64,000 nt of DNA from a virus. Taxonomy: Duplodnaviria; Caudoviricetes. The stretch covers positions 1 to 64,000 of IMG/VR virus record IMGVR_UViG_2974611114_000001. One strand, written 5' to 3'. Positions 1-64,000 of the stretch are shown in pieces (the first letter of the stretch is position 1; every line of letters starts with the position of its first letter). Position numbers and translations under genes: made by a program. The notes below the pieces were generated by a model. That model worked only from the letters and a program-made list of their open reading frames with translations. It had not been told where the DNA came from and searched no databases.

Positions 1-14
1 CAATTTATACATAT

Positions 15-43
15 ATTATATAATAAATATAGTATGTTGTCAA
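15..43 (-). promoter_or_regulatory. sigma70-type promoter pointing leftward out of the window (divergent from terS)
   Basis: Minus strand TTGACA-17 bp-TATAAT, perfect consensus. Confidence 0.75.
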
Positions 44-66
44 ATACATTTATTAAGGAGAACGCC

Positions 67-558
67 ATGACTACTGCGGTAGCAAACCCAGATTCTTTAG
101 TTCCGGACTTAGTGGCACCGGAGCATATGGAATTTATTGATGCATATTTTGAAAACGGAACAGATTTAAAGAAGGCAGCTTTAGCATTAGGTATACCAGA
201 AAAGACTGCTATGGCTATATATAAAAAGCCTGAAGTATCAAACTATATTTCCTCTATACTAATGGAGTCTGGATTCCTTAATAGGGGTAGATTCTTTGGT
301 CTCTATGATGAGATAATTAATAAGAAACTAGAGGAAATGAACGAAACAGGTATGGTTGCTCAGGAGAAAGATATAGTTGATATCCTAGAGAAACTACATA
401 AGATGAAGATGGCTGAGATGAAAATGATGATTGAGCTTGAAAAAGTAAGATCAGGTAATTCCACAACGCACCAAACTAATATTCAAGTAAACGCAGCAGG
501 TGCTATGGATCCTCAGTACGCTAACTTTATGGAGAAGCTAGTGAATATTGGTAAATAA
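67..558 (+). CDS. terS: terminase small subunit
   Basis: Immediately upstream of terL; HTH-like N-terminus and helical body. ATG at 67 with AAGGAG RBS is preferred over the track start at 34. Confidence 0.75.
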   Translation: MTTAVANPDSLVPDLVAPEHMEFIDAYFENGTDLKKAALALGIPEKTAMAIYKKPEVSNYISSILMESGFLNRGRFFGLYDEIINKKLEEMNETGMVAQEKDIVDILEKLHKMKMAEMKMMIELEKVRSGNSTTHQTNIQVNAAGAMDPQYANFMEKLVNIGK

Positions 559-560
559 AA

Positions 561-1907
561 ATGCAAGTATCAAGAGACTATGTTAACTGCGATAGATTGA
601 TAGACTTCCCACAGGAGGAAGCTTTCTTTAAACTACCTATCGCTAAATTCCTAGAAATGGAAGGGATAGTACCTAATAAACCACAGATAGCAATTCTTAA
701 TGCTCTTAATGATCCACGTCACCGTTTCGTGGTGGCTTGCGTCTCAAGACGCGTTGGTAAATCATTTATAGCATATAACAGTGCTTTCCTAAAACTAATG
801 GAACCAGGAACTATGGTTCTAGTGGTAGCACCAAACTACTCATTAGCAAACGTTGGCTGGAGAATTATCAAGCAATTAATTCGTAAGCATGGAATTAATA
901 CAGCTAAAGAGAATGCTAAGGATAATGAGATAGAACTGGACTTTGGACCAGGTGTTCCTGGTAGTATGCTTAAGATTGCCTCTGCAAATAACGCTGACTC
1001 TGCTGTTGGTCGCTCATATGATTTAATAGTATTCGATGAGGCTGCGATATCACCGAAGGGCGGAGACGCATTTGAGGTGCAACTTCAGCCGACCCTGGAT
1101 AAAGCTAACTCTAAAGCTCTATTTATATCAACACCACGTGGACACAACTGGTTTAAGAGGTTCTACGACTATGGATTCCAGATGGCTGGAGAAGGCAACC
1201 CTCTAGCGGGTAGATGGGTTAGTATACATGCTACTTATAGAGATAATCCTAGGGTAGATCTGTCTACTATTGAAGATGCTAGAAACAAAGTATCTAAGCA
1301 ATACTTCAGACAGGAGTATGAGGCTGACTTTGAAGTATTTGAAGGGCAAATATTTAGTGAGTTTGATTCCAGACTGCACGTGGTCGATCTTAAAGGTATG
1401 CGCCATTTCTTTGATAACAAAGATGACTTCGAGAGAATTTTTGGTATTGATATTGGTTTCCGTGATCCTACTGCAATCCTTACTATTTATTACCACTATG
1501 ATCAAGATATATTTTATGTTTTGAACGAGTATCAGCACGCTAATAAGACCACTGCTGAGCACGCTCAGTATATTCTGTGGTTAATGGAAAAGCACGATCC
1601 TGACTATATATTTGTAGATGCTGCGGCAGCACAATTCCGTCATGATATTAGCTTTGATTACGATATACCAAGTAGTCCTGCTAAGAAGTCAGTCAACGAT
1701 GGTCTAGCCTATTTGCAGAACCTATTCCATCAAGGCAAGATAATTGTCGATGCTAGTTGTACAAGTCTTATTAAGGCACTGACGGATTATAAGTGGAAGA
1801 TGGATGATGATGGCGTGCTTTCCAAGGAACGCCCTGTACATGATGATAGCTCCCACTTATGTGATGCTTTACGTTATGGTATATACAGTATTTCTAGAAA
1901 TATTTAA
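561..1907 (+). CDS. terL: terminase large subunit
   Basis: Walker A-like SRRVGKS, Walker B DLIVFDEAA, coupling motif ISTPRG, nuclease GIDIG and HLCDALRY; T5-type N-terminus MQVSRDY. Confidence 0.95.
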   Translation: MQVSRDYVNCDRLIDFPQEEAFFKLPIAKFLEMEGIVPNKPQIAILNALNDPRHRFVVACVSRRVGKSFIAYNSAFLKLMEPGTMVLVVAPNYSLANVGWRIIKQLIRKHGINTAKENAKDNEIELDFGPGVPGSMLKIASANNADSAVGRSYDLIVFDEAAISPKGGDAFEVQLQPTLDKANSKALFISTPRGHNWFKRFYDYGFQMAGEGNPLAGRWVSIHATYRDNPRVDLSTIEDARNKVSKQYFRQEYEADFEVFEGQIFSEFDSRLHVVDLKGMRHFFDNKDDFERIFGIDIGFRDPTAILTIYYHYDQDIFYVLNEYQHANKTTAEHAQYILWLMEKHDPDYIFVDAAAAQFRHDISFDYDIPSSPAKKSVNDGLAYLQNLFHQGKIIVDASCTSLIKALTDYKWKMDDDGVLSKERPVHDDSSHLCDALRYGIYSISRNI

Positions 1908-1916
1908 GGAGTAATA

Positions 1917-3977
1917 ATGGCATTTTATGCAAAGGGAGGGACAAACGCGTTCCTACATATAACTAAAGGTACGGATGCTAGGGGAGGGGTTAATGATGGT
2001 ACTATATTCCACTCCAGTATGCCCCATGTATTTATAGAGAAGAGTTGGGAGGCTAGTTTTAGACCTATAAAAACTGACTTCTCTAAGGCTTATTGGAACT
2101 ATGCTATTTGGTACTATGGTAATCAGCCCGGTGAGGGGTTTAATAAGCCAAACTCTACATTTAAGGATGCCTGGAACTCTGGTAGAGTAGCTAGTATACC
2201 AAAAGATTTACAGAATGAATTAGCTAATAAGTCCAATGTCATAGTAATAGAATTGGTGTATGAGCTAGGGGGTATAGAATATTCTTTCCTAGTGAATGGA
2301 TTATCAATTGGAAATACCAGCTGGCTATCTCCCAATAGAGACCAGTCATCTGGTTACCATAATTACGCAGTATCTGCTAATTCTACTAACGTTAACTGCA
2401 TTGCAGGTGGTATTGGTATAACCTACGGTAGTTTTGTAAACACCAATACTAATGATGATATCTTTGGTATGGCACGACTAGATTCGTTTGGTACTAGTAA
2501 TATAAACATAGTTACCCAAGTTCGGGATTCCTACCTTACAGGCTCGGATAAGTGGTACCATAGGGATATTATAAATGCCTGGTCTACTGTTATGCTATAC
2601 TCTAATAAGTGGGATCCTGAGATAACCTACCATAAGACGGATTTAGGTAAATTAGTCCCTACTCCAATCAGTCCTTACGGGCATGCTCATGATACTGCTT
2701 TCTCTACGCCAGTAGCTCCGGATATGGGGTACTGTAGAGTAATGGGGCCCAATCATAGAATATGGAGATTTATGGACGCGTACTCAACTCCCCCTATGTA
2801 TGATGATTATGATAATGGTGGTCCGTCTATAACTATAGAAAGTGGTACTCCGCAAAATAATTGGGGGTTTGGTACAGGAAGGACAGTAAGAGGAAGCCTA
2901 TTTGATGCTGGAGTAGATGAAAAGACATCAGAAAAGGGGGCTTATGTTAGATATTTAATATATAAAGGTACTCCCAAGAAGGTTCGGTGGTATAAGTTAA
3001 ATTTATCCTTTTCTATAGACAGCGGATATAATGTACGTACTAATGCGTTTAATACTACTAACTCTAAGGGTGTGCGAATAGGTTCAGGAAAGATGGAAGT
3101 TAATGGAGTATCTTTTCTAGGGGGCAGCAATAAGAGATTTATATTTCAGACCAACCCGTCAGGTGCCGCAACTAGGCAGGTACAAAGTCTAGTATTCTCA
3201 AACCATAGCTATACTGATGCAGGTAGGGCTAGTACAGAAAAAGGGTATATGCTGAAGCAGTCCGGAGTATCCCAAAGTTATAAAGTAGCAGATCTAGGGG
3301 GCACTAGTAGTCCAAGCGGAAATTCTGTATTATCTATATGTGATCTATCTAAAGGTACCGGATGGGGCTGCAACAGTACCTCTATATTTAATAGTAATGG
3401 AGAGTTGTGGGGCCCTAACAATATTCCGCTTACTATACGTGAAAATGCCACAGTAACCAAGAAATTTGGTGGGGCTAAGGGCCCTCTAGATATGAAAGAT
3501 AAGACTGCTACTATATCCCATGGTACATTAGCCCTTGGTTTAAGTAGATCTAGAGACACTACTATAATTTTTAATATAACATCTTCTGACCCGGTTATTC
3601 TATTTACATCTCCAGGTTATTACAGCTTAGGAATGTCTGAGAGCGTGGATCAACATATACAATTAGTTAATGATAAGGGACTCTCAGTAAGTTCACCACA
3701 TGGAATAGTTACACTCCCTATAGGAAGGTCTGTACCTATAGTAGCTAATAATGGACTATCTACCAACCTATTTGAGAATTATGATAGGGGATCAGGCAGA
3801 GAACGCCTATTCTCTGATTGCCACCACGACTCAGTAGTATGGTTGAAGAATCTAGGTAACGGTAATGTAGAGATAGTATCTACCCATACTCAACGTAGGG
3901 GTAGATTTGCGGATTGGGGAAACCTACCTGTATACGCTATCCCTGAATTTACATTACATGTAACTAAATTATCATAA
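1917..3977 (+). CDS. receptor-binding protein (T5 pb5-like)
   Basis: N-terminal TIFHSSMPHV and C-terminal PEFTLHVTKLS resemble the conserved ends of T5 pb5; similar size; Gly/Ser/Asn-rich beta composition. Confidence 0.8.
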   Translation: MAFYAKGGTNAFLHITKGTDARGGVNDGTIFHSSMPHVFIEKSWEASFRPIKTDFSKAYWNYAIWYYGNQPGEGFNKPNSTFKDAWNSGRVASIPKDLQNELANKSNVIVIELVYELGGIEYSFLVNGLSIGNTSWLSPNRDQSSGYHNYAVSANSTNVNCIAGGIGITYGSFVNTNTNDDIFGMARLDSFGTSNINIVTQVRDSYLTGSDKWYHRDIINAWSTVMLYSNKWDPEITYHKTDLGKLVPTPISPYGHAHDTAFSTPVAPDMGYCRVMGPNHRIWRFMDAYSTPPMYDDYDNGGPSITIESGTPQNNWGFGTGRTVRGSLFDAGVDEKTSEKGAYVRYLIYKGTPKKVRWYKLNLSFSIDSGYNVRTNAFNTTNSKGVRIGSGKMEVNGVSFLGGSNKRFIFQTNPSGAATRQVQSLVFSNHSYTDAGRASTEKGYMLKQSGVSQSYKVADLGGTSSPSGNSVLSICDLSKGTGWGCNSTSIFNSNGELWGPNNIPLTIRENATVTKKFGGAKGPLDMKDKTATISHGTLALGLSRSRDTTIIFNITSSDPVILFTSPGYYSLGMSESVDQHIQLVNDKGLSVSSPHGIVTLPIGRSVPIVANNGLSTNLFENYDRGSGRERLFSDCHHDSVVWLKNLGNGNVEIVSTHTQRRGRFADWGNLPVYAIPEFTLHVTKLS

Positions 3978-4041
3978 AACTATTTTTACGTATATTTAAC
4001 TAACTAAGCAGAGTTTCATATCCTCGAAATATAAACTCTGC

Positions 4042-4070
4042 TTTACATTTTTTTCAAGATGATGTATAAT
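4042..4070 (+). promoter_or_regulatory. sigma70-type promoter for the head operon
   Basis: TTTACA-17-TATAAT; preceded by an 11-bp inverted repeat AAGCAGAGTTT/AAACTCTGCTT. Confidence 0.7.
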
Positions 4071-4097
4071 ATTTATATCAAGTGAGGAAAACAACTC

Positions 4098-4634
4098 ATG
4101 GCAACAAATAATAAATACAAACGGGATGCGACTAGAGCAATAAGAGACGGTATAAAGTCCAATTATCGAAAAGATCCCGAATGTAAGATCTGTGGTACTG
4201 TAGAAGACTTAGAGCTTCACCACTACCATACGGTGTCCATACTGGTAGAAAACTTTGCCAGAGCAAATCGCTTAGATTTCAATAATGAAGAAGTAGTCCT
4301 AGCTAATAGGACGGCATTCTATGAACAATATTGGCATGAGCTAGTAGAGGACACCGTTACCCTTTGTGCAGACCATCACCAAAAACTACATAAGGTCTAC
4401 ACGAAAAAACCACCACTGTTCACAGTAGAAAAACAAAAGAACTGGGTGGAAATCCAACGAACCAAATATATAAATGGAGGAGAAGACAAAGAGCTTCCCC
4501 CAATTAATAGTCACTGCATCGAACCCAGTGGCGCAACAGCTACAAAGTCTTCGAACCGCTTTGATGCTGAAACAACTAAAAATACAAACTTTCTCGACTT
4601 TAGGGTTGAGACAAGAACGAGGTTTCTGATATAA
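4098..4634 (+). CDS. HNH-type nicking endonuclease
   Basis: CKICG...LELHH...TLCADHH zinc/HNH motifs; located before the portal gene as in T5. Confidence 0.8.
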   Translation: MATNNKYKRDATRAIRDGIKSNYRKDPECKICGTVEDLELHHYHTVSILVENFARANRLDFNNEEVVLANRTAFYEQYWHELVEDTVTLCADHHQKLHKVYTKKPPLFTVEKQKNWVEIQRTKYINGGEDKELPPINSHCIEPSGATATKSSNRFDAETTKNTNFLDFRVETRTRFLI

Positions 4635-5905
4635 TGGGAATATTGACAGACGTAAAGGCAGGACTTTCCTCACTAAGAAGGAAATCCAACGCCCCAGGTC
4701 AACGTATAATCAGAAGCGTAGAGGGAAATAGCTCAAAGACACTTACTAATGCTGTTACAGCTACCAAAGCTTATAGGAACGTTCCTATTATGAATAGAGT
4801 AGCGAACATGCTTATAGATAGTGCAGCTCAATGTAAGTATGATGTTGAGAAATTTGCTACCAGAAATAACTATATAAGCTATGGTTCAGGTATGCAAATG
4901 GAATCTTTGTCAAAACTACTCAATGTAAGACCGAACCCTTACATGGATGTAGATACTTTCAGACGTCTAGTGATTACGGATCTTATATTTAATGGATGTG
5001 CATATATTCGTTTTGATCCTGAATCAAAGTCGTTGTACCCTCTTCCTGCAGCCCTTATGACAGTGGTTGCCTCTGAAACTGAATATGTAGACCATTTTGT
5101 ATTAAGTGGTACGGTTAAGATACCTGTAGATCAGATTATATTCATTAAGGATAATGCTATCTTTAATGGTTATACCTCTCAGATTAGCGGACAAAGTCGT
5201 GCTCAGTCAGCTCTAGATTCCCTATCTAAAAGGGAACAAATGCTGGGATTTAAGGAGAAGTATCTAAATAATGGTACTGTTATTGGTCTTATATTGGAGA
5301 CGGAAGATATCCTTAACAAGAAGCAACGAGAAAGAAAAGAAGAAGAATTGCAATTAAACTATAATCCTCAGACTGGTAATGCCTCAGTATTAATTCTGGA
5401 CGCCGGTATGAAAGCTAAACCATATTCGCAAATCTCTTCCTTTAAAGATCTAGACTTTGGAGCTGATATCGCCCGTCAAGAAAAAGACGTATGTATAGCA
5501 TTAGGTGTGCCATACATCTTAATTGATGGTGGTAATAATGCAAATATTCGTCCTAATATAGAACTTCTATACTACATGACTATTATACCTATGCTAACAA
5601 AAGTAGCAAGTGCACTTTCGTTTTTCTTTGGGTATAATATAACTCCTTCATTAGATGGTGTTAAAGCCTTGAAGCTTGACATGGATAATGAGGCTAAGAG
5701 AGTAACATCTCTAGTTAACAACGGTATCATTACAGGTAATGAAGCCAGACTCGAGTTAGGTATGGAAAAACTTGAAGACGAACAAATGGAAACCATACGT
5801 ATACCTGCAAATATCGCTGGATCGGCTACAGGAGTATCCGGTCAAGAAGGCGGTCGTCCAGCAGGTCAGACGGACAATGATGAGGAGGAAAAGTCTAATG
5901 TATAA
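4634..5905 (+). CDS. portal protein (pb7-like)
   Basis: HK97-type portal motifs (LLNVRPNPYM, GIITGNEARLELG); synteny. Confidence 0.93.
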   Translation: MGILTDVKAGLSSLRRKSNAPGQRIIRSVEGNSSKTLTNAVTATKAYRNVPIMNRVANMLIDSAAQCKYDVEKFATRNNYISYGSGMQMESLSKLLNVRPNPYMDVDTFRRLVITDLIFNGCAYIRFDPESKSLYPLPAALMTVVASETEYVDHFVLSGTVKIPVDQIIFIKDNAIFNGYTSQISGQSRAQSALDSLSKREQMLGFKEKYLNNGTVIGLILETEDILNKKQRERKEEELQLNYNPQTGNASVLILDAGMKAKPYSQISSFKDLDFGADIARQEKDVCIALGVPYILIDGGNNANIRPNIELLYYMTIIPMLTKVASALSFFFGYNITPSLDGVKALKLDMDNEAKRVTSLVNNGIITGNEARLELGMEKLEDEQMETIRIPANIAGSATGVSGQEGGRPAGQTDNDEEEKSNV

Positions 5906-6413
5906 GGAAATTGACAAAGAACTTATTAGTAAATTGAAGGAAGTGTTTCCAGCAGGTCTACCAGATAGTTCTAGCTTATTCTTTGCTACTGAGGCAAACC
6001 CAATTAAGTCGTATCAAGAGCTCAGACGCGCACTTGGTGTTACTACAGCTGTAGGTAATAGAAAATGCTACAAGGCGTTAATGGCACTACTAGATGTAGA
6101 AGATCCCGTAGAGCCTGAGCCAGAACCGGAGCCTGAACCAGAACCTGAACCAGAGCCAGAACCTGTTAAAGTTACTTTAAAGATTATAGGTAACGATACA
6201 GTTGTAGAGGGTGAGGAGTATTCATTTGATGTACGTGCAGATGGCGGGGCAGCCAATAATACTGTAGTTAAAGTTAATGGGGTTGTTAATAATAAATATA
6301 AAGTAGTTGCAGAATTGCCTACTATTACTATAGAAGCTACAGCAAGTAACGCGGATAAAGTAACTAAAGTTGTTACTGTTACAGCTAAGCCACAACCAGA
6401 GGAAACAGAATAA
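5898..6413 (+). CDS. capsid decoration protein (pb10-like), helical N-domain + PE linker + Ig-like C-domain
   Basis: ATG at 5898 with GAGGAGG RBS; lies between portal and protease; beta-rich C-terminus. Confidence 0.75.
   Translation: MYKEIDKELISKLKEVFPAGLPDSSSLFFATEANPIKSYQELRRALGVTTAVGNRKCYKALMALLDVEDPVEPEPEPEPEPEPEPEPEPVKVTLKIIGNDTVVEGEEYSFDVRADGGAANNTVVKVNGVVNNKYKVVAELPTITIEATASNADKVTKVVTVTAKPQPEETE
6111..6164 (+). repeat. (Glu-Pro)x9 linker repeat
   Basis: GARCCN x9 tandem hexamers. Confidence 0.95.
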
Positions 6414-7018
6414 TGGAAAGAACACAAGCCAGAGTTCTTGCCAGTATTACTAAGTCTGTATTGTCTGATTCTGGTGACACGATCACTATAACAGGGTACG
6501 CTAGCACTGTATCCAAAGATAGGGCTAGCGATATAGTTCCTGCTAGTGCATGGGAAATGCCAAAAGCACTAGGCAATTATATGAAGAACCCTATTATATT
6601 ATTCGGACATGATCATTCTAAGCCTATTGGCAAGGCGGTAGAGCTAACGCCTACACCTGCAGGACTGCAAATAACGGCGGAGATTCACAGAAAAGCCTGT
6701 GGTGATCAGCTATTCGCAGCAATTGAGGCAGGAATTCTAAAAACATTCAGTATTGGATTTGGAGTATATGATGCAGAATATGATTATGACCACGATATCT
6801 TTATATTAACAGAGATAGAGCTGTGGGAGGTATCTGTAGTATCAGTACCATGTAATCAGGACTCTACATTCGAAGTATCTAAAGCAATGACTGGGAAAGA
6901 TTTTGAACAGTTCAAAGAACAGTTCAAGACAAAAGCAGCATTACCAGAGCCAGGTAATCTTAGTAACTTTAAAACCGCCGAAGAGTTGGCAACATACCTA
7001 CTAACAGGTAGAAGATAA
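6413..7018 (+). CDS. prohead protease
   Basis: HK97 protease motifs ITGYAST, ILFGHDH, FSIGF, ELWEVSVVSVPCN. Confidence 0.95.
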   Translation: MERTQARVLASITKSVLSDSGDTITITGYASTVSKDRASDIVPASAWEMPKALGNYMKNPIILFGHDHSKPIGKAVELTPTPAGLQITAEIHRKACGDQLFAAIEAGILKTFSIGFGVYDAEYDYDHDIFILTEIELWEVSVVSVPCNQDSTFEVSKAMTGKDFEQFKEQFKTKAALPEPGNLSNFKTAEELATYLLTGRR

Positions 7019-7030
7019 GGAAATTAAAAG

Positions 7031-8455
7031 ATGGGTGACAAAACTCAAAATCCTATTGATGAACTAATCAAATCTTTGGGTCTAGATGAGATCAAGAAGT
7101 CTTTAGAAGATATTAATAAAGAGAAGGCTCTGGAAGCAGAAAAAGCTCGCAAAGCTCAAGAAGAAGAAGCATTCCAGGCTAAGGTTAAAGCTTTAGTTGA
7201 TAGCCAAGTTGGTGAGCAAAAAGCTCAGTTACTGCAAGCATTAGAGCTGGTAAAAACCCTACAACAAACATCTACTAAGTCAGCCGAAGAGTTTGCTAAG
7301 ACTCTAGAGGAAAGACAAGAAGAAGTCTTAGCCCTCAAAGAGCAAGTTAAACAACTTAACGCACTTCGCTCAGGTCGTGGTACTGTAGATGTGAATCCAG
7401 TAACAAAAGCACTAATGGGTACGCAGAAGGACTTCGAAAAAGAAGCAGAAGACTTAGTGCTGTTATCTCGTATCGTTAAGAAAGGCGTATTCGAGACTGA
7501 ACATGGTAAGGCTCACTTAGAGAAGTATAAAGATATCGTTGTTAGTGGTACGGGCGTTAACGAATCAAGCTCTCTAGTTGTATCCTCAGAAGCGTATGAG
7601 ACACTGTTCAATACCAGCATTCTGCGTGACATCCAGAAAGAGTTAGTAGTTGCAAGCCTGTTTACAGAGCTTCCAATGACTCAAGCTAACTTAACAATGC
7701 CAATCGAAAGTGGCCCAGCACAAGCTAAGTGGGTTGATGCTAACACTTACGGTAAGCCAGAAACTACAGGTGAGTGGGCGAAGACTGAATTAACAGAAAT
7801 CAACTTCCGTACTTACAAGTTATCTGCTAAAGCATTCGTAACTGATGAAACAACTGAAGATGCTATAATCGTTGTTCTTCCTATCATCCGCCGTCGTTTA
7901 GTTGAAGCTCATGCTTATACTATCGAACAAACATTTATGACAGGTTCAGGTACTAACATGCCAGAAGGTCTGTTAACAATGGCTAAGGCTGATAGTCATG
8001 TGATTAGTACTGAGGCATCTGCTGATGGTACTGTACAAGTTACAGCTAAGATGTTACACAAATTACGTCGTACTTTAGGACGTAAAGGTATTAAACTTAA
8101 TAAGTTAGTTCTAGTAATCTCTATGGATGCGTACTACGATCTGTTAGAAGATGAAGAATTCCAAGACGTAAGTCAAGTGGAGGCAGCTAATGCGGTTAAG
8201 TTAACTGGTCAAGTCGGTCGTGTATACGGTATGCCGGTTGTAGTTTCTGAATTCTTCCCTAATAAGGAAGCAGGCGCAGCTTACGCATTCATCGCTTATC
8301 GTGATGACTTCGTAGTTCCTCGTCAGCGTTCAGTAACTATCGAAGAAGAGCGTGTAGCAGAATCACAACGCTACAACATCTACGTTACACAACGTCTGAA
8401 CTTACAACGTTTCTTCAAGGGTGACAACATCGTTGCAGCAGCGTATAAGGCTTAA
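7031..8455 (+). CDS. major capsid protein with N-terminal scaffolding delta domain (pb8-like)
   Basis: Coiled-coil N-terminus, HK97-fold motifs (GQVGRVYGMPVVVSE); highly-expressed codon bias. Confidence 0.95.
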   Translation: MGDKTQNPIDELIKSLGLDEIKKSLEDINKEKALEAEKARKAQEEEAFQAKVKALVDSQVGEQKAQLLQALELVKTLQQTSTKSAEEFAKTLEERQEEVLALKEQVKQLNALRSGRGTVDVNPVTKALMGTQKDFEKEAEDLVLLSRIVKKGVFETEHGKAHLEKYKDIVVSGTGVNESSSLVVSSEAYETLFNTSILRDIQKELVVASLFTELPMTQANLTMPIESGPAQAKWVDANTYGKPETTGEWAKTELTEINFRTYKLSAKAFVTDETTEDAIIVVLPIIRRRLVEAHAYTIEQTFMTGSGTNMPEGLLTMAKADSHVISTEASADGTVQVTAKMLHKLRRTLGRKGIKLNKLVLVISMDAYYDLLEDEEFQDVSQVEAANAVKLTGQVGRVYGMPVVVSEFFPNKEAGAAYAFIAYRDDFVVPRQRSVTIEEERVAESQRYNIYVTQRLNLQRFFKGDNIVAAAYKA

Positions 8456-8462
8456 TGCCGAG

Positions 8463-8489
8463 AAAGGAGAGCTTCGGCTCTCCTTTTTT
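8463..8489 (+). terminator. intrinsic terminator after the capsid gene
   Basis: AAAGGAGAGC-TTCG-GCTCTCCTTT plus T run. Confidence 0.9.
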
Positions 8490-8503
8490 ATTGGGTAAAA
8501 TAA

Positions 8504-9004
8504 ATGATATTATCAGAAGAAGAGTACAAAGAATTTATGGAGCTTAAGAAGCCTCTAGAAGCTCACGTAAGGGCAGCACTTGTTGCTGCGAATGATACTA
8601 TCGCCAAGACATTAAATCGTAGTGGTACAGGAAGCGCACTACTGAGCGTACGTGAAGGTAGAGATACTTACTTTATAGATGAGGTAACAGACGTTGAGAT
8701 AACCTCTATAACTAAAGTAGGCTCCACTTTTGAATTAAAAGGTAATGCTGTATATGTGGGCAATGGTAAGATCATCTTTACTATTGTACCACCTACTGGC
8801 AACTACATAGTTAAGTATACAGCTAAAGGTGAAGAGTACTCTGCCAATATAAAGCACGCAGTAGCGCTACTAGTAGATTATTGGGTTAGTAAGGATTACA
8901 GAACTGCCAAATCAATAGGTAGTGAGTCAGTATCTTTTACTATACAGTCCACTGGGCTACCTAAGCATATTAGAACGTTATTGGATCTAGAAAGGATATT
9001 ATAA
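8504..9004 (+). CDS. head completion protein
   Basis: Synteny; AVALLVDYW...GLPKHIRTLLD head-tail adaptor motif. Confidence 0.8.
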   Translation: MILSEEEYKEFMELKKPLEAHVRAALVAANDTIAKTLNRSGTGSALLSVREGRDTYFIDEVTDVEITSITKVGSTFELKGNAVYVGNGKIIFTIVPPTGNYIVKYTAKGEEYSANIKHAVALLVDYWVSKDYRTAKSIGSESVSFTIQSTGLPKHIRTLLDLERIL

Positions 9005-9777
9005 TGTCTTTTAGTGATATAGCTAAGCAGGTTATAGAGGCGTCTTTCGGACAAGGACCCGGTAATAAGCAGGATAAAATAACATATACTGTAGACGTAG
9101 GCTTGCAGGATAAAGGAAGGGATGCCACAACAGCAAAGGCTACATTTGAGTTCAGCAAACCTATATCACTAGACATGTTAAACTCAAAATCTCCAGCCAT
9201 GCTGAGTGCATTAATGAAGTCCTACGATGTACAATCTGATATGGATAATATATCCGCACTTTTTGCTAAAATATTAGGGTCAGATAAAGCATTAAAAAGC
9301 GTAGGTAAGAAAAGAACCACAGGCTCTGTTAGGGTATTCCTAGGGGACCCTGCGAGTACTGCTCCGCAAGATAACGCAGCGGTTAGAACTATTACTGGTA
9401 GATTTGCATCAAACCTAAATATGCGTTCAGCTCTAGAGTTACTAGCCAAGCACTACTTAGCTATGGAAATGCAGAAAGGTAGTGCACACCTTAAATGGCG
9501 TACTGGTAGGTTTGCAAACTCACTGAAGATTAAGACATTAGGAGTTATTAATACATCAGGAGTTGATAGTGTAAATCCACAAGCTAATATAAGCTATAAT
9601 TATATGCGCAGACCTTATGCAGTATTCGACCCCGCAGTATCCACGTATCATAAATTATCGCTAAAGCCTTTTAGTGGTGCCAGAAACCCACAGAGGCTGA
9701 TAGGTGAAGCTATAGCAAAAGCAGCCAGAGATCTTCTATACTCCAAGTACGAAGTAACTGTAAGAGAGGGCACATGA
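9004..9777 (+). CDS. tail completion protein
   Basis: Synteny; LKWRTGRFANS and GARNPQRLIGEAI motifs of T5-like proteins. Confidence 0.8.
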   Translation: MSFSDIAKQVIEASFGQGPGNKQDKITYTVDVGLQDKGRDATTAKATFEFSKPISLDMLNSKSPAMLSALMKSYDVQSDMDNISALFAKILGSDKALKSVGKKRTTGSVRVFLGDPASTAPQDNAAVRTITGRFASNLNMRSALELLAKHYLAMEMQKGSAHLKWRTGRFANSLKIKTLGVINTSGVDSVNPQANISYNYMRRPYAVFDPAVSTYHKLSLKPFSGARNPQRLIGEAIAKAARDLLYSKYEVTVREGT

Positions 9778-10271
9778 TAGCATCAGCATCTGCTAGAATA
9801 GCAATTGTTAATTCAATGAAAGCTCTTCTAGCCAATACTCTGGATGGCACTAATCCAGAGTTCACAACCAATCTAGATGGGTTAGTATCTAGCCTACCTA
9901 AGAGGTTTGAAGATATAAAAGAGTTTCCATATGTGGTTATATACCCAGGAGACGAAAGTTTTGAATACTTACCTAGTGCTCAGCAATGGAGTTACTTTGA
10001 TGTAAGTATATTAATCTACACACGTCAAGCAGATGATGAAGAAAGGTTGATTGAGCAGGAAAGTCTCATATCCGATATAAAAACTCTTCTTGACATGAAT
10101 CCAAAGATAAGATATAATGTTACTAGTAGTGGAGAAAATATACCTATGCACACGACTGATGTTAAGGTTGGTAGTGTTTCCACGGATAAGGGACTATTCG
10201 CACCTTTTGGATTTGCAGAATTAACATTAACAGTTAAATACCAACCAATGAGACGCGTCTTTAACGAGTGA
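9774..10271 (+). CDS. tail terminator protein
   Basis: Synteny before the tail tube gene; EFPYV, STDKGLFAPFG. Confidence 0.8.
   Translation: MIASASARIAIVNSMKALLANTLDGTNPEFTTNLDGLVSSLPKRFEDIKEFPYVVIYPGDESFEYLPSAQQWSYFDVSILIYTRQADDEERLIEQESLISDIKTLLDMNPKIRYNVTSSGENIPMHTTDVKVGSVSTDKGLFAPFGFAELTLTVKYQPMRRVFNE
10090..10118 (+). promoter_or_regulatory. internal sigma70-type promoter driving the tail tube gene
   Basis: Perfect TTGACA-17-TATAAT inside the tail terminator CDS. Confidence 0.8.
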
Positions 10272-10287
10272 TAAGGAGAACAGTTAA

Positions 10288-11430
10288 ATGTCTATTCAAT
10301 TAAAAAGAGCTACGCGACTATTCGTCTCTACTGTAGATAAGGGATTCTCTAAGGAAAATACCAAAGAAGTCCTGATACAAGACGATTTCGCGTTTAACCA
10401 AGAAGCCAGCTATACTGATATCACAGTAAACGAAGCAGGTCCAAGACCTATTCGTGGTTCTCAACGTTTTACAGATGCGTTGAACGCAGCTGACTGGAAC
10501 TTCTCCACATATATTCTGCCTTATGTGGACAGCACCGGTAAGATGATGGTACCAGACTATTTTATGTGGCATGCATTGTCTAGCTATAAAGAGATTGATC
10601 TTGCTGGAGAGCATGGAGTACACACTAATGAAACCAATATGGTGGTGGACTTCAAAGACAGTAATGCTCACGAATTATTAATGTTACAGCTATACTTCCT
10701 AGTTGACAACGTATGGTATCACATTAAGGACTGTCAGGTAGGTCAGGCAGAAGTAAGTGTTGATATCGAGAATATTGGTATGACAGCATGGTCTGGACAA
10801 GGTCGCTTAATTAGACTACTTGATACACAGCCATTTGACCCTAAAGAGATTGGTATCACAGACCTAGAATACGCAGCATTACAAGAATCTTACTTAGTTA
10901 ATAAATTAACAGCATTTAAGCTAAAAGATAATAAGACTAAGAAAGAATATGATATTGCTATTACTGGTGGTTCATTCACTATTAATAATAACATCACGTA
11001 TCTAACTCCAGAAGTAATGTCAAGGGTTAACTATGCTATAGGTTCGTTTACCGGTACGTTAGAAATTTCTGGTAGCGTAACTGCGTATCTGAATGATAAA
11101 TCACTAGGTACAGTTGACCTATATAATGACTTACTAGCGTCGCTACAGTCAGTTACAGATTTTGAACTAGCGTTAGTTCTAGGTGGTGAATATGCTACTG
11201 ATAGACACGGAGCTATTCTAGTTGCTAAGCACGCACATATAACTCCACCTTCTATTGAGACTGATGATGTTCTAGGTACTACTATTGAATTCCGTGCTAT
11301 CCCAACAGAATTGGATGCTAGAGACGATGGTTATTTAGGGTTTAGTACTAAATTCAATACAACAACCATCAAGGACTTTATAGATAAAGGCGACGCTCAT
11401 AAAGAAGCGGATCCTGGTACAGGGGGTTAA
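10288..11430 (+). CDS. major tail tube protein (pb6-like, no C-terminal Ig domain)
   Basis: MSIQLKRATRLFVST, NEAGPRPIRGSQRF, WNFSTYILPY match T5-type tube proteins. Confidence 0.92.
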   Translation: MSIQLKRATRLFVSTVDKGFSKENTKEVLIQDDFAFNQEASYTDITVNEAGPRPIRGSQRFTDALNAADWNFSTYILPYVDSTGKMMVPDYFMWHALSSYKEIDLAGEHGVHTNETNMVVDFKDSNAHELLMLQLYFLVDNVWYHIKDCQVGQAEVSVDIENIGMTAWSGQGRLIRLLDTQPFDPKEIGITDLEYAALQESYLVNKLTAFKLKDNKTKKEYDIAITGGSFTINNNITYLTPEVMSRVNYAIGSFTGTLEISGSVTAYLNDKSLGTVDLYNDLLASLQSVTDFELALVLGGEYATDRHGAILVAKHAHITPPSIETDDVLGTTIEFRAIPTELDARDDGYLGFSTKFNTTTIKDFIDKGDAHKEADPGTGG

Positions 11431-11433
11431 TAG

Positions 11434-12342
11434 ATGCGTTACTCTTTAGAGAGGCAAGGTAGAGTTATAGTTGTATATCAGGGAGTTGCTATGGAGTTTG
11501 ATGCTATAGCTTCGTTCACTGTAGAAGCACAGCTACGGGAGTATAGAGCTAATAGACGAACCCTGCACAAGAAGAGTAACTACTCAGAAGCAGTAGTAAC
11601 TGGCATGGAGCCAGTTACTCTCTCCCTAACAACTAACTTTACTGATAATAATTTGGAGAAGGTATTCTTCTTATTAATGGGAATGCAGGAAGTAGAGCAT
11701 AATCTACTTATATTGCCAGAAACTAGTGCAATTGAACCCGTTTACATAGAAGTATATATATCTTATCCTAATAACGAAAACTATAGAATCACTAGAGCTT
11801 TTGTATCCGTTGCTGATTTTATTATGGATAGGTCAGTACCCTTACTGCATGTAGGTATTGAAGCTGGTCTAATAGAGCAAGTAAGAGATGTACCTCTAGT
11901 ATATAGTAAAACGCAAGGACAAGTAAGACCAGTATTACCAACATTTGCTAGGATTAATTATCAGAGTATGGTTGGAGTAACCGGAGCTACTATGTCATTT
12001 CAACAACAGTGTTCTTGGAGAGAACAAAGAAGTGTGTTTGATATTGGTAAGATATCACATAATTCTAGAGCATATATTCAGGAGACTAACTACTCAGCTA
12101 CTTTAAATACTTATAAGAGGGGAGTTAAAGCAGGGTACTCTTCGGAGTTCTATGATGACTTTAAGTCTATAACAAATGCTAGAGTAGAATTAAGTAATGG
12201 GGCTACGGAGATAATAATACCGTCAGCACATATAGTGAAACGCCTAACCACAGGAGAGGTTAATCAGTTAGCTTTGGATATAATGCCAACGTTTTCTGGA
12301 TCTCCAGTATCTATTCAATTTAGAGAGGAAACTAAGATATGA
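11434..12342 (+). CDS. baseplate tube / minor tail protein (p140-like)
   Basis: Synteny; RRTLHKK and QQQCSWRE motifs. Confidence 0.8.
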   Translation: MRYSLERQGRVIVVYQGVAMEFDAIASFTVEAQLREYRANRRTLHKKSNYSEAVVTGMEPVTLSLTTNFTDNNLEKVFFLLMGMQEVEHNLLILPETSAIEPVYIEVYISYPNNENYRITRAFVSVADFIMDRSVPLLHVGIEAGLIEQVRDVPLVYSKTQGQVRPVLPTFARINYQSMVGVTGATMSFQQQCSWREQRSVFDIGKISHNSRAYIQETNYSATLNTYKRGVKAGYSSEFYDDFKSITNARVELSNGATEIIIPSAHIVKRLTTGEVNQLALDIMPTFSGSPVSIQFREETKI

Positions 12343-12764
12343 GTATTTCAATCAGTGCAATTAAAGCAAAAACAGATAAAAAGTATGAAGTTACATTAAA
12401 CTACCCAGGAGTGGCAGGATTCGAAGTAACTTTACGATACACTCCAAATCATGTACTTACTAGAATCATGGAACGTTCCGAAAAGATCATCATGGTTAAT
12501 GGTAGGGCACAAGGTAGGGAAAGTGATGTTCCTAAGTTCTGTGAAGCTATTGCAGAGGAAGCAATGGTTAGCTGGGAAGGTTTAACAGTTAAGAAACTAG
12601 CAGATTTAATCTTAGTAGACTTAGAAGGCTCTGGTGTAGAAGACCTAGACGCCGAAGTACCTTTCTCCCTAGCTAACGCAGCGGACTTACTAAAGGAATG
12701 TCCAGCATTTATGGAGTTTGTTACGGGGTCAATGACAGATATCGGCAACTTTCGTACTATCTAA
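12339..12764 (+). CDS. tail assembly chaperone (G-like)
   Basis: First of two small ORFs between tail tube region and tape measure. Confidence 0.75.
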   Translation: MSISISAIKAKTDKKYEVTLNYPGVAGFEVTLRYTPNHVLTRIMERSEKIIMVNGRAQGRESDVPKFCEAIAEEAMVSWEGLTVKKLADLILVDLEGSGVEDLDAEVPFSLANAADLLKECPAFMEFVTGSMTDIGNFRTI

Positions 12765-12834
12765 TATAATTGAGCCAAGAGAGGAGCTCTTTACTAGATT
12801 CGCTAAACAAGTACATGCCCCTTCAGGTAGTAAA

Positions 12835-13212
12835 ATGACAGTAGAAGCATGGGAGCAGATGAAACAGATGTTTCTAGATAGTGGAAGACCTCCTCCTCCT
12901 GAAGACTCTAGACCTATAGAGTTTGAGTCTTTAGATACAGAATGCAAATTAGCATTTATGATATTTAATAGGTTAAGAGACACTTACGTTCCTGGGCAGA
13001 TGCCACAGTATAATGGTAAGGATTTATCGGGGTTACCAGTCTTATTTGAGATATATGGTATAACTGATAATGTAGAAAAAGAAGAAATATTAAACCTAAT
13101 AACTATCCTTGATGGGGCAGCTGTTAAAACATCAGCAGATTCCATTAAGAAAGCAATAAAACGTAGTTCATCAAAGACAGGGGTAGGAAATGTACCTACT
13201 GTTCCAAAATGA
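12835..13212 (+). CDS. tail assembly chaperone second ORF (T-like; probably expressed as a frameshift fusion)
   Basis: Reading frame is open from 12736 and overlaps the end of the G ORF in the +1 frame. Confidence 0.7.
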   Translation: MTVEAWEQMKQMFLDSGRPPPPEDSRPIEFESLDTECKLAFMIFNRLRDTYVPGQMPQYNGKDLSGLPVLFEIYGITDNVEKEEILNLITILDGAAVKTSADSIKKAIKRSSSKTGVGNVPTVPK

Positions 13213-13252
13213 TTCTAAATTTCCTCCACTGGGCGTTCCACGAGAGGGCTTT

Positions 13253-13284
13253 GCTCTAGGCGTGAAAGCGTCTAGAGCTTTTTT
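13253..13284 (+). terminator. intrinsic terminator directly upstream of the tape measure gene
   Basis: GCTCTAGGCG-TGAAAG-CGTCTAGAGC followed by T6. Confidence 0.75.
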
Positions 13285-13299
13285 ATAGGTGAAATTCAT

Positions 13300-16200
13300 A
13301 TGGCATCAGATAAGGTAATCAGGGAACTAGTTGTTGAGATAAAGCAAAAAGGTTCCGCAAAGGCAGCTAAGGATGTTCAACAACTAGCTAAGGCACTAGA
13401 AGATGCCTCAGCTGGTGCAGAATTAGCTAATAATGAATTTAGTCAAATGGCTAAACAGCTCGTTCTTATAGAGCGTGCTGGTAACAAGGCTGGACAGACT
13501 TTAAGTAATATAAAGATTCCTGGTATGGATAAAATAACAGGAGTTATGGAAAAGATGGTTAGGGCTATTGAAAGAGTAGAGCTGGCAATAGACAATGCTT
13601 CCGATGCATCTAAGGTTGGTATGCAAACAATAGCTAATCAGGTAAACAAGGCAGAGAATAATATAGTAGCATCTGCTGATAGGTCAACCGATGCTATTAA
13701 AGATATGGGTAGAGAAATCAAGATAGCAGGAGATAAAGCAAAGTTATCTGATAAAGATTTTAGGCGATTCATACGTTCAGTTGGGGATACCTCAGGTGCT
13801 GCGAGAGGTGCTACGCGTGATTTCGCAGCACTATCTATGGTTACTGGTAAGTTGCCAATGCTATATGGTATGATAGCATCCAACGTGTTCGCTCTAGGTC
13901 AAGCATTCCGTATGGCTAAACTTGGTGAACAAACGGCACGACTACAAAAAATAGGTATTGCTCTAGGTGCTCAAACAGGTACACCAGTACAAGTACTAGC
14001 AAATTCTTTAGTAGAGGCAACTAATGGTGCGTTAAGTTTTGAGAATGCAATGGAAAAGGCAGTTAAAGCTTCTCAGTATGGTTTTGACTCAGACCAATTA
14101 AAGACCATAGGTATGATTGCTTCAAGACAGGCGGCAGCTGGATTTACATCTACAGATGACGCAATTAATAGAATTATGGAAGGTACTGCTAAACTGAATT
14201 CAGCAAGTTTAGATGGGGCAGGCCTAACCTTTAGACTAGTAGATGCTTATTCTGCATACGCTACTAAGTTAAATGAGATAAACCCTGCAATACAGGCTAA
14301 CTCCCAGAATCTAACTACTAACCAGAAAAAGATGGCTATACTTGATGCAATGGTTAAGCAGTCAACAGATAACTATGGTAAGCTGGATGATGCTATAAAA
14401 TCAGCATCTAACTATGAAAGACTTACAGCGTCGTTAGAAGGGGCAGGAAAACGATTCCTTACTGTAGTTGCAGACCACTTTCTGCCAGCGGTTGAGATGA
14501 TAGAGACAGCTCTAAATGCTCAGCCAGTAGCTCTAGCTAACAGTTTAAAGGCTTTAGAAGAATCTTCTAAGAAAGCCTCCTCTTCGGATGTTAATGCTAA
14601 CCTTACATTAGCGTATAACACTAGTGATGAGATATTAAAACTAACTAAGGAGATTAGACTAGAGGAAGAGAGACTAAATGATGCTATTGCTAAAAGGAAC
14701 AAACTAGATAACGCTAACCCTTTAATGAGGGATTTTCAGCTTACTAAGTTCTATCAAGAGATAAAATCTTATACAGGTATAAACGTTGGACTAGATAGCC
14801 AAACGAGGGCATTAATAGACCAGGCACATGATACTGAGATAGCCTTCAGAAAGAGTACCAATGCTCTAGAATCTTATGAAGAAGCTATGCAGTCTGCTAA
14901 AAATACTGCCGCTCAGTTACATAGATCCTTGTCAGAGGCATTTGGTAAAGAGTTTGCTGATATGATAGTAATGCTGGAGTCGGATATTCCCGGTCAGCAA
15001 GGCTTGGACAAGATGTTTAATGCAGAGTTATTAGAAGCTATTAGTCCGGCGCTAAAGGATATTACTCAAAGCTCTAAAGATATGAAAACCAATATATCTG
15101 AGGCATTTGCAGATGTATCTAACCCAGCTAAAATACAGGCAGGTATAACAAGCATTAAAACTGCACTAGATGCAGTTAGCTTAGGTACTCAACTAGTTGG
15201 GGATAAGTTTGGTATAGTTGCTGAGAAGGCAGGGTTAACTGTGGGAGTGCTAGACACAATCAAAGCACAGCTAACCTCTTTAAAAACTCTCCAGGGCTTA
15301 ATGGATTCAGACAACGCTAATGCACTATCTGATGCCAAGGAGCTATATAACTACGCGTTACAGACTAGAAATAGTGCTGGCGTATCTGCTAAGAGATCTG
15401 AAATTGCTCAGAGAGACTTACAAACTAAGTTAAACACCTTAAGGGCAGAGCAAGAAATTGCTGCCACAGAAGCAGATAGGAAGTCCCTAGCATCCCAAGC
15501 TAATGCTATAGAGGCTCAGATATATGATCTTAAGACACAACAAATACTGTCCCAGCAAAAGATGAATAAGGAGTCTAAATTTATAGCAGATTATGAGACA
15601 CGGATGTTATTGCTTAAAAATAGGTCATTTACTGAGGATCAATTAGCAATTAAACTTAAGATGGATGATCTTGATATAGCAAAACAGAAGGTTCAATTCT
15701 ACACAGGAAATATTAAGAAACAAAAAGAGTTAAACGATGCTATATTGGAAGAGGTACAAATACAGAGAGACTTGGATAAGCTAGGGCAGTCATATATAAA
15801 CAAACTAATGGTTAATGAAACCAGTAGAAAGTTTGCTATTCTAGAAGCTCAAGCCTTATCAGATGTTGAAGGGGGTGTATTAGCTGTACTGAAGGCTAAA
15901 CAAGAACTAGATGACTATATGAATAGTCTTAATGGTTGGGAGGCAGATACTGAACAAGTACTTAAGTATAAGAATGCTATAGAAGTAGCCCAAATGCAGT
16001 TAGATAGGCTGAACGAAGAGAGAGAACGTGGATTCAGAAATGCTCCCTCCTCTTTGCTAGGTGGAACATACAATACTACGTATGGTATGTCAGACGATCA
16101 GAAAAGTATGCAGGAAATGCAGAACAAACAGGATGCGTATGCTAATGCACTTTCTAACCTAAGATCAATCAACCAAGAGGCAGCAGATCTAGCTACTAAC

Positions 16201-16998
16201 TTAGGTAATACTATAAACGCCGTTATGTTATATGCTGAGGGTAGCCTAGATACAGTAGGAATGATATCTGCAGGTATGCAGCTGGTTTCTAGTGGTATAG
16301 CTATGGCTACCAAGCAGCAAGTATCTGCAATAGACAATGCTATTAAGGCAGAACAGGCTAGAGATGGTAAGTCTGAGGAGTCTAAGAATAAGATCAAGAA
16401 GTTAGAAGCTGAAAAAGTCAAGATACAACAAGACGCAGCTAAGAAACAGATCCTTATTCAAACTGCAATGGCTGTTATGAACGCCGCTAACGCTGTTCCA
16501 TATCCTTGGTCAATACCACTAATGGTAGCTGCGGCTGCGGCTGGTATGATGGCTTATTCACAAGCGTCTAACCCAGTATCTCCTAGTATCGACGCAGGTG
16601 GTAGTCAAACCGGATACCTTAGATTAGGTAAACGTGACAATAACGTGGACGTATCTAAGGGAGCTAATGCAGGTGAGGCTAAGTATATGGCTGGGGATCG
16701 CGGTACTGGTAACATGCAAAACTTTATACCTAGGGCAGCAGGTGGACTAATGCTTCCTGGAGTTGGTTACCAACTCAATGAGAAAGGTGTAGAGTTTAAA
16801 TCTCCAGTAGTTCCTACTAGAGTAGATAGGAATGATAATTCTAGTAATAATTCTTCCCAATCCTCTAGTGGTGGCAATACGTTTATCATACAGGCTATGG
16901 ATTCTGAATCCTTCTCCTCTTTCTTAACTAGACATGGGGAGTCCGTCGCGTTAACAATTGAGGCTCAATTGAACAACGAAGGAAAAACTTTGTATTAA
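13300..16998 (+). CDS. tape measure protein (pb2-like)
   Basis: 1232 aa, Ala-rich coiled coil, hydrophobic segment near the C-terminus (PYPWSIPLMVAAAAAG); synteny. Confidence 0.93.
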   Translation: MASDKVIRELVVEIKQKGSAKAAKDVQQLAKALEDASAGAELANNEFSQMAKQLVLIERAGNKAGQTLSNIKIPGMDKITGVMEKMVRAIERVELAIDNASDASKVGMQTIANQVNKAENNIVASADRSTDAIKDMGREIKIAGDKAKLSDKDFRRFIRSVGDTSGAARGATRDFAALSMVTGKLPMLYGMIASNVFALGQAFRMAKLGEQTARLQKIGIALGAQTGTPVQVLANSLVEATNGALSFENAMEKAVKASQYGFDSDQLKTIGMIASRQAAAGFTSTDDAINRIMEGTAKLNSASLDGAGLTFRLVDAYSAYATKLNEINPAIQANSQNLTTNQKKMAILDAMVKQSTDNYGKLDDAIKSASNYERLTASLEGAGKRFLTVVADHFLPAVEMIETALNAQPVALANSLKALEESSKKASSSDVNANLTLAYNTSDEILKLTKEIRLEEERLNDAIAKRNKLDNANPLMRDFQLTKFYQEIKSYTGINVGLDSQTRALIDQAHDTEIAFRKSTNALESYEEAMQSAKNTAAQLHRSLSEAFGKEFADMIVMLESDIPGQQGLDKMFNAELLEAISPALKDITQSSKDMKTNISEAFADVSNPAKIQAGITSIKTALDAVSLGTQLVGDKFGIVAEKAGLTVGVLDTIKAQLTSLKTLQGLMDSDNANALSDAKELYNYALQTRNSAGVSAKRSEIAQRDLQTKLNTLRAEQEIAATEADRKSLASQANAIEAQIYDLKTQQILSQQKMNKESKFIADYETRMLLLKNRSFTEDQLAIKLKMDDLDIAKQKVQFYTGNIKKQKELNDAILEEVQIQRDLDKLGQSYINKLMVNETSRKFAILEAQALSDVEGGVLAVLKAKQELDDYMNSLNGWEADTEQVLKYKNAIEVAQMQLDRLNEERERGFRNAPSSLLGGTYNTTYGMSDDQKSMQEMQNKQDAYANALSNLRSINQEAADLATNLGNTINAVMLYAEGSLDTVGMISAGMQLVSSGIAMATKQQVSAIDNAIKAEQARDGKSEESKNKIKKLEAEKVKIQQDAAKKQILIQTAMAVMNAANAVPYPWSIPLMVAAAAAGMMAYSQASNPVSPSIDAGGSQTGYLRLGKRDNNVDVSKGANAGEAKYMAGDRGTGNMQNFIPRAAGGLMLPGVGYQLNEKGVEFKSPVVPTRVDRNDNSSNNSSQSSSGGNTFIIQAMDSESFSSFLTRHGESVALTIEAQLNNEGKTLY

Positions 16999-17000
16999 AT

Positions 17001-17026
17001 AAAAGGGGCTATACGCCCCTTTATTT
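17001..17026 (+). terminator. intrinsic terminator
   Basis: AAAGGGGC-TATAC-GCCCCTTT. Confidence 0.8.
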
Positions 17027-17046
17027 GTTTATAATAAAAAATTTTC

Positions 17047-17075
17047 TTGAAAAATTTTAAAATATGGTATATAAT
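17047..17075 (+). promoter_or_regulatory. sigma70-type promoter for tail-tip genes
   Basis: TTGAAA-17-TATAAT with AT-rich UP element. Confidence 0.75.
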
Positions 17076-17111
17076 AAGTATATATAAACAGATTTTATAG
17101 GAGAGTATTAT

Positions 17112-17726
17112 ATGAGACTTCCAGACCCTTATACAGATAGTCATGCTCCGGGATTTGAGAGAGTTACTTTAGTAGATAATGACCCGGTACTTAGGGATGA
17201 GATGCCAGATAACACGGTATTTGAAGTTAGAAATAAAGGACAATATTGGTCATTCGAGCTAAAATATACCGAACTATTTGAAGACGAGTTTAGGATTTTA
17301 GAGTCAGCCATACTTAGATATAAAAGTAAGGGTGGATTTATGGACGTATTATTGCCACAATTTGAAGGTAGTAGAGCTATGGGTGATTTTGTCAACGCTA
17401 CAGTGGATGTAGGCTCTAGCAATTCTGAACTCATACTTAACATACCTAAATTAACTGGACTGCCAGAGGTAGGGGATTTATTTAAACTATCTAATAATTA
17501 CAAGATATATAAAATAACAGAAGTAGAACGAACTGGGGAAAACTCATTAAAAATAGGAATATACCCCGAGTTAGTAGTACTACCAAGTAAATCCTCTAAG
17601 CCGCAGTTCCATGGTATTCTGTTTCAAACAAAAATAACTAATATAGATAACTGGAATAGTACTCTAACACCAGACGGCGTGTATGAGTCTGTAACTTTAC
17701 AGTTTAGAGAGAGTAGGAGCAAATAA
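17112..17726 (+). CDS. distal tail protein (Dit, pb9-like)
   Basis: MRLPDPYT start, 204 aa, follows the tape measure gene. Confidence 0.88.
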   Translation: MRLPDPYTDSHAPGFERVTLVDNDPVLRDEMPDNTVFEVRNKGQYWSFELKYTELFEDEFRILESAILRYKSKGGFMDVLLPQFEGSRAMGDFVNATVDVGSSNSELILNIPKLTGLPEVGDLFKLSNNYKIYKITEVERTGENSLKIGIYPELVVLPSKSSKPQFHGILFQTKITNIDNWNSTLTPDGVYESVTLQFRESRSK

Positions 17727-20602
17727 TGAAAGAGGTACTTCCTAGCGCAAGAGAGTATTTAACTGATCCAGATAGCAATATTAAAGTAGCTAGCCTACTT
17801 ATGATGGAACTCCCAAGTGCCGGAGGTACTCCTCAATACGTGCACTACACTGACTATCCTAGAGATTTAGTGTTTAATAATATTCCATACTTAAGTGGCA
17901 AACTAAAATCAATATCAGCACATAGACAAGATACTAAGTTAACAGTAGGGAACATTACGTTCACACTATCTGGTGTGGACTCCGATGAAGTATTCAGATT
18001 AGTAAGAGATGGCGTATCCTTTATAGACAGGCAAGTAACAATATATCAAGCAATAATTAAGCCAGATGGGACAATACTTCCAGTAGACTCTGAAACTAAC
18101 GGGCCGATTTTATTCTTCTCTGGTAAGATAACAGCAGGAAGTATAAAAGAGGGTCAAGGAGAAGGCAACTCATCCGCTAGTACTTCCAGTATTGTATGGA
18201 CTTGTGCTAATGAGTTTTATGACTTCGAACAGGTAAATGGTAGACTTACTGATGATGCCACTCATAGGGGCTTAGAAATTATAGACGGAAAGCTGGTTGC
18301 TACTAGCTCTGCCAAAAAAGACGAGTATAAGGAAGATCTAGGTTTCTTCCATTCTAACAAGTCTGTTACTATACTAGCTAAATACCAGACCCAAGAGAAG
18401 CGTTACAGAATGAAGACTAAGAAGAGATTATTTGGTCTTAGTAAATCTTACTCCCTTGAAGAGTACTACGAAACTGTAACCAAAGAAATAGACATAGACT
18501 TTAACCTTACTGCTAAGTTTATACCTGTAGTATATGGGGTACAACACATCCCCGGAATACCTGTATTCGCTGATACTTTAAAAGATGACCCAAATATAGT
18601 GTACGTAGTGTACGCATTTGCTGAGGGAGAAATAGATGGATTTCTAGATTTTGCTTTTGGCGATACACCAATGATCTGTTATGATGATAAGGACAGTGGG
18701 GATCGTACATGCTTTGGTAGGAAGAGGTTTGCTGGGGATACCATGCATAGATTAGCTAGTGGAATACCAACAACATCCCCAACTGTACATGGCGAAAAGT
18801 ATGAGTATGATGATGGCAATGGTGATATTACTATGTGGGTGTATCATGGTAAATCTGACCAAGAAGCATCTAAAGTCTTGGTAGATATTGCAGCAAAGGA
18901 AGGGTTTCTACTACAGAGTGAGCTAGAGCATAAGGAAGGGTACTGGGATAGTAGATTTAGATTACTAGATACTGCGTATGCTGTAGTTCGATTTACTATA
19001 AACGAGAATAGAACCGACATACCAGAGGTATCAGCCACTATACAAGGTAAAAAAGTTAGAGTATATAATTCTGACGGAACGTTTGATGATAGTAAGACTA
19101 GTCTCAATCCTGTATGGCAATTAGTAGATTATATGAGATCTACTATATATGGGGCAGGTATTCCACTTAGTAAGATACCCATAGATTTTACGCTTAGAAC
19201 TGCCAAACTTCTAGATACTATAGATACGTCTTATGAATCGGATTGGCTATCCTATTGGAGATACATAGGATGGACAAATCAATCAGCTGAAAATAGACAA
19301 ATGATACAGACCAACGTTATTTTAGAAACGTCTACTTCTGTGTTTAAAAATATAGAAAGTATGTTAGAGGCGTTTTCGGGTGCACTAAATAATTTTGCAG
19401 GGGAGTATCGTATAACAACGGAGTCTTATGATAGTAATCCAAGAAAGTTACATTTTAATGATACTATAGGAAATCTAGAATTGCAAGATGTAACTGCTAG
19501 GAACAAATATAACTCGGTGCAGGCAAGTATAGTAGACCCCGGTCTAGGGTGGAAAACTAACTCAGTATCGTTCTTTAATTCAGAGTTTAAGAAAGAGGAC
19601 AGAGGATTAGACAAGCGAATGAATCTGTCGTTCGCATATATAACTAACTACTACTGTGCAAGGTCTGTGGCAGCTAGGGAATTAAAAAGATCTAGATATG
19701 CTAGGGAGCTAAAACTAACTGTCCCTTACTATATGTTGGGTATAGAGGTAAATGATGCTATAGCATTTACTTATGAGAGATATGGGTGGAAGGATAAATA
19801 CTTCTTAGTTAAGACAGTATCTAATACTATTGGTGGAAAGATAGAACTTACATTAATAGAAAGAGATAAGTCTGTATTCATTAACTCTGAGCAAGTAGAG
19901 CAAGATACTAGTGCTCCACCAACCTGGGAGACACTAGTAACACCACCAAGAAGTTTAGAGTATGTTCCATACATTGATAAACCACTAAGCCCTGGTAATG
20001 TTATAGGCAAAAATGGGGATCTTAGGTGGAAGCCTAGCACTACATCCTCTATTATATACTATACTGTAAAAATATCTGGTGAAGTAGATCCTAGAATTGT
20101 TACTAACAACGGGGAGTCTCTAGATTCATATATAGTTATGGAATTAAAGGGGATGGCTCCAGATACTTATACGATAGAGGTTAGGGCTGTAGACATGTAT
20201 GGTAGAAGGAGTTCCCCAGCAGTACTTGTAGTAGATATAAACGCAGCGGTAAACCTTAATAAAGTACAGAACCTAACATTACTTAATAGAGCACCTAACT
20301 CATTAAACGAGTGGATTGGTAAAGATGTTCTTGCTAAGTGGGATAGAATCTCTGAAGAAGTTAATAATGAAATACCTGATTTATTTTACAGGTTTCAGGT
20401 ACTACACCCAACTAACCATGAGACTATCTACGATGGCAAGACAACTAATGGGAATAGGCATATATTTACTTACGCTGATAATAGAAAAGAGTACGGTATA
20501 CGTGAAGGTACTCCAGGAGTATATCGTAATCTAGACGTTAGGGTAAGAGCAGAGGGCATCAATGGTGAGTCCTCAGTACAATGGACATATATAGATGATT
20601 AA
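17726..20602 (+). CDS. baseplate hub protein (pb3-like)
   Basis: 958 aa; IPVVYG, EGEIDG and RGLDKR motifs; C-terminal FnIII-like domains. Confidence 0.9.
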   Translation: MKEVLPSAREYLTDPDSNIKVASLLMMELPSAGGTPQYVHYTDYPRDLVFNNIPYLSGKLKSISAHRQDTKLTVGNITFTLSGVDSDEVFRLVRDGVSFIDRQVTIYQAIIKPDGTILPVDSETNGPILFFSGKITAGSIKEGQGEGNSSASTSSIVWTCANEFYDFEQVNGRLTDDATHRGLEIIDGKLVATSSAKKDEYKEDLGFFHSNKSVTILAKYQTQEKRYRMKTKKRLFGLSKSYSLEEYYETVTKEIDIDFNLTAKFIPVVYGVQHIPGIPVFADTLKDDPNIVYVVYAFAEGEIDGFLDFAFGDTPMICYDDKDSGDRTCFGRKRFAGDTMHRLASGIPTTSPTVHGEKYEYDDGNGDITMWVYHGKSDQEASKVLVDIAAKEGFLLQSELEHKEGYWDSRFRLLDTAYAVVRFTINENRTDIPEVSATIQGKKVRVYNSDGTFDDSKTSLNPVWQLVDYMRSTIYGAGIPLSKIPIDFTLRTAKLLDTIDTSYESDWLSYWRYIGWTNQSAENRQMIQTNVILETSTSVFKNIESMLEAFSGALNNFAGEYRITTESYDSNPRKLHFNDTIGNLELQDVTARNKYNSVQASIVDPGLGWKTNSVSFFNSEFKKEDRGLDKRMNLSFAYITNYYCARSVAARELKRSRYARELKLTVPYYMLGIEVNDAIAFTYERYGWKDKYFLVKTVSNTIGGKIELTLIERDKSVFINSEQVEQDTSAPPTWETLVTPPRSLEYVPYIDKPLSPGNVIGKNGDLRWKPSTTSSIIYYTVKISGEVDPRIVTNNGESLDSYIVMELKGMAPDTYTIEVRAVDMYGRRSSPAVLVVDINAAVNLNKVQNLTLLNRAPNSLNEWIGKDVLAKWDRISEEVNNEIPDLFYRFQVLHPTNHETIYDGKTTNGNRHIFTYADNRKEYGIREGTPGVYRNLDVRVRAEGINGESSVQWTYIDD

Positions 20603-22700
20603 GAATGATGCACCAGTGGCACTGGTTATTGACTCCGCTACAGTTGGGTACACTAGTGCCCTGCTGTACCATTCTGGATATAATGACCCAGACACTGTAG
20701 GTAAGGCATTTTGGGCAACACAGGGATCCTCTGAGACTTTTAACAATATACCGGATATAACAAAATTTTACGTCATATTAAGAAATCTACCTAGTGGTAC
20801 TTCCAGCGTTATAGGAGCATACTACGATTCTATGGTAGATGAAGAACTATTGCAAGCTAAATTACAGATTAACCTATCTGATCCATACCAAATAACTACT
20901 AAACAGCCTCCAAAGATAACCAATGTAGAGGCTGAGTATACTACTGTAGAGATCGGTGCAGGTCAAAGATACCTAAATATCCATACAACCGGTAATGGTG
21001 AGTATATAGAGATTGAGGCTATACCTGAAGCTGGTGGTAGCCCTATCCAAATATATACAGGTGAGCAAGCACCAGTAATAGTAGCAAACGGTATCGAATC
21101 TGGTAAGTATACATTTAGAGTACGTGGTACTATATTCTTTCCTAGTGGGCAGGATTCTGATGTATCTAGCTGGAGCACCTCTAAAGTATTTGACATATCG
21201 TATAAAACTACACCCCCTACCGCACCTAGCAACTTAGGTTTTGTAGCAGCACAAATAAAAGATGGGGTAACTAGGTATGATGTTAAATTAACTTGGGATT
21301 GGAATAGGGGTAGTGGTCCAGCTATACGTGACTTTGTAGTCTACTATGTTACTAAAACAGAATATGATAAAACTAAGTGGTCTACCGCATCTGTAATAAA
21401 TACTGGTGCCACACAGCAGGCAGTGTTAGTTAACTTTCCATGGGGTGTACCTAGTGTATTTAAGGTAGTTGCCACCACTTGGGGAACAGCTGGTAGTAAT
21501 ATAACTGAGTCAAGTGTAGCCAACTTTACACTTAATGATTCCACTAAAATAGATAATACATTTGCCAATGAGACTGGTATAGATATAACTAACTATCATA
21601 TCCTAGGTAGGCTACTAAGGGATAAAAAGTGGGTACAGACTTTTAGAATAGATGCTAAGACTGGTGCAGTTCAGTTAGGTGAGTTAGACGCAAATGGTAT
21701 CGCACCAGTAACTGTTAACCCAAATACTGGTCAAACAAATATAAATGGTAAAGTAATAACAGAGGATATTTACGCAGCTAACTTTATACTTACTAATCTA
21801 GATGGGAAAACAAATCCAGCCCTAAAGACCCAAGGTAAGTCCTATGGTAGTCCACTTCCTGGAATTTTTATGAGTGTAGACAACTCTGGAAAACCTAAAG
21901 TAGATATAGGGGATAAAGATAAGTATATAAGGTACGATGGAAGTGAGCTATCTATATCGGGCAATGTTAAAATAGGTAATCCAGCTAACGGACTTACACT
22001 TGAGGAAGGTCTAAAGGGTAAGTTAACCGTCTTTATTTATAAAATATGGTCTACACAGCCGCCAACCCCAACTGGTCAGGACTACCCACCCACAGGATGG
22101 GGTAAAACGCCCCCTAGTATAAGTGACCCATTTACACAGAAGATATGGGTAAGTACAGGCACACTAGATCCTTTTACAAATAAGCTAGCTTCTGGTGAAA
22201 ACTATTCTACACCGGTACAGTGGAGTGGTACTACAGGTAAAGATGGTAAGCCTGGGAACGATGGAAAGCCAGGAGACCCAGGAAAGCCTGGAGATCCAGG
22301 AAAGCCAGGTGCTAATGGACAAAGAGGGCCAGGATTCTACTCGCAACCTAGATCTAATGGTTCGTGGAGTGATGCCGATGCGACAGCATTCTTTAGAAAT
22401 AACTTTGGTGGTGCTCCTGTCAAGTATGACGTACTTACTCAGTTCCAATCTAATAACCCTGCAAATGCAACTACTCGTCAATGGAATGGCAGTGCGTGGG
22501 CAGCCGCAGCATTACTAGTTCATGGAAATATGATAGTTGACGGTAGTATAACTGCAAAGAAAATGATTGCAGATAGTGCCTTCTTTGCGAATGCAGGAAT
22601 TGACGTAATTTATAATAGAGACGCGGCGTTATCCTCTAATCCAGAGGCTAACTATAAGATGAAGATTGATCTTAAGAACTCGGAGATACATATAAGATGA
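20595..22700 (+). CDS. central straight fibre (pb4-like)
   Basis: FnIII-like repeats, C-terminal GNMIVDGSITA spike motif; synteny. Confidence 0.88.
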   Translation: MIKNDAPVALVIDSATVGYTSALLYHSGYNDPDTVGKAFWATQGSSETFNNIPDITKFYVILRNLPSGTSSVIGAYYDSMVDEELLQAKLQINLSDPYQITTKQPPKITNVEAEYTTVEIGAGQRYLNIHTTGNGEYIEIEAIPEAGGSPIQIYTGEQAPVIVANGIESGKYTFRVRGTIFFPSGQDSDVSSWSTSKVFDISYKTTPPTAPSNLGFVAAQIKDGVTRYDVKLTWDWNRGSGPAIRDFVVYYVTKTEYDKTKWSTASVINTGATQQAVLVNFPWGVPSVFKVVATTWGTAGSNITESSVANFTLNDSTKIDNTFANETGIDITNYHILGRLLRDKKWVQTFRIDAKTGAVQLGELDANGIAPVTVNPNTGQTNINGKVITEDIYAANFILTNLDGKTNPALKTQGKSYGSPLPGIFMSVDNSGKPKVDIGDKDKYIRYDGSELSISGNVKIGNPANGLTLEEGLKGKLTVFIYKIWSTQPPTPTGQDYPPTGWGKTPPSISDPFTQKIWVSTGTLDPFTNKLASGENYSTPVQWSGTTGKDGKPGNDGKPGDPGKPGDPGKPGANGQRGPGFYSQPRSNGSWSDADATAFFRNNFGGAPVKYDVLTQFQSNNPANATTRQWNGSAWAAAALLVHGNMIVDGSITAKKMIADSAFFANAGIDVIYNRDAALSSNPEANYKMKIDLKNSEIHIR
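22236..22334 (+). repeat. collagen-like G-X-Y repeat in the straight fibre
   Basis: GKDGKPGNDGKPGDPGKPGDPGKPGANGQRGPG. Confidence 0.9.
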
Positions 22701-23107
22701 TTATAGAAAATAGGACAGTAGACCTTAGGATGGATGCTAATCTAGATTTCGGGTATTTACTACAGTTTACGGAAGTAGACGTCGATGATTTTGGTAAGGA
22801 AACGATACTACCAATAGACCTTACAGGATTCTCCTTCAAAGGAAGTATATCAGATAAACTGAATGATGGGAAGGAATTAGCTAACTTTGATATTGAGATA
22901 GCAGATGCTAAGAAAGGCATAGTTACTCTATTCCTAGATAAAGATATTGTCAATTCTTTACCAAGACGGAAAGATTCAAAAGCAGAGGAGTATAACTCTA
23001 GATTAAAGTTCGTGGGATATTATGATGTTATATCTACTAATACTTTAGGATCTCAAGTGAGAATATTAGAAGGTAAGATTTTTATAAGTGAAGGGGTGAC
23101 TAAATGA
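22697..23107 (+). CDS. collar protein for L-fibre attachment (p132-like)
   Basis: PIDLTGFS...GYYDV...RILEGKIFISEGVT; synteny. Confidence 0.85.
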   Translation: MIIENRTVDLRMDANLDFGYLLQFTEVDVDDFGKETILPIDLTGFSFKGSISDKLNDGKELANFDIEIADAKKGIVTLFLDKDIVNSLPRRKDSKAEEYNSRLKFVGYYDVISTNTLGSQVRILEGKIFISEGVTK

Positions 23108-25689
23108 GTGCTAAATATACAAGAATAACAGTAACTCCCGATATTGGGGAAGCACTACAGGTAGGAGCGAAAGCTCCTTTTGTAGTTAACCTATCTCAAT
23201 CTATATCAGGGGTGACAATAGAAGAACTTACCAAAGTGTCTTCAGAAGTAAAGAAGGATGCCTTATCAGCTAGTAACTCAGCTAAGGCAGCTAAGGTTTC
23301 AGAAACCAATGCTAAAGGTAGTGCTGACATTGCTAAGAGTCAGGCAGATCTTGCAAAAGAACAAGTAGTATTAGCTACTGAACAAGTAGAGGAGGCTAAA
23401 AATCAAGTAGGTCTTGCGAAAGAGCAGGTAGTATTGGCTACTGAACAAGTAGTGGAAGCTAAAAATCAAGTAGACCTAGCAAAAGAACAGGTAGGTTTAG
23501 CTACTGAACAAGTAGTGGAAGCTAAAAATCAGGTAGGTTTAGCTACTGAACAGGTAAGTAAGGCTAAAGATCAAGTAGGTCTTGCGAAAGATCAGGTAGT
23601 TCTAGCTACTGAACAAGCTGGCATTGCCACTGATAGGGCATTAGAGGCAACTAATCAAGCTAATCTAGCTAAAGTAAGCTCTGACGAAGCTACTACTCAA
23701 GCTGCGTTAGCAACTACGAAGGCTGATGAAGCTAAAGCAAGTGCAGAGAGCTCTAGCACTTCTGCTATGGAATCCAAGAACTCAGCTACTGAGTCAGATA
23801 ACAGTGCGAAACTTGCTGAGCAAAATTCGCAGGAGGCTAAAGTTTCTGCTGATGCAGCTAAGGTTTCCGAAACTAATGCTAAAGGTAGTGCTGATAGTGC
23901 AGAGGCATCCCTAAATGAGCTAAAATCTCATACGTACGATAAAGGTACTATAAATTCTAAGCTAGGCGATAAAGTTAACAAGTCTGGGGATGTAATGACT
24001 GGGGCACTTACAACAACTACTAAAGTAATTACCAAATCAGCTAATAGTGAAAATTCTGTAGGGTTCGTATCCAATAATTCTGGAGTTTCTTTTATAGAAT
24101 ACCAAAAGGGTTCAGATTATTACACGCATAAAATTCCTGAAAAATCTGGAACACTACTTTTGGCTGGCGACTTTGGGCTAGGCAGTAATGTGGTATATGA
24201 TGGCAGTACCCCTAGTTCTCAATCGCCTAAAGATGCTAATGACATTACTTCAACTGGATTTTACGGTGGTGGAGGCTCCTCGGCATCTAACTATTTTAAT
24301 AATTACTACCCAATACTATCGATGACTCGAACTGGTGGAGATGGGACAGGATATATAACTCAGATACAGGGTAGTGATGGTAAGTTAGGTTTCAGACACA
24401 GGGTTCAGAATAACTGGACGGATTGGTATCACCCAGTAATACTTAATCATAAAGGTTTACAAAAACTAGACGGTAGTATAGTTGCACAGAATCATAGGAT
24501 AGGAGCAAATCCAATTTCTGTCACTAGGGATGGAAATGACTATTTAAATCTTTATCCTCCAAAAGTAGGTGATGGTAAAGATTTAGGATTCTTTCAATAT
24601 AATCTTGGGAATGTTTGGAATGGTGTACTAAAAATACCAAGGGTTCCTGCAGGTGGTACAAGAGAGCTAGTGGTAAAGGAAGAAAACAACATATTAGTTC
24701 ACGGATCACAGCATTGGGCAGGTTTAAGGCTATATAAAGCTAGCGGTGAGTATGCGATGTTGGAAACTAATTCATCGAATAATGAGATTTTATCTTTAGC
24801 TTATAGAGATTCTACAGGCTCTAATGTTAGTGTTCTTAGGTTTCCTAGGCAAGACGGTCAGGTAATGGTTCAAGGGGATTATGGATTTGCTGGTAATGGT
24901 ATATCTGAAGGTTTAGATGAAAGTAGATTAACATCTAAAGTTTTTAATTCCAAACATTCTCAAATATTTAGATCTTCTTCAAACCCAGGAAAATTTGGAA
25001 CAATTTATTCCCCTACCCTATTTTTAACTACAGGCGATACATGGGCGACAATAGCCACTAGCTACTTAACAGGAAACGTCACTGTTGCGTCTAGTAATAG
25101 GAATAAATCAAATCCCATAAACTTTAACAACTTGTGGGGTACATCTAACACTACAACTGATAGCAATGGTTTTATTAAAAAGGCGTCCCCTGTTATAACA
25201 ATAATAGCAGACGGTGCATTCACAACTAACGATGAATCAGAAGGTGCTACAGTTACTAGAGTAGCCCAGGGTGAGTATCTTATTGAGGGTGTACTCGGAT
25301 TTAACTCAGATGCAGGTTGGGGGGGTGCTGATGGCGGTATTGAAATTCCACTTGATGTGAATAAACAGCCATTAATTTGGGTAGACTATAAAGTTATGGA
25401 AGATGGGTCTATTCTTATTAAGACGTATCATAGGACTCACCCTAGTGCACCTAAGTTCGCTCGTAATGATATTGCTGGTTACAGCGATGGTGATCCAATC
25501 GATATACCAAACGGTCGTTTTATTTCCGTTCGTGTACAGATGCCTGAGCAATCGATCTATAATGTGAGAATGCGTGAACTAGAGGAGTCTAGTACTCTTT
25601 ATGAAAAGTATCATAAACCAATAGAGGAGGCTTGGGAAAATAAACCAGAATACATAAATGATGCAATGGATAAATTCCTGAACATCTAA
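23104..25689 (+). CDS. L-shaped (side) tail fibre
   Basis: N-terminal coiled-coil repeats, KVNKSGDVMTG, GDFGLG modules, C-terminal DSNGFIKKASP domain typical of enterobacterial prophage fibres. Confidence 0.88.
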   Translation: MSAKYTRITVTPDIGEALQVGAKAPFVVNLSQSISGVTIEELTKVSSEVKKDALSASNSAKAAKVSETNAKGSADIAKSQADLAKEQVVLATEQVEEAKNQVGLAKEQVVLATEQVVEAKNQVDLAKEQVGLATEQVVEAKNQVGLATEQVSKAKDQVGLAKDQVVLATEQAGIATDRALEATNQANLAKVSSDEATTQAALATTKADEAKASAESSSTSAMESKNSATESDNSAKLAEQNSQEAKVSADAAKVSETNAKGSADSAEASLNELKSHTYDKGTINSKLGDKVNKSGDVMTGALTTTTKVITKSANSENSVGFVSNNSGVSFIEYQKGSDYYTHKIPEKSGTLLLAGDFGLGSNVVYDGSTPSSQSPKDANDITSTGFYGGGGSSASNYFNNYYPILSMTRTGGDGTGYITQIQGSDGKLGFRHRVQNNWTDWYHPVILNHKGLQKLDGSIVAQNHRIGANPISVTRDGNDYLNLYPPKVGDGKDLGFFQYNLGNVWNGVLKIPRVPAGGTRELVVKEENNILVHGSQHWAGLRLYKASGEYAMLETNSSNNEILSLAYRDSTGSNVSVLRFPRQDGQVMVQGDYGFAGNGISEGLDESRLTSKVFNSKHSQIFRSSSNPGKFGTIYSPTLFLTTGDTWATIATSYLTGNVTVASSNRNKSNPINFNNLWGTSNTTTDSNGFIKKASPVITIIADGAFTTNDESEGATVTRVAQGEYLIEGVLGFNSDAGWGGADGGIEIPLDVNKQPLIWVDYKVMEDGSILIKTYHRTHPSAPKFARNDIAGYSDGDPIDIPNGRFISVRVQMPEQSIYNVRMRELEESSTLYEKYHKPIEEAWENKPEYINDAMDKFLNI
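23350..23616 (+). repeat. 7/21-aa tandem repeats in the fibre shaft
   Basis: LAKEQVV-LATEQVV-EAKNQVG units repeated with 21-nt periodicity. Confidence 0.9.
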
Positions 25690-25691
25690 AT

Positions 25692-25727
25692 AAAAACCCC
25701 AGACAGGTTTCCATGTCTGGGGTTTTG
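25692..25727. terminator. bidirectional terminator between convergent late and replication modules
   Basis: AAAACCCCAGACA-loop-TGTCTGGGGTTTT. Confidence 0.9.
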
Positions 25728-25729
25728 TG

Positions 25730-26191
25730 TTATTTAACTCCTGAACTACCAAACCCAGATGCGCCTCTGGCGGTATCTGAAAGCTCGGAAATATCGGATA
25801 CATACTCCACACAGTGAGGATTCATATGTGGAACAATAACCATTTGGGCGATACGATCATAATTACCTATAACTATATCTTCTTTACCTTTATTTCGTAC
25901 TGTAATACCTATCTCACCACGATAGTCACTGTCAATAAGACCAACAGTATTCATGATCTCGATACCTTTTGTGCCTAAGCCACTACGAGGTATAATCATT
26001 GCACACCAGCCTTCAGGGATCTCAACAGACACACCAGTGGTTCTAGATATGGATTGACCCGGACTTAATACTACCATTTCACTAGATGGGTTTCTTTCAT
26101 CACCTAGCTCAATTCGCAAGTCTATTGCAGCTGCACCAGCACTACCAATATGGGGTTTACATTTTTCGTTCTTTAAATGCATTCTAATCAT
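25730..26191 (-). CDS. dut: dUTPase
   Basis: AAIDL, PRSGLG, GLIDSDYRGE, RIAQ and RGASGFGSSG motifs. Confidence 0.97.
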   Translation of the reverse strand: MIRMHLKNEKCKPHIGSAGAAAIDLRIELGDERNPSSEMVVLSPGQSISRTTGVSVEIPEGWCAMIIPRSGLGTKGIEIMNTVGLIDSDYRGEIGITVRNKGKEDIVIGNYDRIAQMVIVPHMNPHCVEYVSDISELSDTARGASGFGSSGVK

Positions 26192-26194
26192 CTA

Positions 26195-27061
26195 TTACTC
26201 TCCAAATACTTCCGAGTATACTCGGGACTTAAACTCATCATATACACCAGCATGTACTAATGCATCATACGCAAAAGATCGTAAATCTACTAATAATAGG
26301 TTACGTTCAATTATATCTTGACCATCCCTTATATTGCAGATGAATTTCTGGGAACCTACTAGATCAGGGATACTATCTAAGAAGTGAGCAGTAGAGTTAA
26401 ACTCACGAATTACTGAGTACCCTCTCTTTTTACCTACCCCATCTATACCTCTAATGTTATCCCCTAGATCACCTTGAATGGCTTTAAGTAAAGCAAACTG
26501 TTCAGGACTATCTGCACCGTGCTCTTCAAACATATTATCTATAGTGAACATTTTTCTAGTAGTAAAAGCAAATCTAGATACTCGCTCACGTAAAAAAGTA
26601 TCCCAGTCTCCGTCAGTAGATAATAGAAATACTTCTTCTACATGTTCTCCATCAATAGCCCAATCAGTTATTAAAGCTGCCATATCGTCAGCTTCGACGT
26701 CCTGATACTTAAACAACGGGAAAGTATCAGCTAATGAATCAACAGCATCCCGCATCATAAAGAACCACTCAGCCTCTGCTGCCCGCTGAGCTTCACTCAT
26801 AGCCTCACGTTTTTTCTTCCTGTTCTCTTTATACTCGGGAAGTATTTCTTTCCTATATGAAGATACTCCCTTATCTGATAATAGAACCACCTTTCCACAT
26901 GAATAGCTTTTAGCAAAAGATCTAATACTTGTTTCTAGTTTCTTTGCAAAATCCTCTACCGAAGATGCAGAACTTATTGAGCGTGAAAAGTTCATCATAT
27001 CTACAATAAGTAGATTATCGCCAACCAATTCCGTAGACAGCATTTTAGTCCAACTTGACAT
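26195..27061 (-). CDS. flap endonuclease / 5'-3' exonuclease (D15-like)
   Basis: YRKEILPEYKENR, EADD, STDGD, GDLGDNIRGIDGVG (H3TH). Confidence 0.95.
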   Translation of the reverse strand: MSSWTKMLSTELVGDNLLIVDMMNFSRSISSASSVEDFAKKLETSIRSFAKSYSCGKVVLLSDKGVSSYRKEILPEYKENRKKKREAMSEAQRAAEAEWFFMMRDAVDSLADTFPLFKYQDVEADDMAALITDWAIDGEHVEEVFLLSTDGDWDTFLRERVSRFAFTTRKMFTIDNMFEEHGADSPEQFALLKAIQGDLGDNIRGIDGVGKKRGYSVIREFNSTAHFLDSIPDLVGSQKFICNIRDGQDIIERNLLLVDLRSFAYDALVHAGVYDEFKSRVYSEVFGE

Positions 27062-27543
27062 TATTGAATTATTTCCTCTTTACTAATGTTATGTAGCCAA
27101 ACTTTGAATTGACCTATAATTACATTAGTTTCTCTTTTAGAGATAACTATATAGTGGTGATCTAATAAAGCAGATGCGGACTCATCTTCATAATCTAAGG
27201 CTATTAACCATTCGCCCTTATCTTTCTTAAATACCAAAGCAGGCTTCATATTCATCTGCTCAGCCTCTCTAGTAGTCTGTTCCCACCACTTCTCTATTTG
27301 ATGCGTTCCAACGTTGAATATATTAGAGTTTAATTGATCATCTTTGTACCATTTAACTTCATAGCAGTAAACACTGTGTGCTTTCTGTGAAGGGGGAAGA
27401 TAGACATCCCCCTTAAGTGCATGAGATTCATTAAACGCCCCAGAGCCTGGAACACGCTCCCACTTTAGTCCTGTTTTATCACGCAGTAGATCGCGTACCT
27501 GCATTTCACCACGTTTTCCCTTTTCCCTTACATTAATAGCCAT
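27061..27543 (-). CDS. D14-like PD-(D/E)xK endonuclease / resolvase
   Basis: KGKRGE...PGSGA...KGD...EVK. Confidence 0.85.
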   Translation of the reverse strand: MAINVREKGKRGEMQVRDLLRDKTGLKWERVPGSGAFNESHALKGDVYLPPSQKAHSVYCYEVKWYKDDQLNSNIFNVGTHQIEKWWEQTTREAEQMNMKPALVFKKDKGEWLIALDYEDESASALLDHHYIVISKRETNVIIGQFKVWLHNISKEEIIQ

Positions 27544-29397
27544 TTAGTTTTCCAAATACGATATATCTTTATCGTCCATAATAACAGATACCGAATCTGC
27601 TAACGGGTGTGAATATCCATGAGATACTACAAAAGTATTTAATTGATCCTCTTCAAGCAGTAACTCTATTAATGTGTCCATACCATTAGGGTCTAAGAAA
27701 CTAACAACCTCATCTAGAAATAATAAATTAATATTAACCTTACTAATGTTAGTCATTAGCTTTCTTATAGCTAATAACGTGGCTAATTTTATTCTTTCTT
27801 TTTGACCTGTGGAACAAGACGTCATTGATGTTTTGATACCGTTGTTATAAATAACTACCTGTAGCTTTGTATTGTCTAGCTCAAAAGCTAAAGCAAACTT
27901 ACCAGAAGTAATAACAGATAGGTAATCATTAATTATACTTTCAAAAGCCTTTATGCTATACTCTAACTTATACGCTACAATCTCTTTAAGAGTCTTAGCT
28001 ATAATCTCTAGTCTTGCTAACTTAGGCTGGAGTTCTGCTAGTTCCGCCTTAAGCGAACTTAGCTCTGCTTCCTGAACTTTTAATTGATCCTCTGCACTTT
28101 GCTTAGTAGCACTTAGCTTATGGTATTCTACTTCTTTGGCTCTATAGAGTTTTAAGGCTGAGGTAGTACTTGCTAGTTCTGAATTTAAATCTTTTATCCT
28201 TTTAATAAAATCAGAAATGTCCTCCGCCTCTGGTATATCAACTTCCTCTTTCTCAAATGCTTCAAGGTCTTTGATAGCTTTTTCATATTTAGCCTTAGCA
28301 GTAGATACTTTAGTAAATTTAGACTGCTCCTCTTTTAGATCAGCAACTTCCGCCTCTAATGCTACCCTTTCTTGATAGATAGGATTATACTCGTTCTTAA
28401 TAGACTCCAAAGCGTTGGCTACATGAGTAACATCTAAGGGCTGATGGCACGTAGGGCATTCGGTCTTTTCTACTTCTGACTTTAGCTTATTATATTGAGC
28501 TTTTATACTATTGGACTTAAAAGTAAGCTCCTGCAATTTGGTAGACTTATCAGATAAATCCTCAGAGTGGTCACTAACTGTATCTACTATATCAGATAAC
28601 AGTAATAGTTCTTTTTCAGCTGCCTGTACAAGATCGTCCAGTCTCTTGCGCTTAAGAGAAATTGCTTTACTTCTTTCTGCAAGTGCATTCGCTGTTTGAA
28701 CTCTAGAATTTAGTTCAGATATCTCTTCCTGTATAGCTGATGTATTATCCACTGGCTCTTCTGGTAACTCAGGAACTTCAGAATTTAGAATTTCTAATGT
28801 ATGTTTTACTATACGAGATACTGTGGCTGAGTTCTGCTCTAGGCTAGTAATCCTAGATTTAACTTCTTTAGCAACTTCTTTAATTATGTTTTCTGACTCT
28901 TTGTACTGGGTCTGATCAGTAAGACCAACTAAAAACTCTTTTCTTTTTGCATCAGTTGATGTTAAGAAATCCAAACTAGAGTCTACTGATTGATAGATTA
29001 ATTTAGAGAACGTAGGAAAATCACATCCAATTATTTCTTGAATTATGGAATAAGTTTGAGTTGCAGTATGTCCACTTATATCATTTCCATTCTCTGTTAG
29101 CGTTACCTTAGTGGTGGATTTAACTAACTTATCAATTATGTATTCGTTACTACCCTTAATAAAGCATAGCTTTATACTATACTCTTTAGACTCAGATCTC
29201 CAATTGAATAAGTCCGCTTTCTTAATTCCCTTAGAATTCTTATTATAAGTAACCTCTTCTAGTATCGTAGCTAGTGAAGATTTACCCGCTCCATTGTTTC
29301 CCAATATCTGAGTAACTTTGGAGTTTGTAAACTCAATCCTATTATTACTACCATATGATAGTATATTAGAGAATTCCATATACTTAAGTATTAACAT
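27544..29397 (-). CDS. SbcC/Rad50-like recombination ATPase (D13-like)
   Basis: Walker A GNNGAGKS, zinc hook CPTC, signature STGQ, LFLDE. Confidence 0.95.
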   Translation of the reverse strand: MLILKYMEFSNILSYGSNNRIEFTNSKVTQILGNNGAGKSSLATILEEVTYNKNSKGIKKADLFNWRSESKEYSIKLCFIKGSNEYIIDKLVKSTTKVTLTENGNDISGHTATQTYSIIQEIIGCDFPTFSKLIYQSVDSSLDFLTSTDAKRKEFLVGLTDQTQYKESENIIKEVAKEVKSRITSLEQNSATVSRIVKHTLEILNSEVPELPEEPVDNTSAIQEEISELNSRVQTANALAERSKAISLKRKRLDDLVQAAEKELLLLSDIVDTVSDHSEDLSDKSTKLQELTFKSNSIKAQYNKLKSEVEKTECPTCHQPLDVTHVANALESIKNEYNPIYQERVALEAEVADLKEEQSKFTKVSTAKAKYEKAIKDLEAFEKEEVDIPEAEDISDFIKRIKDLNSELASTTSALKLYRAKEVEYHKLSATKQSAEDQLKVQEAELSSLKAELAELQPKLARLEIIAKTLKEIVAYKLEYSIKAFESIINDYLSVITSGKFALAFELDNTKLQVVIYNNGIKTSMTSCSTGQKERIKLATLLAIRKLMTNISKVNINLLFLDEVVSFLDPNGMDTLIELLLEEDQLNTFVVSHGYSHPLADSVSVIMDDKDISYLEN

Positions 29398-30391
29398 TAA
29401 CGTGCTCCAGAAGCTCCTTAGATAGTGCTTCTATCTCTGGAGTGCTAAGATTCTCTATGTCCTTCCAATATAATGCACACTCTTCTATAAGATTGGTTGC
29501 TTGGGACATATCAAGTTTAGCATCTTTTGTTTCTATAATATTTTTCTTCTTATCCAGTAGCTCTTCATTTGCCACCGATTTAAGTTCAACAACATTACCT
29601 TCTACTTCATATACTATATGATCATATTCACCAGGTACTAGATCTTCTCCAACAGTTATAGTTTTCCTTAGTAACTGTGGTAAATGCCCTAGTTCAATCC
29701 ATGTATAGTCTATAGGGTTATCAGTATCAATTATTAAAACTCCATTAGTCCCTTTAGTACGTTCTCTATGGAATGTTGTGGTTAATGGAGACCCCGGGTA
29801 TACTAACTGTATTCCCTGAGATATTTCCTGAGTATTAGTATGTGAGTGTAGATCCCCTGCAAATACTATTTTATACCCGTGATCAACGAAACGTTGTAGA
29901 TCGATCTCTGGAACTACATGAGGTTCAATAGTTCCTCTAACATGTGTAAAACATATATCGGAACATCTGGGTTCCCACTCTCTGTCCTTTAATTGCTGAT
30001 ACCCTATAATGTCAAATTCTGGACTTCTGTAAGATTCCACTATTTTATGCAGACTACTAGCTTTGGATGTTGAGAACTCTAAGTGAGAAAGACACGATAG
30101 TTTTTTGGTTATCATTTCATGATTACCAGAATATATAATTTCTGGTATGTCATTCCATATAGCCTGTATTCTAGAGTACAGGTCAGTTTCTTCCGTGTTT
30201 GGTAGTGGTTTATGGAAAACATCTCCACCATTTATAATTAAGTCACATCCATGTTCATTATATATTTTCTTTACTTCTTCTGCTAGTAAGGTAAATCTAT
30301 TTGTCTGCCAGTCTTTAGGTACTTTATCAGACTTTAACGTTTTACCCTTTCCTAGCTCTATGTGCATATCTGCTATAAATAGGATTTTCAT
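29384..30391 (-). CDS. SbcD/Mre11-like nuclease (D12-like)
   Basis: ADMH, GGD, GNHE, GDLH, YPGSP metallophosphoesterase motifs. Confidence 0.95.
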   Translation of the reverse strand: MKILFIADMHIELGKGKTLKSDKVPKDWQTNRFTLLAEEVKKIYNEHGCDLIINGGDVFHKPLPNTEETDLYSRIQAIWNDIPEIIYSGNHEMITKKLSCLSHLEFSTSKASSLHKIVESYRSPEFDIIGYQQLKDREWEPRCSDICFTHVRGTIEPHVVPEIDLQRFVDHGYKIVFAGDLHSHTNTQEISQGIQLVYPGSPLTTTFHRERTKGTNGVLIIDTDNPIDYTWIELGHLPQLLRKTITVGEDLVPGEYDHIVYEVEGNVVELKSVANEELLDKKKNIIETKDAKLDMSQATNLIEECALYWKDIENLSTPEIEALSKELLEHVNVNT

Positions 30392-30404
30392 AATCACCAT
30401 ACGA

Positions 30405-30428
30405 CAAAGGGGCAATTAAGCCCCTTTG
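30405..30428 (-). terminator. intrinsic terminator hairpin
   Basis: CAAAGGGGC-AATTAA-GCCCCTTTG. Confidence 0.75.
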
Positions 30429-30437
30429 AATTTAGTA

Positions 30438-31220
30438 TTAATCTAAGTCGTTAGCCATTTCTTGGGCATCTGCACTAGCACCAGCTCGTGCATTATCTGA
30501 TGCACCTGCACCTGACTTATTGTCATCATCCTTAGTTTTAGCTAAGAATTCAGTAACTTGAGTTAATTGAGCTTGTGCTGATTCAGGTAATGGGAAGACT
30601 TCACTTAATGGTTTGATGTCAGCGAATCCAACAATCTCATTACCATTCTTAATAGCTTCACCAGTAATCTTCATATGCTCTTCAGGGAAGGAGTGTGCTC
30701 CCTGATGGAACTTCTGAGCTGCCCCAATTGCTGAAGCGGTATTGATACTATATGTGGTATCTTTACCCGTGCCTTTCTTGGTGATAGTAAACTCAATATC
30801 ATAGATACCAACTGGAGTACCTAGTTGTGCTAAAGTAGCCATTGTTTCGCCTAAGCTATCAAAGATAGACTTTTTCAGATCTAACAGCTTTAATTTACCA
30901 TCTTCCATATCAATAACCCACGCAAGGTAATTACGAGCTGCCTTTACTTGCTCCTTAGTTTTACTAAATGGGTTAAACTGTACAATATTCATATCTTGGA
31001 TTGGGTCAGACTTTCCAGACCAAGACTCTGTTTCACGATTGAAGCGTAAGCAATCGAATGGTGCGTTAATGCCTAATGCTTCGTTGCGAATCCAGTACAC
31101 GTAGCGTGCTAAAGGTTCTGAAACGATACGTACAGTGTTAGTGGTTTTCTTTTTGAAGTCAACATATTCAAATTTGTTTGAAGTTGCTTCACCTTTCATT
31201 GTTCCCCATGTAATAGCCAT
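30438..31220 (-). CDS. single-stranded DNA-binding protein (D11-like)
   Basis: MAITWG start, RYVYW, acidic C-terminal tail; synteny. Confidence 0.8.
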   Translation of the reverse strand: MAITWGTMKGEATSNKFEYVDFKKKTTNTVRIVSEPLARYVYWIRNEALGINAPFDCLRFNRETESWSGKSDPIQDMNIVQFNPFSKTKEQVKAARNYLAWVIDMEDGKLKLLDLKKSIFDSLGETMATLAQLGTPVGIYDIEFTITKKGTGKDTTYSINTASAIGAAQKFHQGAHSFPEEHMKITGEAIKNGNEIVGFADIKPLSEVFPLPESAQAQLTQVTEFLAKTKDDDNKSGAGASDNARAGASADAQEMANDLD

Positions 31221-31221
31221 A

Positions 31222-31578
31222 TTATTTATTTTCCTCTTTAAATATAAGTTTTTGCTGAAATTTTTGGATTAAAGGATTGGATTCCACTATCTCTGCTGGA
31301 AGCCATGCTGGATATGAAACCATCGGCAGTGACGTATCGCCTGTTAGCTTAAACGTTGCATAGTTTCTTAGTGCGAGTATACCAACATACTCTGCGAGTG
31401 TTCTATCGTCTAGCCCATATGGGTTATCCAATATAACAGACTCATTTATGATAAAAGAGTTTCCTCGTATAGCTGTAGTAGCTTCAGGATTCTCTTTCAT
31501 ATATCGTAGATACTGAATTATGAGATCAGCTTTTCCATAGCTAAGTAGGTATATCTTTTCGTAATCAAAGAATATCAT
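31222..31578 (-). CDS. conserved T5-like hypothetical protein
   Basis: MIFFDYEKIY...LAEY; synteny. Confidence 0.75.
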   Translation of the reverse strand: MIFFDYEKIYLLSYGKADLIIQYLRYMKENPEATTAIRGNSFIINESVILDNPYGLDDRTLAEYVGILALRNYATFKLTGDTSLPMVSYPAWLPAEIVESNPLIQKFQQKLIFKEENK

Positions 31579-31606
31579 TTATTAAATCTCTCAACTCAAT
31601 ACATAT

Positions 31607-31731
31607 ATTATACTAAAGTTTTTGGAAATCTGCAAATAAAATTTTTAATTAACTGACTCAACTTCACTTGCAGATTCTTTCTTTCCTCAACTTTATGTAA
31701 TTATTATATCAAACATCTTGTTCTTTGGCAA
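31607..31731 (-). promoter_or_regulatory. tandem sigma70-type promoters
   Basis: TTGCCA-17-TATAAT (31731-31703) and TTGCAG-17-TATAAT (31635-31607). Confidence 0.75.
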
Positions 31732-33103
31732 ATGCAATTTTTCTTAAATTATCGAACGCCTCCTCAGACATACGAATTATTTGCCAACCATTATTAGAGT
31801 ACGTTCTGCGTCTGTGTGATGCTTGACGTTCTCCGGTGCCACCCTTAAGTTGAGTATCTACAACAACTGGCATCAATTTACCTTCAGCTTTACGTTGTAT
31901 ACGTGCTACTATCTGCTCTATAAGAGATTCGTTATCCCCTATAATGTTAGCAGTGATTAAGCAGGATAGTTCATTAAGTGAAACACCCTCTGAAAAAATT
32001 GAAGATGCAGCTACTAGTATGCAACCTTTTGGCTCCTTGGCTACGTCCTGCATTATCCTCTCTCGTTCATCTAGATCTAGAACCTGCCCAGTTATTGAGT
32101 ATACTGGAATACCTGCTTCTTGGAAGAACTCTTCTATCTTATTAATAAGCCAAGTTCTCTCAGAAGTTATAAGTATTTTATGCCCTAGCCTATAATAGAC
32201 GTACGCCTTTTCCATAATGTGCTGAAAGAACTCTGGGTTTTCATAGACAGAGTTAGCTCTAGTTCCCCACGGTATATTTCTATTACCATCAATAGGTACA
32301 TCTATAGTATAGGCATGGATAACAGGGTCAAGTACATTATCTTTTTCTGGCTTAATAATATTATACCCAAAATAGTCCTTGAACATTGCCTGTAGACCAT
32401 CTTTGCGTTTTAATGTACCAGATAGCCCAATACGTATACGAGCTGCATTGGACTCTAGAAAGTTGGTAAATGTTGTTGCAACACAGTGATGCATTTCATC
32501 TAATACAACTAATCCAAATTCTTCACTTAGCTCATTAGCCATCATATTCAGGGTTCTAATATTGCCTACAACTATGCTATGACCTACATAGTCCCGCTTA
32601 CCATCTCCTATAATTCCTGGAGTAATACCAAACCATCTCTTTATCTCTTTAACCCACATTCCTAGCAGGTTAAGGTTATGCACAACAATTAAGGTTTTTT
32701 GTTGTAAATGCCACATAACATAGAGAGCCCATATAGTCTTACCAAATCCAGGGTTACCGTGCATTATACACGTAGGTTCTCCATCACTTTCGAACTTTAG
32801 GAATTCATCAAATGCTGCCTGTTGACCTGGGTACAGCTCAAAGCTGGGTTTAGGTATTTTGGCAGGAATGACAGCTCTCTTGTCTACTATAGTTACATTA
32901 GGTATCTCTGCTAATAAATCCTTAACTCTAGTTGGTGGTATGCAGTGCACATCATTTACAGACCAAGCGTTCTGGAATCTTCTAGGGTACTGAGCATGTG
33001 GGTCTTGTATCTCATAATAGCATTGCTCTTTGCAGTATTCCCAGAACTCCTTTGAAACGGCACTAGTTTTAAACATGGCACGCTTTTTAATAACAACTTT
33101 CAT
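31709..33103 (-). CDS. SF2 helicase (D10-like)
   Basis: GNPGFGKT, DEMHH, SGT, EQIVARIQR. Confidence 0.93.
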   Translation of the reverse strand: MKVVIKKRAMFKTSAVSKEFWEYCKEQCYYEIQDPHAQYPRRFQNAWSVNDVHCIPPTRVKDLLAEIPNVTIVDKRAVIPAKIPKPSFELYPGQQAAFDEFLKFESDGEPTCIMHGNPGFGKTIWALYVMWHLQQKTLIVVHNLNLLGMWVKEIKRWFGITPGIIGDGKRDYVGHSIVVGNIRTLNMMANELSEEFGLVVLDEMHHCVATTFTNFLESNAARIRIGLSGTLKRKDGLQAMFKDYFGYNIIKPEKDNVLDPVIHAYTIDVPIDGNRNIPWGTRANSVYENPEFFQHIMEKAYVYYRLGHKILITSERTWLINKIEEFFQEAGIPVYSITGQVLDLDERERIMQDVAKEPKGCILVAASSIFSEGVSLNELSCLITANIIGDNESLIEQIVARIQRKAEGKLMPVVVDTQLKGGTGERQASHRRRTYSNNGWQIIRMSEEAFDNLRKIAFAKEQDV

Positions 33104-33600
33104 AGTTTAACTCTATACCTCCTAGTTTCGGGATATTCTCTGTGCACATCAAAGACTACTAATGCTCCATTATAGTTAACTACAGAAATATACTTAGCTT
33201 CGCAGTCTGTTATAATGGGGGATAGACTACCCTTTACAAAGTTCTGATAAGTACCGTTAAACGTCTGATTAGATATACTTACTCTTTTAACTTCTATTGG
33301 GTAGAACTTAGTACGTCTGACTCTACGAATATCCCCATCGGGGGTTATAATATATTTAGCTCCAGATCTAATAAACTGACTAATCGTAGTTATGCGTTTC
33401 TGTAGGGGGTAAAGTTTATATGGCAACTTCATAGAGGAGAGTATTAATCTTCTCTTGGCATAGTTACCCGGAAGACTAGGCATATCAAAGACATACCTAG
33501 TTAAGTGGCTCTGTATAATTACAAAGCCATCTTCTGTAAACTTATCAACAAATCCACGCATAATGTATGCTGGTAGCTCTAAACCCTTACGCGACTTCAT
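33100..33600 (-). CDS. conserved T5-like hypothetical protein
   Basis: Synteny between pol and D10; GNYAKRR motif. Confidence 0.7.
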   Translation of the reverse strand: MKSRKGLELPAYIMRGFVDKFTEDGFVIIQSHLTRYVFDMPSLPGNYAKRRLILSSMKLPYKLYPLQKRITTISQFIRSGAKYIITPDGDIRRVRRTKFYPIEVKRVSISNQTFNGTYQNFVKGSLSPIITDCEAKYISVVNYNGALVVFDVHREYPETRRYRVKL

Positions 33601-34418
33601 TTAGTTTAGGCAACCAAGGGAAATTTCCCTCTACTAAGAAATTCCACTCAGCCCTAAAATTATCACACCCCCAGATAATCTTCTTGAGCTCAGGGAACTG
33701 CTCCTCAATAGTTTCTAGATTACGCTTATTCTCTATGCTAGATACAATATCTTCGGCTCCGACTTCAGCTATACGCTCCATAACACTGCGCATTGTTGCT
33801 TCGAAGTCTGGATCCCCAATAACCGCAATAGCAGGGTGTTGACTACGTAATTTACCACAAGAGTAGTCTACGGATCCTCCTTCTTCTGAGTCCATGCCAA
33901 CACCGATAGGGCAACCTTTAATACTAAGACCCCTATCTTCTTGGATGTTCCTAATTAAGATCTCTGAATACTGATCAATTAGGTCTTCACGAACTATAGC
34001 TACCACGGAGTCATGCACCAACATAATGATTTGCATTTCCTTGAGCAGTCCTAATCTTTCGATCTCTAGATCTGCATGGATTGCTCCTAATAATAGTGAG
34101 TCAGATGAGGCCCCCTGAATAATAGCATTAAACCCTGAACGTACCTCACCAGAGGCAATACCTCTATCTTCTGAGTTGATATTTAATAGTCTACGCTTAC
34201 GACCATAGTGTGAATAAATAAATCCGAACTGCTTAATCTGCTCGTGTGATCTATCAATCCAACGTTTCAACTCTGTAAACTTGTTAAAGTAGTCTGCAAT
34301 ATACTCATTAGCTTTAGCTGGGGTACATGGCTCAAAAGGCTCTCCAGTTTTAGCAGATTGTTCGAGAAGCGCCTCGTTAACTGCCTCCGCTACCTTAGCT
34401 GGACCGCTCCCGTACAAG
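33587..34418 (-). CDS. DNA polymerase (family A) exon 2
   Basis: LYGSGPAKVA continues motif B; IIQGASSD; motif C VHDS. Confidence 0.93.
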
Positions 34419-35528
34419 CATGTTACTCCACTGTTTCCAGTGGCATGGACTATACCTTATACCTAAGACACTAGGATATTACCTAGTTTTACGATTACCA
34501 TTAATAACAATATCCTCATATAGAGCATATTTTCTATCTAATCTGCATGACTCTGCTGTATTGGCATACATATAGTGTAGTAAATCTACAGATTTATTAG
34601 TATTTAAAGTGATAGTAAATATGTTGGCTTTTTCATACGACTTGTATGTTACATTCACTACTTCACTTAATACTTTATCTAGCCAGATCATGTTGGGTTT
34701 CGAGATAGAGAATCCTGTGTATAGGGTTGCCGTTCTAGAATTTACATTTGAGAAAGACTCACTTATGGTACCGTCCCCATCAAATAATCCCCTTAAAAAG
34801 TCCCTTAAATACTTTCCGAACACTGATATATCTGGTATTACAGTGCTAAGCGTTTTATTGGGGACTATGGAGTACTTTTCTAAGTCTTTACACATTTCTC
34901 TAGAGGTGAATTCTATCGCTCGTCTCTTATACCCATTGCATTCTTGTATAGTAAACTCAGTACTATTTGTAAATGCAGCAAACTTCTCTAGGTGGCGAAC
35001 ATCTCCTTCTTGTAGCATCAGTCTAACTCTACCTCTCGTGTCCACACAGCCATCAGCGTAGAGAAACCCAAGCCAATAGGCTGACTCCTCTGTGAGGGAG
35101 GAAAAGCAACCATTATACACATACTTTGGTACTTTTCTTCCCCATCCTTCCTTTGCTATTAGCTTCTTTAGTTTCCACTCGGGTATTCCAAATACTTCTG
35201 CTATTTTCGCTCTAGTTAGTTTGTCTTTCTTAAGTTTATCGTAATTGTCTTTGTTGATTTCCATACCTTCCCCTTATAAAAGTTAATGGGTAGGTAATCG
35301 TTCTTAGGTATCTCGCCGTATTATGAGTAATACACCCATCGCAGCAGTATCTGTTCTAGATACTCTGTCAGTCTCTGAACCATTTGATTTTGTCCCCAAA
35401 ACCTCTGGCTGCGGATTAGCATGTCATAGTAATATGAGTTAGCGTCCCCGACAATTGAGCGAGTTATTCTCTATATTTATTCAGCTGAGACTAGATTACT
35501 CTAGATCGGAACCTTTTATTCTTGGTTA
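34419..35528 (-). mobile_element. group I intron (IA2-like) in DNA polymerase, 1110 nt
   Basis: Exon ends in U paired to G in P1 (UCGGGAU/GUUCCGA); intron ends in G; P AAUUGUCGGGGA, Q AAUCCGCAGC, R GUUCAGAGACUGA, S AAGGUAUAGUCC; P9 CCACUG-GAAA-CAGUGG; removal restores F-G-I-L-Y-G in frame. Confidence 0.93.
34479..35264 (-). CDS. intron-encoded LAGLIDADG homing endonuclease with N-terminal HTH-like region
   Basis: YWLGFLYADG and FLRGLFDGDG motifs; lies in the loop of intron P8 (UACCUAAGA/UCUUAGGUA). Confidence 0.88.
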   Translation of the reverse strand: MEINKDNYDKLKKDKLTRAKIAEVFGIPEWKLKKLIAKEGWGRKVPKYVYNGCFSSLTEESAYWLGFLYADGCVDTRGRVRLMLQEGDVRHLEKFAAFTNSTEFTIQECNGYKRRAIEFTSREMCKDLEKYSIVPNKTLSTVIPDISVFGKYLRDFLRGLFDGDGTISESFSNVNSRTATLYTGFSISKPNMIWLDKVLSEVVNVTYKSYEKANIFTITLNTNKSVDLLHYMYANTAESCRLDRKYALYEDIVINGNRKTR

Positions 35529-37321
35529 ATCCCGAAGCTGATCGCCTTAGCTGCCTGTCTTAATGCTGGAAATAGTTTCTTGACTTCTCTTGGTTCACAA
35601 GGTAATTTAAATACCATATGTGCGATAGTTGCATGGAAGTCTGGGTAAGTATCGGGGTCTCTAGTCATATTGATAAAGACTTGTTGCATGTTCTTATCCC
35701 CTGACAGTACTGCTGCATAGTAAATTTCCGCAGTTGTCAAGTCATATGCAACTACTTTATACCCTGGAGGAGCATAGATACATCCCTTGATTATTGATTC
35801 ATCACGTGGAAGCTGTTGTAAGTTCATTTTACCAGAAGAACTTAAACGACCAGAGGTTGTTGTATGTAGGTGGAATCCGGTTCTAATCCTTCCATCACTA
35901 TCAATACTTTGTAAAACTTTCTCTACATACGTTGAGATTAGTTTAGTTGTTTTACGGATTTGCAGTAAAATATTAGCAATAGGATGTTGTTCTGCAATCT
36001 CCATTAGTGATTCCGCATCTGTAGATATAGCTCCTGCCTCTGTAAGCTTACCAGTAGGGGTTAGTCCTAGAATATCGAACAGAAGTACCCGTAGCTGAAC
36101 AACAGAGTTTGGATTAAACCGAGCACCTTGTTCCCTTTCTAGTATTTGTACCTCTTCAAATTCGTATAGCTTTCTCACGTATTCGTTTAACTTATCTGTG
36201 AGCAATTGGTGTGCTAAGTTAAGTCGCTGAACATTGATAGGTACACCACGATCCTCAACACGCTGTAAGAAGCGACAGCCTGGCATGATAATAGTCTGAT
36301 ACAATGATAAGAACTGAGGGTTTGCAACAATTTTCGGATAGAACTTATTGAAGATTCTTAGCGTAGCGTCTGTGTCCTTACTAGCATAAGGCCACATGAT
36401 ATCAAAAGGAATCAGATCATATGTAAAATCCGCCTTCTTAATTTTATGCTTCTTGCAATAATCTTCCTTGAATTTATCTAGCTCAAAGTCGTAGTCACCC
36501 ATATCTGTATAATTCATGGCTAATTGCTTCAAGCCATGAGTACCCTTACGCTCATCTAGAATATAATGAATAAGCATTGTATCGTGTAGACGGTTTTCAT
36601 CATATGCCTTCTCATATGAGAGACCGAAGTGATATGTATACATATGTTGGTCAAACTTTAAGTTATGGAATACTATAGGTCTATCTTTCTGGTCAAATAG
36701 AACTTGAATTTTGTGGGTAACTCGTTCAGAAATAACATCAGCGTCAATATATACACCTTGATACTCTTCATGGGAAATTGATAACCCTAGTACATAACAG
36801 TTTCTAGCATACAGACCAGAGGTCTCCGAGTCAAACGCTAAAGGTGTAGTTGCTGGATCTGTCATTGTCACAAGCATGTTAACATAATCAAATGCTTCTT
36901 GCTCATCTACTATAGGTCTATAATTTCCTGGCTTCGGTGCTGTTAACTTACCTGTAATTATCTTATCAATGTTACTAACAGTTTCCTCAAACACTGGACG
37001 CATTTCAGGCTTGAAGTGTAGTTGCGCTGGGCTAATACTTGGGATCCACCCAGCATACCCTTGATCTTCTACCAATTTACCAGTATAATCTGAAATACCC
37101 GTTCTTTTGGTAAAATGCTTAAAGGGATCTGCACCAATTAAGATAACAAAATCATAATCGTGTGGATTAAATGGATTTTGTGGTGTTCCGATAGTAATAT
37201 CTTTCTTATATACTTTCTTTACACTAACGTCCGTCATGTGAAATACGTCTAAATCTGGAATACCAAAGTGTCTAGAGTAATTAGTATTACTTGGACATTT
37301 ATCAACTAAAGCTATTTTCAT
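35529..37321 (-). CDS. DNA polymerase (family A) exon 1
   Basis: 3'-5' exo DSETSG and HNLKFD; TTSGRLSSS; motif A YDLTTAE; motif B RQAAKAISFG. Confidence 0.95.
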
Positions 37322-37380
37322 ATTTTCTCCTTATGTTGGATGAGTACAATGTCAATATTCCTCCTACGAATCCAACTAAT

Positions 37381-37409
37381 ATTATATCAAGAATTGAGCT
37401 CTTCCGCAA
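37381..37409 (-). promoter_or_regulatory. promoter for DNA polymerase
   Basis: TTGCGG-17-TATAAT overlapping the end of the primase gene. Confidence 0.6.
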
Positions 37410-38268
37410 CTAAAATATCTATTTTAGCTTGTAGTATCTCAATCTCTTCCGGGGTTAAGTCCCCTGGATCCTTTCCTACAGGTAAGAACTGATTAGCAAC
37501 TATAGGTATTAAATTAGTTTTATCTCTAATCATCTTACTTAATAGATTGGCACTATCATTACCAGATTTATCGTTATCTAGTAATATAACAACCACCCTA
37601 GTGCCTGCTAATTCAAAAGGCATTAGTTTATCTTGAACTGTCTTAAATGAGAACTGATGTGTACCAAATATACAAGATACATTGGTTAGCCCTTTGTCCT
37701 CTAGATTTAACATATCAAATATACCCTCTACTAATATTAGTACGGGTTCATTTACTCTCACAGGGAATACGGGTAGTGGTACCTCTCTCGGCTTAACCAA
37801 GTATTTTGGTTTAGCATCCCCAAGCATAGTTCTACCCAAGAAAGCTAGGATTCCCCCTTGTGGATTGGTTATAGGAAAAACTAGTCTATGTTCCCACTCA
37901 CTTTGTTGTGTAAAAGTGAAATACTTTTCGAACGTCTCTGCTCGTATACCCCTGTACTCCTCCTTGAACATTAGGGCGGATTCTGGAATTTGCTGTAAGG
38001 CGCTGGAAGTTGTTATTTCACGTATAATTCTACGAACCCTTGCAAGTTTTCCCGTAGATCTTTCTATTCCCTTATTGAAGTAATGGAATATGCTAGGGAT
38101 ACCCTTACCAAATCCACACGCTAGGCAATGCATTACACCCGTTTCTCTATCTATACGTAGAGATGGGTTTTCATCAACGTGATCAGGGTTAAGGCAGGGG
38201 ATAATTAAATCCCCTCCTGCTTCCGTAAAACTTATACCTTTTATTTCTAGTAGCTGTTCTACATTCAT
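37387..38268 (-). CDS. DNA primase (DnaG-like)
   Basis: Zn finger CLNPDH...CLACG; TOPRIM VEGIFD, LDNDKSG, KDPG. Confidence 0.93.
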   Translation of the reverse strand: MNVEQLLEIKGISFTEAGGDLIIPCLNPDHVDENPSLRIDRETGVMHCLACGFGKGIPSIFHYFNKGIERSTGKLARVRRIIREITTSSALQQIPESALMFKEEYRGIRAETFEKYFTFTQQSEWEHRLVFPITNPQGGILAFLGRTMLGDAKPKYLVKPREVPLPVFPVRVNEPVLILVEGIFDMLNLEDKGLTNVSCIFGTHQFSFKTVQDKLMPFELAGTRVVVILLDNDKSGNDSANLLSKMIRDKTNLIPIVANQFLPVGKDPGDLTPEEIEILQAKIDILVAEELNS

Positions 38269-39770
38269 AAGTCTTGTGCTCCTTGTGGTACGCTAGGAGC
38301 TACTGTATCGGATTGCTTTCTACTTGAGCTTTTCTCTTTCTTAGGCTTATCACCGAATGACAGTGCAAATTCTGCTCCTATTTCACACATAACTTCTTCT
38401 TTAGATAACGTCTTAGTATTATCTATAACTAGGTTCTCCCAGTTTATAGGCTGAGTGAATACGCATGGGTCTAAGTTACGTACTTTAGTAGACTCATACT
38501 GTATTGCACCAGAGAAATCCCTCTCTCCCTCTGGTTTACCCTCTTGGTTTGGTATGCGTGCTGGGTTAAGAATCAGTGCTATATCACATGCGTCCAGTAT
38601 ACCTTTTGACATCCTAGCCTCACCAGACTTGTCTATCTGATAAGGTGATACTCCAGGCATCTCTAGCTCTACGCATGCTTCTTTGAACTCCTTAGCTACT
38701 GCCATCTGAGGAGTCCAGTCAAACCTGTCTGATTCTTTAACTCCCTCTTGCATAACCTGATTAAGGTAGTCTAATACTATTGTTCCTAATCTTTCTTCTC
38801 CATACTTAGATCTTAAAGTTCTAACATGCGCCTTTAGTCTAGGTATTGTTAGTTTAGGGTCATAAATTATAGGCATAGGAGTTATCTCTTCTAGAGTTAT
38901 TAGCTCAGATTCTAACTCAAATGCATCACTTACTTTCTGTACTTTGTACTTGCGCAGAAACTTCTCTACTAAATCAATTCCACCATCATGTAGTCTCCCC
39001 CTAGTTCTTAATAATTGCTCTACTTCCTCTGGTTCTAATGTGCCTTTTCTCATTCTGGATGCTGATACACCAGATAGTATAGCCATGTTTCTAGCAAATA
39101 TCTGATTACCAGGCATTTCTAATGTAAAGTACGGGTCTATAGTTCCCATAATATGATGCTTTACTTGAATGTTACTACACGTTATTGATTTACCAGACCC
39201 TCGGTAACCTCCTAGATACAATACCTCTCCTGGGGTTAGCCCTCCAGCGTACTGATCAAAGAAATCACTTATACCAAATGGTACAAAAATATTACCAGAT
39301 CCATGTTCTGGAAATAGAATAAAGCTTGAGGCTGTTTCTATCGCAGACGCAGTTCCTACTTCGTCCTCTATAATGCCTGCAAGGGAATTAACCCTTTCAA
39401 TAATTTCACCACTATCCAACTGAGTAATATCTTTGAGAACATTCTCCTCTATAAGATCTAGAGTCAAATCTTGAGTAAACTCATTAACTAAATATGTTAT
39501 AGATTCCTGGATAGGAACATCAGGTACTTGTGTCAAGTTCAAGACTGCAAGCGCTTGGGACAGTCTCACACTTCTATTTGTACTTAATGCTAACGTATCT
39601 AGGTTTGGAACATCCCCATGTTTCTGCTGATAATTCTGTATGGCGGCAAATATAGAAGAGAAAGAATCATTAAAGTATTTTTTATGTAAACGTGATATAG
39701 CATCCATAGCTACTGCTTTGTTGTCAGTAGTTAGTAGTTGCTTCAACACTATTGCTTGTACGTTATACAT
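38265..39770 (-). CDS. replicative DnaB-like helicase (D6-like)
   Basis: GGYRGSGKS, LEM, VLDYLNQ. Confidence 0.9.
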   Translation of the reverse strand: MYNVQAIVLKQLLTTDNKAVAMDAISRLHKKYFNDSFSSIFAAIQNYQQKHGDVPNLDTLALSTNRSVRLSQALAVLNLTQVPDVPIQESITYLVNEFTQDLTLDLIEENVLKDITQLDSGEIIERVNSLAGIIEDEVGTASAIETASSFILFPEHGSGNIFVPFGISDFFDQYAGGLTPGEVLYLGGYRGSGKSITCSNIQVKHHIMGTIDPYFTLEMPGNQIFARNMAILSGVSASRMRKGTLEPEEVEQLLRTRGRLHDGGIDLVEKFLRKYKVQKVSDAFELESELITLEEITPMPIIYDPKLTIPRLKAHVRTLRSKYGEERLGTIVLDYLNQVMQEGVKESDRFDWTPQMAVAKEFKEACVELEMPGVSPYQIDKSGEARMSKGILDACDIALILNPARIPNQEGKPEGERDFSGAIQYESTKVRNLDPCVFTQPINWENLVIDNTKTLSKEEVMCEIGAEFALSFGDKPKKEKSSSRKQSDTVAPSVPQGAQDL

Positions 39771-39809
39771 ATTCTCCCTCTTATTCGCAATTTAGTGCGC
39801 CTTCCATAT

Positions 39810-39845
39810 AAAAGAAAAGGGAGGAGAGCAAAGCCCTCCTCCCTT
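39810..39845 (-). terminator. intrinsic terminator after D5
   Basis: AAGGGAGGAG...CTCCTCCCTT stem followed by a T run on the minus strand. Confidence 0.8.
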
Positions 39846-39868
39846 AAGGTGATAATTACTAAAAGCTA

Positions 39869-40636
39869 TTATTTATTAGCTTCTTTAGCATCTAACTTAG
39901 CACGGCGAGCTGCACCTTTGTGGTCAACACAGTCACGTCCACGACGAGTAAGAGTACTACGAATACCACGTTCGTTCTTACCTAATTTTTCTGCTAACTC
40001 TGCAACGGTCATATTTTCAACATCTAAACCGTCAAACATGTCAACTGAAACTTTTTCTTTATGATCGCGCTGTGATGGTTGGGCATCTAGGCGACCTTCT
40101 TTAACTAAGCTCAGTGTTTTACCACGGATTTGAGCAACAGTCTTACCTAAAGTTTCAGCGATTTCTTCTAGGAACTTACCAGCAGAAGCTAAAGCAACGA
40201 TTTGATCTTCTTCTTCTGGTGTGAACTTACGAGGAGCCTTAGTAGCTTCTGTAGGCTTAACTTTTTCAGTTAATTGCAGAGCTAATACCTTACCTTGTAC
40301 TTGACGATAGTTGAACTTACCACCAGCGATAGCTGCTGCGATTTCACGGTAGGTTTTTTCGCCTTCGTTTGCATTCAGATAATCAACTAACTCAGCTTCC
40401 ATTTCAGGAGTCCATGGACTTTCTTTAGCATCAACTGCTAACTGAACTTTGTAGCCTAATTTACGCAGTTTAGAACTGATTTGACGAGCTGTTACAGCAC
40501 GTTCTGTTTCTTCTGCCATTTCGCCAGCGATAACAACAACTTGTTCTTGTGATACTTCATCAACACCAAGTGCGTTTGCTTTTGCTACTAAGATATCTGT
40601 ATTTGCTTCGTTCCACGTTAATTTTGCTTGACTCAT
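39869..40636 (-). CDS. D5-like DNA-binding transcription regulator
   Basis: Repeated HTH/Myb-like units (LTWNEAN, WTPEME, FTPEEE); ends LTRRGRDCVDHKGAA. Confidence 0.88.
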   Translation of the reverse strand: MSQAKLTWNEANTDILVAKANALGVDEVSQEQVVVIAGEMAEETERAVTARQISSKLRKLGYKVQLAVDAKESPWTPEMEAELVDYLNANEGEKTYREIAAAIAGGKFNYRQVQGKVLALQLTEKVKPTEATKAPRKFTPEEEDQIVALASAGKFLEEIAETLGKTVAQIRGKTLSLVKEGRLDAQPSQRDHKEKVSVDMFDGLDVENMTVAELAEKLGKNERGIRSTLTRRGRDCVDHKGAARRAKLDAKEANK

Positions 40637-40640
40637 TATT

Positions 40641-41399
40641 TTATTCCTTTGTATACTTACTTATTAAGTTTTCAATAGTACCTATCTCGATACCATTGTT
40701 CTGGGCTTTAAGAAAAGAAGAAGAAGTACGTTTACTTTCATCTTCACATATCAAATATTTGACTTCTTTTGTTACACTTGACTTAACTGTGAATCCTAGG
40801 TTCTCAAGATAAGCCTTTGCATCATTTCGATTCTTGAAATCATTTAAAGAACCAGTGATGCTTACTGCAATACCTAATGTCTTGGAAGCTACCGCTGTAT
40901 TACCAGAAGTAGATGTAAATTTCCAAGGAAGAGCCATAATCTCTTTACCTGTTTCAGAACATTTCCAAGACTCTAGGTTCTCCCCAGCCTTACCGCCTAA
41001 GCTAGCATTAGCTAATTCAGTAACTCCGAGGGTAGCTTTCTCAGATGCTACATCTCCAATTAATGGGATGGATAAAGAAGCAAGTAATTGTGCCATCGAC
41101 ACAAATCCCTTTAACTTATCCAATTCTGCATCCAGTTTTGTACCTACTTTGTCTCCAAAGTTTGATACTAGAGTTTCCTTATCTAGAGCAAATAGCTCTG
41201 GAATACCAGAAAGATTTAGCTTTTCTAAAGTCTTCTCACCGAATCCTTTGAGCTTCATCTTCTTACAAAAGTGTTCTAGAGATTTAGAGTTTTGAGCAGG
41301 GCAGTTATTAGTGTTCCGACAGAACAGTTGAGCATTCACTAGCTCCAATTTTGAACCGCACTCTGGACAATACTCTGGTGCAACTATTTTCATTTGCAT
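40641..41399 (-). CDS. NAD-dependent DNA ligase subunit B (Zn finger, HhH, BRCT)
   Basis: CPECGS...C...C, KGFGEKT, SIPLIG, ITGSL...SSVTK BRCT. Confidence 0.92.
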
Positions 41400-41424
41400 T
41401 TCCTCTTTCCGACTTTATGTAAAT

Positions 41425-41547
41425 ATTATATCAATAATTTTGGTACTTAGCAAGTAAAAATTTAAGTAACTTGCTAAGAGCCTACTCAATAAACCTTTCG
41501 TTTCCGAACAATATAACTATTATACATAAAATCTATGTGTACGTCAA
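41425..41547 (-). promoter_or_regulatory. tandem sigma70-type promoters upstream of ligase B
   Basis: TTGACG-17-TATAAT (41547-41519) and TTGCTA-17-TATAAT (41453-41425). Confidence 0.78.
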
Positions 41548-41577
41548 GTAGATTTTAAAATTTGGGATCATATAACC

Positions 41578-41745
41578 TTAGTTATCGAGATTATCACACT
41601 CATCAATTATAATTAGATCTGCTTGTTCTCCACTATATGACTTACCTTCTTTATCTTGCCTATTTTTAGCATGATTTATTAAGTCTTGTAGTTCTTTATT
41701 CGTCATGCGTTTAGGTAGCATACCCGTTCGCTGTGCTCTAATCAT
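41578..41745 (-). CDS. small hypothetical protein
   Basis: ATG overlaps the ligA stop region; fills the ligA-ligB gap. Confidence 0.5.
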   Translation of the reverse strand: MIRAQRTGMLPKRMTNKELQDLINHAKNRQDKEGKSYSGEQADLIIIDECDNLDN

Positions 41746-42736
41746 AGACTCTCCCAACAATCTTAGGAATCACACCACCTGCACGAATAACTCTAATCTG
41801 GCAACCTATTTCCAGATCTAAGGCGTTAATGAACTCAATATTATTTAATGTTGCTTTCTCAATCTTTGCATCATCAATAATAACTGGCTCAAACCAACCT
41901 ACAGGTGTTACTTTACCAGATTTACCAGTTTGCCATTTAACATCTAGTAATGTAGTTACTTCACCCTCTTCATCTTCTTTTTCAGCATATGCGCCTTTTG
42001 GAAATTTATTAGTGAAACCTGCCTGCCAGTATACAGTATTATCATTCTCACGAAATACTGTACCGTCAGTTATGATCTCACCAGAACACGCCATCATCTG
42101 AACTTCTGCTGTAAGTACAGTATCAAAACCTAATCGTTCTAAAAATAACATATCAGATCTAAAATCCTGAGTCAGCCCTTCTGGACGTTCACTACAGTTA
42201 ACACCATACGCTACGAATATTAGACCCCCTTCTTCTTTTCTCTCTAGGAACTCCTCAGAAGATTTTAGGTTAACTGCACCACTAGCATAGTTACGGATAT
42301 TTTCAACTTTCTTAGTTGGTACTACTTCACCACGAATTTGAATAATTTCAGGTAGTTCCCCGTCAAATGCGTAGTATAAGTTAGGCATTACCAACTTACC
42401 TGCTGTATGGGAACAATCCTTACCCATCTTACCGTTACCACGTGTGGTTGAATATGCGTACTTGCCCTGTAAATATACGTGAGTTACTGCACACCCATCT
42501 AGCTTAGGACTTTCTACAGCATCCTTTAGTACAGGCGATTTATCTCCACGACACGGGTAAAACTTTTGTAAGCTGTATACAGGAAATACTAATTTAATAT
42601 CGCCCTTGCTACCTATTTCTTCTTCTAGCTCTGGGTAATTAGCTACAATAGCATCGTACTCTTCGTTAGAGATTAAAGGATGTCCAGCATAGTAAGCTTC
42701 CTGACATTCCTTAATAAATTGTCTAGTATTACTCAT
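41738..42736 (-). CDS. NAD-dependent DNA ligase subunit A (adenylation + OB domains)
   Basis: AYY, KLDG active site, IRGE, RNYASG, TGKSGKVTPV, RAGGVIP; start at 42736 via TAATG overlap. Confidence 0.95.
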   Translation of the reverse strand: MSNTRQFIKECQEAYYAGHPLISNEEYDAIVANYPELEEEIGSKGDIKLVFPVYSLQKFYPCRGDKSPVLKDAVESPKLDGCAVTHVYLQGKYAYSTTRGNGKMGKDCSHTAGKLVMPNLYYAFDGELPEIIQIRGEVVPTKKVENIRNYASGAVNLKSSEEFLERKEEGGLIFVAYGVNCSERPEGLTQDFRSDMLFLERLGFDTVLTAEVQMMACSGEIITDGTVFRENDNTVYWQAGFTNKFPKGAYAEKEDEEGEVTTLLDVKWQTGKSGKVTPVGWFEPVIIDDAKIEKATLNNIEFINALDLEIGCQIRVIRAGGVIPKIVGRVYD

Positions 42737-43368
42737 TAATACCATTCTCCTTTGCCAACTTTGAATACTTGAAATACTGTTTCTGCCTCTGATACACCAT
42801 GGCATATTAACATATCACACAAATTATCCGCCCAACCATCATGTAGCATATTGAATACTGGGATATTATAAGACATAGCTACTGATACTGCTGTTGCTGT
42901 TCCACCTTTAGCCATGCCAAACTTATCTTCCGGAGCCCAGTATACTACAAAATCAGTAGGATCATCTAAATTATATCCTAGAACCTGTTGCATGTTCCTA
43001 CAGTGAGCATCCAATGCAAAACCATCCAACGTGTCACCGTATTTATGGTGTACATATACTAATGTTTCTAGTTCTTCCCTTAATAGACCATGTTTAGGCA
43101 CTACTTGACATAGTTCTGGGTCACCAAATTTTGCACCAAAATTAGGATTAGGAAGAAATATCTCGGCACATTCTTTATAAGGTAAGGCTGAATGTGGAGT
43201 TCTGCTACCTGTACTTGCCCCCTGTTGAAAAGCATAGTCCATTCCCTCAGCCCTTCCACTGCGTAGCTTTAATCCTAGAATAGTGTTTAATAAATATGCT
43301 AGGTATCGTGCTTCTCTTTGTTTATGTAAAGGAGCTTTACGACTTCCTATACCTGTGTATACTTTCAT
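42736..43368 (-). CDS. SLOG/DprA-like Rossmann-fold protein
   Basis: YTGIGSR, LRSGRAEGMD, RN, GGTATAV...IPVFN motifs. Confidence 0.75.
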   Translation of the reverse strand: MKVYTGIGSRKAPLHKQREARYLAYLLNTILGLKLRSGRAEGMDYAFQQGASTGSRTPHSALPYKECAEIFLPNPNFGAKFGDPELCQVVPKHGLLREELETLVYVHHKYGDTLDGFALDAHCRNMQQVLGYNLDDPTDFVVYWAPEDKFGMAKGGTATAVSVAMSYNIPVFNMLHDGWADNLCDMLICHGVSEAETVFQVFKVGKGEWY

Positions 43369-43397
43369 ATAATTACTCCCAATCTATTTATAAAATA

Positions 43398-43426
43398 ATT
43401 ATATCAAAATATTTAGTAAACGTCAA
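43398..43426 (-). promoter_or_regulatory. sigma70-type promoter
   Basis: TTGACG-17-TATAAT. Confidence 0.75.
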
Positions 43427-43447
43427 GTAAAATAAAAGCCGAAGATG

Positions 43448-43888
43448 CTAATCCTCGGCTTTTTCTACTTCCTTTATTTCAACGTTATCAACGTGCTCTA
43501 ATACCTCTTGTAATAGTTCTGCCTTACTAAGACAAGTGGCTAATGCTTTAAATAACCTAGTTGTAGAGTCTAATGTAAAGGGTATACTGAACCCTCTAGA
43601 GGTCGGTCTCCACACATCTTCTAGATCTAGATACCAGTATCTAATTCCGAAATACGTGTTGCCTAAAAACTCGGATACGGTGAACCTAACTTGTTCACCG
43701 TATTTTTCCCAGAGAATATGATCAATTAGGTCAGTATTTCCACTAATATCCTGAAGAAATTCCCCCTCAGAGTTTAGTTGAGACACGAGCGTTGTTAACG
43801 GCAGTTCCGAGGTGTTCCACTTTAAAGATATGTGATACAGGCAGTACTCGGAATTGATCTTGTGCCCAGTTAAACACAAGAATCTCAT
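43448..43888 (-). CDS. PC4-like ssDNA-binding protein (true start likely downstream, e.g. GTG at 43786)
   Basis: EQVRFTVSEFLGNTYFGIRYW...PTSRGFS matches the PC4 fold of the T5 homolog. Confidence 0.75.
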   Translation of the reverse strand: MRFLCLTGHKINSEYCLYHISLKWNTSELPLTTLVSQLNSEGEFLQDISGNTDLIDHILWEKYGEQVRFTVSEFLGNTYFGIRYWYLDLEDVWRPTSRGFSIPFTLDSTTRLFKALATCLSKAELLQEVLEHVDNVEIKEVEKAED

Positions 43889-44102
43889 CTTCCCCCACTT
43901 TCATAGGTTTGCTAGTAGCTAGCTTATGAGCTACGTAAGGGGTTGAGAAATCAGTAGTACAAGCAAAGTGCGTAGTACCTTTAGCCTTGATTTTTCGATA
44001 GAAAACAAAAGCATCACCAAATTTAGTTAGTGCTTCTAAGATTTTCTCTTTCTTATTGGCTTCCGACTTCTCAAAACGGATTACTGGATTAATCATATAC
44101 AA
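43767..44102 (-). CDS. conserved T5-like hypothetical protein
   Basis: YRKIKAKGT...CTTDF motif; synteny. Confidence 0.7.
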   Translation of the reverse strand: MYMINPVIRFEKSEANKKEKILEALTKFGDAFVFYRKIKAKGTTHFACTTDFSTPYVAHKLATSKPMKVGEDEILVFNWAQDQFRVLPVSHIFKVEHLGTAVNNARVSTKL

Positions 44103-44116
44103 CTCTCCCTAGTTAA

Positions 44117-44563
44117 TTATGCAACATTTACTGTATTTAATACATCAGCTAAGTGCTGAGCAAATTTACCAGTTAATTTTTCAAACTGATCCATCTCAAG
44201 AGATGCTTCGTCGATACCTAATTTTCCAGTTAATACTGAGATTAACGCTGCCTGTGCTTCTGCCTTAGAAGTACGACCGCCCCCTTTAGATGTGGAAGCT
44301 GTTTTAGCAGTCTTTTTAGCCCCTTCTGGTTTCTTGAAGTAGCGACCAGCTTTTGCTAACTTCATACGAGCGCCTGCTACTGTTGCATCAGTGCCTTCAA
44401 CTGCCTCTGCTAGAGCTTCTGTAGTATACTTACCTTTCAGCTCATCATCAGTCGATTCATCGCTTGGGTTATTTTCACGGTGTGTTGCTACCATAGCCTC
44501 TAATGCTTCATCGTATTTATCAGCGATCATTGCAAAAGCTTCATCAGTCCATTCAAATGCCAT
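44117..44563 (-). CDS. D3-like DNA-binding protein
   Basis: WT start, GARMKLAKAGRY, GGRTSK, KLTGK. Confidence 0.8.
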   Translation of the reverse strand: MAFEWTDEAFAMIADKYDEALEAMVATHRENNPSDESTDDELKGKYTTEALAEAVEGTDATVAGARMKLAKAGRYFKKPEGAKKTAKTASTSKGGGRTSKAEAQAALISVLTGKLGIDEASLEMDQFEKLTGKFAQHLADVLNTVNVA

Positions 44564-44599
44564 AATTTTTATATCCTCTTTTGTTTAATTGATATGAAT

Positions 44600-44628
44600 A
44601 TTATATCTAATATTTAGTGAGTTGGCAA
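44600..44628 (-). promoter_or_regulatory. sigma70-type promoter
   Basis: TTGCCA-17-TATAAT. Confidence 0.75.
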
Positions 44629-44636
44629 ATACAATT

Positions 44637-44891
44637 TTAAATTAAGACCCAGTCTTGTGAACGTAGGTCTAATTCATAGATTGATTTGCGTGGTGTGGTT
44701 TTTGGAACATCCAGTAAAAGTGTTTCAGTATACGTTCCGTCAGGGTACACGGTGGTGTATACCCCTAGAACGTCTCCTTGGGAGTCTGGTCTAGCTACCT
44801 CTACACGGCTATTATTCTTTTCTGCTAATTTAATAGCAAATAATAGGCTTACTTTCTTAATCACTAAGCTACTTCCTTTTCTTATCATCAT
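44637..44891 (-). CDS. hypothetical protein
   Basis: ORF in operon orientation overlapping the D2 stop. Confidence 0.6.
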   Translation of the reverse strand: MMIRKGSSLVIKKVSLLFAIKLAEKNNSRVEVARPDSQGDVLGVYTTVYPDGTYTETLLLDVPKTTPRKSIYELDLRSQDWVLI

Positions 44892-45588
44892 TTGCTTGTT
44901 TCTTAGCTTTCTCTAGTGCTGAGCTAAGAAGAGGATACGCGTCTTCTTTTGTCCACTTAAAACCTACTTTTGCTTGGTCAATCCCAAACTTATGTAGATG
45001 TTTTAAACTTCCTAAGTTCCATGAGTTTTGATGAACGTACTGTTGAGTTCCCTCATCTAGAAGATAAACGCGATAAACATCATCATTAATCTTCTTCATG
45101 ATCTCCCCAAAGCATTGGTATGCGGATACCCATACTTTTTCACCAACTTCGAACTCGAAAGACATAGCCGCCTCTGGAACTAGTGGAGGATTAAGCTCAA
45201 AAGGCTTATCTGGCGGAGCCGATTGAGCCGATCTAAGGTCTGCTCCTACGCTCTCCAAAAACTCTTTAACTTTACTAGAAGATCTATATACTGCACTTGC
45301 AATCTCAGCCAATGATTGACCATTAAGACTACGTTCAATAATATCTGTAGCCTCTACTCCCTCAATCGGCTTTCCGCGTTTCTGGGCACGCATACGCTTA
45401 TCAAGTTCTTTATTAGCCTGCCACTCCTCAATCAGTTTTTCCATTTGAGGATTGGAACTAACTTTGACACCGGATCTACCTAAAATATCTCTCGCACCTA
45501 CTTTTGTACCACCATTCTCTAGCCATTCAATAGCTTCTTTAAACAGAGAATCTGGAATCATATGTGCGTGTTTTCTTGATCTAGCCAT
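44869..45588 (-). CDS. D2-like protein
   Basis: WLENGGTK, HTH YRSS, C-terminal SH3-like GEKVWV; synteny. Confidence 0.8.
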   Translation of the reverse strand: MARSRKHAHMIPDSLFKEAIEWLENGGTKVGARDILGRSGVKVSSNPQMEKLIEEWQANKELDKRMRAQKRGKPIEGVEATDIIERSLNGQSLAEIASAVYRSSSKVKEFLESVGADLRSAQSAPPDKPFELNPPLVPEAAMSFEFEVGEKVWVSAYQCFGEIMKKINDDVYRVYLLDEGTQQYVHQNSWNLGSLKHLHKFGIDQAKVGFKWTKEDAYPLLSSALEKAKKQANDDKKRK

Positions 45589-45925
45589 TAACTGACTCTC
45601 CATCAACAACGGATTTAACATAGTTCACTATTGTATCGCAGTGACACCTTTTCTTTGGTTTGCAGAAACATCCAAGAACTATATGCTTTCCATTAGAGTT
45701 TCTGTAGTCCTCTATAATAGTATTTACTGCCATAGCAAACTCAGGGTCTAACTCTAATGATCTAAAGAAGTAGTTCTCATATTCGTCGCATACTCTATCT
45801 CTATCTAAAGAATGCTCCATATGAAAAGGATTACCTAACACTGATAAATCCTTACCTACTCCTGCATAATAGTTGGGTCTGCCACAATAGTGAGTACATT
45901 GTCTAGCTAACCCTGCAAATATCAT
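45581..45925 (-). CDS. DUF4326-like protein
   Basis: YCGRP...LGNPF...RDRVCDEY...LGCFCKP..CHCD. Confidence 0.8.
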   Translation of the reverse strand: MIFAGLARQCTHYCGRPNYYAGVGKDLSVLGNPFHMEHSLDRDRVCDEYENYFFRSLELDPEFAMAVNTIIEDYRNSNGKHIVLGCFCKPKKRCHCDTIVNYVKSVVDGESVNG

Positions 45926-45956
45926 TTAATTTATTCCTTATTCAGAATTTAAATAT

Positions 45957-45985
45957 ATTATATTACTTTATAAGGATCTTTGCAA
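45957..45985 (-). promoter_or_regulatory. sigma70-type promoter
   Basis: TTGCAA-17-TATAAT. Confidence 0.72.
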
Positions 45986-46206
45986 ATAGAATTTTCATGT
46001 ATTTCCGATAGTTCTTTATACCGCTTCTCTAGAACTAATGTTATCATCTTCTGCAATCTGACTGTTCTTCTATGCTCTAACCAAGATATGGGGTCAGGTA
46101 GTAACATCAAGGCTGGTGGAACGACCCTACAGATAGGTCGTTCATCTCTTTCCTCGACGTATTTCTTGGCTGGTGGCTTAGCATATACTTTCTTCCATCT
46201 ACCCAT
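45958..46206 (-). CDS. hypothetical protein
   Basis: Overlaps the obp stop; synteny with T5-like phages. Confidence 0.6.
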   Translation of the reverse strand: MGRWKKVYAKPPAKKYVEERDERPICRVVPPALMLLPDPISWLEHRRTVRLQKMITLVLEKRYKELSEIHENSICKDPYKVI

Positions 46207-48976
46207 CTCCAAGCTCCAAATCAGCAATACCCTCATAGTACTTCTGCTTCTCTTCGATAGTCATAAATGCTACAGGTAACTGGATACCTTCTATTCTGCA
46301 GTACGTTCTGTACCAGTCTACAATATTAGTAGTATCCATATCTTTACCGATACCCATCATTGTTAAGTACATTCTAGCATATTTAGGAGATGCACTATTA
46401 CCAGTTCTAATAAAGAATTCCCTTTTATGGGATTTCATAGCCTCTACGAATGGGACTATTGTCTTTTCAGAACACCTAGTAATTGGCTCCCAGAAAATGT
46501 CTTGAACCTTATGGAAGAACCCAGCTCGTTCGTGTGGCTTTTCAGTAACGTATTGTTCTACTAATTCTCTGGTTAGCTCATTGATGTTGTCCAACTTATA
46601 GTACTGTAATAGTAACATCTTTTCAGAATACGCATCATTATGTCGTAATGGTGTGTAATCAGGAGTAGAAGACATAATAGCATCCACACGTTGATTAAAG
46701 TACTCAGTACTAGCGCTCTCTATACCTCCCCAGCTTTCCGTAAATATATCAATAGTTGCACCTTGATCTAATAAATAGAATCTTAACGTTGATTGATAGT
46801 TTTTACTCTCTATCTCCCTACGTCTGGCGTATAGCTGTTGACTTCTATCAATCCATCCCTCATCAGCATTATATTGCTCAGAACCTGCAACAAATCCAGC
46901 AACACCAGGATTAGTATACATATAGATTGACATTGCACCACGATCTCGCCTGATAGCTTGCATTCTCATGTTTGGTGAGTGATTGGCTGTATTAGTTATT
47001 ACAAATACGTTATCAAAGTAATTAAAGTCAACACCACTAGTTACCGATGGACTACATAATAGGGCATCAATCCCCTGATCAATTAACTCTTGGTTAGTTA
47101 AATCTAGGATTCTTCTAATATCGGGATCCTCTGTAGATGAGGAGTGGACTTCTTTAACATTCGCCCCTGTTGCCGCTCGTAGGGCTATGCCCTTTTCGGC
47201 TAACTGGGCGGGACCGGAGTCTGATACTAATATTGACTTCTCACCCATCTCTAGAGATGTTTGCAGAGCTGTCCATATAGACTTTTCGTCAGGAAACTCA
47301 TATACTTGAGCACCCTCCAGCATTCTTCTATGGTGATTGTAATAATAAATAGGTTTGGCGAAGCCAATTAGAGCACCATAAGCCTCAATCGTTTCTGCAC
47401 TAATATCACCATCCGATAGAACAACATAGTCTGCTGCCAGTAGTAGTTCTCGTAACGTTTCGATGCATGCCCTACGTTGCTTTACGACCGGCGCAAATAA
47501 TAGGTCATTCATAACAGCGTCTGCTTCATCAATAAACACGAAGTTAACTCTATCGGTGAATGTTGCGAACTTATGTATGGAATGAATAGTAGTTGACATT
47601 CTATCAATACCACCACGTTTAAAGTTTAGCATGTCTGCCGTCTTACAATATTGACCTGCACCGAATTTAGCTGCGTTAGATGCTACCAGTGAACGGGTGT
47701 TCGTTACTGCTAGGAACCCCCCTTTAACTAACCCCTTATTAAGCCAATTAATAATTGCAGTTGTCTTACCAGTACCTAAAGATGCTTTAACGAATGTCAT
47801 ACTATTAGGTGGCGGGATTTCCCGAAGTTTTAAGTACTTTTCCGCCTCGTTGCTATCAGTTTTCAGGGCGTACAAAGGCACTCCCTTTAGATTACCTTCA
47901 GGGATTTTTCTAGCTGAATTGTTAACGAATGCTTTTAATGCTTGACGTCTACCATTATTAAAGTAATCTTGAACAGAACGTCTGTTATCTTTAGTACTTA
48001 CATACTCCTCAAGATATGGACGAATTTCTCTCTCTAGCCAAGCTAGATCAACGCCCTCTTCTAATGCTCTATGGTAGAGTTTAGGAATAATACGAAGATA
48101 TACACCATCTTCTGCTTCTTCAAGCTCTCTGATAGTATCCTCTATTTTTTCTGATGTAGATTTTTTTCCTTTAATAGAATCTAATAATGACAAAAATTCC
48201 TCTTTAAATTCACCACGAGTTGACTCATAGTCTGGTGCATTATGTGGAAGATTAATCTTCGAACCCTCAACACGCACCAATCTTGGAATTCTACGTTCTA
48301 GGAAAGGATCTACCATGCCATCCTCAAAGATAGGATCAGCGAAGTAATGTGGTTGTACTGCTGAATAGTACGCTAAGTCAATAAGGTCGGAACCATACTT
48401 TTGGCGTGACGATTCGTTGACAGTCGAAAATATAAACTTCAACTGCCCTTGTGTAACTGGAATATTGCTTTCTAGAATTAAGTGAATACGAATCCCTGGC
48501 TTTATGCCAGCAGAAGATGATGCATGAACAATAAAGCCTGCATCCAATGGAAACATATCCTCACTTATATTATTAAGCATCTTTATAGCAAACTTTGCTT
48601 GACCTACCAAATCGAAATGATCAATATCTTCAGGCAAGGGGAAGTCGTCCACGTCAATAGCTACTACATGGCTTCGCTCTGTTAAATCAAAGTTTACTCT
48701 ACGTCTATAAATAGCATTCTTAGAACCAGTACATTTACCGCGAACGGCTAATAGGTACGGATTCCTAGTGAGGGTGTGTAAAAGATCCTCCATCTCGACT
48801 AAGTCTTCTGGATATACCTCATCAACAACATTATACTGAATAGCCATAGATGCTGGCTTGCCTTCTGGATGTTCTTTATTGAATCGTTTACAGAATACTA
48901 AATCTGTATCCTTTTCATACTCACCAGTGGCTTTATTCAGACGATAGCCCTCATGTCCCTTTAAAATAGTGAACAT
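46199..48976 (-). CDS. replication origin-binding protein (UL9-like SF2 helicase with N-terminal primase-like domain)
   Basis: KASLGTGKT, FIDEADA, SPSVTSGVDF, QAIRR; N-terminal IDVD and SSS..GIRIH. Confidence 0.85.
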   Translation of the reverse strand: MFTILKGHEGYRLNKATGEYEKDTDLVFCKRFNKEHPEGKPASMAIQYNVVDEVYPEDLVEMEDLLHTLTRNPYLLAVRGKCTGSKNAIYRRRVNFDLTERSHVVAIDVDDFPLPEDIDHFDLVGQAKFAIKMLNNISEDMFPLDAGFIVHASSSAGIKPGIRIHLILESNIPVTQGQLKFIFSTVNESSRQKYGSDLIDLAYYSAVQPHYFADPIFEDGMVDPFLERRIPRLVRVEGSKINLPHNAPDYESTRGEFKEEFLSLLDSIKGKKSTSEKIEDTIRELEEAEDGVYLRIIPKLYHRALEEGVDLAWLEREIRPYLEEYVSTKDNRRSVQDYFNNGRRQALKAFVNNSARKIPEGNLKGVPLYALKTDSNEAEKYLKLREIPPPNSMTFVKASLGTGKTTAIINWLNKGLVKGGFLAVTNTRSLVASNAAKFGAGQYCKTADMLNFKRGGIDRMSTTIHSIHKFATFTDRVNFVFIDEADAVMNDLLFAPVVKQRRACIETLRELLLAADYVVLSDGDISAETIEAYGALIGFAKPIYYYNHHRRMLEGAQVYEFPDEKSIWTALQTSLEMGEKSILVSDSGPAQLAEKGIALRAATGANVKEVHSSSTEDPDIRRILDLTNQELIDQGIDALLCSPSVTSGVDFNYFDNVFVITNTANHSPNMRMQAIRRDRGAMSIYMYTNPGVAGFVAGSEQYNADEGWIDRSQQLYARRREIESKNYQSTLRFYLLDQGATIDIFTESWGGIESASTEYFNQRVDAIMSSTPDYTPLRHNDAYSEKMLLLQYYKLDNINELTRELVEQYVTEKPHERAGFFHKVQDIFWEPITRCSEKTIVPFVEAMKSHKREFFIRTGNSASPKYARMYLTMMGIGKDMDTTNIVDWYRTYCRIEGIQLPVAFMTIEEKQKYYEGIADLELGDG

Positions 48977-49012
48977 GCTACTATAACTCCTTTGTTATAA
49001 ATTTTAGATACA

Positions 49013-49042
49013 ATTATACTATATAGAATTACCACTTGTCAA
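49013..49042 (-). promoter_or_regulatory. promoter for the origin-binding protein gene
   Basis: TTGACA-18-TATAAT. Confidence 0.7.
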
Positions 49043-49049
49043 TTGCATT

Positions 49050-49738
49050 TTTCACGGCTAAGGCTTCCGGTGGCACAAGTGCTCGGGTTCCCCTTATCTT
49101 ACTCCTGCAACTTCTAGTTAATAATAAACAGATTCCATAACTACCTCTTACGCCATTGTGCTAGGGAGAGTGTTCCACGTAAGCCCCATCGTTGCATCGA
49201 TTCTTTAAGTTTCATTATGTTCACTGCTAGTACAGACGTTTTCTCAAAATAGAGAATTACTCCGAAGCTATAAACTTATATCACCATTCATTGTATTACT
49301 TCAAAACCATAATGCGGCAAGGTTACGAATGCTAACAGCCAGTTGAATCATAATAACCGCCCCACGATATCAGATAACCCGCTAAGGCATACGTGGCTCG
49401 GGACCCCTTTCCTCCGAGGAGGCATTAAGCGCCGTAGTTACTAAGTTCAATATCCGACTTTTTTCAGGCTCGAGGCAGTAGGGCATACATCTCTGATTAA
49501 GGCATCGAATGCCATATGTACCGCACGCGGGATCACACCGCACCTACTCTGTTAGCTTTGAATTGTCATAATACGAATAATGTTACAGGTTCATAGTCAT
49601 CGGAGACAAAAGTCTCCGACTAAGGCAGAAATCTACCTCAATATAATAAGAGACCCAACGAACCGTACTCTATCGAGTATCTCTAAGGGCACTCTAGGAA
49701 TACCCTTAGAGATCGGGGATCCCTCCCCTCACTCGATA
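49050..49738 (-). ncRNA. putative large structured non-coding RNA / replication-origin element
   Basis: No ORF of 60 aa or more; begins right after a perfect promoter; many helices including long-range ones; internal repeated module. Confidence 0.55.
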
Positions 49739-49743
49739 TAAAT

Positions 49744-49772
49744 ATTATATCAAATATTTAAAAATTTGTCAA
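49744..49772 (-). promoter_or_regulatory. perfect sigma70 promoter firing into the ORF-free structured region
   Basis: TTGACA-17-TATAAT with extended -10 TG. Confidence 0.85.
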
Positions 49773-49796
49773 GAATACTTTATAAAATCGCATCGA

Positions 49797-50435
49797 CTAA
49801 CGGCGTACAACACGTAATGTACCGATTAGACCATTATCAATAGCAAACCCAAGAATCTCATCCAACGTCGAATCTTTAAGCTCAACATGGAATGCACTAG
49901 AATTTGCGCTACTGATGCAAATACCTACCATTTCTTTATAGAGATCAGAATCCTCCCCGTAAGTCTCCGATACATAATCAAGGGCATTCAAAAGCACTTC
50001 ATTTTTAAAACGTCGCATTGCTGGGCAATCTTCATTAGTAAGACCCGCTAATAGGTTACGACCAACAATGTTTAAGAGATTTTCATCTCCTAGCACTTCG
50101 CTAGTGTCGCATTCAACAATGTTACGTAAGGAAAAGTCAATAGATGCCTCATCGTATGCAAGTATATGACCAGTACATGCAAAAATTAACGAGTTGATAA
50201 CCCTAAACCCTGGAGTTAATATCATCTCTACCAGCATATTTGCTAGAATACCGTCCGCCACAAACATACTTTCTGTTAAAGTCTTAGATACTCTAGGGGT
50301 AAATAGCATTGGGTATTCTTTATGGATGCATTTGAGCACGTAAAGCAGATCTACTTTACCAATCCCTGCATCAATCCAGTTGCCATCAGCAACATAACCC
50401 ATCTGTACACTATCAATAATCTTTACTAAGTACAT
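49797..50435 (-). CDS. hypothetical protein
   Basis: 212-aa ORF with GAGG RBS and own promoter. Confidence 0.7.
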   Translation of the reverse strand: MYLVKIIDSVQMGYVADGNWIDAGIGKVDLLYVLKCIHKEYPMLFTPRVSKTLTESMFVADGILANMLVEMILTPGFRVINSLIFACTGHILAYDEASIDFSLRNIVECDTSEVLGDENLLNIVGRNLLAGLTNEDCPAMRRFKNEVLLNALDYVSETYGEDSDLYKEMVGICISSANSSAFHVELKDSTLDEILGFAIDNGLIGTLRVVRR

Positions 50436-50469
50436 ATTAATTTCCTCTATTTGTTAATAATATGGGAAT

Positions 50470-50498
50470 ATTATATCAATATTCCCATGAATAGTCAA
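50470..50498 (-). promoter_or_regulatory. sigma70-type promoter overlapped by an 11-bp inverted repeat
   Basis: TTGACT-17-TATAAT; ATGGGAATATT/AATATTCCCAT. Confidence 0.75.
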
Positions 50499-50506
50499 AT
50501 AAAATT

Positions 50507-52372
50507 TTACTGGATCTTACCGCTACGCACATCTGCATGCTTAACCCTACCCATAACCTCATGTTGCTTACCTGGGTTAAATGGTCTAGCACCTGGGTTA
50601 CCTAAGTATCCACATACCCTTCGTGTAATTTCAAGAGTGTTAGTATCGTGGTTACCACAAGCTGGGCATTCAAACCCATTCTCACTGGCTATGGCTTCGC
50701 CAATAAAACCACATTCACTACAGGTGTCAACAGGAGTATTAATACCAAAGTAATGAACCTTACTAGCAGCATAGTCAATTACCCACTCTAAAGCATCTAA
50801 GAATCGCTTCATATCTGGTAACTCTACATAAGCAATGCAACCACCACTAGCAATAGAAGTAAAGTTAGATTCATAATCAAATTTGACATCAGGAGCCACC
50901 TTTCTAGCAACATCTAAATGATGCGAGTTAGTATAGTAACCTTTCTCGAATAGCCAAGAATACTCAGGAAATTTATTAGCATCCAACTGGTTGAAACGAT
51001 TACATAATGACTCACTAGGAGTTGCATACAAACTGAAGCCAATACCTGTATTAGCCTTTTCAATATCACACGCCTCACGTATGTATAAAAGAACTTGCTT
51101 AACGAATTCGATACATTCAGAGCTCATAGTATCTACATTTTTACCGAACATTGCTTGCAACATCTCATGGCAACCAATATAACCTACGGAAATGGATGCA
51201 CGATCCTTAAAATGGTCAAATACTAAGTCCTTTGCATTCAGTCGCATACCAAAAGCCCCTGACATGTATAAGATAGGAGCAGCTTCTGCTCTTACTTTCT
51301 TAAGGTGATCCATTCTCCAATAGCATGCATTAATAGCCAGTTCTACCCGCTCTTCTAAAATGTCGAAGAAAGTATCAACATCTCCTTCTGACTCAATAGC
51401 GATTCTAGGTAGGTTTATGCTAACAACACCTAAATTATTACGACCTGCTGTCTCACCATCTTTATTGGCAGCTAAGAAACTTCTACAACCCATACTTACT
51501 TTATAGTCACCAGTAACTTCAACAACCTTATCATATGATATGTAGTCAGGATACATGCGTTCACTAGTACATTTAATAGCTAGCTTCTTAATATCGTAGT
51601 TAGGGTCACCGGGTTTCATATTAAGTCCAGGTTTAAGTACATATACTAATTTGGGAAATATAGCAGTATGTTTACCATTCCCTAATCCAGCCATTCTAGT
51701 ATTTAGGATAGCTTTCTGTATCATTCTAGCTTCCCAAGAAGTACCTAACCCAAATCCTAGAGTAACAAAAGGGCTTTGACCATTTGAGTTAAAGAGTGTA
51801 TTGATCTCATACTCCAAACTCTGCATAGCATCTTTAACTTCCTTCTCTACCATCTCAGTTGCCATTACAGCAGATTTAGCAACATCCCCTTTCAACCACT
51901 TCATTGCAAATGATAGCGCCTTATTATATGACGCCCTGACATACGGAGCATATATTTCATCAATTCTATCAATAGATGTTCCTCCATATTGGTGACTTGA
52001 CACCTGAGCTAAAATCTGTGCGGTCACAGCCACAGCTGTATCTAGAGACTTAGGAGTTGTAATATCAGCATTCCCTACTCGCATACCATCCCTTAGCATC
52101 CCTTCTAAATCTACCAAACAGCAATTAGTGTAGCCCATAGCAGAGTAGTCAGCGTCATGGAAGTGGATGTCTCCAGAGTTATGTGCTTCTAGGATATCTT
52201 CAGGTAGCATTTCTTCTAGTAATGCCTTACATACTTCACCCGCCAACATATCACGTTGAGTGGCTAGTCGTTCAGAAGGCTTATTAGCATTATTAAACCG
52301 TAAATCATCTTCCGCTGTGTTAGAGATTATATCTCTAGAGTTGTTCATCATACTTTTTAATTTTTCAGTCAT
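50507..52372 (-). CDS. nrdD: anaerobic ribonucleotide reductase (class III)
   Basis: IHFHD, TNCC, SMGCRS, TPSESLC, YYTNS, Zn site CSEC/CPAC, glycyl radical RRVCGYLG. Confidence 0.97.
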   Translation of the reverse strand: MTEKLKSMMNNSRDIISNTAEDDLRFNNANKPSERLATQRDMLAGEVCKALLEEMLPEDILEAHNSGDIHFHDADYSAMGYTNCCLVDLEGMLRDGMRVGNADITTPKSLDTAVAVTAQILAQVSSHQYGGTSIDRIDEIYAPYVRASYNKALSFAMKWLKGDVAKSAVMATEMVEKEVKDAMQSLEYEINTLFNSNGQSPFVTLGFGLGTSWEARMIQKAILNTRMAGLGNGKHTAIFPKLVYVLKPGLNMKPGDPNYDIKKLAIKCTSERMYPDYISYDKVVEVTGDYKVSMGCRSFLAANKDGETAGRNNLGVVSINLPRIAIESEGDVDTFFDILEERVELAINACYWRMDHLKKVRAEAAPILYMSGAFGMRLNAKDLVFDHFKDRASISVGYIGCHEMLQAMFGKNVDTMSSECIEFVKQVLLYIREACDIEKANTGIGFSLYATPSESLCNRFNQLDANKFPEYSWLFEKGYYTNSHHLDVARKVAPDVKFDYESNFTSIASGGCIAYVELPDMKRFLDALEWVIDYAASKVHYFGINTPVDTCSECGFIGEAIASENGFECPACGNHDTNTLEITRRVCGYLGNPGARPFNPGKQHEVMGRVKHADVRSGKIQ

Positions 52373-52397
52373 TGTTTCTCCTCCGATATATTGATAC

Positions 52398-52426
52398 ATT
52401 ATACCAAATCTGTACGTCTATGTCAA
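52398..52426 (-). promoter_or_regulatory. nrdD promoter
   Basis: TTGACA-17-TATAAT. Confidence 0.85.
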
Positions 52427-52576
52427 CTAAAATTTATTTATTCTTCCAGCGATAACAAAATATTAACAAAATTTTATTTGACAAGCTGAAAATTATATGA
52501 TATACGCACGTATGCGCGCTCGCGCGTTATAATAAAAGAAAGGATTCGATCTTTCAGGTAGTTTTAAAAATTGTAC

Positions 52577-52605
52577 TTGCAATTTATGTGTAAATGTTAT
52601 ATAAT
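52577..52605 (+). promoter_or_regulatory. phoH promoter
   Basis: TTGCAA-17-TATAAT. Confidence 0.75.
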
Positions 52606-52671
52606 ATTAAGTAAATGGGAGAACCTCAATCCTAATTTATGGATTCGAGACCTTAAACGGAGAGGTAATGC

Positions 52672-53400
52672 ATGGCTAAAAAGAGTAAGAAGTCAAGTAA
52701 GAGAAACCCTGTTAGTACAGATAATATCCACGATATTGGTTTGCCAGCGTCTAGTAAGGTGCTGAAACCACGTAACGAGGAGCAAAAGTCTTATATTAAT
52801 AAAATAAAGAATAATACTATCACAGTAGCTACCGGAGACCCTGGAACTGGCAAAACCTTTATCCCAGCAGTACTAGCAGCTATAGAACTTTTAAAGGGTA
52901 AATCTTCTGATTTCGAAAAGCTTATTTTAATTCGACCCAATGAGCCACTAGGTAAATCTTTGGGTATGCTACCTGGTACACTAGAGGAGAAGCTAGAACC
53001 TTGGTTAGTACCGATAGCGGATGGCATATCTTGGTACGCGGGGGAAACTTACTACAAGTACTGTATACGCTCAGGTAAGATAGATTACTTAGCAGTAGAG
53101 CATGCTAGGGGGCGAACTTTTAATAATGCATTCGTTATTGTTGACGAAGCACAAAACATTGGCGTAGAAGCTATGAAAGCTCTAGTAACTAGAGCAGGTT
53201 TAGACTGTAGGTTAGTTATCTGTGGTGATATTGCTCAAGTAGATATCAATAAGAAAGACTCTGGATTAGCCATGTTGATGCGTCTTAAAGAGAAGTATGG
53301 TAGTGCAGTTCCGTTTACACATATTGAGCTGATAGAGAACGTAAGATCCCCTGAATCAGCTCAATTCGTTAAAATATTTAAAGAAGAAGGATTAATGTAA
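52672..53400 (+). CDS. phoH: PhoH-like ATPase
   Basis: GDPGTGKT, LPGTLEEK, RGRTF, DEAQN, TR.G, GD..Q.D. Confidence 0.95.
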   Translation: MAKKSKKSSKRNPVSTDNIHDIGLPASSKVLKPRNEEQKSYINKIKNNTITVATGDPGTGKTFIPAVLAAIELLKGKSSDFEKLILIRPNEPLGKSLGMLPGTLEEKLEPWLVPIADGISWYAGETYYKYCIRSGKIDYLAVEHARGRTFNNAFVIVDEAQNIGVEAMKALVTRAGLDCRLVICGDIAQVDINKKDSGLAMLMRLKEKYGSAVPFTHIELIENVRSPESAQFVKIFKEEGLM

Positions 53401-53606
53401 TGTCTAATGTTATTGCTATTAAAACTGACTTATCACCAAGAACACGATACGTTTTGGAGAAGTGGAATAAAGTAATTGCTTTCTTTCCAAATAATAGAGA
53501 TATACATGCAATAGCAGTAAAATTAATACAAGAACATCCCTCTGCAACCATTAGACAGTTGTTAGATGTACTAAATAAAATTGCAGAGAAAAGAAAAGAC
53601 AACTAA
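53400..53606 (+). CDS. hypothetical protein
   Basis: TAATG-coupled to phoH. Confidence 0.6.
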   Translation: MSNVIAIKTDLSPRTRYVLEKWNKVIAFFPNNRDIHAIAVKLIQEHPSATIRQLLDVLNKIAEKRKDN

Positions 53607-53609
53607 TAC

Positions 53610-53640
53610 AAAATGCCGAGCCTAGTGTTCGGCATTTTTT
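53610..53640 (+). terminator. intrinsic terminator
   Basis: AAAATGCCGAGC-loop-GTTCGGCATTTTTT. Confidence 0.85.
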
Positions 53641-53666
53641 ACCTCTAAAGTTATTAAGGAGAACTT

Positions 53667-56600
53667 ATGGACTTGACAAGATTTTTGAAGCCTGAACAGC
53701 CTCAGACACAACTATATAATATTAAAAACGTAAGAAAGCGTGATGGCTCTATTGAAGAATTTGATGAGAGAAAATTACTAGGGTGGGCGTCCTGGGCGTG
53801 TAAGGGGAAAGAAGATCTTTATTCCAGATTAGTGAAAATGGTACTAAGAACGGAAGCTCGTGAGTACATCTATACCGATGAACTACAGGATATGTTAATT
53901 AGCGCAGCGGACAGCTTAATTGTATCAGAGCCTGAGTACGATGATGTTGCTAAACAATTGCTACTAGCTAAGATGCGTAAACAGGTATTTCAGTCAGATA
54001 GATTCCAGCCCCCAGGACTTCGCCAGTGGGCTGACTACTTGGCAGAAGCAGGTGCATGGCAGAAGATCACATGGTTTACGGACAGCGAGTGGGATCAATT
54101 AGAAGAAGCAATTGATCATTCTAGGGATGAAGATTTTACCTATGGAGGGTTAAAACAGTTCTTCGATAAGTATGCACGACGCAATGTAGAGCTAGAAGAA
54201 ATATACGAAACTCCTCAGTTTATGTATATGGGCATGGCAATGGCAATGGGTCAAACAGATGATTGGTCTATTCAGCAAATTATTGACTTATACGATGCAT
54301 TTAGCACCTTTAAGATTAACGTGCCAACACCACCTATGATTGGTCTACGCTCAGGTGACAATGGATTTGCATCTTGCTGTCTAGTAGAATCTGGAGATAC
54401 ATTAGATTCCCTAGATGCATCAGAGCATGTTGTGTTTAAGATGGTTGCAGCTAGAGCAGGTATTGGGCATAAGCTAACAACTAGATCTGTAGCAGACCCT
54501 GTTCGTAACGGATCGTTTTATCATATGGGTAAGATACCTTACCTACGCCATGCATTTGCTAGCTGTGCAAGTAATACACAACAATCACGTGGCGGTTCAA
54601 TGAATACTAATATCGCTATGTTTGATCCTGAAGTAATGACTATCCTGTCAGGTAAGTCACAGCGTTCAGACGCAGAGAGTCGTTTAGATAAAATTGATTA
54701 TACATTACAGGTTAACGGATTCTTATTAGAAAGAGCTTTAAAGAAGCAAGACATTACATTAATGTCTTACCTATACGCCCCAGAAGTGTACGAGGCATTC
54801 TATAGTAAGGATCTAAGTACGTTTGTAAAGGCATATGAAGCAGCAGAAAAGCGTCTATCTACTAAGACCAGAAGAACACGAGATGGACACTCAGTTCCTT
54901 TATGTCCTACTATTAGTGCTATGGAAGTATTAAATCATGCATTAAAAATTCGTATGGAAGTAGGTAGGGTTTATTTACAGTTTGTAGATAATACAAATGC
55001 TCATTCTAACTTTGACGAACCTATCACCATGACTAATCTATGTGTTGCACCAGAAACACGCATACTAACTAGTATTGGATACCAAACTATTAAGGATGTG
55101 CAGGATTCTGAAGTAACACTGTGGAACGGTCAAGAGTGGTCAAATACTGTAGTACGTAAGACAGGTGAAAATCAGCCACTACTAAATATAGAGTTTTCGG
55201 ATGGTAGTAGTATTAGAGCAACCCCATATCACAAATTCTATACCCCAACAGCGGGACGACGCGCGGATAGGGTGAAGTCTGTAAAGGATAAGTTAATAGA
55301 GGTTAGAGCTAAAGACTTAACTATAGGTATGAAAATGCCTAAGTTTGACCTACCAGTAATTACCGGCAGTAAAGAACTTACCAGTCCTTGGGCTAATGGA
55401 TTCTTCACAGGGGATGGTACTGTACAGCAGAATGGATCAGGAAAGCAGTACCATAAACTTTATTTCTATGAAGATAAGCGGGATCTGGTAGACAAGTGTG
55501 ATGCAGAGCTTAGCGCCGGACACCACGCAGATAATATGTCAGCTTATATGGTTAAGGGGTTAGAAAGTAAATTTTTCGTACCATCTGCTGAGTACACTAT
55601 TCAATCTAGAATTAAGTGGTTAGAGGGCTTACTTGATGCTGACGGGTGCTTGCAATCCAATGGTCCTACCCCCTCAGTAGTACTAAGCTCAGTAAATAAG
55701 CAATTTTTAGAGCAGGTAAGGGAGACGTTAGCCTCTTTAGGAGTATCCTCTAAGTTCTCCACCACTCGAAGCGCAGGACCACGTATGTTGCCAGACGGTA
55801 GAGGTGGGCACAAAGAATACCATACACAGGAAGTTCACAGGATTACTATATCATCCACTGGGTACTGGCAGTTATATGATCAGGGGTTGAGATTACACAA
55901 ACATAGTGATACACTAGGCAGACCAAATAGACCAGCATCGCAGTATGTAACCGTTACGAGTATAGAAGATGGTGGGGTAGCAGATACATTTTGCTTCACT
56001 GAACCCTTACTAAACTTGGGAGTATTCAATGGTATACTGGCAGGAAACTGTGTTGAAATCAATCAGCCTACTTACTGGTTCGATCATATCATAGACCTGT
56101 ATAACACTAATGAGGATATTAAACCTGGAGAACAGGGTGAGGTTTCTCTGTGTAACTTAGCAGGTATCACATTAGGTAAAGTCAAAACTCTAGAAGAGTG
56201 GGAATCGGTTTGTTACTTAGTGCTTAAGTTTGTGGACACTATCATTGATATTCAAGACTACGCGTTCCCTCAAATGGCTATAACCGCCAAGAAGCGTAGA
56301 AACGTGGGTATTGGTGTTATGAACGCAGCAGGTGCTATGGCAGAGCTAGGACTTCAATATGTAGGTGAGGAAGCAAGAAATTGGCTACATAAAGAAATGG
56401 AGAAGCATGCCTACTTCCTGCATAAAGCATCTGTTAGGTTGGCAAAAGAACGAGGTGCAGCAGATTGGTTCAAATATACTTTACCTGCTAAGGGTGTTTT
56501 AGTAATAGATACCTATAAGAAAACTGTAGACGAATTAGTATCAGTAGGCTTAGAACTAGACTGGGAGTCGCTGAGAGCAGACATTATAAAATATGGTATG

Positions 56601-57035
56601 CGTAATAGCGTACTATCTGCTCAGATGCCAGGGGAATCCAGCTCAGTAGTTACAGGGTCAACCAATAGCCTAGATCCAATTAGAGCTTTAGTAACTGTTA
56701 AAGGTAGTGGTACTAGTAAGGTTAAATGTGTAGCTCCAGGAGCCACTGACCCTAGTATCAGTAAACACTACATCACAGCATTCAACGTTCCTAAGGAAGA
56801 GTGGGTTAAGTTTAATGCTGTTGCACAGAAGTTCTTCAATCAGGCTATGAGCTTCAACGAATATTACAGATTCTCGGATTACCCAGATGGCAAAATACCA
56901 ATGGCAGCAGTGCTTAAAAACGTACTATTGGCATATAAGTATGGAATGAAGTCTATTTACTATGCCTGGTTTGATGATGATAACGGCGGTTCAGTACACC
57001 AACAAGGCTGTTCTAGTGGTGGCTGTTCTATTTAA
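53667..57035 (+). CDS. nrdA: class I ribonucleotide reductase alpha subunit, intein-containing
   Basis: ATP-cone VRKRDG, ETPQ, PTP, ASCC, TNL/CVEI, LCNL, C-terminal CSSGGCSI. Confidence 0.96.
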   Translation: MDLTRFLKPEQPQTQLYNIKNVRKRDGSIEEFDERKLLGWASWACKGKEDLYSRLVKMVLRTEAREYIYTDELQDMLISAADSLIVSEPEYDDVAKQLLLAKMRKQVFQSDRFQPPGLRQWADYLAEAGAWQKITWFTDSEWDQLEEAIDHSRDEDFTYGGLKQFFDKYARRNVELEEIYETPQFMYMGMAMAMGQTDDWSIQQIIDLYDAFSTFKINVPTPPMIGLRSGDNGFASCCLVESGDTLDSLDASEHVVFKMVAARAGIGHKLTTRSVADPVRNGSFYHMGKIPYLRHAFASCASNTQQSRGGSMNTNIAMFDPEVMTILSGKSQRSDAESRLDKIDYTLQVNGFLLERALKKQDITLMSYLYAPEVYEAFYSKDLSTFVKAYEAAEKRLSTKTRRTRDGHSVPLCPTISAMEVLNHALKIRMEVGRVYLQFVDNTNAHSNFDEPITMTNLCVAPETRILTSIGYQTIKDVQDSEVTLWNGQEWSNTVVRKTGENQPLLNIEFSDGSSIRATPYHKFYTPTAGRRADRVKSVKDKLIEVRAKDLTIGMKMPKFDLPVITGSKELTSPWANGFFTGDGTVQQNGSGKQYHKLYFYEDKRDLVDKCDAELSAGHHADNMSAYMVKGLESKFFVPSAEYTIQSRIKWLEGLLDADGCLQSNGPTPSVVLSSVNKQFLEQVRETLASLGVSSKFSTTRSAGPRMLPDGRGGHKEYHTQEVHRITISSTGYWQLYDQGLRLHKHSDTLGRPNRPASQYVTVTSIEDGGVADTFCFTEPLLNLGVFNGILAGNCVEINQPTYWFDHIIDLYNTNEDIKPGEQGEVSLCNLAGITLGKVKTLEEWESVCYLVLKFVDTIIDIQDYAFPQMAITAKKRRNVGIGVMNAAGAMAELGLQYVGEEARNWLHKEMEKHAYFLHKASVRLAKERGAADWFKYTLPAKGVLVIDTYKKTVDELVSVGLELDWESLRADIIKYGMRNSVLSAQMPGESSSVVTGSTNSLDPIRALVTVKGSGTSKVKCVAPGATDPSISKHYITAFNVPKEEWVKFNAVAQKFFNQAMSFNEYYRFSDYPDGKIPMAAVLKNVLLAYKYGMKSIYYAWFDDDNGGSVHQQGCSSGGCSI
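55041..56048 (+). mobile_element. intein (336 aa) with LAGLIDADG endonuclease in NrdA
   Basis: Starts CVAPET after TNL; block B ATPYHKF; WANGFFTGDG and WLEGLLDADG; ends NGILAGN before the catalytic Cys of CVEI. Confidence 0.95.
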
Positions 57036-57044
57036 TTATTTTAT

Positions 57045-57073
57045 TTGACAAAGGACTCCCATTATTATATAAT
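57045..57073 (+). promoter_or_regulatory. perfect sigma70 promoter between nrdA and inserted genes
   Basis: TTGACA-17-TATAAT. Confidence 0.85.
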
Positions 57074-57101
57074 ATATGCATATATTAATGGGAGACTAAA
57101 T

Positions 57102-57437
57102 ATGCGAAGATTAGAAGAGATAAACGATAGAATCGACGAACTAGAGAAAGAGATTCGTGATTTAAATAAGGAAGCAGAGCGTATTAGGGACAACTGTACC
57201 CACTCTGATGGTGAAGAAGTTTCCTTAAGTTTTGAAGGATACTCGCCATTAGCAGGCGGTGAAGTAGAGAGCTTCTCTGTTAAGTGCCTAACCTGTGGAT
57301 TTTGCACACAATATCATGGGATTTCTGATCTACTTCGTAACAGACCAGATCTAGTAGAGGATGCACTAAGCTTACTAAGGTCTCACGTATTAAATAAGGA
57401 AAATACCTATGCAAGACGAACTAATAAGAAAGTTTGA
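57102..57437 (+). CDS. hypothetical coiled-coil / Zn-ribbon protein
   Basis: ATG at 57102 with GGAG RBS; CTH...CLTCG. Confidence 0.7.
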   Translation: MRRLEEINDRIDELEKEIRDLNKEAERIRDNCTHSDGEEVSLSFEGYSPLAGGEVESFSVKCLTCGFCTQYHGISDLLRNRPDLVEDALSLLRSHVLNKENTYARRTNKKV

Positions 57438-57762
57438 AGAAGTACGAAAAGCGCTAGATGAAAATGAGAAAGAGAGAATACACTTACACGAGAAGCTATA
57501 TAATCTAAATAATTCTTGTAAGCATGAAGGGGAAGCAGATGTGCAGATGCTAGCTCACACATATGAGGGTGGTATTGCAAAGTTTATTCCTATATGCTCT
57601 ATTTGCGGAAACCCAATTAATGGATATCCTATAGAATCAAATCCATTAACACTGCAAGAGCTAGTAATACAGTTTCCAGACTTAATTGATAAAGCGGTTT
57701 CCAAGATAAAAGAGGCAGAAAGAGAATTACGTAAAGCAGAATTAGCGTTTTATGGCAACTAA
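57409..57762 (+). CDS. hypothetical coiled-coil / Zn-ribbon protein (paralog of the upstream ORF)
   Basis: AAGGA RBS; CKH...CSICG. Confidence 0.7.
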   Translation: MQDELIRKFEEVRKALDENEKERIHLHEKLYNLNNSCKHEGEADVQMLAHTYEGGIAKFIPICSICGNPINGYPIESNPLTLQELVIQFPDLIDKAVSKIKEAERELRKAELAFYGN

Positions 57763-57772
57763 GGAGTAATAA

Positions 57773-58876
57773 ATGTCAACACTATTAAACTTATCAAAAG
57801 ACCCTAACGACGCCACACTATTTCTAGGGGAGGAACTAGGGCTATCTGATTACATTCAGATGGCACACCCACAGCTAAATGAATTAACATTGCTTCAAAG
57901 ATCGCAGTATTGGATTGAGACAGAGGTATTAATGTCAAATGATAGAAAGCAGTGGGGTACGATTCATCCTAACTTCCAGCGTATTACTCTAGATAATCTA
58001 TCCTGGCAAACAATGACAGATACTTTTGTATCCAGAGCACCAGAACAAGTACTACTGCCATTAGTATCTAGACCAGAATTGGAATCCATGATTAAGTGGT
58101 GGTCTATCTTTGAAGAGATCCATAGTCGTGCGTATTCTAATATTATTCAGAACGTGGTTCCTTTACCAGAAGATTATATCGCTAATATTATGCGAGACTT
58201 CACTGCACTAGGTCGTATTGAAGATACTATTAAGTTCTTTGATGAATTAAATGTACTATCACTTAAATTCCAGTTAGGAGATAGAAGCCCAGTATTAGTG
58301 GACGAGTTAAGATCCACAATTCTACGTGCATATGTAAGAATCTATGCATTAGAGGCAATTCAGTTTTATGCGTCCTTTGCGTGTACATTTGCATTGGCAG
58401 AGGAAGATATTCTACCCGGAATCGCCAGTAACTTGAAGCTTATTGCTAGAGATGAGGCTTTACATACCAAAATGAGTAAAGCTGTAATTGACATTCTAGT
58501 AAAGCAATTACCAGACTGGATGGTAAATAAAGCTTTCGAAGAAGCCCCAGCAGTATTACTAGACGTATTAAACAGAGAAAAGGAATGGGGTAACTATATC
58601 TTCCGTGGTGGAGTGACACTGCCTAAGTTAGACTCAGAAAGACTGCAAGCGTACCTAGACTATATTGGTGGGCTGGCATTTGGTCTTATTGGTATTAGTA
58701 TTCCCTCATCTATGAACCATGTTAAAGAAGATCCTCTTTTATTTATGAACGACTATTTAGACACAGGGCACTTCCAAGTAGCACCTCAGGAAGCAAGTGT
58801 AGATAAGTATCGTGTAGCCCAAACAGTGGCTGCCTCAGATGAGGAACTATCTGAGTTAGGAGATTTCTTACTTTGA
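57773..58876 (+). CDS. nrdB: ribonucleotide reductase beta subunit
   Basis: EEIHSRAY, LEAIQFYASFA, IARDEALH, APQE. Confidence 0.96.
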   Translation: MSTLLNLSKDPNDATLFLGEELGLSDYIQMAHPQLNELTLLQRSQYWIETEVLMSNDRKQWGTIHPNFQRITLDNLSWQTMTDTFVSRAPEQVLLPLVSRPELESMIKWWSIFEEIHSRAYSNIIQNVVPLPEDYIANIMRDFTALGRIEDTIKFFDELNVLSLKFQLGDRSPVLVDELRSTILRAYVRIYALEAIQFYASFACTFALAEEDILPGIASNLKLIARDEALHTKMSKAVIDILVKQLPDWMVNKAFEEAPAVLLDVLNREKEWGNYIFRGGVTLPKLDSERLQAYLDYIGGLAFGLIGISIPSSMNHVKEDPLLFMNDYLDTGHFQVAPQEASVDKYRVAQTVAASDEELSELGDFLL

Positions 58877-59412
58877 TTTCATTACACTTTGCAGTAGGTA
58901 GTGCAGGAGAGTTTGGGCTAAATGGGAAGCTGCCTTGGGGCAGTATTCCCAAAGAGCTAGAAACCTTTTGGAAGGGTCTCAAGTCTGAAAAGCCCAATCA
59001 TATAGTTATGGGTAGAAACACGTTTAATTCACTGCCTAAGGCAGTAATTGATAGACTTAAAGAGCTATCAGCACTGAAGGTAGTAGATCTGGAACGTGAA
59101 CTAACACCAAAAGAAAACACAAAATTGTTATACGATACATTAACTTCTCTAGGTGGAAAAGTGGCTGTTATTGGTGGAGCATTTATTCTTAATACCATAC
59201 TCACGAATATGATAGAATTAGTAGATAAGATGTATATATCAGTAATGCACCTGTCAATGGTTAATCCTAGAACTATGTCCTATGAGCCAATGAAAGCTGA
59301 TACATATCTAGATATGGCTCAACTAAACTTTATATTCGATAATCTAGCACATAGACGAACTATAGTTGAGGTAGACTCAGAATTCACATCAATGATTATG
59401 GAGATGCAATAA
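58873..59412 (+). CDS. dihydrofolate reductase
   Basis: GKLPW, VMGRNTF.SLP, VIGG, ADTY. Confidence 0.9.
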   Translation: MISLHFAVGSAGEFGLNGKLPWGSIPKELETFWKGLKSEKPNHIVMGRNTFNSLPKAVIDRLKELSALKVVDLERELTPKENTKLLYDTLTSLGGKVAVIGGAFILNTILTNMIELVDKMYISVMHLSMVNPRTMSYEPMKADTYLDMAQLNFIFDNLAHRRTIVEVDSEFTSMIMEMQ

Positions 59413-60282
59413 ATGAAACAGTACCTAGAATTAGCTCAACGCATTATAGATTCTGGTGAGTGGATAGAGAATAAACGAACTGGCGTTCGTTGCAAAACTG
59501 TTATAGATGCATCACTAGAATATGATGTAGGTGCAGGAGAGCTCCCTTTACTAACAACACGTAAAATGTACCCCAACGCAGCTATCGCTGAATTATTAGG
59601 ATATTTACGTGGATACAGCAATGCCAATCAGTTTGCTGAGATAGGGTGTAATACTTGGCACGCAAATTCTAATGAAAACCAAGCTTGGTTAGAAAACCCC
59701 AATCGACAAGGACATGGAGATATGGGTAGGGTATACGGAGTACAGGGTAGGGAATGGAGATCATATGATCCCAATATATCACCTGATTATAAGACCACTG
59801 ACCAGTTACTTAAAGTCTATAACAATCTAAAGAAAGGTATAGACGATAGGGGAGAAATAATCACATTCTGGAATCCTGGGGAATTTGATCAGGGTTGCCT
59901 ACGCCCATGTATGCATACCCATAACTTCTCTATTCTAGGAGACAGACTATTCTTAACTTCCTATCAACGAAGCTGTGATGTGCCTCTAGGATTAGCGTTT
60001 AATATGGTACAATGCTATACATTACTTGACATTATGAGTAGAGTAACTGGCATTAAAGCAGGGAAAGCTTACCATAAAATTATAAATGCTCATATTTATG
60101 AAAATCAGATTCCTACAATTATGGAACAGTTAGCTAGAACCCCTTCTAATATCCAACCTGGGTTAGTAATATCAGACAGAATACAAACATTGGATGATGT
60201 ACTATATAAAGCAACTACTGACGATTTTCAAATAGTTAATTATGTTCCACAGCCAGCAATTAGGCACCCATTTACAGTCTAA
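59413..60282 (+). CDS. thyA: thymidylate synthase
   Basis: RTG, PLLTTRK, YGVQ, LRPCMH, YQRSCD..LG..FN, HIYEN. Confidence 0.97.
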   Translation: MKQYLELAQRIIDSGEWIENKRTGVRCKTVIDASLEYDVGAGELPLLTTRKMYPNAAIAELLGYLRGYSNANQFAEIGCNTWHANSNENQAWLENPNRQGHGDMGRVYGVQGREWRSYDPNISPDYKTTDQLLKVYNNLKKGIDDRGEIITFWNPGEFDQGCLRPCMHTHNFSILGDRLFLTSYQRSCDVPLGLAFNMVQCYTLLDIMSRVTGIKAGKAYHKIINAHIYENQIPTIMEQLARTPSNIQPGLVISDRIQTLDDVLYKATTDDFQIVNYVPQPAIRHPFTV

Positions 60283-60287
60283 ACTAT

Positions 60288-60311
60288 TATAATAGCCCGA
60301 AAGGGCTATTA
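60288..60311 (+). terminator. terminator-like hairpin after thyA
   Basis: ATAATAGCCC-GAAA-GGGCTATTAT. Confidence 0.7.
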
Positions 60312-60326
60312 TCTCAAATATTTTAG

Positions 60327-60355
60327 TTGACATCTTGTAGAATATTTGAGATAAT
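60327..60355 (+). promoter_or_regulatory. promoter for RNase H
   Basis: TTGACA-17-GATAAT. Confidence 0.7.
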
Positions 60356-60382
60356 ATTTACTAAATAAACACGGAGATACAA

Positions 60383-60856
60383 ATGTTAGAAATATATACA
60401 GATGGGGGATGTCACGGAAACCCTGGAGTAGGTGCATGGGCATTTGTAGTATATGATGCACTAGGGCATAAGATAGGTACAAAGTCTAACTACGCAGAGG
60501 AGATCACTACTAATATTAGGATGGAAATGCAGGCAATCCTAGAGGCGTTAAAGTTTGTAAATAAGCATAAAAAGAAATGCGAGATATTAACAGACTCAAA
60601 ATTCTCTATTGACGCTATAACAAAATGGTTGCCTGGGTGGAAACGTAGAGGTTGGAAGAAGGCAAGTGGCGAACCTGTAGCCAACCAAGACCTATGGGAA
60701 CTAATAGACAGAGAACTTCAGCAATATTTTAATAACAATAAAATTACAGTATCCCTAACTCATGTTAAAGGGCACTCAGGTATACAAGGAAATGAAGAAG
60801 CTGATGAGCTTACTCAAATCCGAATCTCAGATAGAGAGCTAGATCTGCGAATGTAA
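60383..60856 (+). CDS. rnhA: ribonuclease HI
   Basis: YTDG, GNPG, TTNIRME, TDS, V.NQDLW, HVKGHSG..GNE.AD. Confidence 0.96.
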   Translation: MLEIYTDGGCHGNPGVGAWAFVVYDALGHKIGTKSNYAEEITTNIRMEMQAILEALKFVNKHKKKCEILTDSKFSIDAITKWLPGWKRRGWKKASGEPVANQDLWELIDRELQQYFNNNKITVSLTHVKGHSGIQGNEEADELTQIRISDRELDLRM

Positions 60857-60873
60857 ATAATTTAAAATTTTAG

Positions 60874-60902
60874 TTGCAAAACTTCTAAAAAGAACGTATA
60901 AT
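60874..60902 (+). promoter_or_regulatory. sigma70-type promoter
   Basis: TTGCAA-17-TATAAT. Confidence 0.75.
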
Positions 60903-60989
60903 ATATCTTATAAATTGAGTTAACAGTCAAATGTATTTTAATGACCTATTTGCAGATAGGTCTCCAAACAACTAAAAGGAAACTAAATA

Positions 60990-61340
60990 ATGGCTAAGAA
61001 ACCACAAGCGAACGTAGAAGTTAAAGTAGATGCTAAAGTTCTGGCAACGCAAAAACGCCGTGAACAGCGTATCGCACGCCATATGAAGAAGCATGAGAAC
61101 GATGCCCAAACGGCTAATGCCCCTAAAGAGGGAGCTATCCGTAAAGCTCCTAAAGTTAAGGGTAACTTCCCTGCCAAAAAGCACTGGGTATATGATGCTA
61201 CTGGTGCTAAAACAGAGTTTTCTTCTTCATCTAAGGATGCCCCAAATAAAGAGATTTGGGAAATCTCTAAGGAAAATGCCTTAGAAGATCGCAAAAAGAA
61301 AGGAACACGTCGTGGAAAGAAATCTGGTAGCAAAGCATGA
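60990..61340 (+). CDS. basic hypothetical protein
   Basis: AAGGA RBS; Lys/Arg-rich; RIARHMKKHEND. Confidence 0.75.
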   Translation: MAKKPQANVEVKVDAKVLATQKRREQRIARHMKKHENDAQTANAPKEGAIRKAPKVKGNFPAKKHWVYDATGAKTEFSSSSKDAPNKEIWEISKENALEDRKKKGTRRGKKSGSKA

Positions 61341-61506
61341 CTTTAACAAGGGCGGTGCACACCGCTCTCTAAAAGACTATGCTAGAGAACGTCCCAATAT
61401 TTTAGATTGTTGGGACGAGTATGAAGATATGGTAGATGAAGCCTACCATTATGAGCTAGACAATAAAGTAGATCCTCTAGGGGATCTATCAAAGATTCTA
61501 CTTTGA
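61312..61506 (+). CDS. small hypothetical protein
   Basis: NLVAKHDFNKGGAH motif of a small phage protein family; start uncertain. Confidence 0.55.
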   Translation: MERNLVAKHDFNKGGAHRSLKDYARERPNILDCWDEYEDMVDEAYHYELDNKVDPLGDLSKILL

Positions 61507-61536
61507 TAGATTTCTTACTTTAACTTAGGAGCAGTA

Positions 61537-62295
61537 ATGAAACAGTTAGCATTATTAGGTTTAGATATCGAAACGTTATCACGACCAAAGGAGGCAGCTT
61601 TAGATGGTAAGGTTGTAAACATGACATCTTTTGCATTTGTGTTAATGACACCACAAGGTGAGGTGGCTACACTATATGTACGTCTCCCAGCTAATTTACA
61701 AACACTTCGCGGATACCATGTAGATTTTAATACACTGGAATGGTGGTTAGATAGTGAGATGATCTCCGAACCTGTGCGTGACGCACAAAGAGCAGGCTGG
61801 ACACTAGAAGAACCTGTTGGTATGCTCATGTATAACGGTACTATGGGGGATGTAGTGACTTTAACTACAGAAACCCATGATCTAGATTACCTTATAAATA
61901 CCTTTATTAAGCAAGTATCTAAGGTTCGTAAGGAATATGGAAAGATTCATGCTGTAGGAAACGGACCGGACTTCGATATGGTTATCTACGAAGCCTTCAT
62001 GGCATCCGAGTTCCCTAAACTTGATTGTATGCCGTACCATTTTAGTGAGGTTGGTAGCTCTAGAACTCTAAAAGCGTTAGCACGAGCTAATATGGAAGAG
62101 TGTGAATACTTCGCTCTAGAAAAAGAAGCGGAGGCAGGTGCTAATTCAGCGGCTAGTTTCATTATGAGAGAGATGGCAATTAAAGTATCTTCTGATTTTA
62201 TGGCTAAATTAGCATTTGTACCTAACTGGCACGACGCATTATTCGATAGCCTAAATGAAACAATCTTCAACCACTTAATTATTGAAAAATTGTAA
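61537..62295 (+). CDS. DEDDh 3'-5' exonuclease-like protein
   Basis: LDIETL, TLEWW, GNGPDFD, HDALFD. Confidence 0.75.
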   Translation: MKQLALLGLDIETLSRPKEAALDGKVVNMTSFAFVLMTPQGEVATLYVRLPANLQTLRGYHVDFNTLEWWLDSEMISEPVRDAQRAGWTLEEPVGMLMYNGTMGDVVTLTTETHDLDYLINTFIKQVSKVRKEYGKIHAVGNGPDFDMVIYEAFMASEFPKLDCMPYHFSEVGSSRTLKALARANMEECEYFALEKEAEAGANSAASFIMREMAIKVSSDFMAKLAFVPNWHDALFDSLNETIFNHLIIEKL

Positions 62296-62324
62296 TTGAC
62301 ATAACGCTTAAATTAACGTATAAT
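62296..62324 (+). promoter_or_regulatory. perfect sigma70 promoter
   Basis: TTGACA-17-TATAAT. Confidence 0.85.
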
Positions 62325-62359
62325 ATCTTTATAAATTAAACAAACAGAGGAACTAAAAT

Positions 62360-62650
62360 ATGGAAGATTTAACCAAACAAGAAATCGAACAGGCAATGTC
62401 GGATATGTCAGTAGAGGAGCGAGCACACTTTGAACAGCACCTACAAAACTTAAAGGCATTAAAGCGCCGTACAGAACGAGCTATGCTGGGTAGTAAGCAC
62501 CCAAAACAGCGCAGAACTGTAACTATCACTCAAGTTAGTGATCGTTTTTCTGGGTTAACTAAAATTTATAAATTCTTAGCTCGTGCAGTTCCGTCAATTG
62601 ATACAAGCAATACTACTATGTTGCGAGTTGCAGAGTCCTACGGACTATAA
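62360..62650 (+). CDS. hypothetical protein
   Basis: GAGGA RBS, own promoter. Confidence 0.7.
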   Translation: MEDLTKQEIEQAMSDMSVEERAHFEQHLQNLKALKRRTERAMLGSKHPKQRRTVTITQVSDRFSGLTKIYKFLARAVPSIDTSNTTMLRVAESYGL

Positions 62651-62716
62651 ATTAGCATTAGGGGATTCTTTGGAGTCCCCTCTACTAAGGGAACACCTTT
62701 AGTAGAGGAGGGTATA

Positions 62717-63148
62717 ATGCTAACAACAAATATGGCATTTCTTATAGGCACGCTACTACTTAATGCGCCTGGTCTAGTAAATGATGAAGTACATTGTTTA
62801 ACAGAAAATATCTATTATGAAGCTAGGGCGGAACCGCTAGACGGACTATACGCGGTAGCAGAAGTAACCTATAATAGAGTACATAGTCCAGTCTTTAAAA
62901 AAGATACGGCATGTGGTGTTATTTATCAGCCATATCAATTTGCATGGACTAGGAGTAAGTATCCTATTAGAGAGCCAGCCATGTGGGAAAGATCACAAAA
63001 AGTAGCATTATCTTATTACTACTTTGGAAAGTGGGTAAAGCCAGTTGTACCAGAAGCACTCTTTTTCCATAGCGGTAAACCACTAGGATACCATAGTAGG
63101 CTGACCTATTTAAAACAGATAGGCGGGCACAAATTTTACTCACTTTAA
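62717..63148 (+). CDS. SleB-like cell wall hydrolase (Hydrolase_2)
   Basis: CLTENIYYEARAE, AVAEV..NR, YQF.W, IGGHKFY; N-terminal signal-like segment. Confidence 0.9.
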   Translation: MLTTNMAFLIGTLLLNAPGLVNDEVHCLTENIYYEARAEPLDGLYAVAEVTYNRVHSPVFKKDTACGVIYQPYQFAWTRSKYPIREPAMWERSQKVALSYYYFGKWVKPVVPEALFFHSGKPLGYHSRLTYLKQIGGHKFYSL

Positions 63149-63160
63149 GGAGACATAAGT

Positions 63161-64000
63161 ATGTCTAAGGAAAAGCAATTCGCCCCTGTACCAGAGCAGG
63201 AAGATTTATATAGGGAGCTATCCAGAATTGTTGAGATATTTAAAGTATCTAAAGGCGAACTACGACCACATTTTATGTTATCTGGTGCATCAGGGTCAGG
63301 AAAATCATTTCTTATACAAGCACTGGCATCCATAGCAAAAGTTGGTTTTCTTGAAATTAACGCAGCTCAGCTAACTAAAGAAGGCGTGTCTGGAAATAGC
63401 TTATCAAAGGCACTTAGTCCCCTTAGAGAGCGAGCTGGTAAACCTACAATAGTATTTGTTGATGAATTTGACAAACTGTTCATCTCTGGTAATACTAATA
63501 GTGAATTAGCCCATGAAAGTACTAATGGGGTTCAAAACGAGTTTCTAAAAATTCTAGAATCGGAAACTACTTCTGTATTTGGGGACTATGGCAAGTATGT
63601 AGAAGTTCCAACAAATAATGTTTTATATGTATTTGCAGGAGCATTCAATGGTGCCGAAAATCTGACGCTAGACAAGTTACGGGATATGGGAATTAAGACA
63701 GAGTTTCTAGGTCGTGTTGGGTTGATATATAATACTACCAAAATATCGTTGTCTAGTATGTTAAACTTCTTAACAGAAAATACACTACTAGACAAATATT
63801 TGAGTATCTTTCCTGAAGTAGATAAGCAGGAAGTAATAGATACTTTAATCCCTATCGTTAAAGATCAGTATGAGGAAAATACTCTTGGTCTTAGAATGAT
63901 AAACACCCTAATAACTAAATATTTTGTTAGTGAAGGTAAAATGACTCAGGGCAGTACTGATGAAGCCCCTGTATTACACCGAACACTTAAATTTGGAGCC
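63161..64000 (+). CDS. ClpX/HslU-like AAA+ ATPase (runs off the window end; absent from the ORF track)
   Basis: Manual translation: GASGSGKS, VFVDEFDK, VQNEFLKILE, FAGAF, EFLGR. Confidence 0.85.
   Translation, partial: MSKEKQFAPVPEQEDLYRELSRIVEIFKVSKGELRPHFMLSGASGSGKSFLIQALASIAKVGFLEINAAQLTKEGVSGNSLSKALSPLRERAGKPTIVFVDEFDKLFISGNTNSELAHESTNGVQNEFLKILESETTSVFGDYGKYVEVPTNNVLYVFAGAFNGAENLTLDKLRDMGIKTEFLGRVGLIYNTTKISLSSMLNFLTENTLLDKYLSIFPEVDKQEVIDTLIPIVKDQYEENTLGLRMINTLITKYFVSEGKMTQGSTDEAPVLHRTLKFGA

Follow-up and report, generated by a model that had tools for sequence, protein, structure and literature searches.

A near-invariant, structured non-coding element upstream of the origin-binding protein gene of a T5-like Proteus phage, a candidate cis site for replication

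Introduction

Promoter-driven replication origins have been described in several systems, including the ColE1 RNA II pre-primer, the T7 phi1.1A/B origins and the T4 origins oriF and oriG. In the lactococcal phage c2, an untranslated promoter-driven transcript (PE1-T) covers the phage origin, and the ssiA and ssiB sites of RSF1010 are hairpins of about 40 nt, recognised by the RepB' primase and read as DNA. Structured leaders can also serve gene expression, as with the T4 gene 43 and gene 32 proteins, which exert autogenous repression via their own leaders.

The D2 protein of phage T5 is a characterised bipolar helicase with a proposed role in initiation, but the initiation function of this 'origin-binding' helicase has only been inferred, and the T5 origins are internal and have not been mapped (PMC3632103).

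Here we describe a non-coding element lying upstream of the D2 ortholog (obp, encoding OBP) in a T5-like Proteus phage of the genus Novosibvirus (Demerecviridae). The DNA analysed, hereafter the window, comprises the leftmost 64 kb of a virus record of 104,329 bp. Like ColE1 RNA II and the T7 and T4 origins, the element combines a constitutive promoter, a predicted untranslated transcript of several hundred nt with a folded 5' domain and a location near replication functions, and its structure is carried by the sense strand of the transcript; it differs from ColE1 RNA II in that no antisense RNA I-type promoter was found and that its initiator has a modelled AEP primase domain. With the RSF1010 ssi sites it shares a hairpin of conserved sequence beside an AEP-like primase gene and, in the window as a candidate feature, coupled specificity of protein and site, but the conserved unit of the window spans about 400 nt and includes long-range helices. 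PE1-T of phage c2, likened here by description only, is similar in being an untranslated promoter-driven transcript and belongs to an unrelated phage family. The element also recalls GOLLD, ROOL, OLE and HEARO in its size class and ornate fold, and some members of these families are phage-borne; these RNAs, however, are not tied to an initiator gene, and none of them matched the element in Rfam at E values up to 10. A literature search found no published description of the element or of its T5-like counterpart.

Results

A single long ORF-free gap precedes obp and is headed by a consensus promoter

The genes surrounding the element all lie on the minus strand, in the order nrdD, a 212-aa ORF, the gap and obp, with one promoter at each end of the gap:

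50507-52399, minus strand: nrdD
49797-50435, minus strand: ORF of 212 aa with no assigned function
49744..49772, minus strand: P1, a T5-type early promoter (TTGACA-17-TATAAT with a TG extension, score 12/12), predicted start near 49737
49013..49042, minus strand: P2, a second consensus promoter (TTGACA-18-TATAAT, 18-nt spacer, score 12/12), directly before obp
46199-48976, minus strand: obp, 925 aa, annotated 'replication origin binding protein', ortholog of T5 D2

A first-pass annotation had singled out this region as the only large ORF-free gap, and a scan of the 64-kb window agreed: positions 48977-49796 (820 nt) form the sole stretch of at least 300 nt without an ORF of at least 55 aa, all ORFs within it being of 53 aa or less. 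The perfect sigma-70 promoter reported to fire into the gap (P1) and the separate promoter attributed to obp (P2) were both recovered. Over this region, 8 GenBank relatives showed 98.6-99.4% identity to the window, and annotators of GenBank entries had placed small hypothetical ORFs in the gap. None of the small ORFs inside the gap had a PHROG match, and the gap as a protein-coding gene or pseudogene was rejected, there being no open frame, homologs or third-position bias. The stretch 49045-49330 likewise gave no coding signal, with stops in all frames and variants that do not fall at third positions. In one relative (L049) a small gene cassette is inserted at the equivalent place, and no similarity to the 56-aa insert of that relative was detected.

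Among six Novosibvirus genomes, the P1 region (49738-49796) had no variable site (0/59). A multi-lineage profile built on the T5-like promoter and RNA 5' end had its top-scoring window match at P1 (E 6e-4); the promoter signature is also common to other early promoters in the window. No intrinsic terminator was found between P1 and obp, no discrete 3' end of the P1 transcript could be located by sequence, and the interval 49045-49737 contained no promoter-like site on the plus strand of the kind expected for an RNA I-type antisense regulator. The element lies at 47% of the record (48.5% in T5), and no second copy was found elsewhere in the genome. ARAGORN predicted 0 tRNA or tmRNA genes in the window.

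Strand-specific folding is limited to the 5' 407 nt

The region had been described as highly structured over approximately 700 nt. That extent did not survive the folding analysis: the structured unit covers about 400 nt (49737-49331), and the 286 nt on its 3' side fold worse than shuffled sequences. The features referred to below are as follows:

49331..49737, minus strand: structured, near-invariant core of about 407 nt (z -3.31; 4/407 sites variable)
49672..49737, minus strand: 5' three-way junction (inverted repeat I1), with a closing stem, a GGGGA/UCCCC hairpin and a 16-bp hairpin around AUCUCUAAGGG
49599..49640, minus strand: adjacent hairpins UGAGGUAG/CUGCCUUA and GUCGGAGAC-UUUU-GUCUCCGAU, from predicted folds
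49549..49556, minus strand: 5' strand of the long-range helix GCUAACAG/CUGUUAGC (inverted repeat I3, MFE fold)
49362..49396, minus strand: CUUAGCGG hairpin domain, with a 4-bp inner helix, a UAGC loop, a 6-nt 3' bulge and an 8-bp outer stem
49331..49338, minus strand: 3' strand of the long-range helix GCUAACAG/CUGUUAGC, at the end of the core
49045..49330, minus strand: unstructured, moderately conserved spacer from the core to P2 (z +1.83)

Folded as sense RNA, the core (407 nt) reached an MFE of -144.3 kcal/mol, a value that none of 100 shuffles equalled, as compared with a z of -1.53 for the antisense strand. G.U pairs accounted for 22 of the 124 pairs in the MFE structure, and the same sense strand evaluated with DNA folding parameters gave a z of -4.64. 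The positive z of the spacer was obtained for the entire 286-nt tail (49330-49045). Better-than-chance, strand-specific folding is limited to the 5' 407 nt, and the division of the gap into a folded 5' part and an unfolded 3' part is matched by GC content, which is 0.44-0.475 in the core against about 0.38 in the flanks, the 3' part of the gap being AT-richer.

All the local helices proposed in the first-pass annotation are in the sequence and in both the MFE and the centroid folds, namely the 5' three-way junction, GGGGA/UCCCC, the 11-bp AUCUCUAAGGG stem, the GUCGGAGAC hairpin, GGCAU/AUGCC and CCUC/GAGG; the junction is in the MFE and centroid structures of the RNA and DNA folds alike. The two distant pairings proposed alongside them fared less well. 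The helix GCUAACAG/CUGUUAGC exists in the sequence and in the folds, but taken alone it is no better than chance, since an 8-bp complement placed in this way arises in about 20% of shuffles (P 0.21, best-stem search). For the pseudoknot UAACUAC/GUAGUUA, the complementary sequences are there but the pairing received no support.

The core is nearly invariant within Novosibvirus

Variable-site fractions were calculated from an alignment of 6 Novosibvirus genomes covering 6.2 kb:

nrdD: 0.167 at all sites, 0.431 at third positions
212-aa ORF: 0.083
gap core, 49331-49737: 0.010 (4/407)
gap 3' part, 49045-49330: 0.052 (15/286)
obp: 0.115 at all sites; 0.036, 0.006 and 0.303 at codon positions 1, 2 and 3

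The core was 30-40 times less variable than third codon positions, and its difference from obp was highly significant (Fisher test, p 3e-15); the spacer (49045-49330) varied about 6 times less than third codon positions. These fractions indicated that nearly every position of the core is constrained, to a degree comparable to second codon positions. The 4 variants in the core were all structure-neutral, 3 of them falling in loops and the fourth, at 49626 in the hairpin region 49599..49640, turning a G.U pair into A-U. Several variants among relatives break predicted pairs in the 3' part of the gap. It should be considered that near-invariance could in principle reflect a recent recombinational sweep instead of selection; no OBP relatives at 66-99% identity were found.

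The low variability also bears on whether the gap is simply the remnant of a decayed gene or insertion, devoid of function. The small hypothetical ORFs of the GenBank entries and the cassette found at the equivalent place in L049 would suit such an origin, but a functionless remnant is hardly reconcilable with a core so far below third-codon-position variability, nor with the lack of coding signal and PHROG matches, and we regard it as extremely improbable.

T5-like phages carry a covariation-supported structured RNA before obp

We compared the obp neighbourhoods of 33 IMG/VR loci, T5 (L023) included, and those of further lineages represented by Sugarlandvirus, Pectobacterium phage My1, Erwinia phage KEY, two metagenomic lineages, three Vibrio lineages and one Aeromonas phage. 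Upstream of obp, most lineages have a gap of 430-890 nt that contains no credible ORF and is headed by a strong promoter whose spacer measures 17 nt. This arrangement of gap and promoter was seen in T5, Epseptimavirus-like phages, Sugarlandvirus, My1, Erwinia KEY, the two metagenomic lineages and the Vibrio phages. Two cases do not clearly fit this pattern: the Aeromonas phage, where an endonuclease gene abuts obp, and one locus (L028) having a divergent, AT-rich intergenic region of 368 nt in which no structured region was seen. The gene upstream of the gap varies by lineage. In T5, a terminator closes the preceding operon, and the GenBank annotation of the gap consists of a 'putative promoter' only.

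Among enterobacterial T5-likes the gap can be aligned, and RNAalifold produced a structure of 79 pairs in 12 helices, some of which span 215-430 nt. In this structure, 97.1% of the cells were paired, compared to 89.5% in shuffles, and 26 pairs were changed on both sides as opposed to 15.6 ± 1.7 in shuffles, a count that none of 500 shuffles attained; once the 3' partners were slid by 1-3 columns, changes on both sides fell to 1-7. Since the structure was derived from the same alignment, which comprises essentially three lineages, these figures reflect a modest number of independent events. About one fifth of the pairs are G.U, which places the structure on the strand that is transcribed towards obp. 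Within one type, the RNA showed 9-11% variable sites compared with 52-62% at obp third positions, evolving like first codon positions. These results indicated that T5-likes carry a covariation-supported structured RNA before obp.

The last hairpin of this RNA (helix 12) is conserved and encloses the Shine-Dalgarno sequence and the start codon of obp. Plain expression control would account equally well for a leader whose hairpin covers the ribosome-binding site. In T5, KEY and others, no second promoter turned up before obp, so that in these phages the RNA is the obp 5' leader. The element could accordingly be a structured leader acting solely on obp expression, whether by way of mRNA stability or processing or by OBP binding the leader and repressing its own synthesis. 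This is, in our estimation, unlikely on balance, although it deserves serious weight: the leader position of the RNA in T5, KEY and others and the helix 12 hairpin speak for it, and the co-segregation of RNA type and OBP N-terminus described below would also be expected of an autoregulatory pair. In the window phage, however, obp has P2 30 nt ahead of it and is set apart from the core by 286 unstructured nt, from which we conclude that obp is expressible there without the leader; moreover, known operators measure tens of nucleotides, as opposed to 400 nt constrained almost throughout.

A hairpin motif and its geometry link the window element to the T5-type RNA

The window element and the T5-like D2 leader RNA share the position between a T5-type early promoter and obp, a non-coding nature and strong purifying selection. 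They also share the CUUAGCGG hairpin with its 3' bulge and outer stem, and a helix that encloses it from about 165 nt before to about 48 nt after. They differ in having no detectable similarity beyond the promoter and the 8-mer, and the window element further departs from the T5-like leader in its three-way-junction 5' domain, its extra 286-nt spacer, its second promoter and a far lower variation within the lineage.

The CUUAGCGG 8-mer occurs once in the 64 kb, both strands counted, at 49386..49379 (minus strand), and one copy was found in each obp-upstream gap of T5, L004-type loci, Sugarlandvirus, L049, My1 and Erwinia KEY. In most lineages it is laid out as an inner helix of 3-4 bp, a UAGC loop, a 3' bulge of 4-10 nt and an outer stem whose sequence varies by lineage; in My1 the region folds differently. 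The second inner pair of the hairpin is C-G in the window and G-C in T5. The motif is located 357 nt from the -10 box in the window, the distance being 304-361 nt across lineages. When the local fold was compared with shuffles, a P of 0.048 was obtained for the window and, by Fisher combination, about 0.01 for 7 lineages. In addition, the GCUAACAG/CUGUUAGC helix begins 170 nt before the CUUAGCGG motif and finishes 48 nt after it, and helix 4 of the T5-like structure, which is supported by covariation, begins about 162-163 nt before the motif and finishes about 48 nt (T5) or about 46 nt (L004-type) after it. By simple arithmetic, the chance of finding the exact 8-mer on the right strand within the 58-nt range of distances from the -10 box (304-361 nt) is about 1 in 1000, and for this reason we deem the core probably homologous to the T5-type RNA, on the strength of one 8-mer and its geometry.

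Searches of the region against syntenic loci by blastn and nhmmer, and of two T5-like nhmmer profiles against the window, matched at the promoter and 5' end only. Covariance models of the CUUAGCGG hairpin, R1 (T5-type) and R2 (T5-type plus L004-type), found no match in the window with filters off. R2 also missed the hairpins of My1, KEY and Sugarlandvirus, lineages that are certainly homologous, so the silence of these models says little. Across lineages, MAFFT misplaced the variable bulge of the hairpin. A profile match at 13096-13121 was discarded as due to chance, as it lies inside a plus-strand ORF, and a pairwise alignment of the window core with L049 was not convincing.

The first-pass annotation had proposed an undescribed large ncRNA at this place. 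No match at gathering score was obtained with Rfam in the 64 kb; in the region itself, raising the E threshold to 10 gave chance-level matches only (E above 1), and the T5 counterpart had no match either. Covariance models of GOLLD, ROOL, OLE, HEARO, group I/II introns and riboswitches were among those without a match. Conservation, strand-specific folding, the T5-like locus, the CUUAGCGG hairpin and the absence of an Rfam match give the proposal good, if indirect, support; the unit is of about 400 nt and not 700. That annotation also offered, as the alternative, a possible ColE1 RNA II-like primer or R-loop origin, for which neither an antisense promoter nor a terminator was found.

In T5-like phages the RNA and the N-terminal part of OBP are inherited together

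Residues 1-250 of OBP, to which a primase-like domain had been ascribed, do model as an AEP prim-pol fold (pLDDT of the N-terminal model, 82.9). Structural matches of this part included human PrimPol (Z 7.0 over 162 residues), HSV UL52 and poxvirus D5/E5 (Z about 6) and the RepB' primase (Z 5.0); these Z values are middling, and nearly all matching rows belong to the AEP family. The residues of the DxD and H motifs (Asp108, Asp110 and His165) are invariant. The helicase part matched PF02399 at residues 391-536, as well as HSV OBP structures (E 7e-4). As modelled, OBP is an AEP primase-like N-terminal domain joined to a UL9-like SF2 helicase.

To assess inheritance, 28 T5-like loci were grouped by the type of their RNA interior. 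The ratio of between-group to within-group distance was about 2.5 from the RNA interior to around nucleotide 1700 of obp and 1.0 beyond; upstream of the RNA interior, including the 150 nt just before it, between-group and within-group distances were equal. These ratios define a one-sided co-segregating block consisting of the RNA interior and the first ~570 codons of obp. Recombination concentrated in the 5' part of the RNA, which is identical, could have sharpened the upstream edge of this block. In T5-likes, the RNA element is inherited as if it formed a single module with the N-terminal two-thirds of OBP.

This module is relevant to a further explanation, in which the element would be a free-standing trans-acting ncRNA, acting for instance by sequestering or guiding a factor of the host or the phage, and lying beside obp by happenstance. 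A consensus promoter of its own, a compact closed fold from +1 and very high conservation are what such an RNA would display, and its size and setting recall large phage RNAs without assigned function. We nonetheless hold it improbable, given that no terminator or defined 3' end was found, that linkage to obp is kept across lineages despite differing upstream neighbours, that the interior co-segregates with obp, and that neither GOLLD, ROOL, OLE, HEARO nor any other Rfam family matched.

On the sense strand of the element, GCCUUA occurs in 4 copies against 0.17 expected (P 3e-5). The repeat might be a binding motif; it is not shared by T5-likes, where one CTTAG was found. Four copies of GCCTTA in the same orientation, an AT-richer 3' part and a position adjoining the initiator gene are also the attributes of an ordinary duplex DNA origin made up of binding sites plus an unwinding element, in which folding would be irrelevant, and the good fold of the same strand under DNA parameters (z -4.64) agrees with this. 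An origin of this kind seems quite improbable to us, since in T5-likes the long-range helices are kept via compensatory changes and are strand-specific, with about one fifth of G.U pairs, and the GCCTTA repeat is not common to these phages.

Discussion

In the reading that we favour, to which we give slightly less than even weight, the element would serve OBP as its cis-acting site, either as a replication origin or as the activator of one; in this most likely reading the element is not a free trans-acting RNA. Host RNA polymerase would start at P1, near 49737 on the minus strand, and transcribe the compact core of about 407 nt to 49331 and then the unstructured 286-nt spacer, running on past P2 into obp with no terminator on the route. 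The folded transcript, or the displaced DNA strand of the same sense, would carry recognition hairpins for OBP; under DNA parameters the latter, too, folds unusually well (z -4.64). It is the inheritance of the element and the OBP N-terminus as a module that leads us to regard the folded transcript or displaced strand as the cis site of OBP. We infer that the transcript is produced, that OBP binds it and that it has a role in replication.

Several observations touch on the origin reading. Linkage to obp, one-sided co-segregation, constraint at every position, the mid-genome location and the GCCUUA repeat agree with it, as does the fact that P2 allows the window phage to express obp independently of the element. 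A point against it is that an initiator equipped with a primase domain needs no RNA primer; the AEP primase domain of OBP favours the origin reading and, to the same extent, makes an RNA primer less necessary. In a recombitron study, the strand bias of T5 suggested dominant unidirectional replication from one genome end (PMC10055335), which fits poorly with a central origin.

A more specific form of the preferred reading, which we put forward as rather doubtful, is that of a transcription-activated, structure-specified origin whose hairpins, above all CUUAGCGG, the AEP-primase domain of OBP would read as a signal for single-strand initiation. Transcription from P1 would open the duplex, exposing the hairpins as RNA or as single-stranded DNA of the same sense.

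Whatever its role, the element is a large structured RNA candidate missing from Rfam, and it probably represents a divergent branch of an RNA family shared by T5-like phages and absent from that database. GenBank currently fills such gaps with spurious small ORFs, in a phage family that is much used in therapy (Proteus, Salmonella, Klebsiella and E. coli phages). In the classic model phage T5, the replication origin has never been mapped to sequence, and a 400-nt non-coding unit under second-codon-like constraint and tied to the initiator gene offers a concrete, mutable candidate site. If the proposal is true, this structure-specified origin would be the long-sought primary origin of T5-like phages, served by an initiator that combines a primase with an SF2 helicase.

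OBP and the leader RNA

The product of obp (OBP, the candidate replication initiator orthologous to T5 D2) gave a Pfam match restricted to its helicase part, and none in its N-terminal domain. The predicted model of residues 1-250 matched PrimPol, HSV UL52 and poxvirus D5/E5 structurally with Z 6-7. This domain also has invariant residues at its DxD and H motifs. Because residues 1-250 both model and align as an AEP and these motif residues do not vary, OBP is predicted to be a fusion of a primase with a UL9-like SF2 helicase. In the T5-like loci L004-L035, the leader RNA (the structured element upstream of obp) has either a T5-type or an L004-type interior, and this interior and the first ~1700 nt of obp have differentiated jointly, with no differentiation upstream of this block or past ~1700 nt of obp. 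The RNA interior and the front of obp are thus a one-sided haplotype block.

OBP domain and co-differentiated block
Gene 46199-48976, minus strand: N-terminal domain, residues 1-250, predicted AEP primase-polymerase fold
Locus positions about 3600-5700, T5-like loci L004-L035: co-differentiated block

Composition and surroundings of the element

Within the window element, GCCUUA occurs four times in a single orientation (0.17 expected), two of the four copies lying in a duplicated module, AAGGGG..CCCGAGC..GCCUUAGC; T5-like phages are without the GCCUUA repeat. P1, the promoter heading the element, has its extended -10 box and the motif at the start of its transcript in common with other early promoters of the window: in each, TATAAT leads into an A/T-rich stretch, which is followed by a run of purines. 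Immediately 5' of P1 lies a 212-aa ORF (49797-50435, minus strand) with no match in Pfam or PHROG; T5 relatives carry other genes in its place. In GenBank records MH830339 and ON529533 the element is annotated with three or four short CDSs (33-53 aa), each labelled 'hypothetical protein'; they are unsupported and should probably be removed.

Features of the element, and promoters resembling P1
First bases 49626, 49503, 49388 and 49064, minus strand: GCCUUA copies
49410-49381 and 49095-49057: duplicated module
31585-31617 (minus), 4064-4090 (plus) and 41406-41434 (minus): early promoters resembling P1
49036-49741: region equivalent to the part of MH830339/ON529533 annotated with the small CDSs

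Distant relatives and the RNA-obp junction

A strong promoter also precedes obp in Vibrio Demerecviridae lineages, and in two of these lineages it overlaps a hairpin resembling a terminator. From promoter to obp these lineages have 600-700 nt of GC-richer, ORF-poor sequence with several GNRA-type loops; the CUUAGCGG hairpin motif, common to the window element and six T5-like lineages, is absent from these Vibrio lineages (L039, L040, L057-L060). The distant Demerecviridae-like contig L028 has a short, AT-rich region before obp, with no structured element seen; the contig carries a group I intron (1246-1543, minus strand; Rfam RF00028, 95 bits).

Vibrio obp-upstream regions
L039, 750-1414
L040, 770-1500
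L057-L060, about 840-1500

An insertion at 1350-1600 of the metagenomic T5-like contig L049 places a gene encoding 56 aa, together with a promoter of its own, between leader RNA and obp. A 21-nt junction sequence is duplicated on the flanks of this gene. The RNA-obp junction therefore tolerates cassette insertion, and such an event may have been the source of the window's spacer and of P2, the promoter next to obp.
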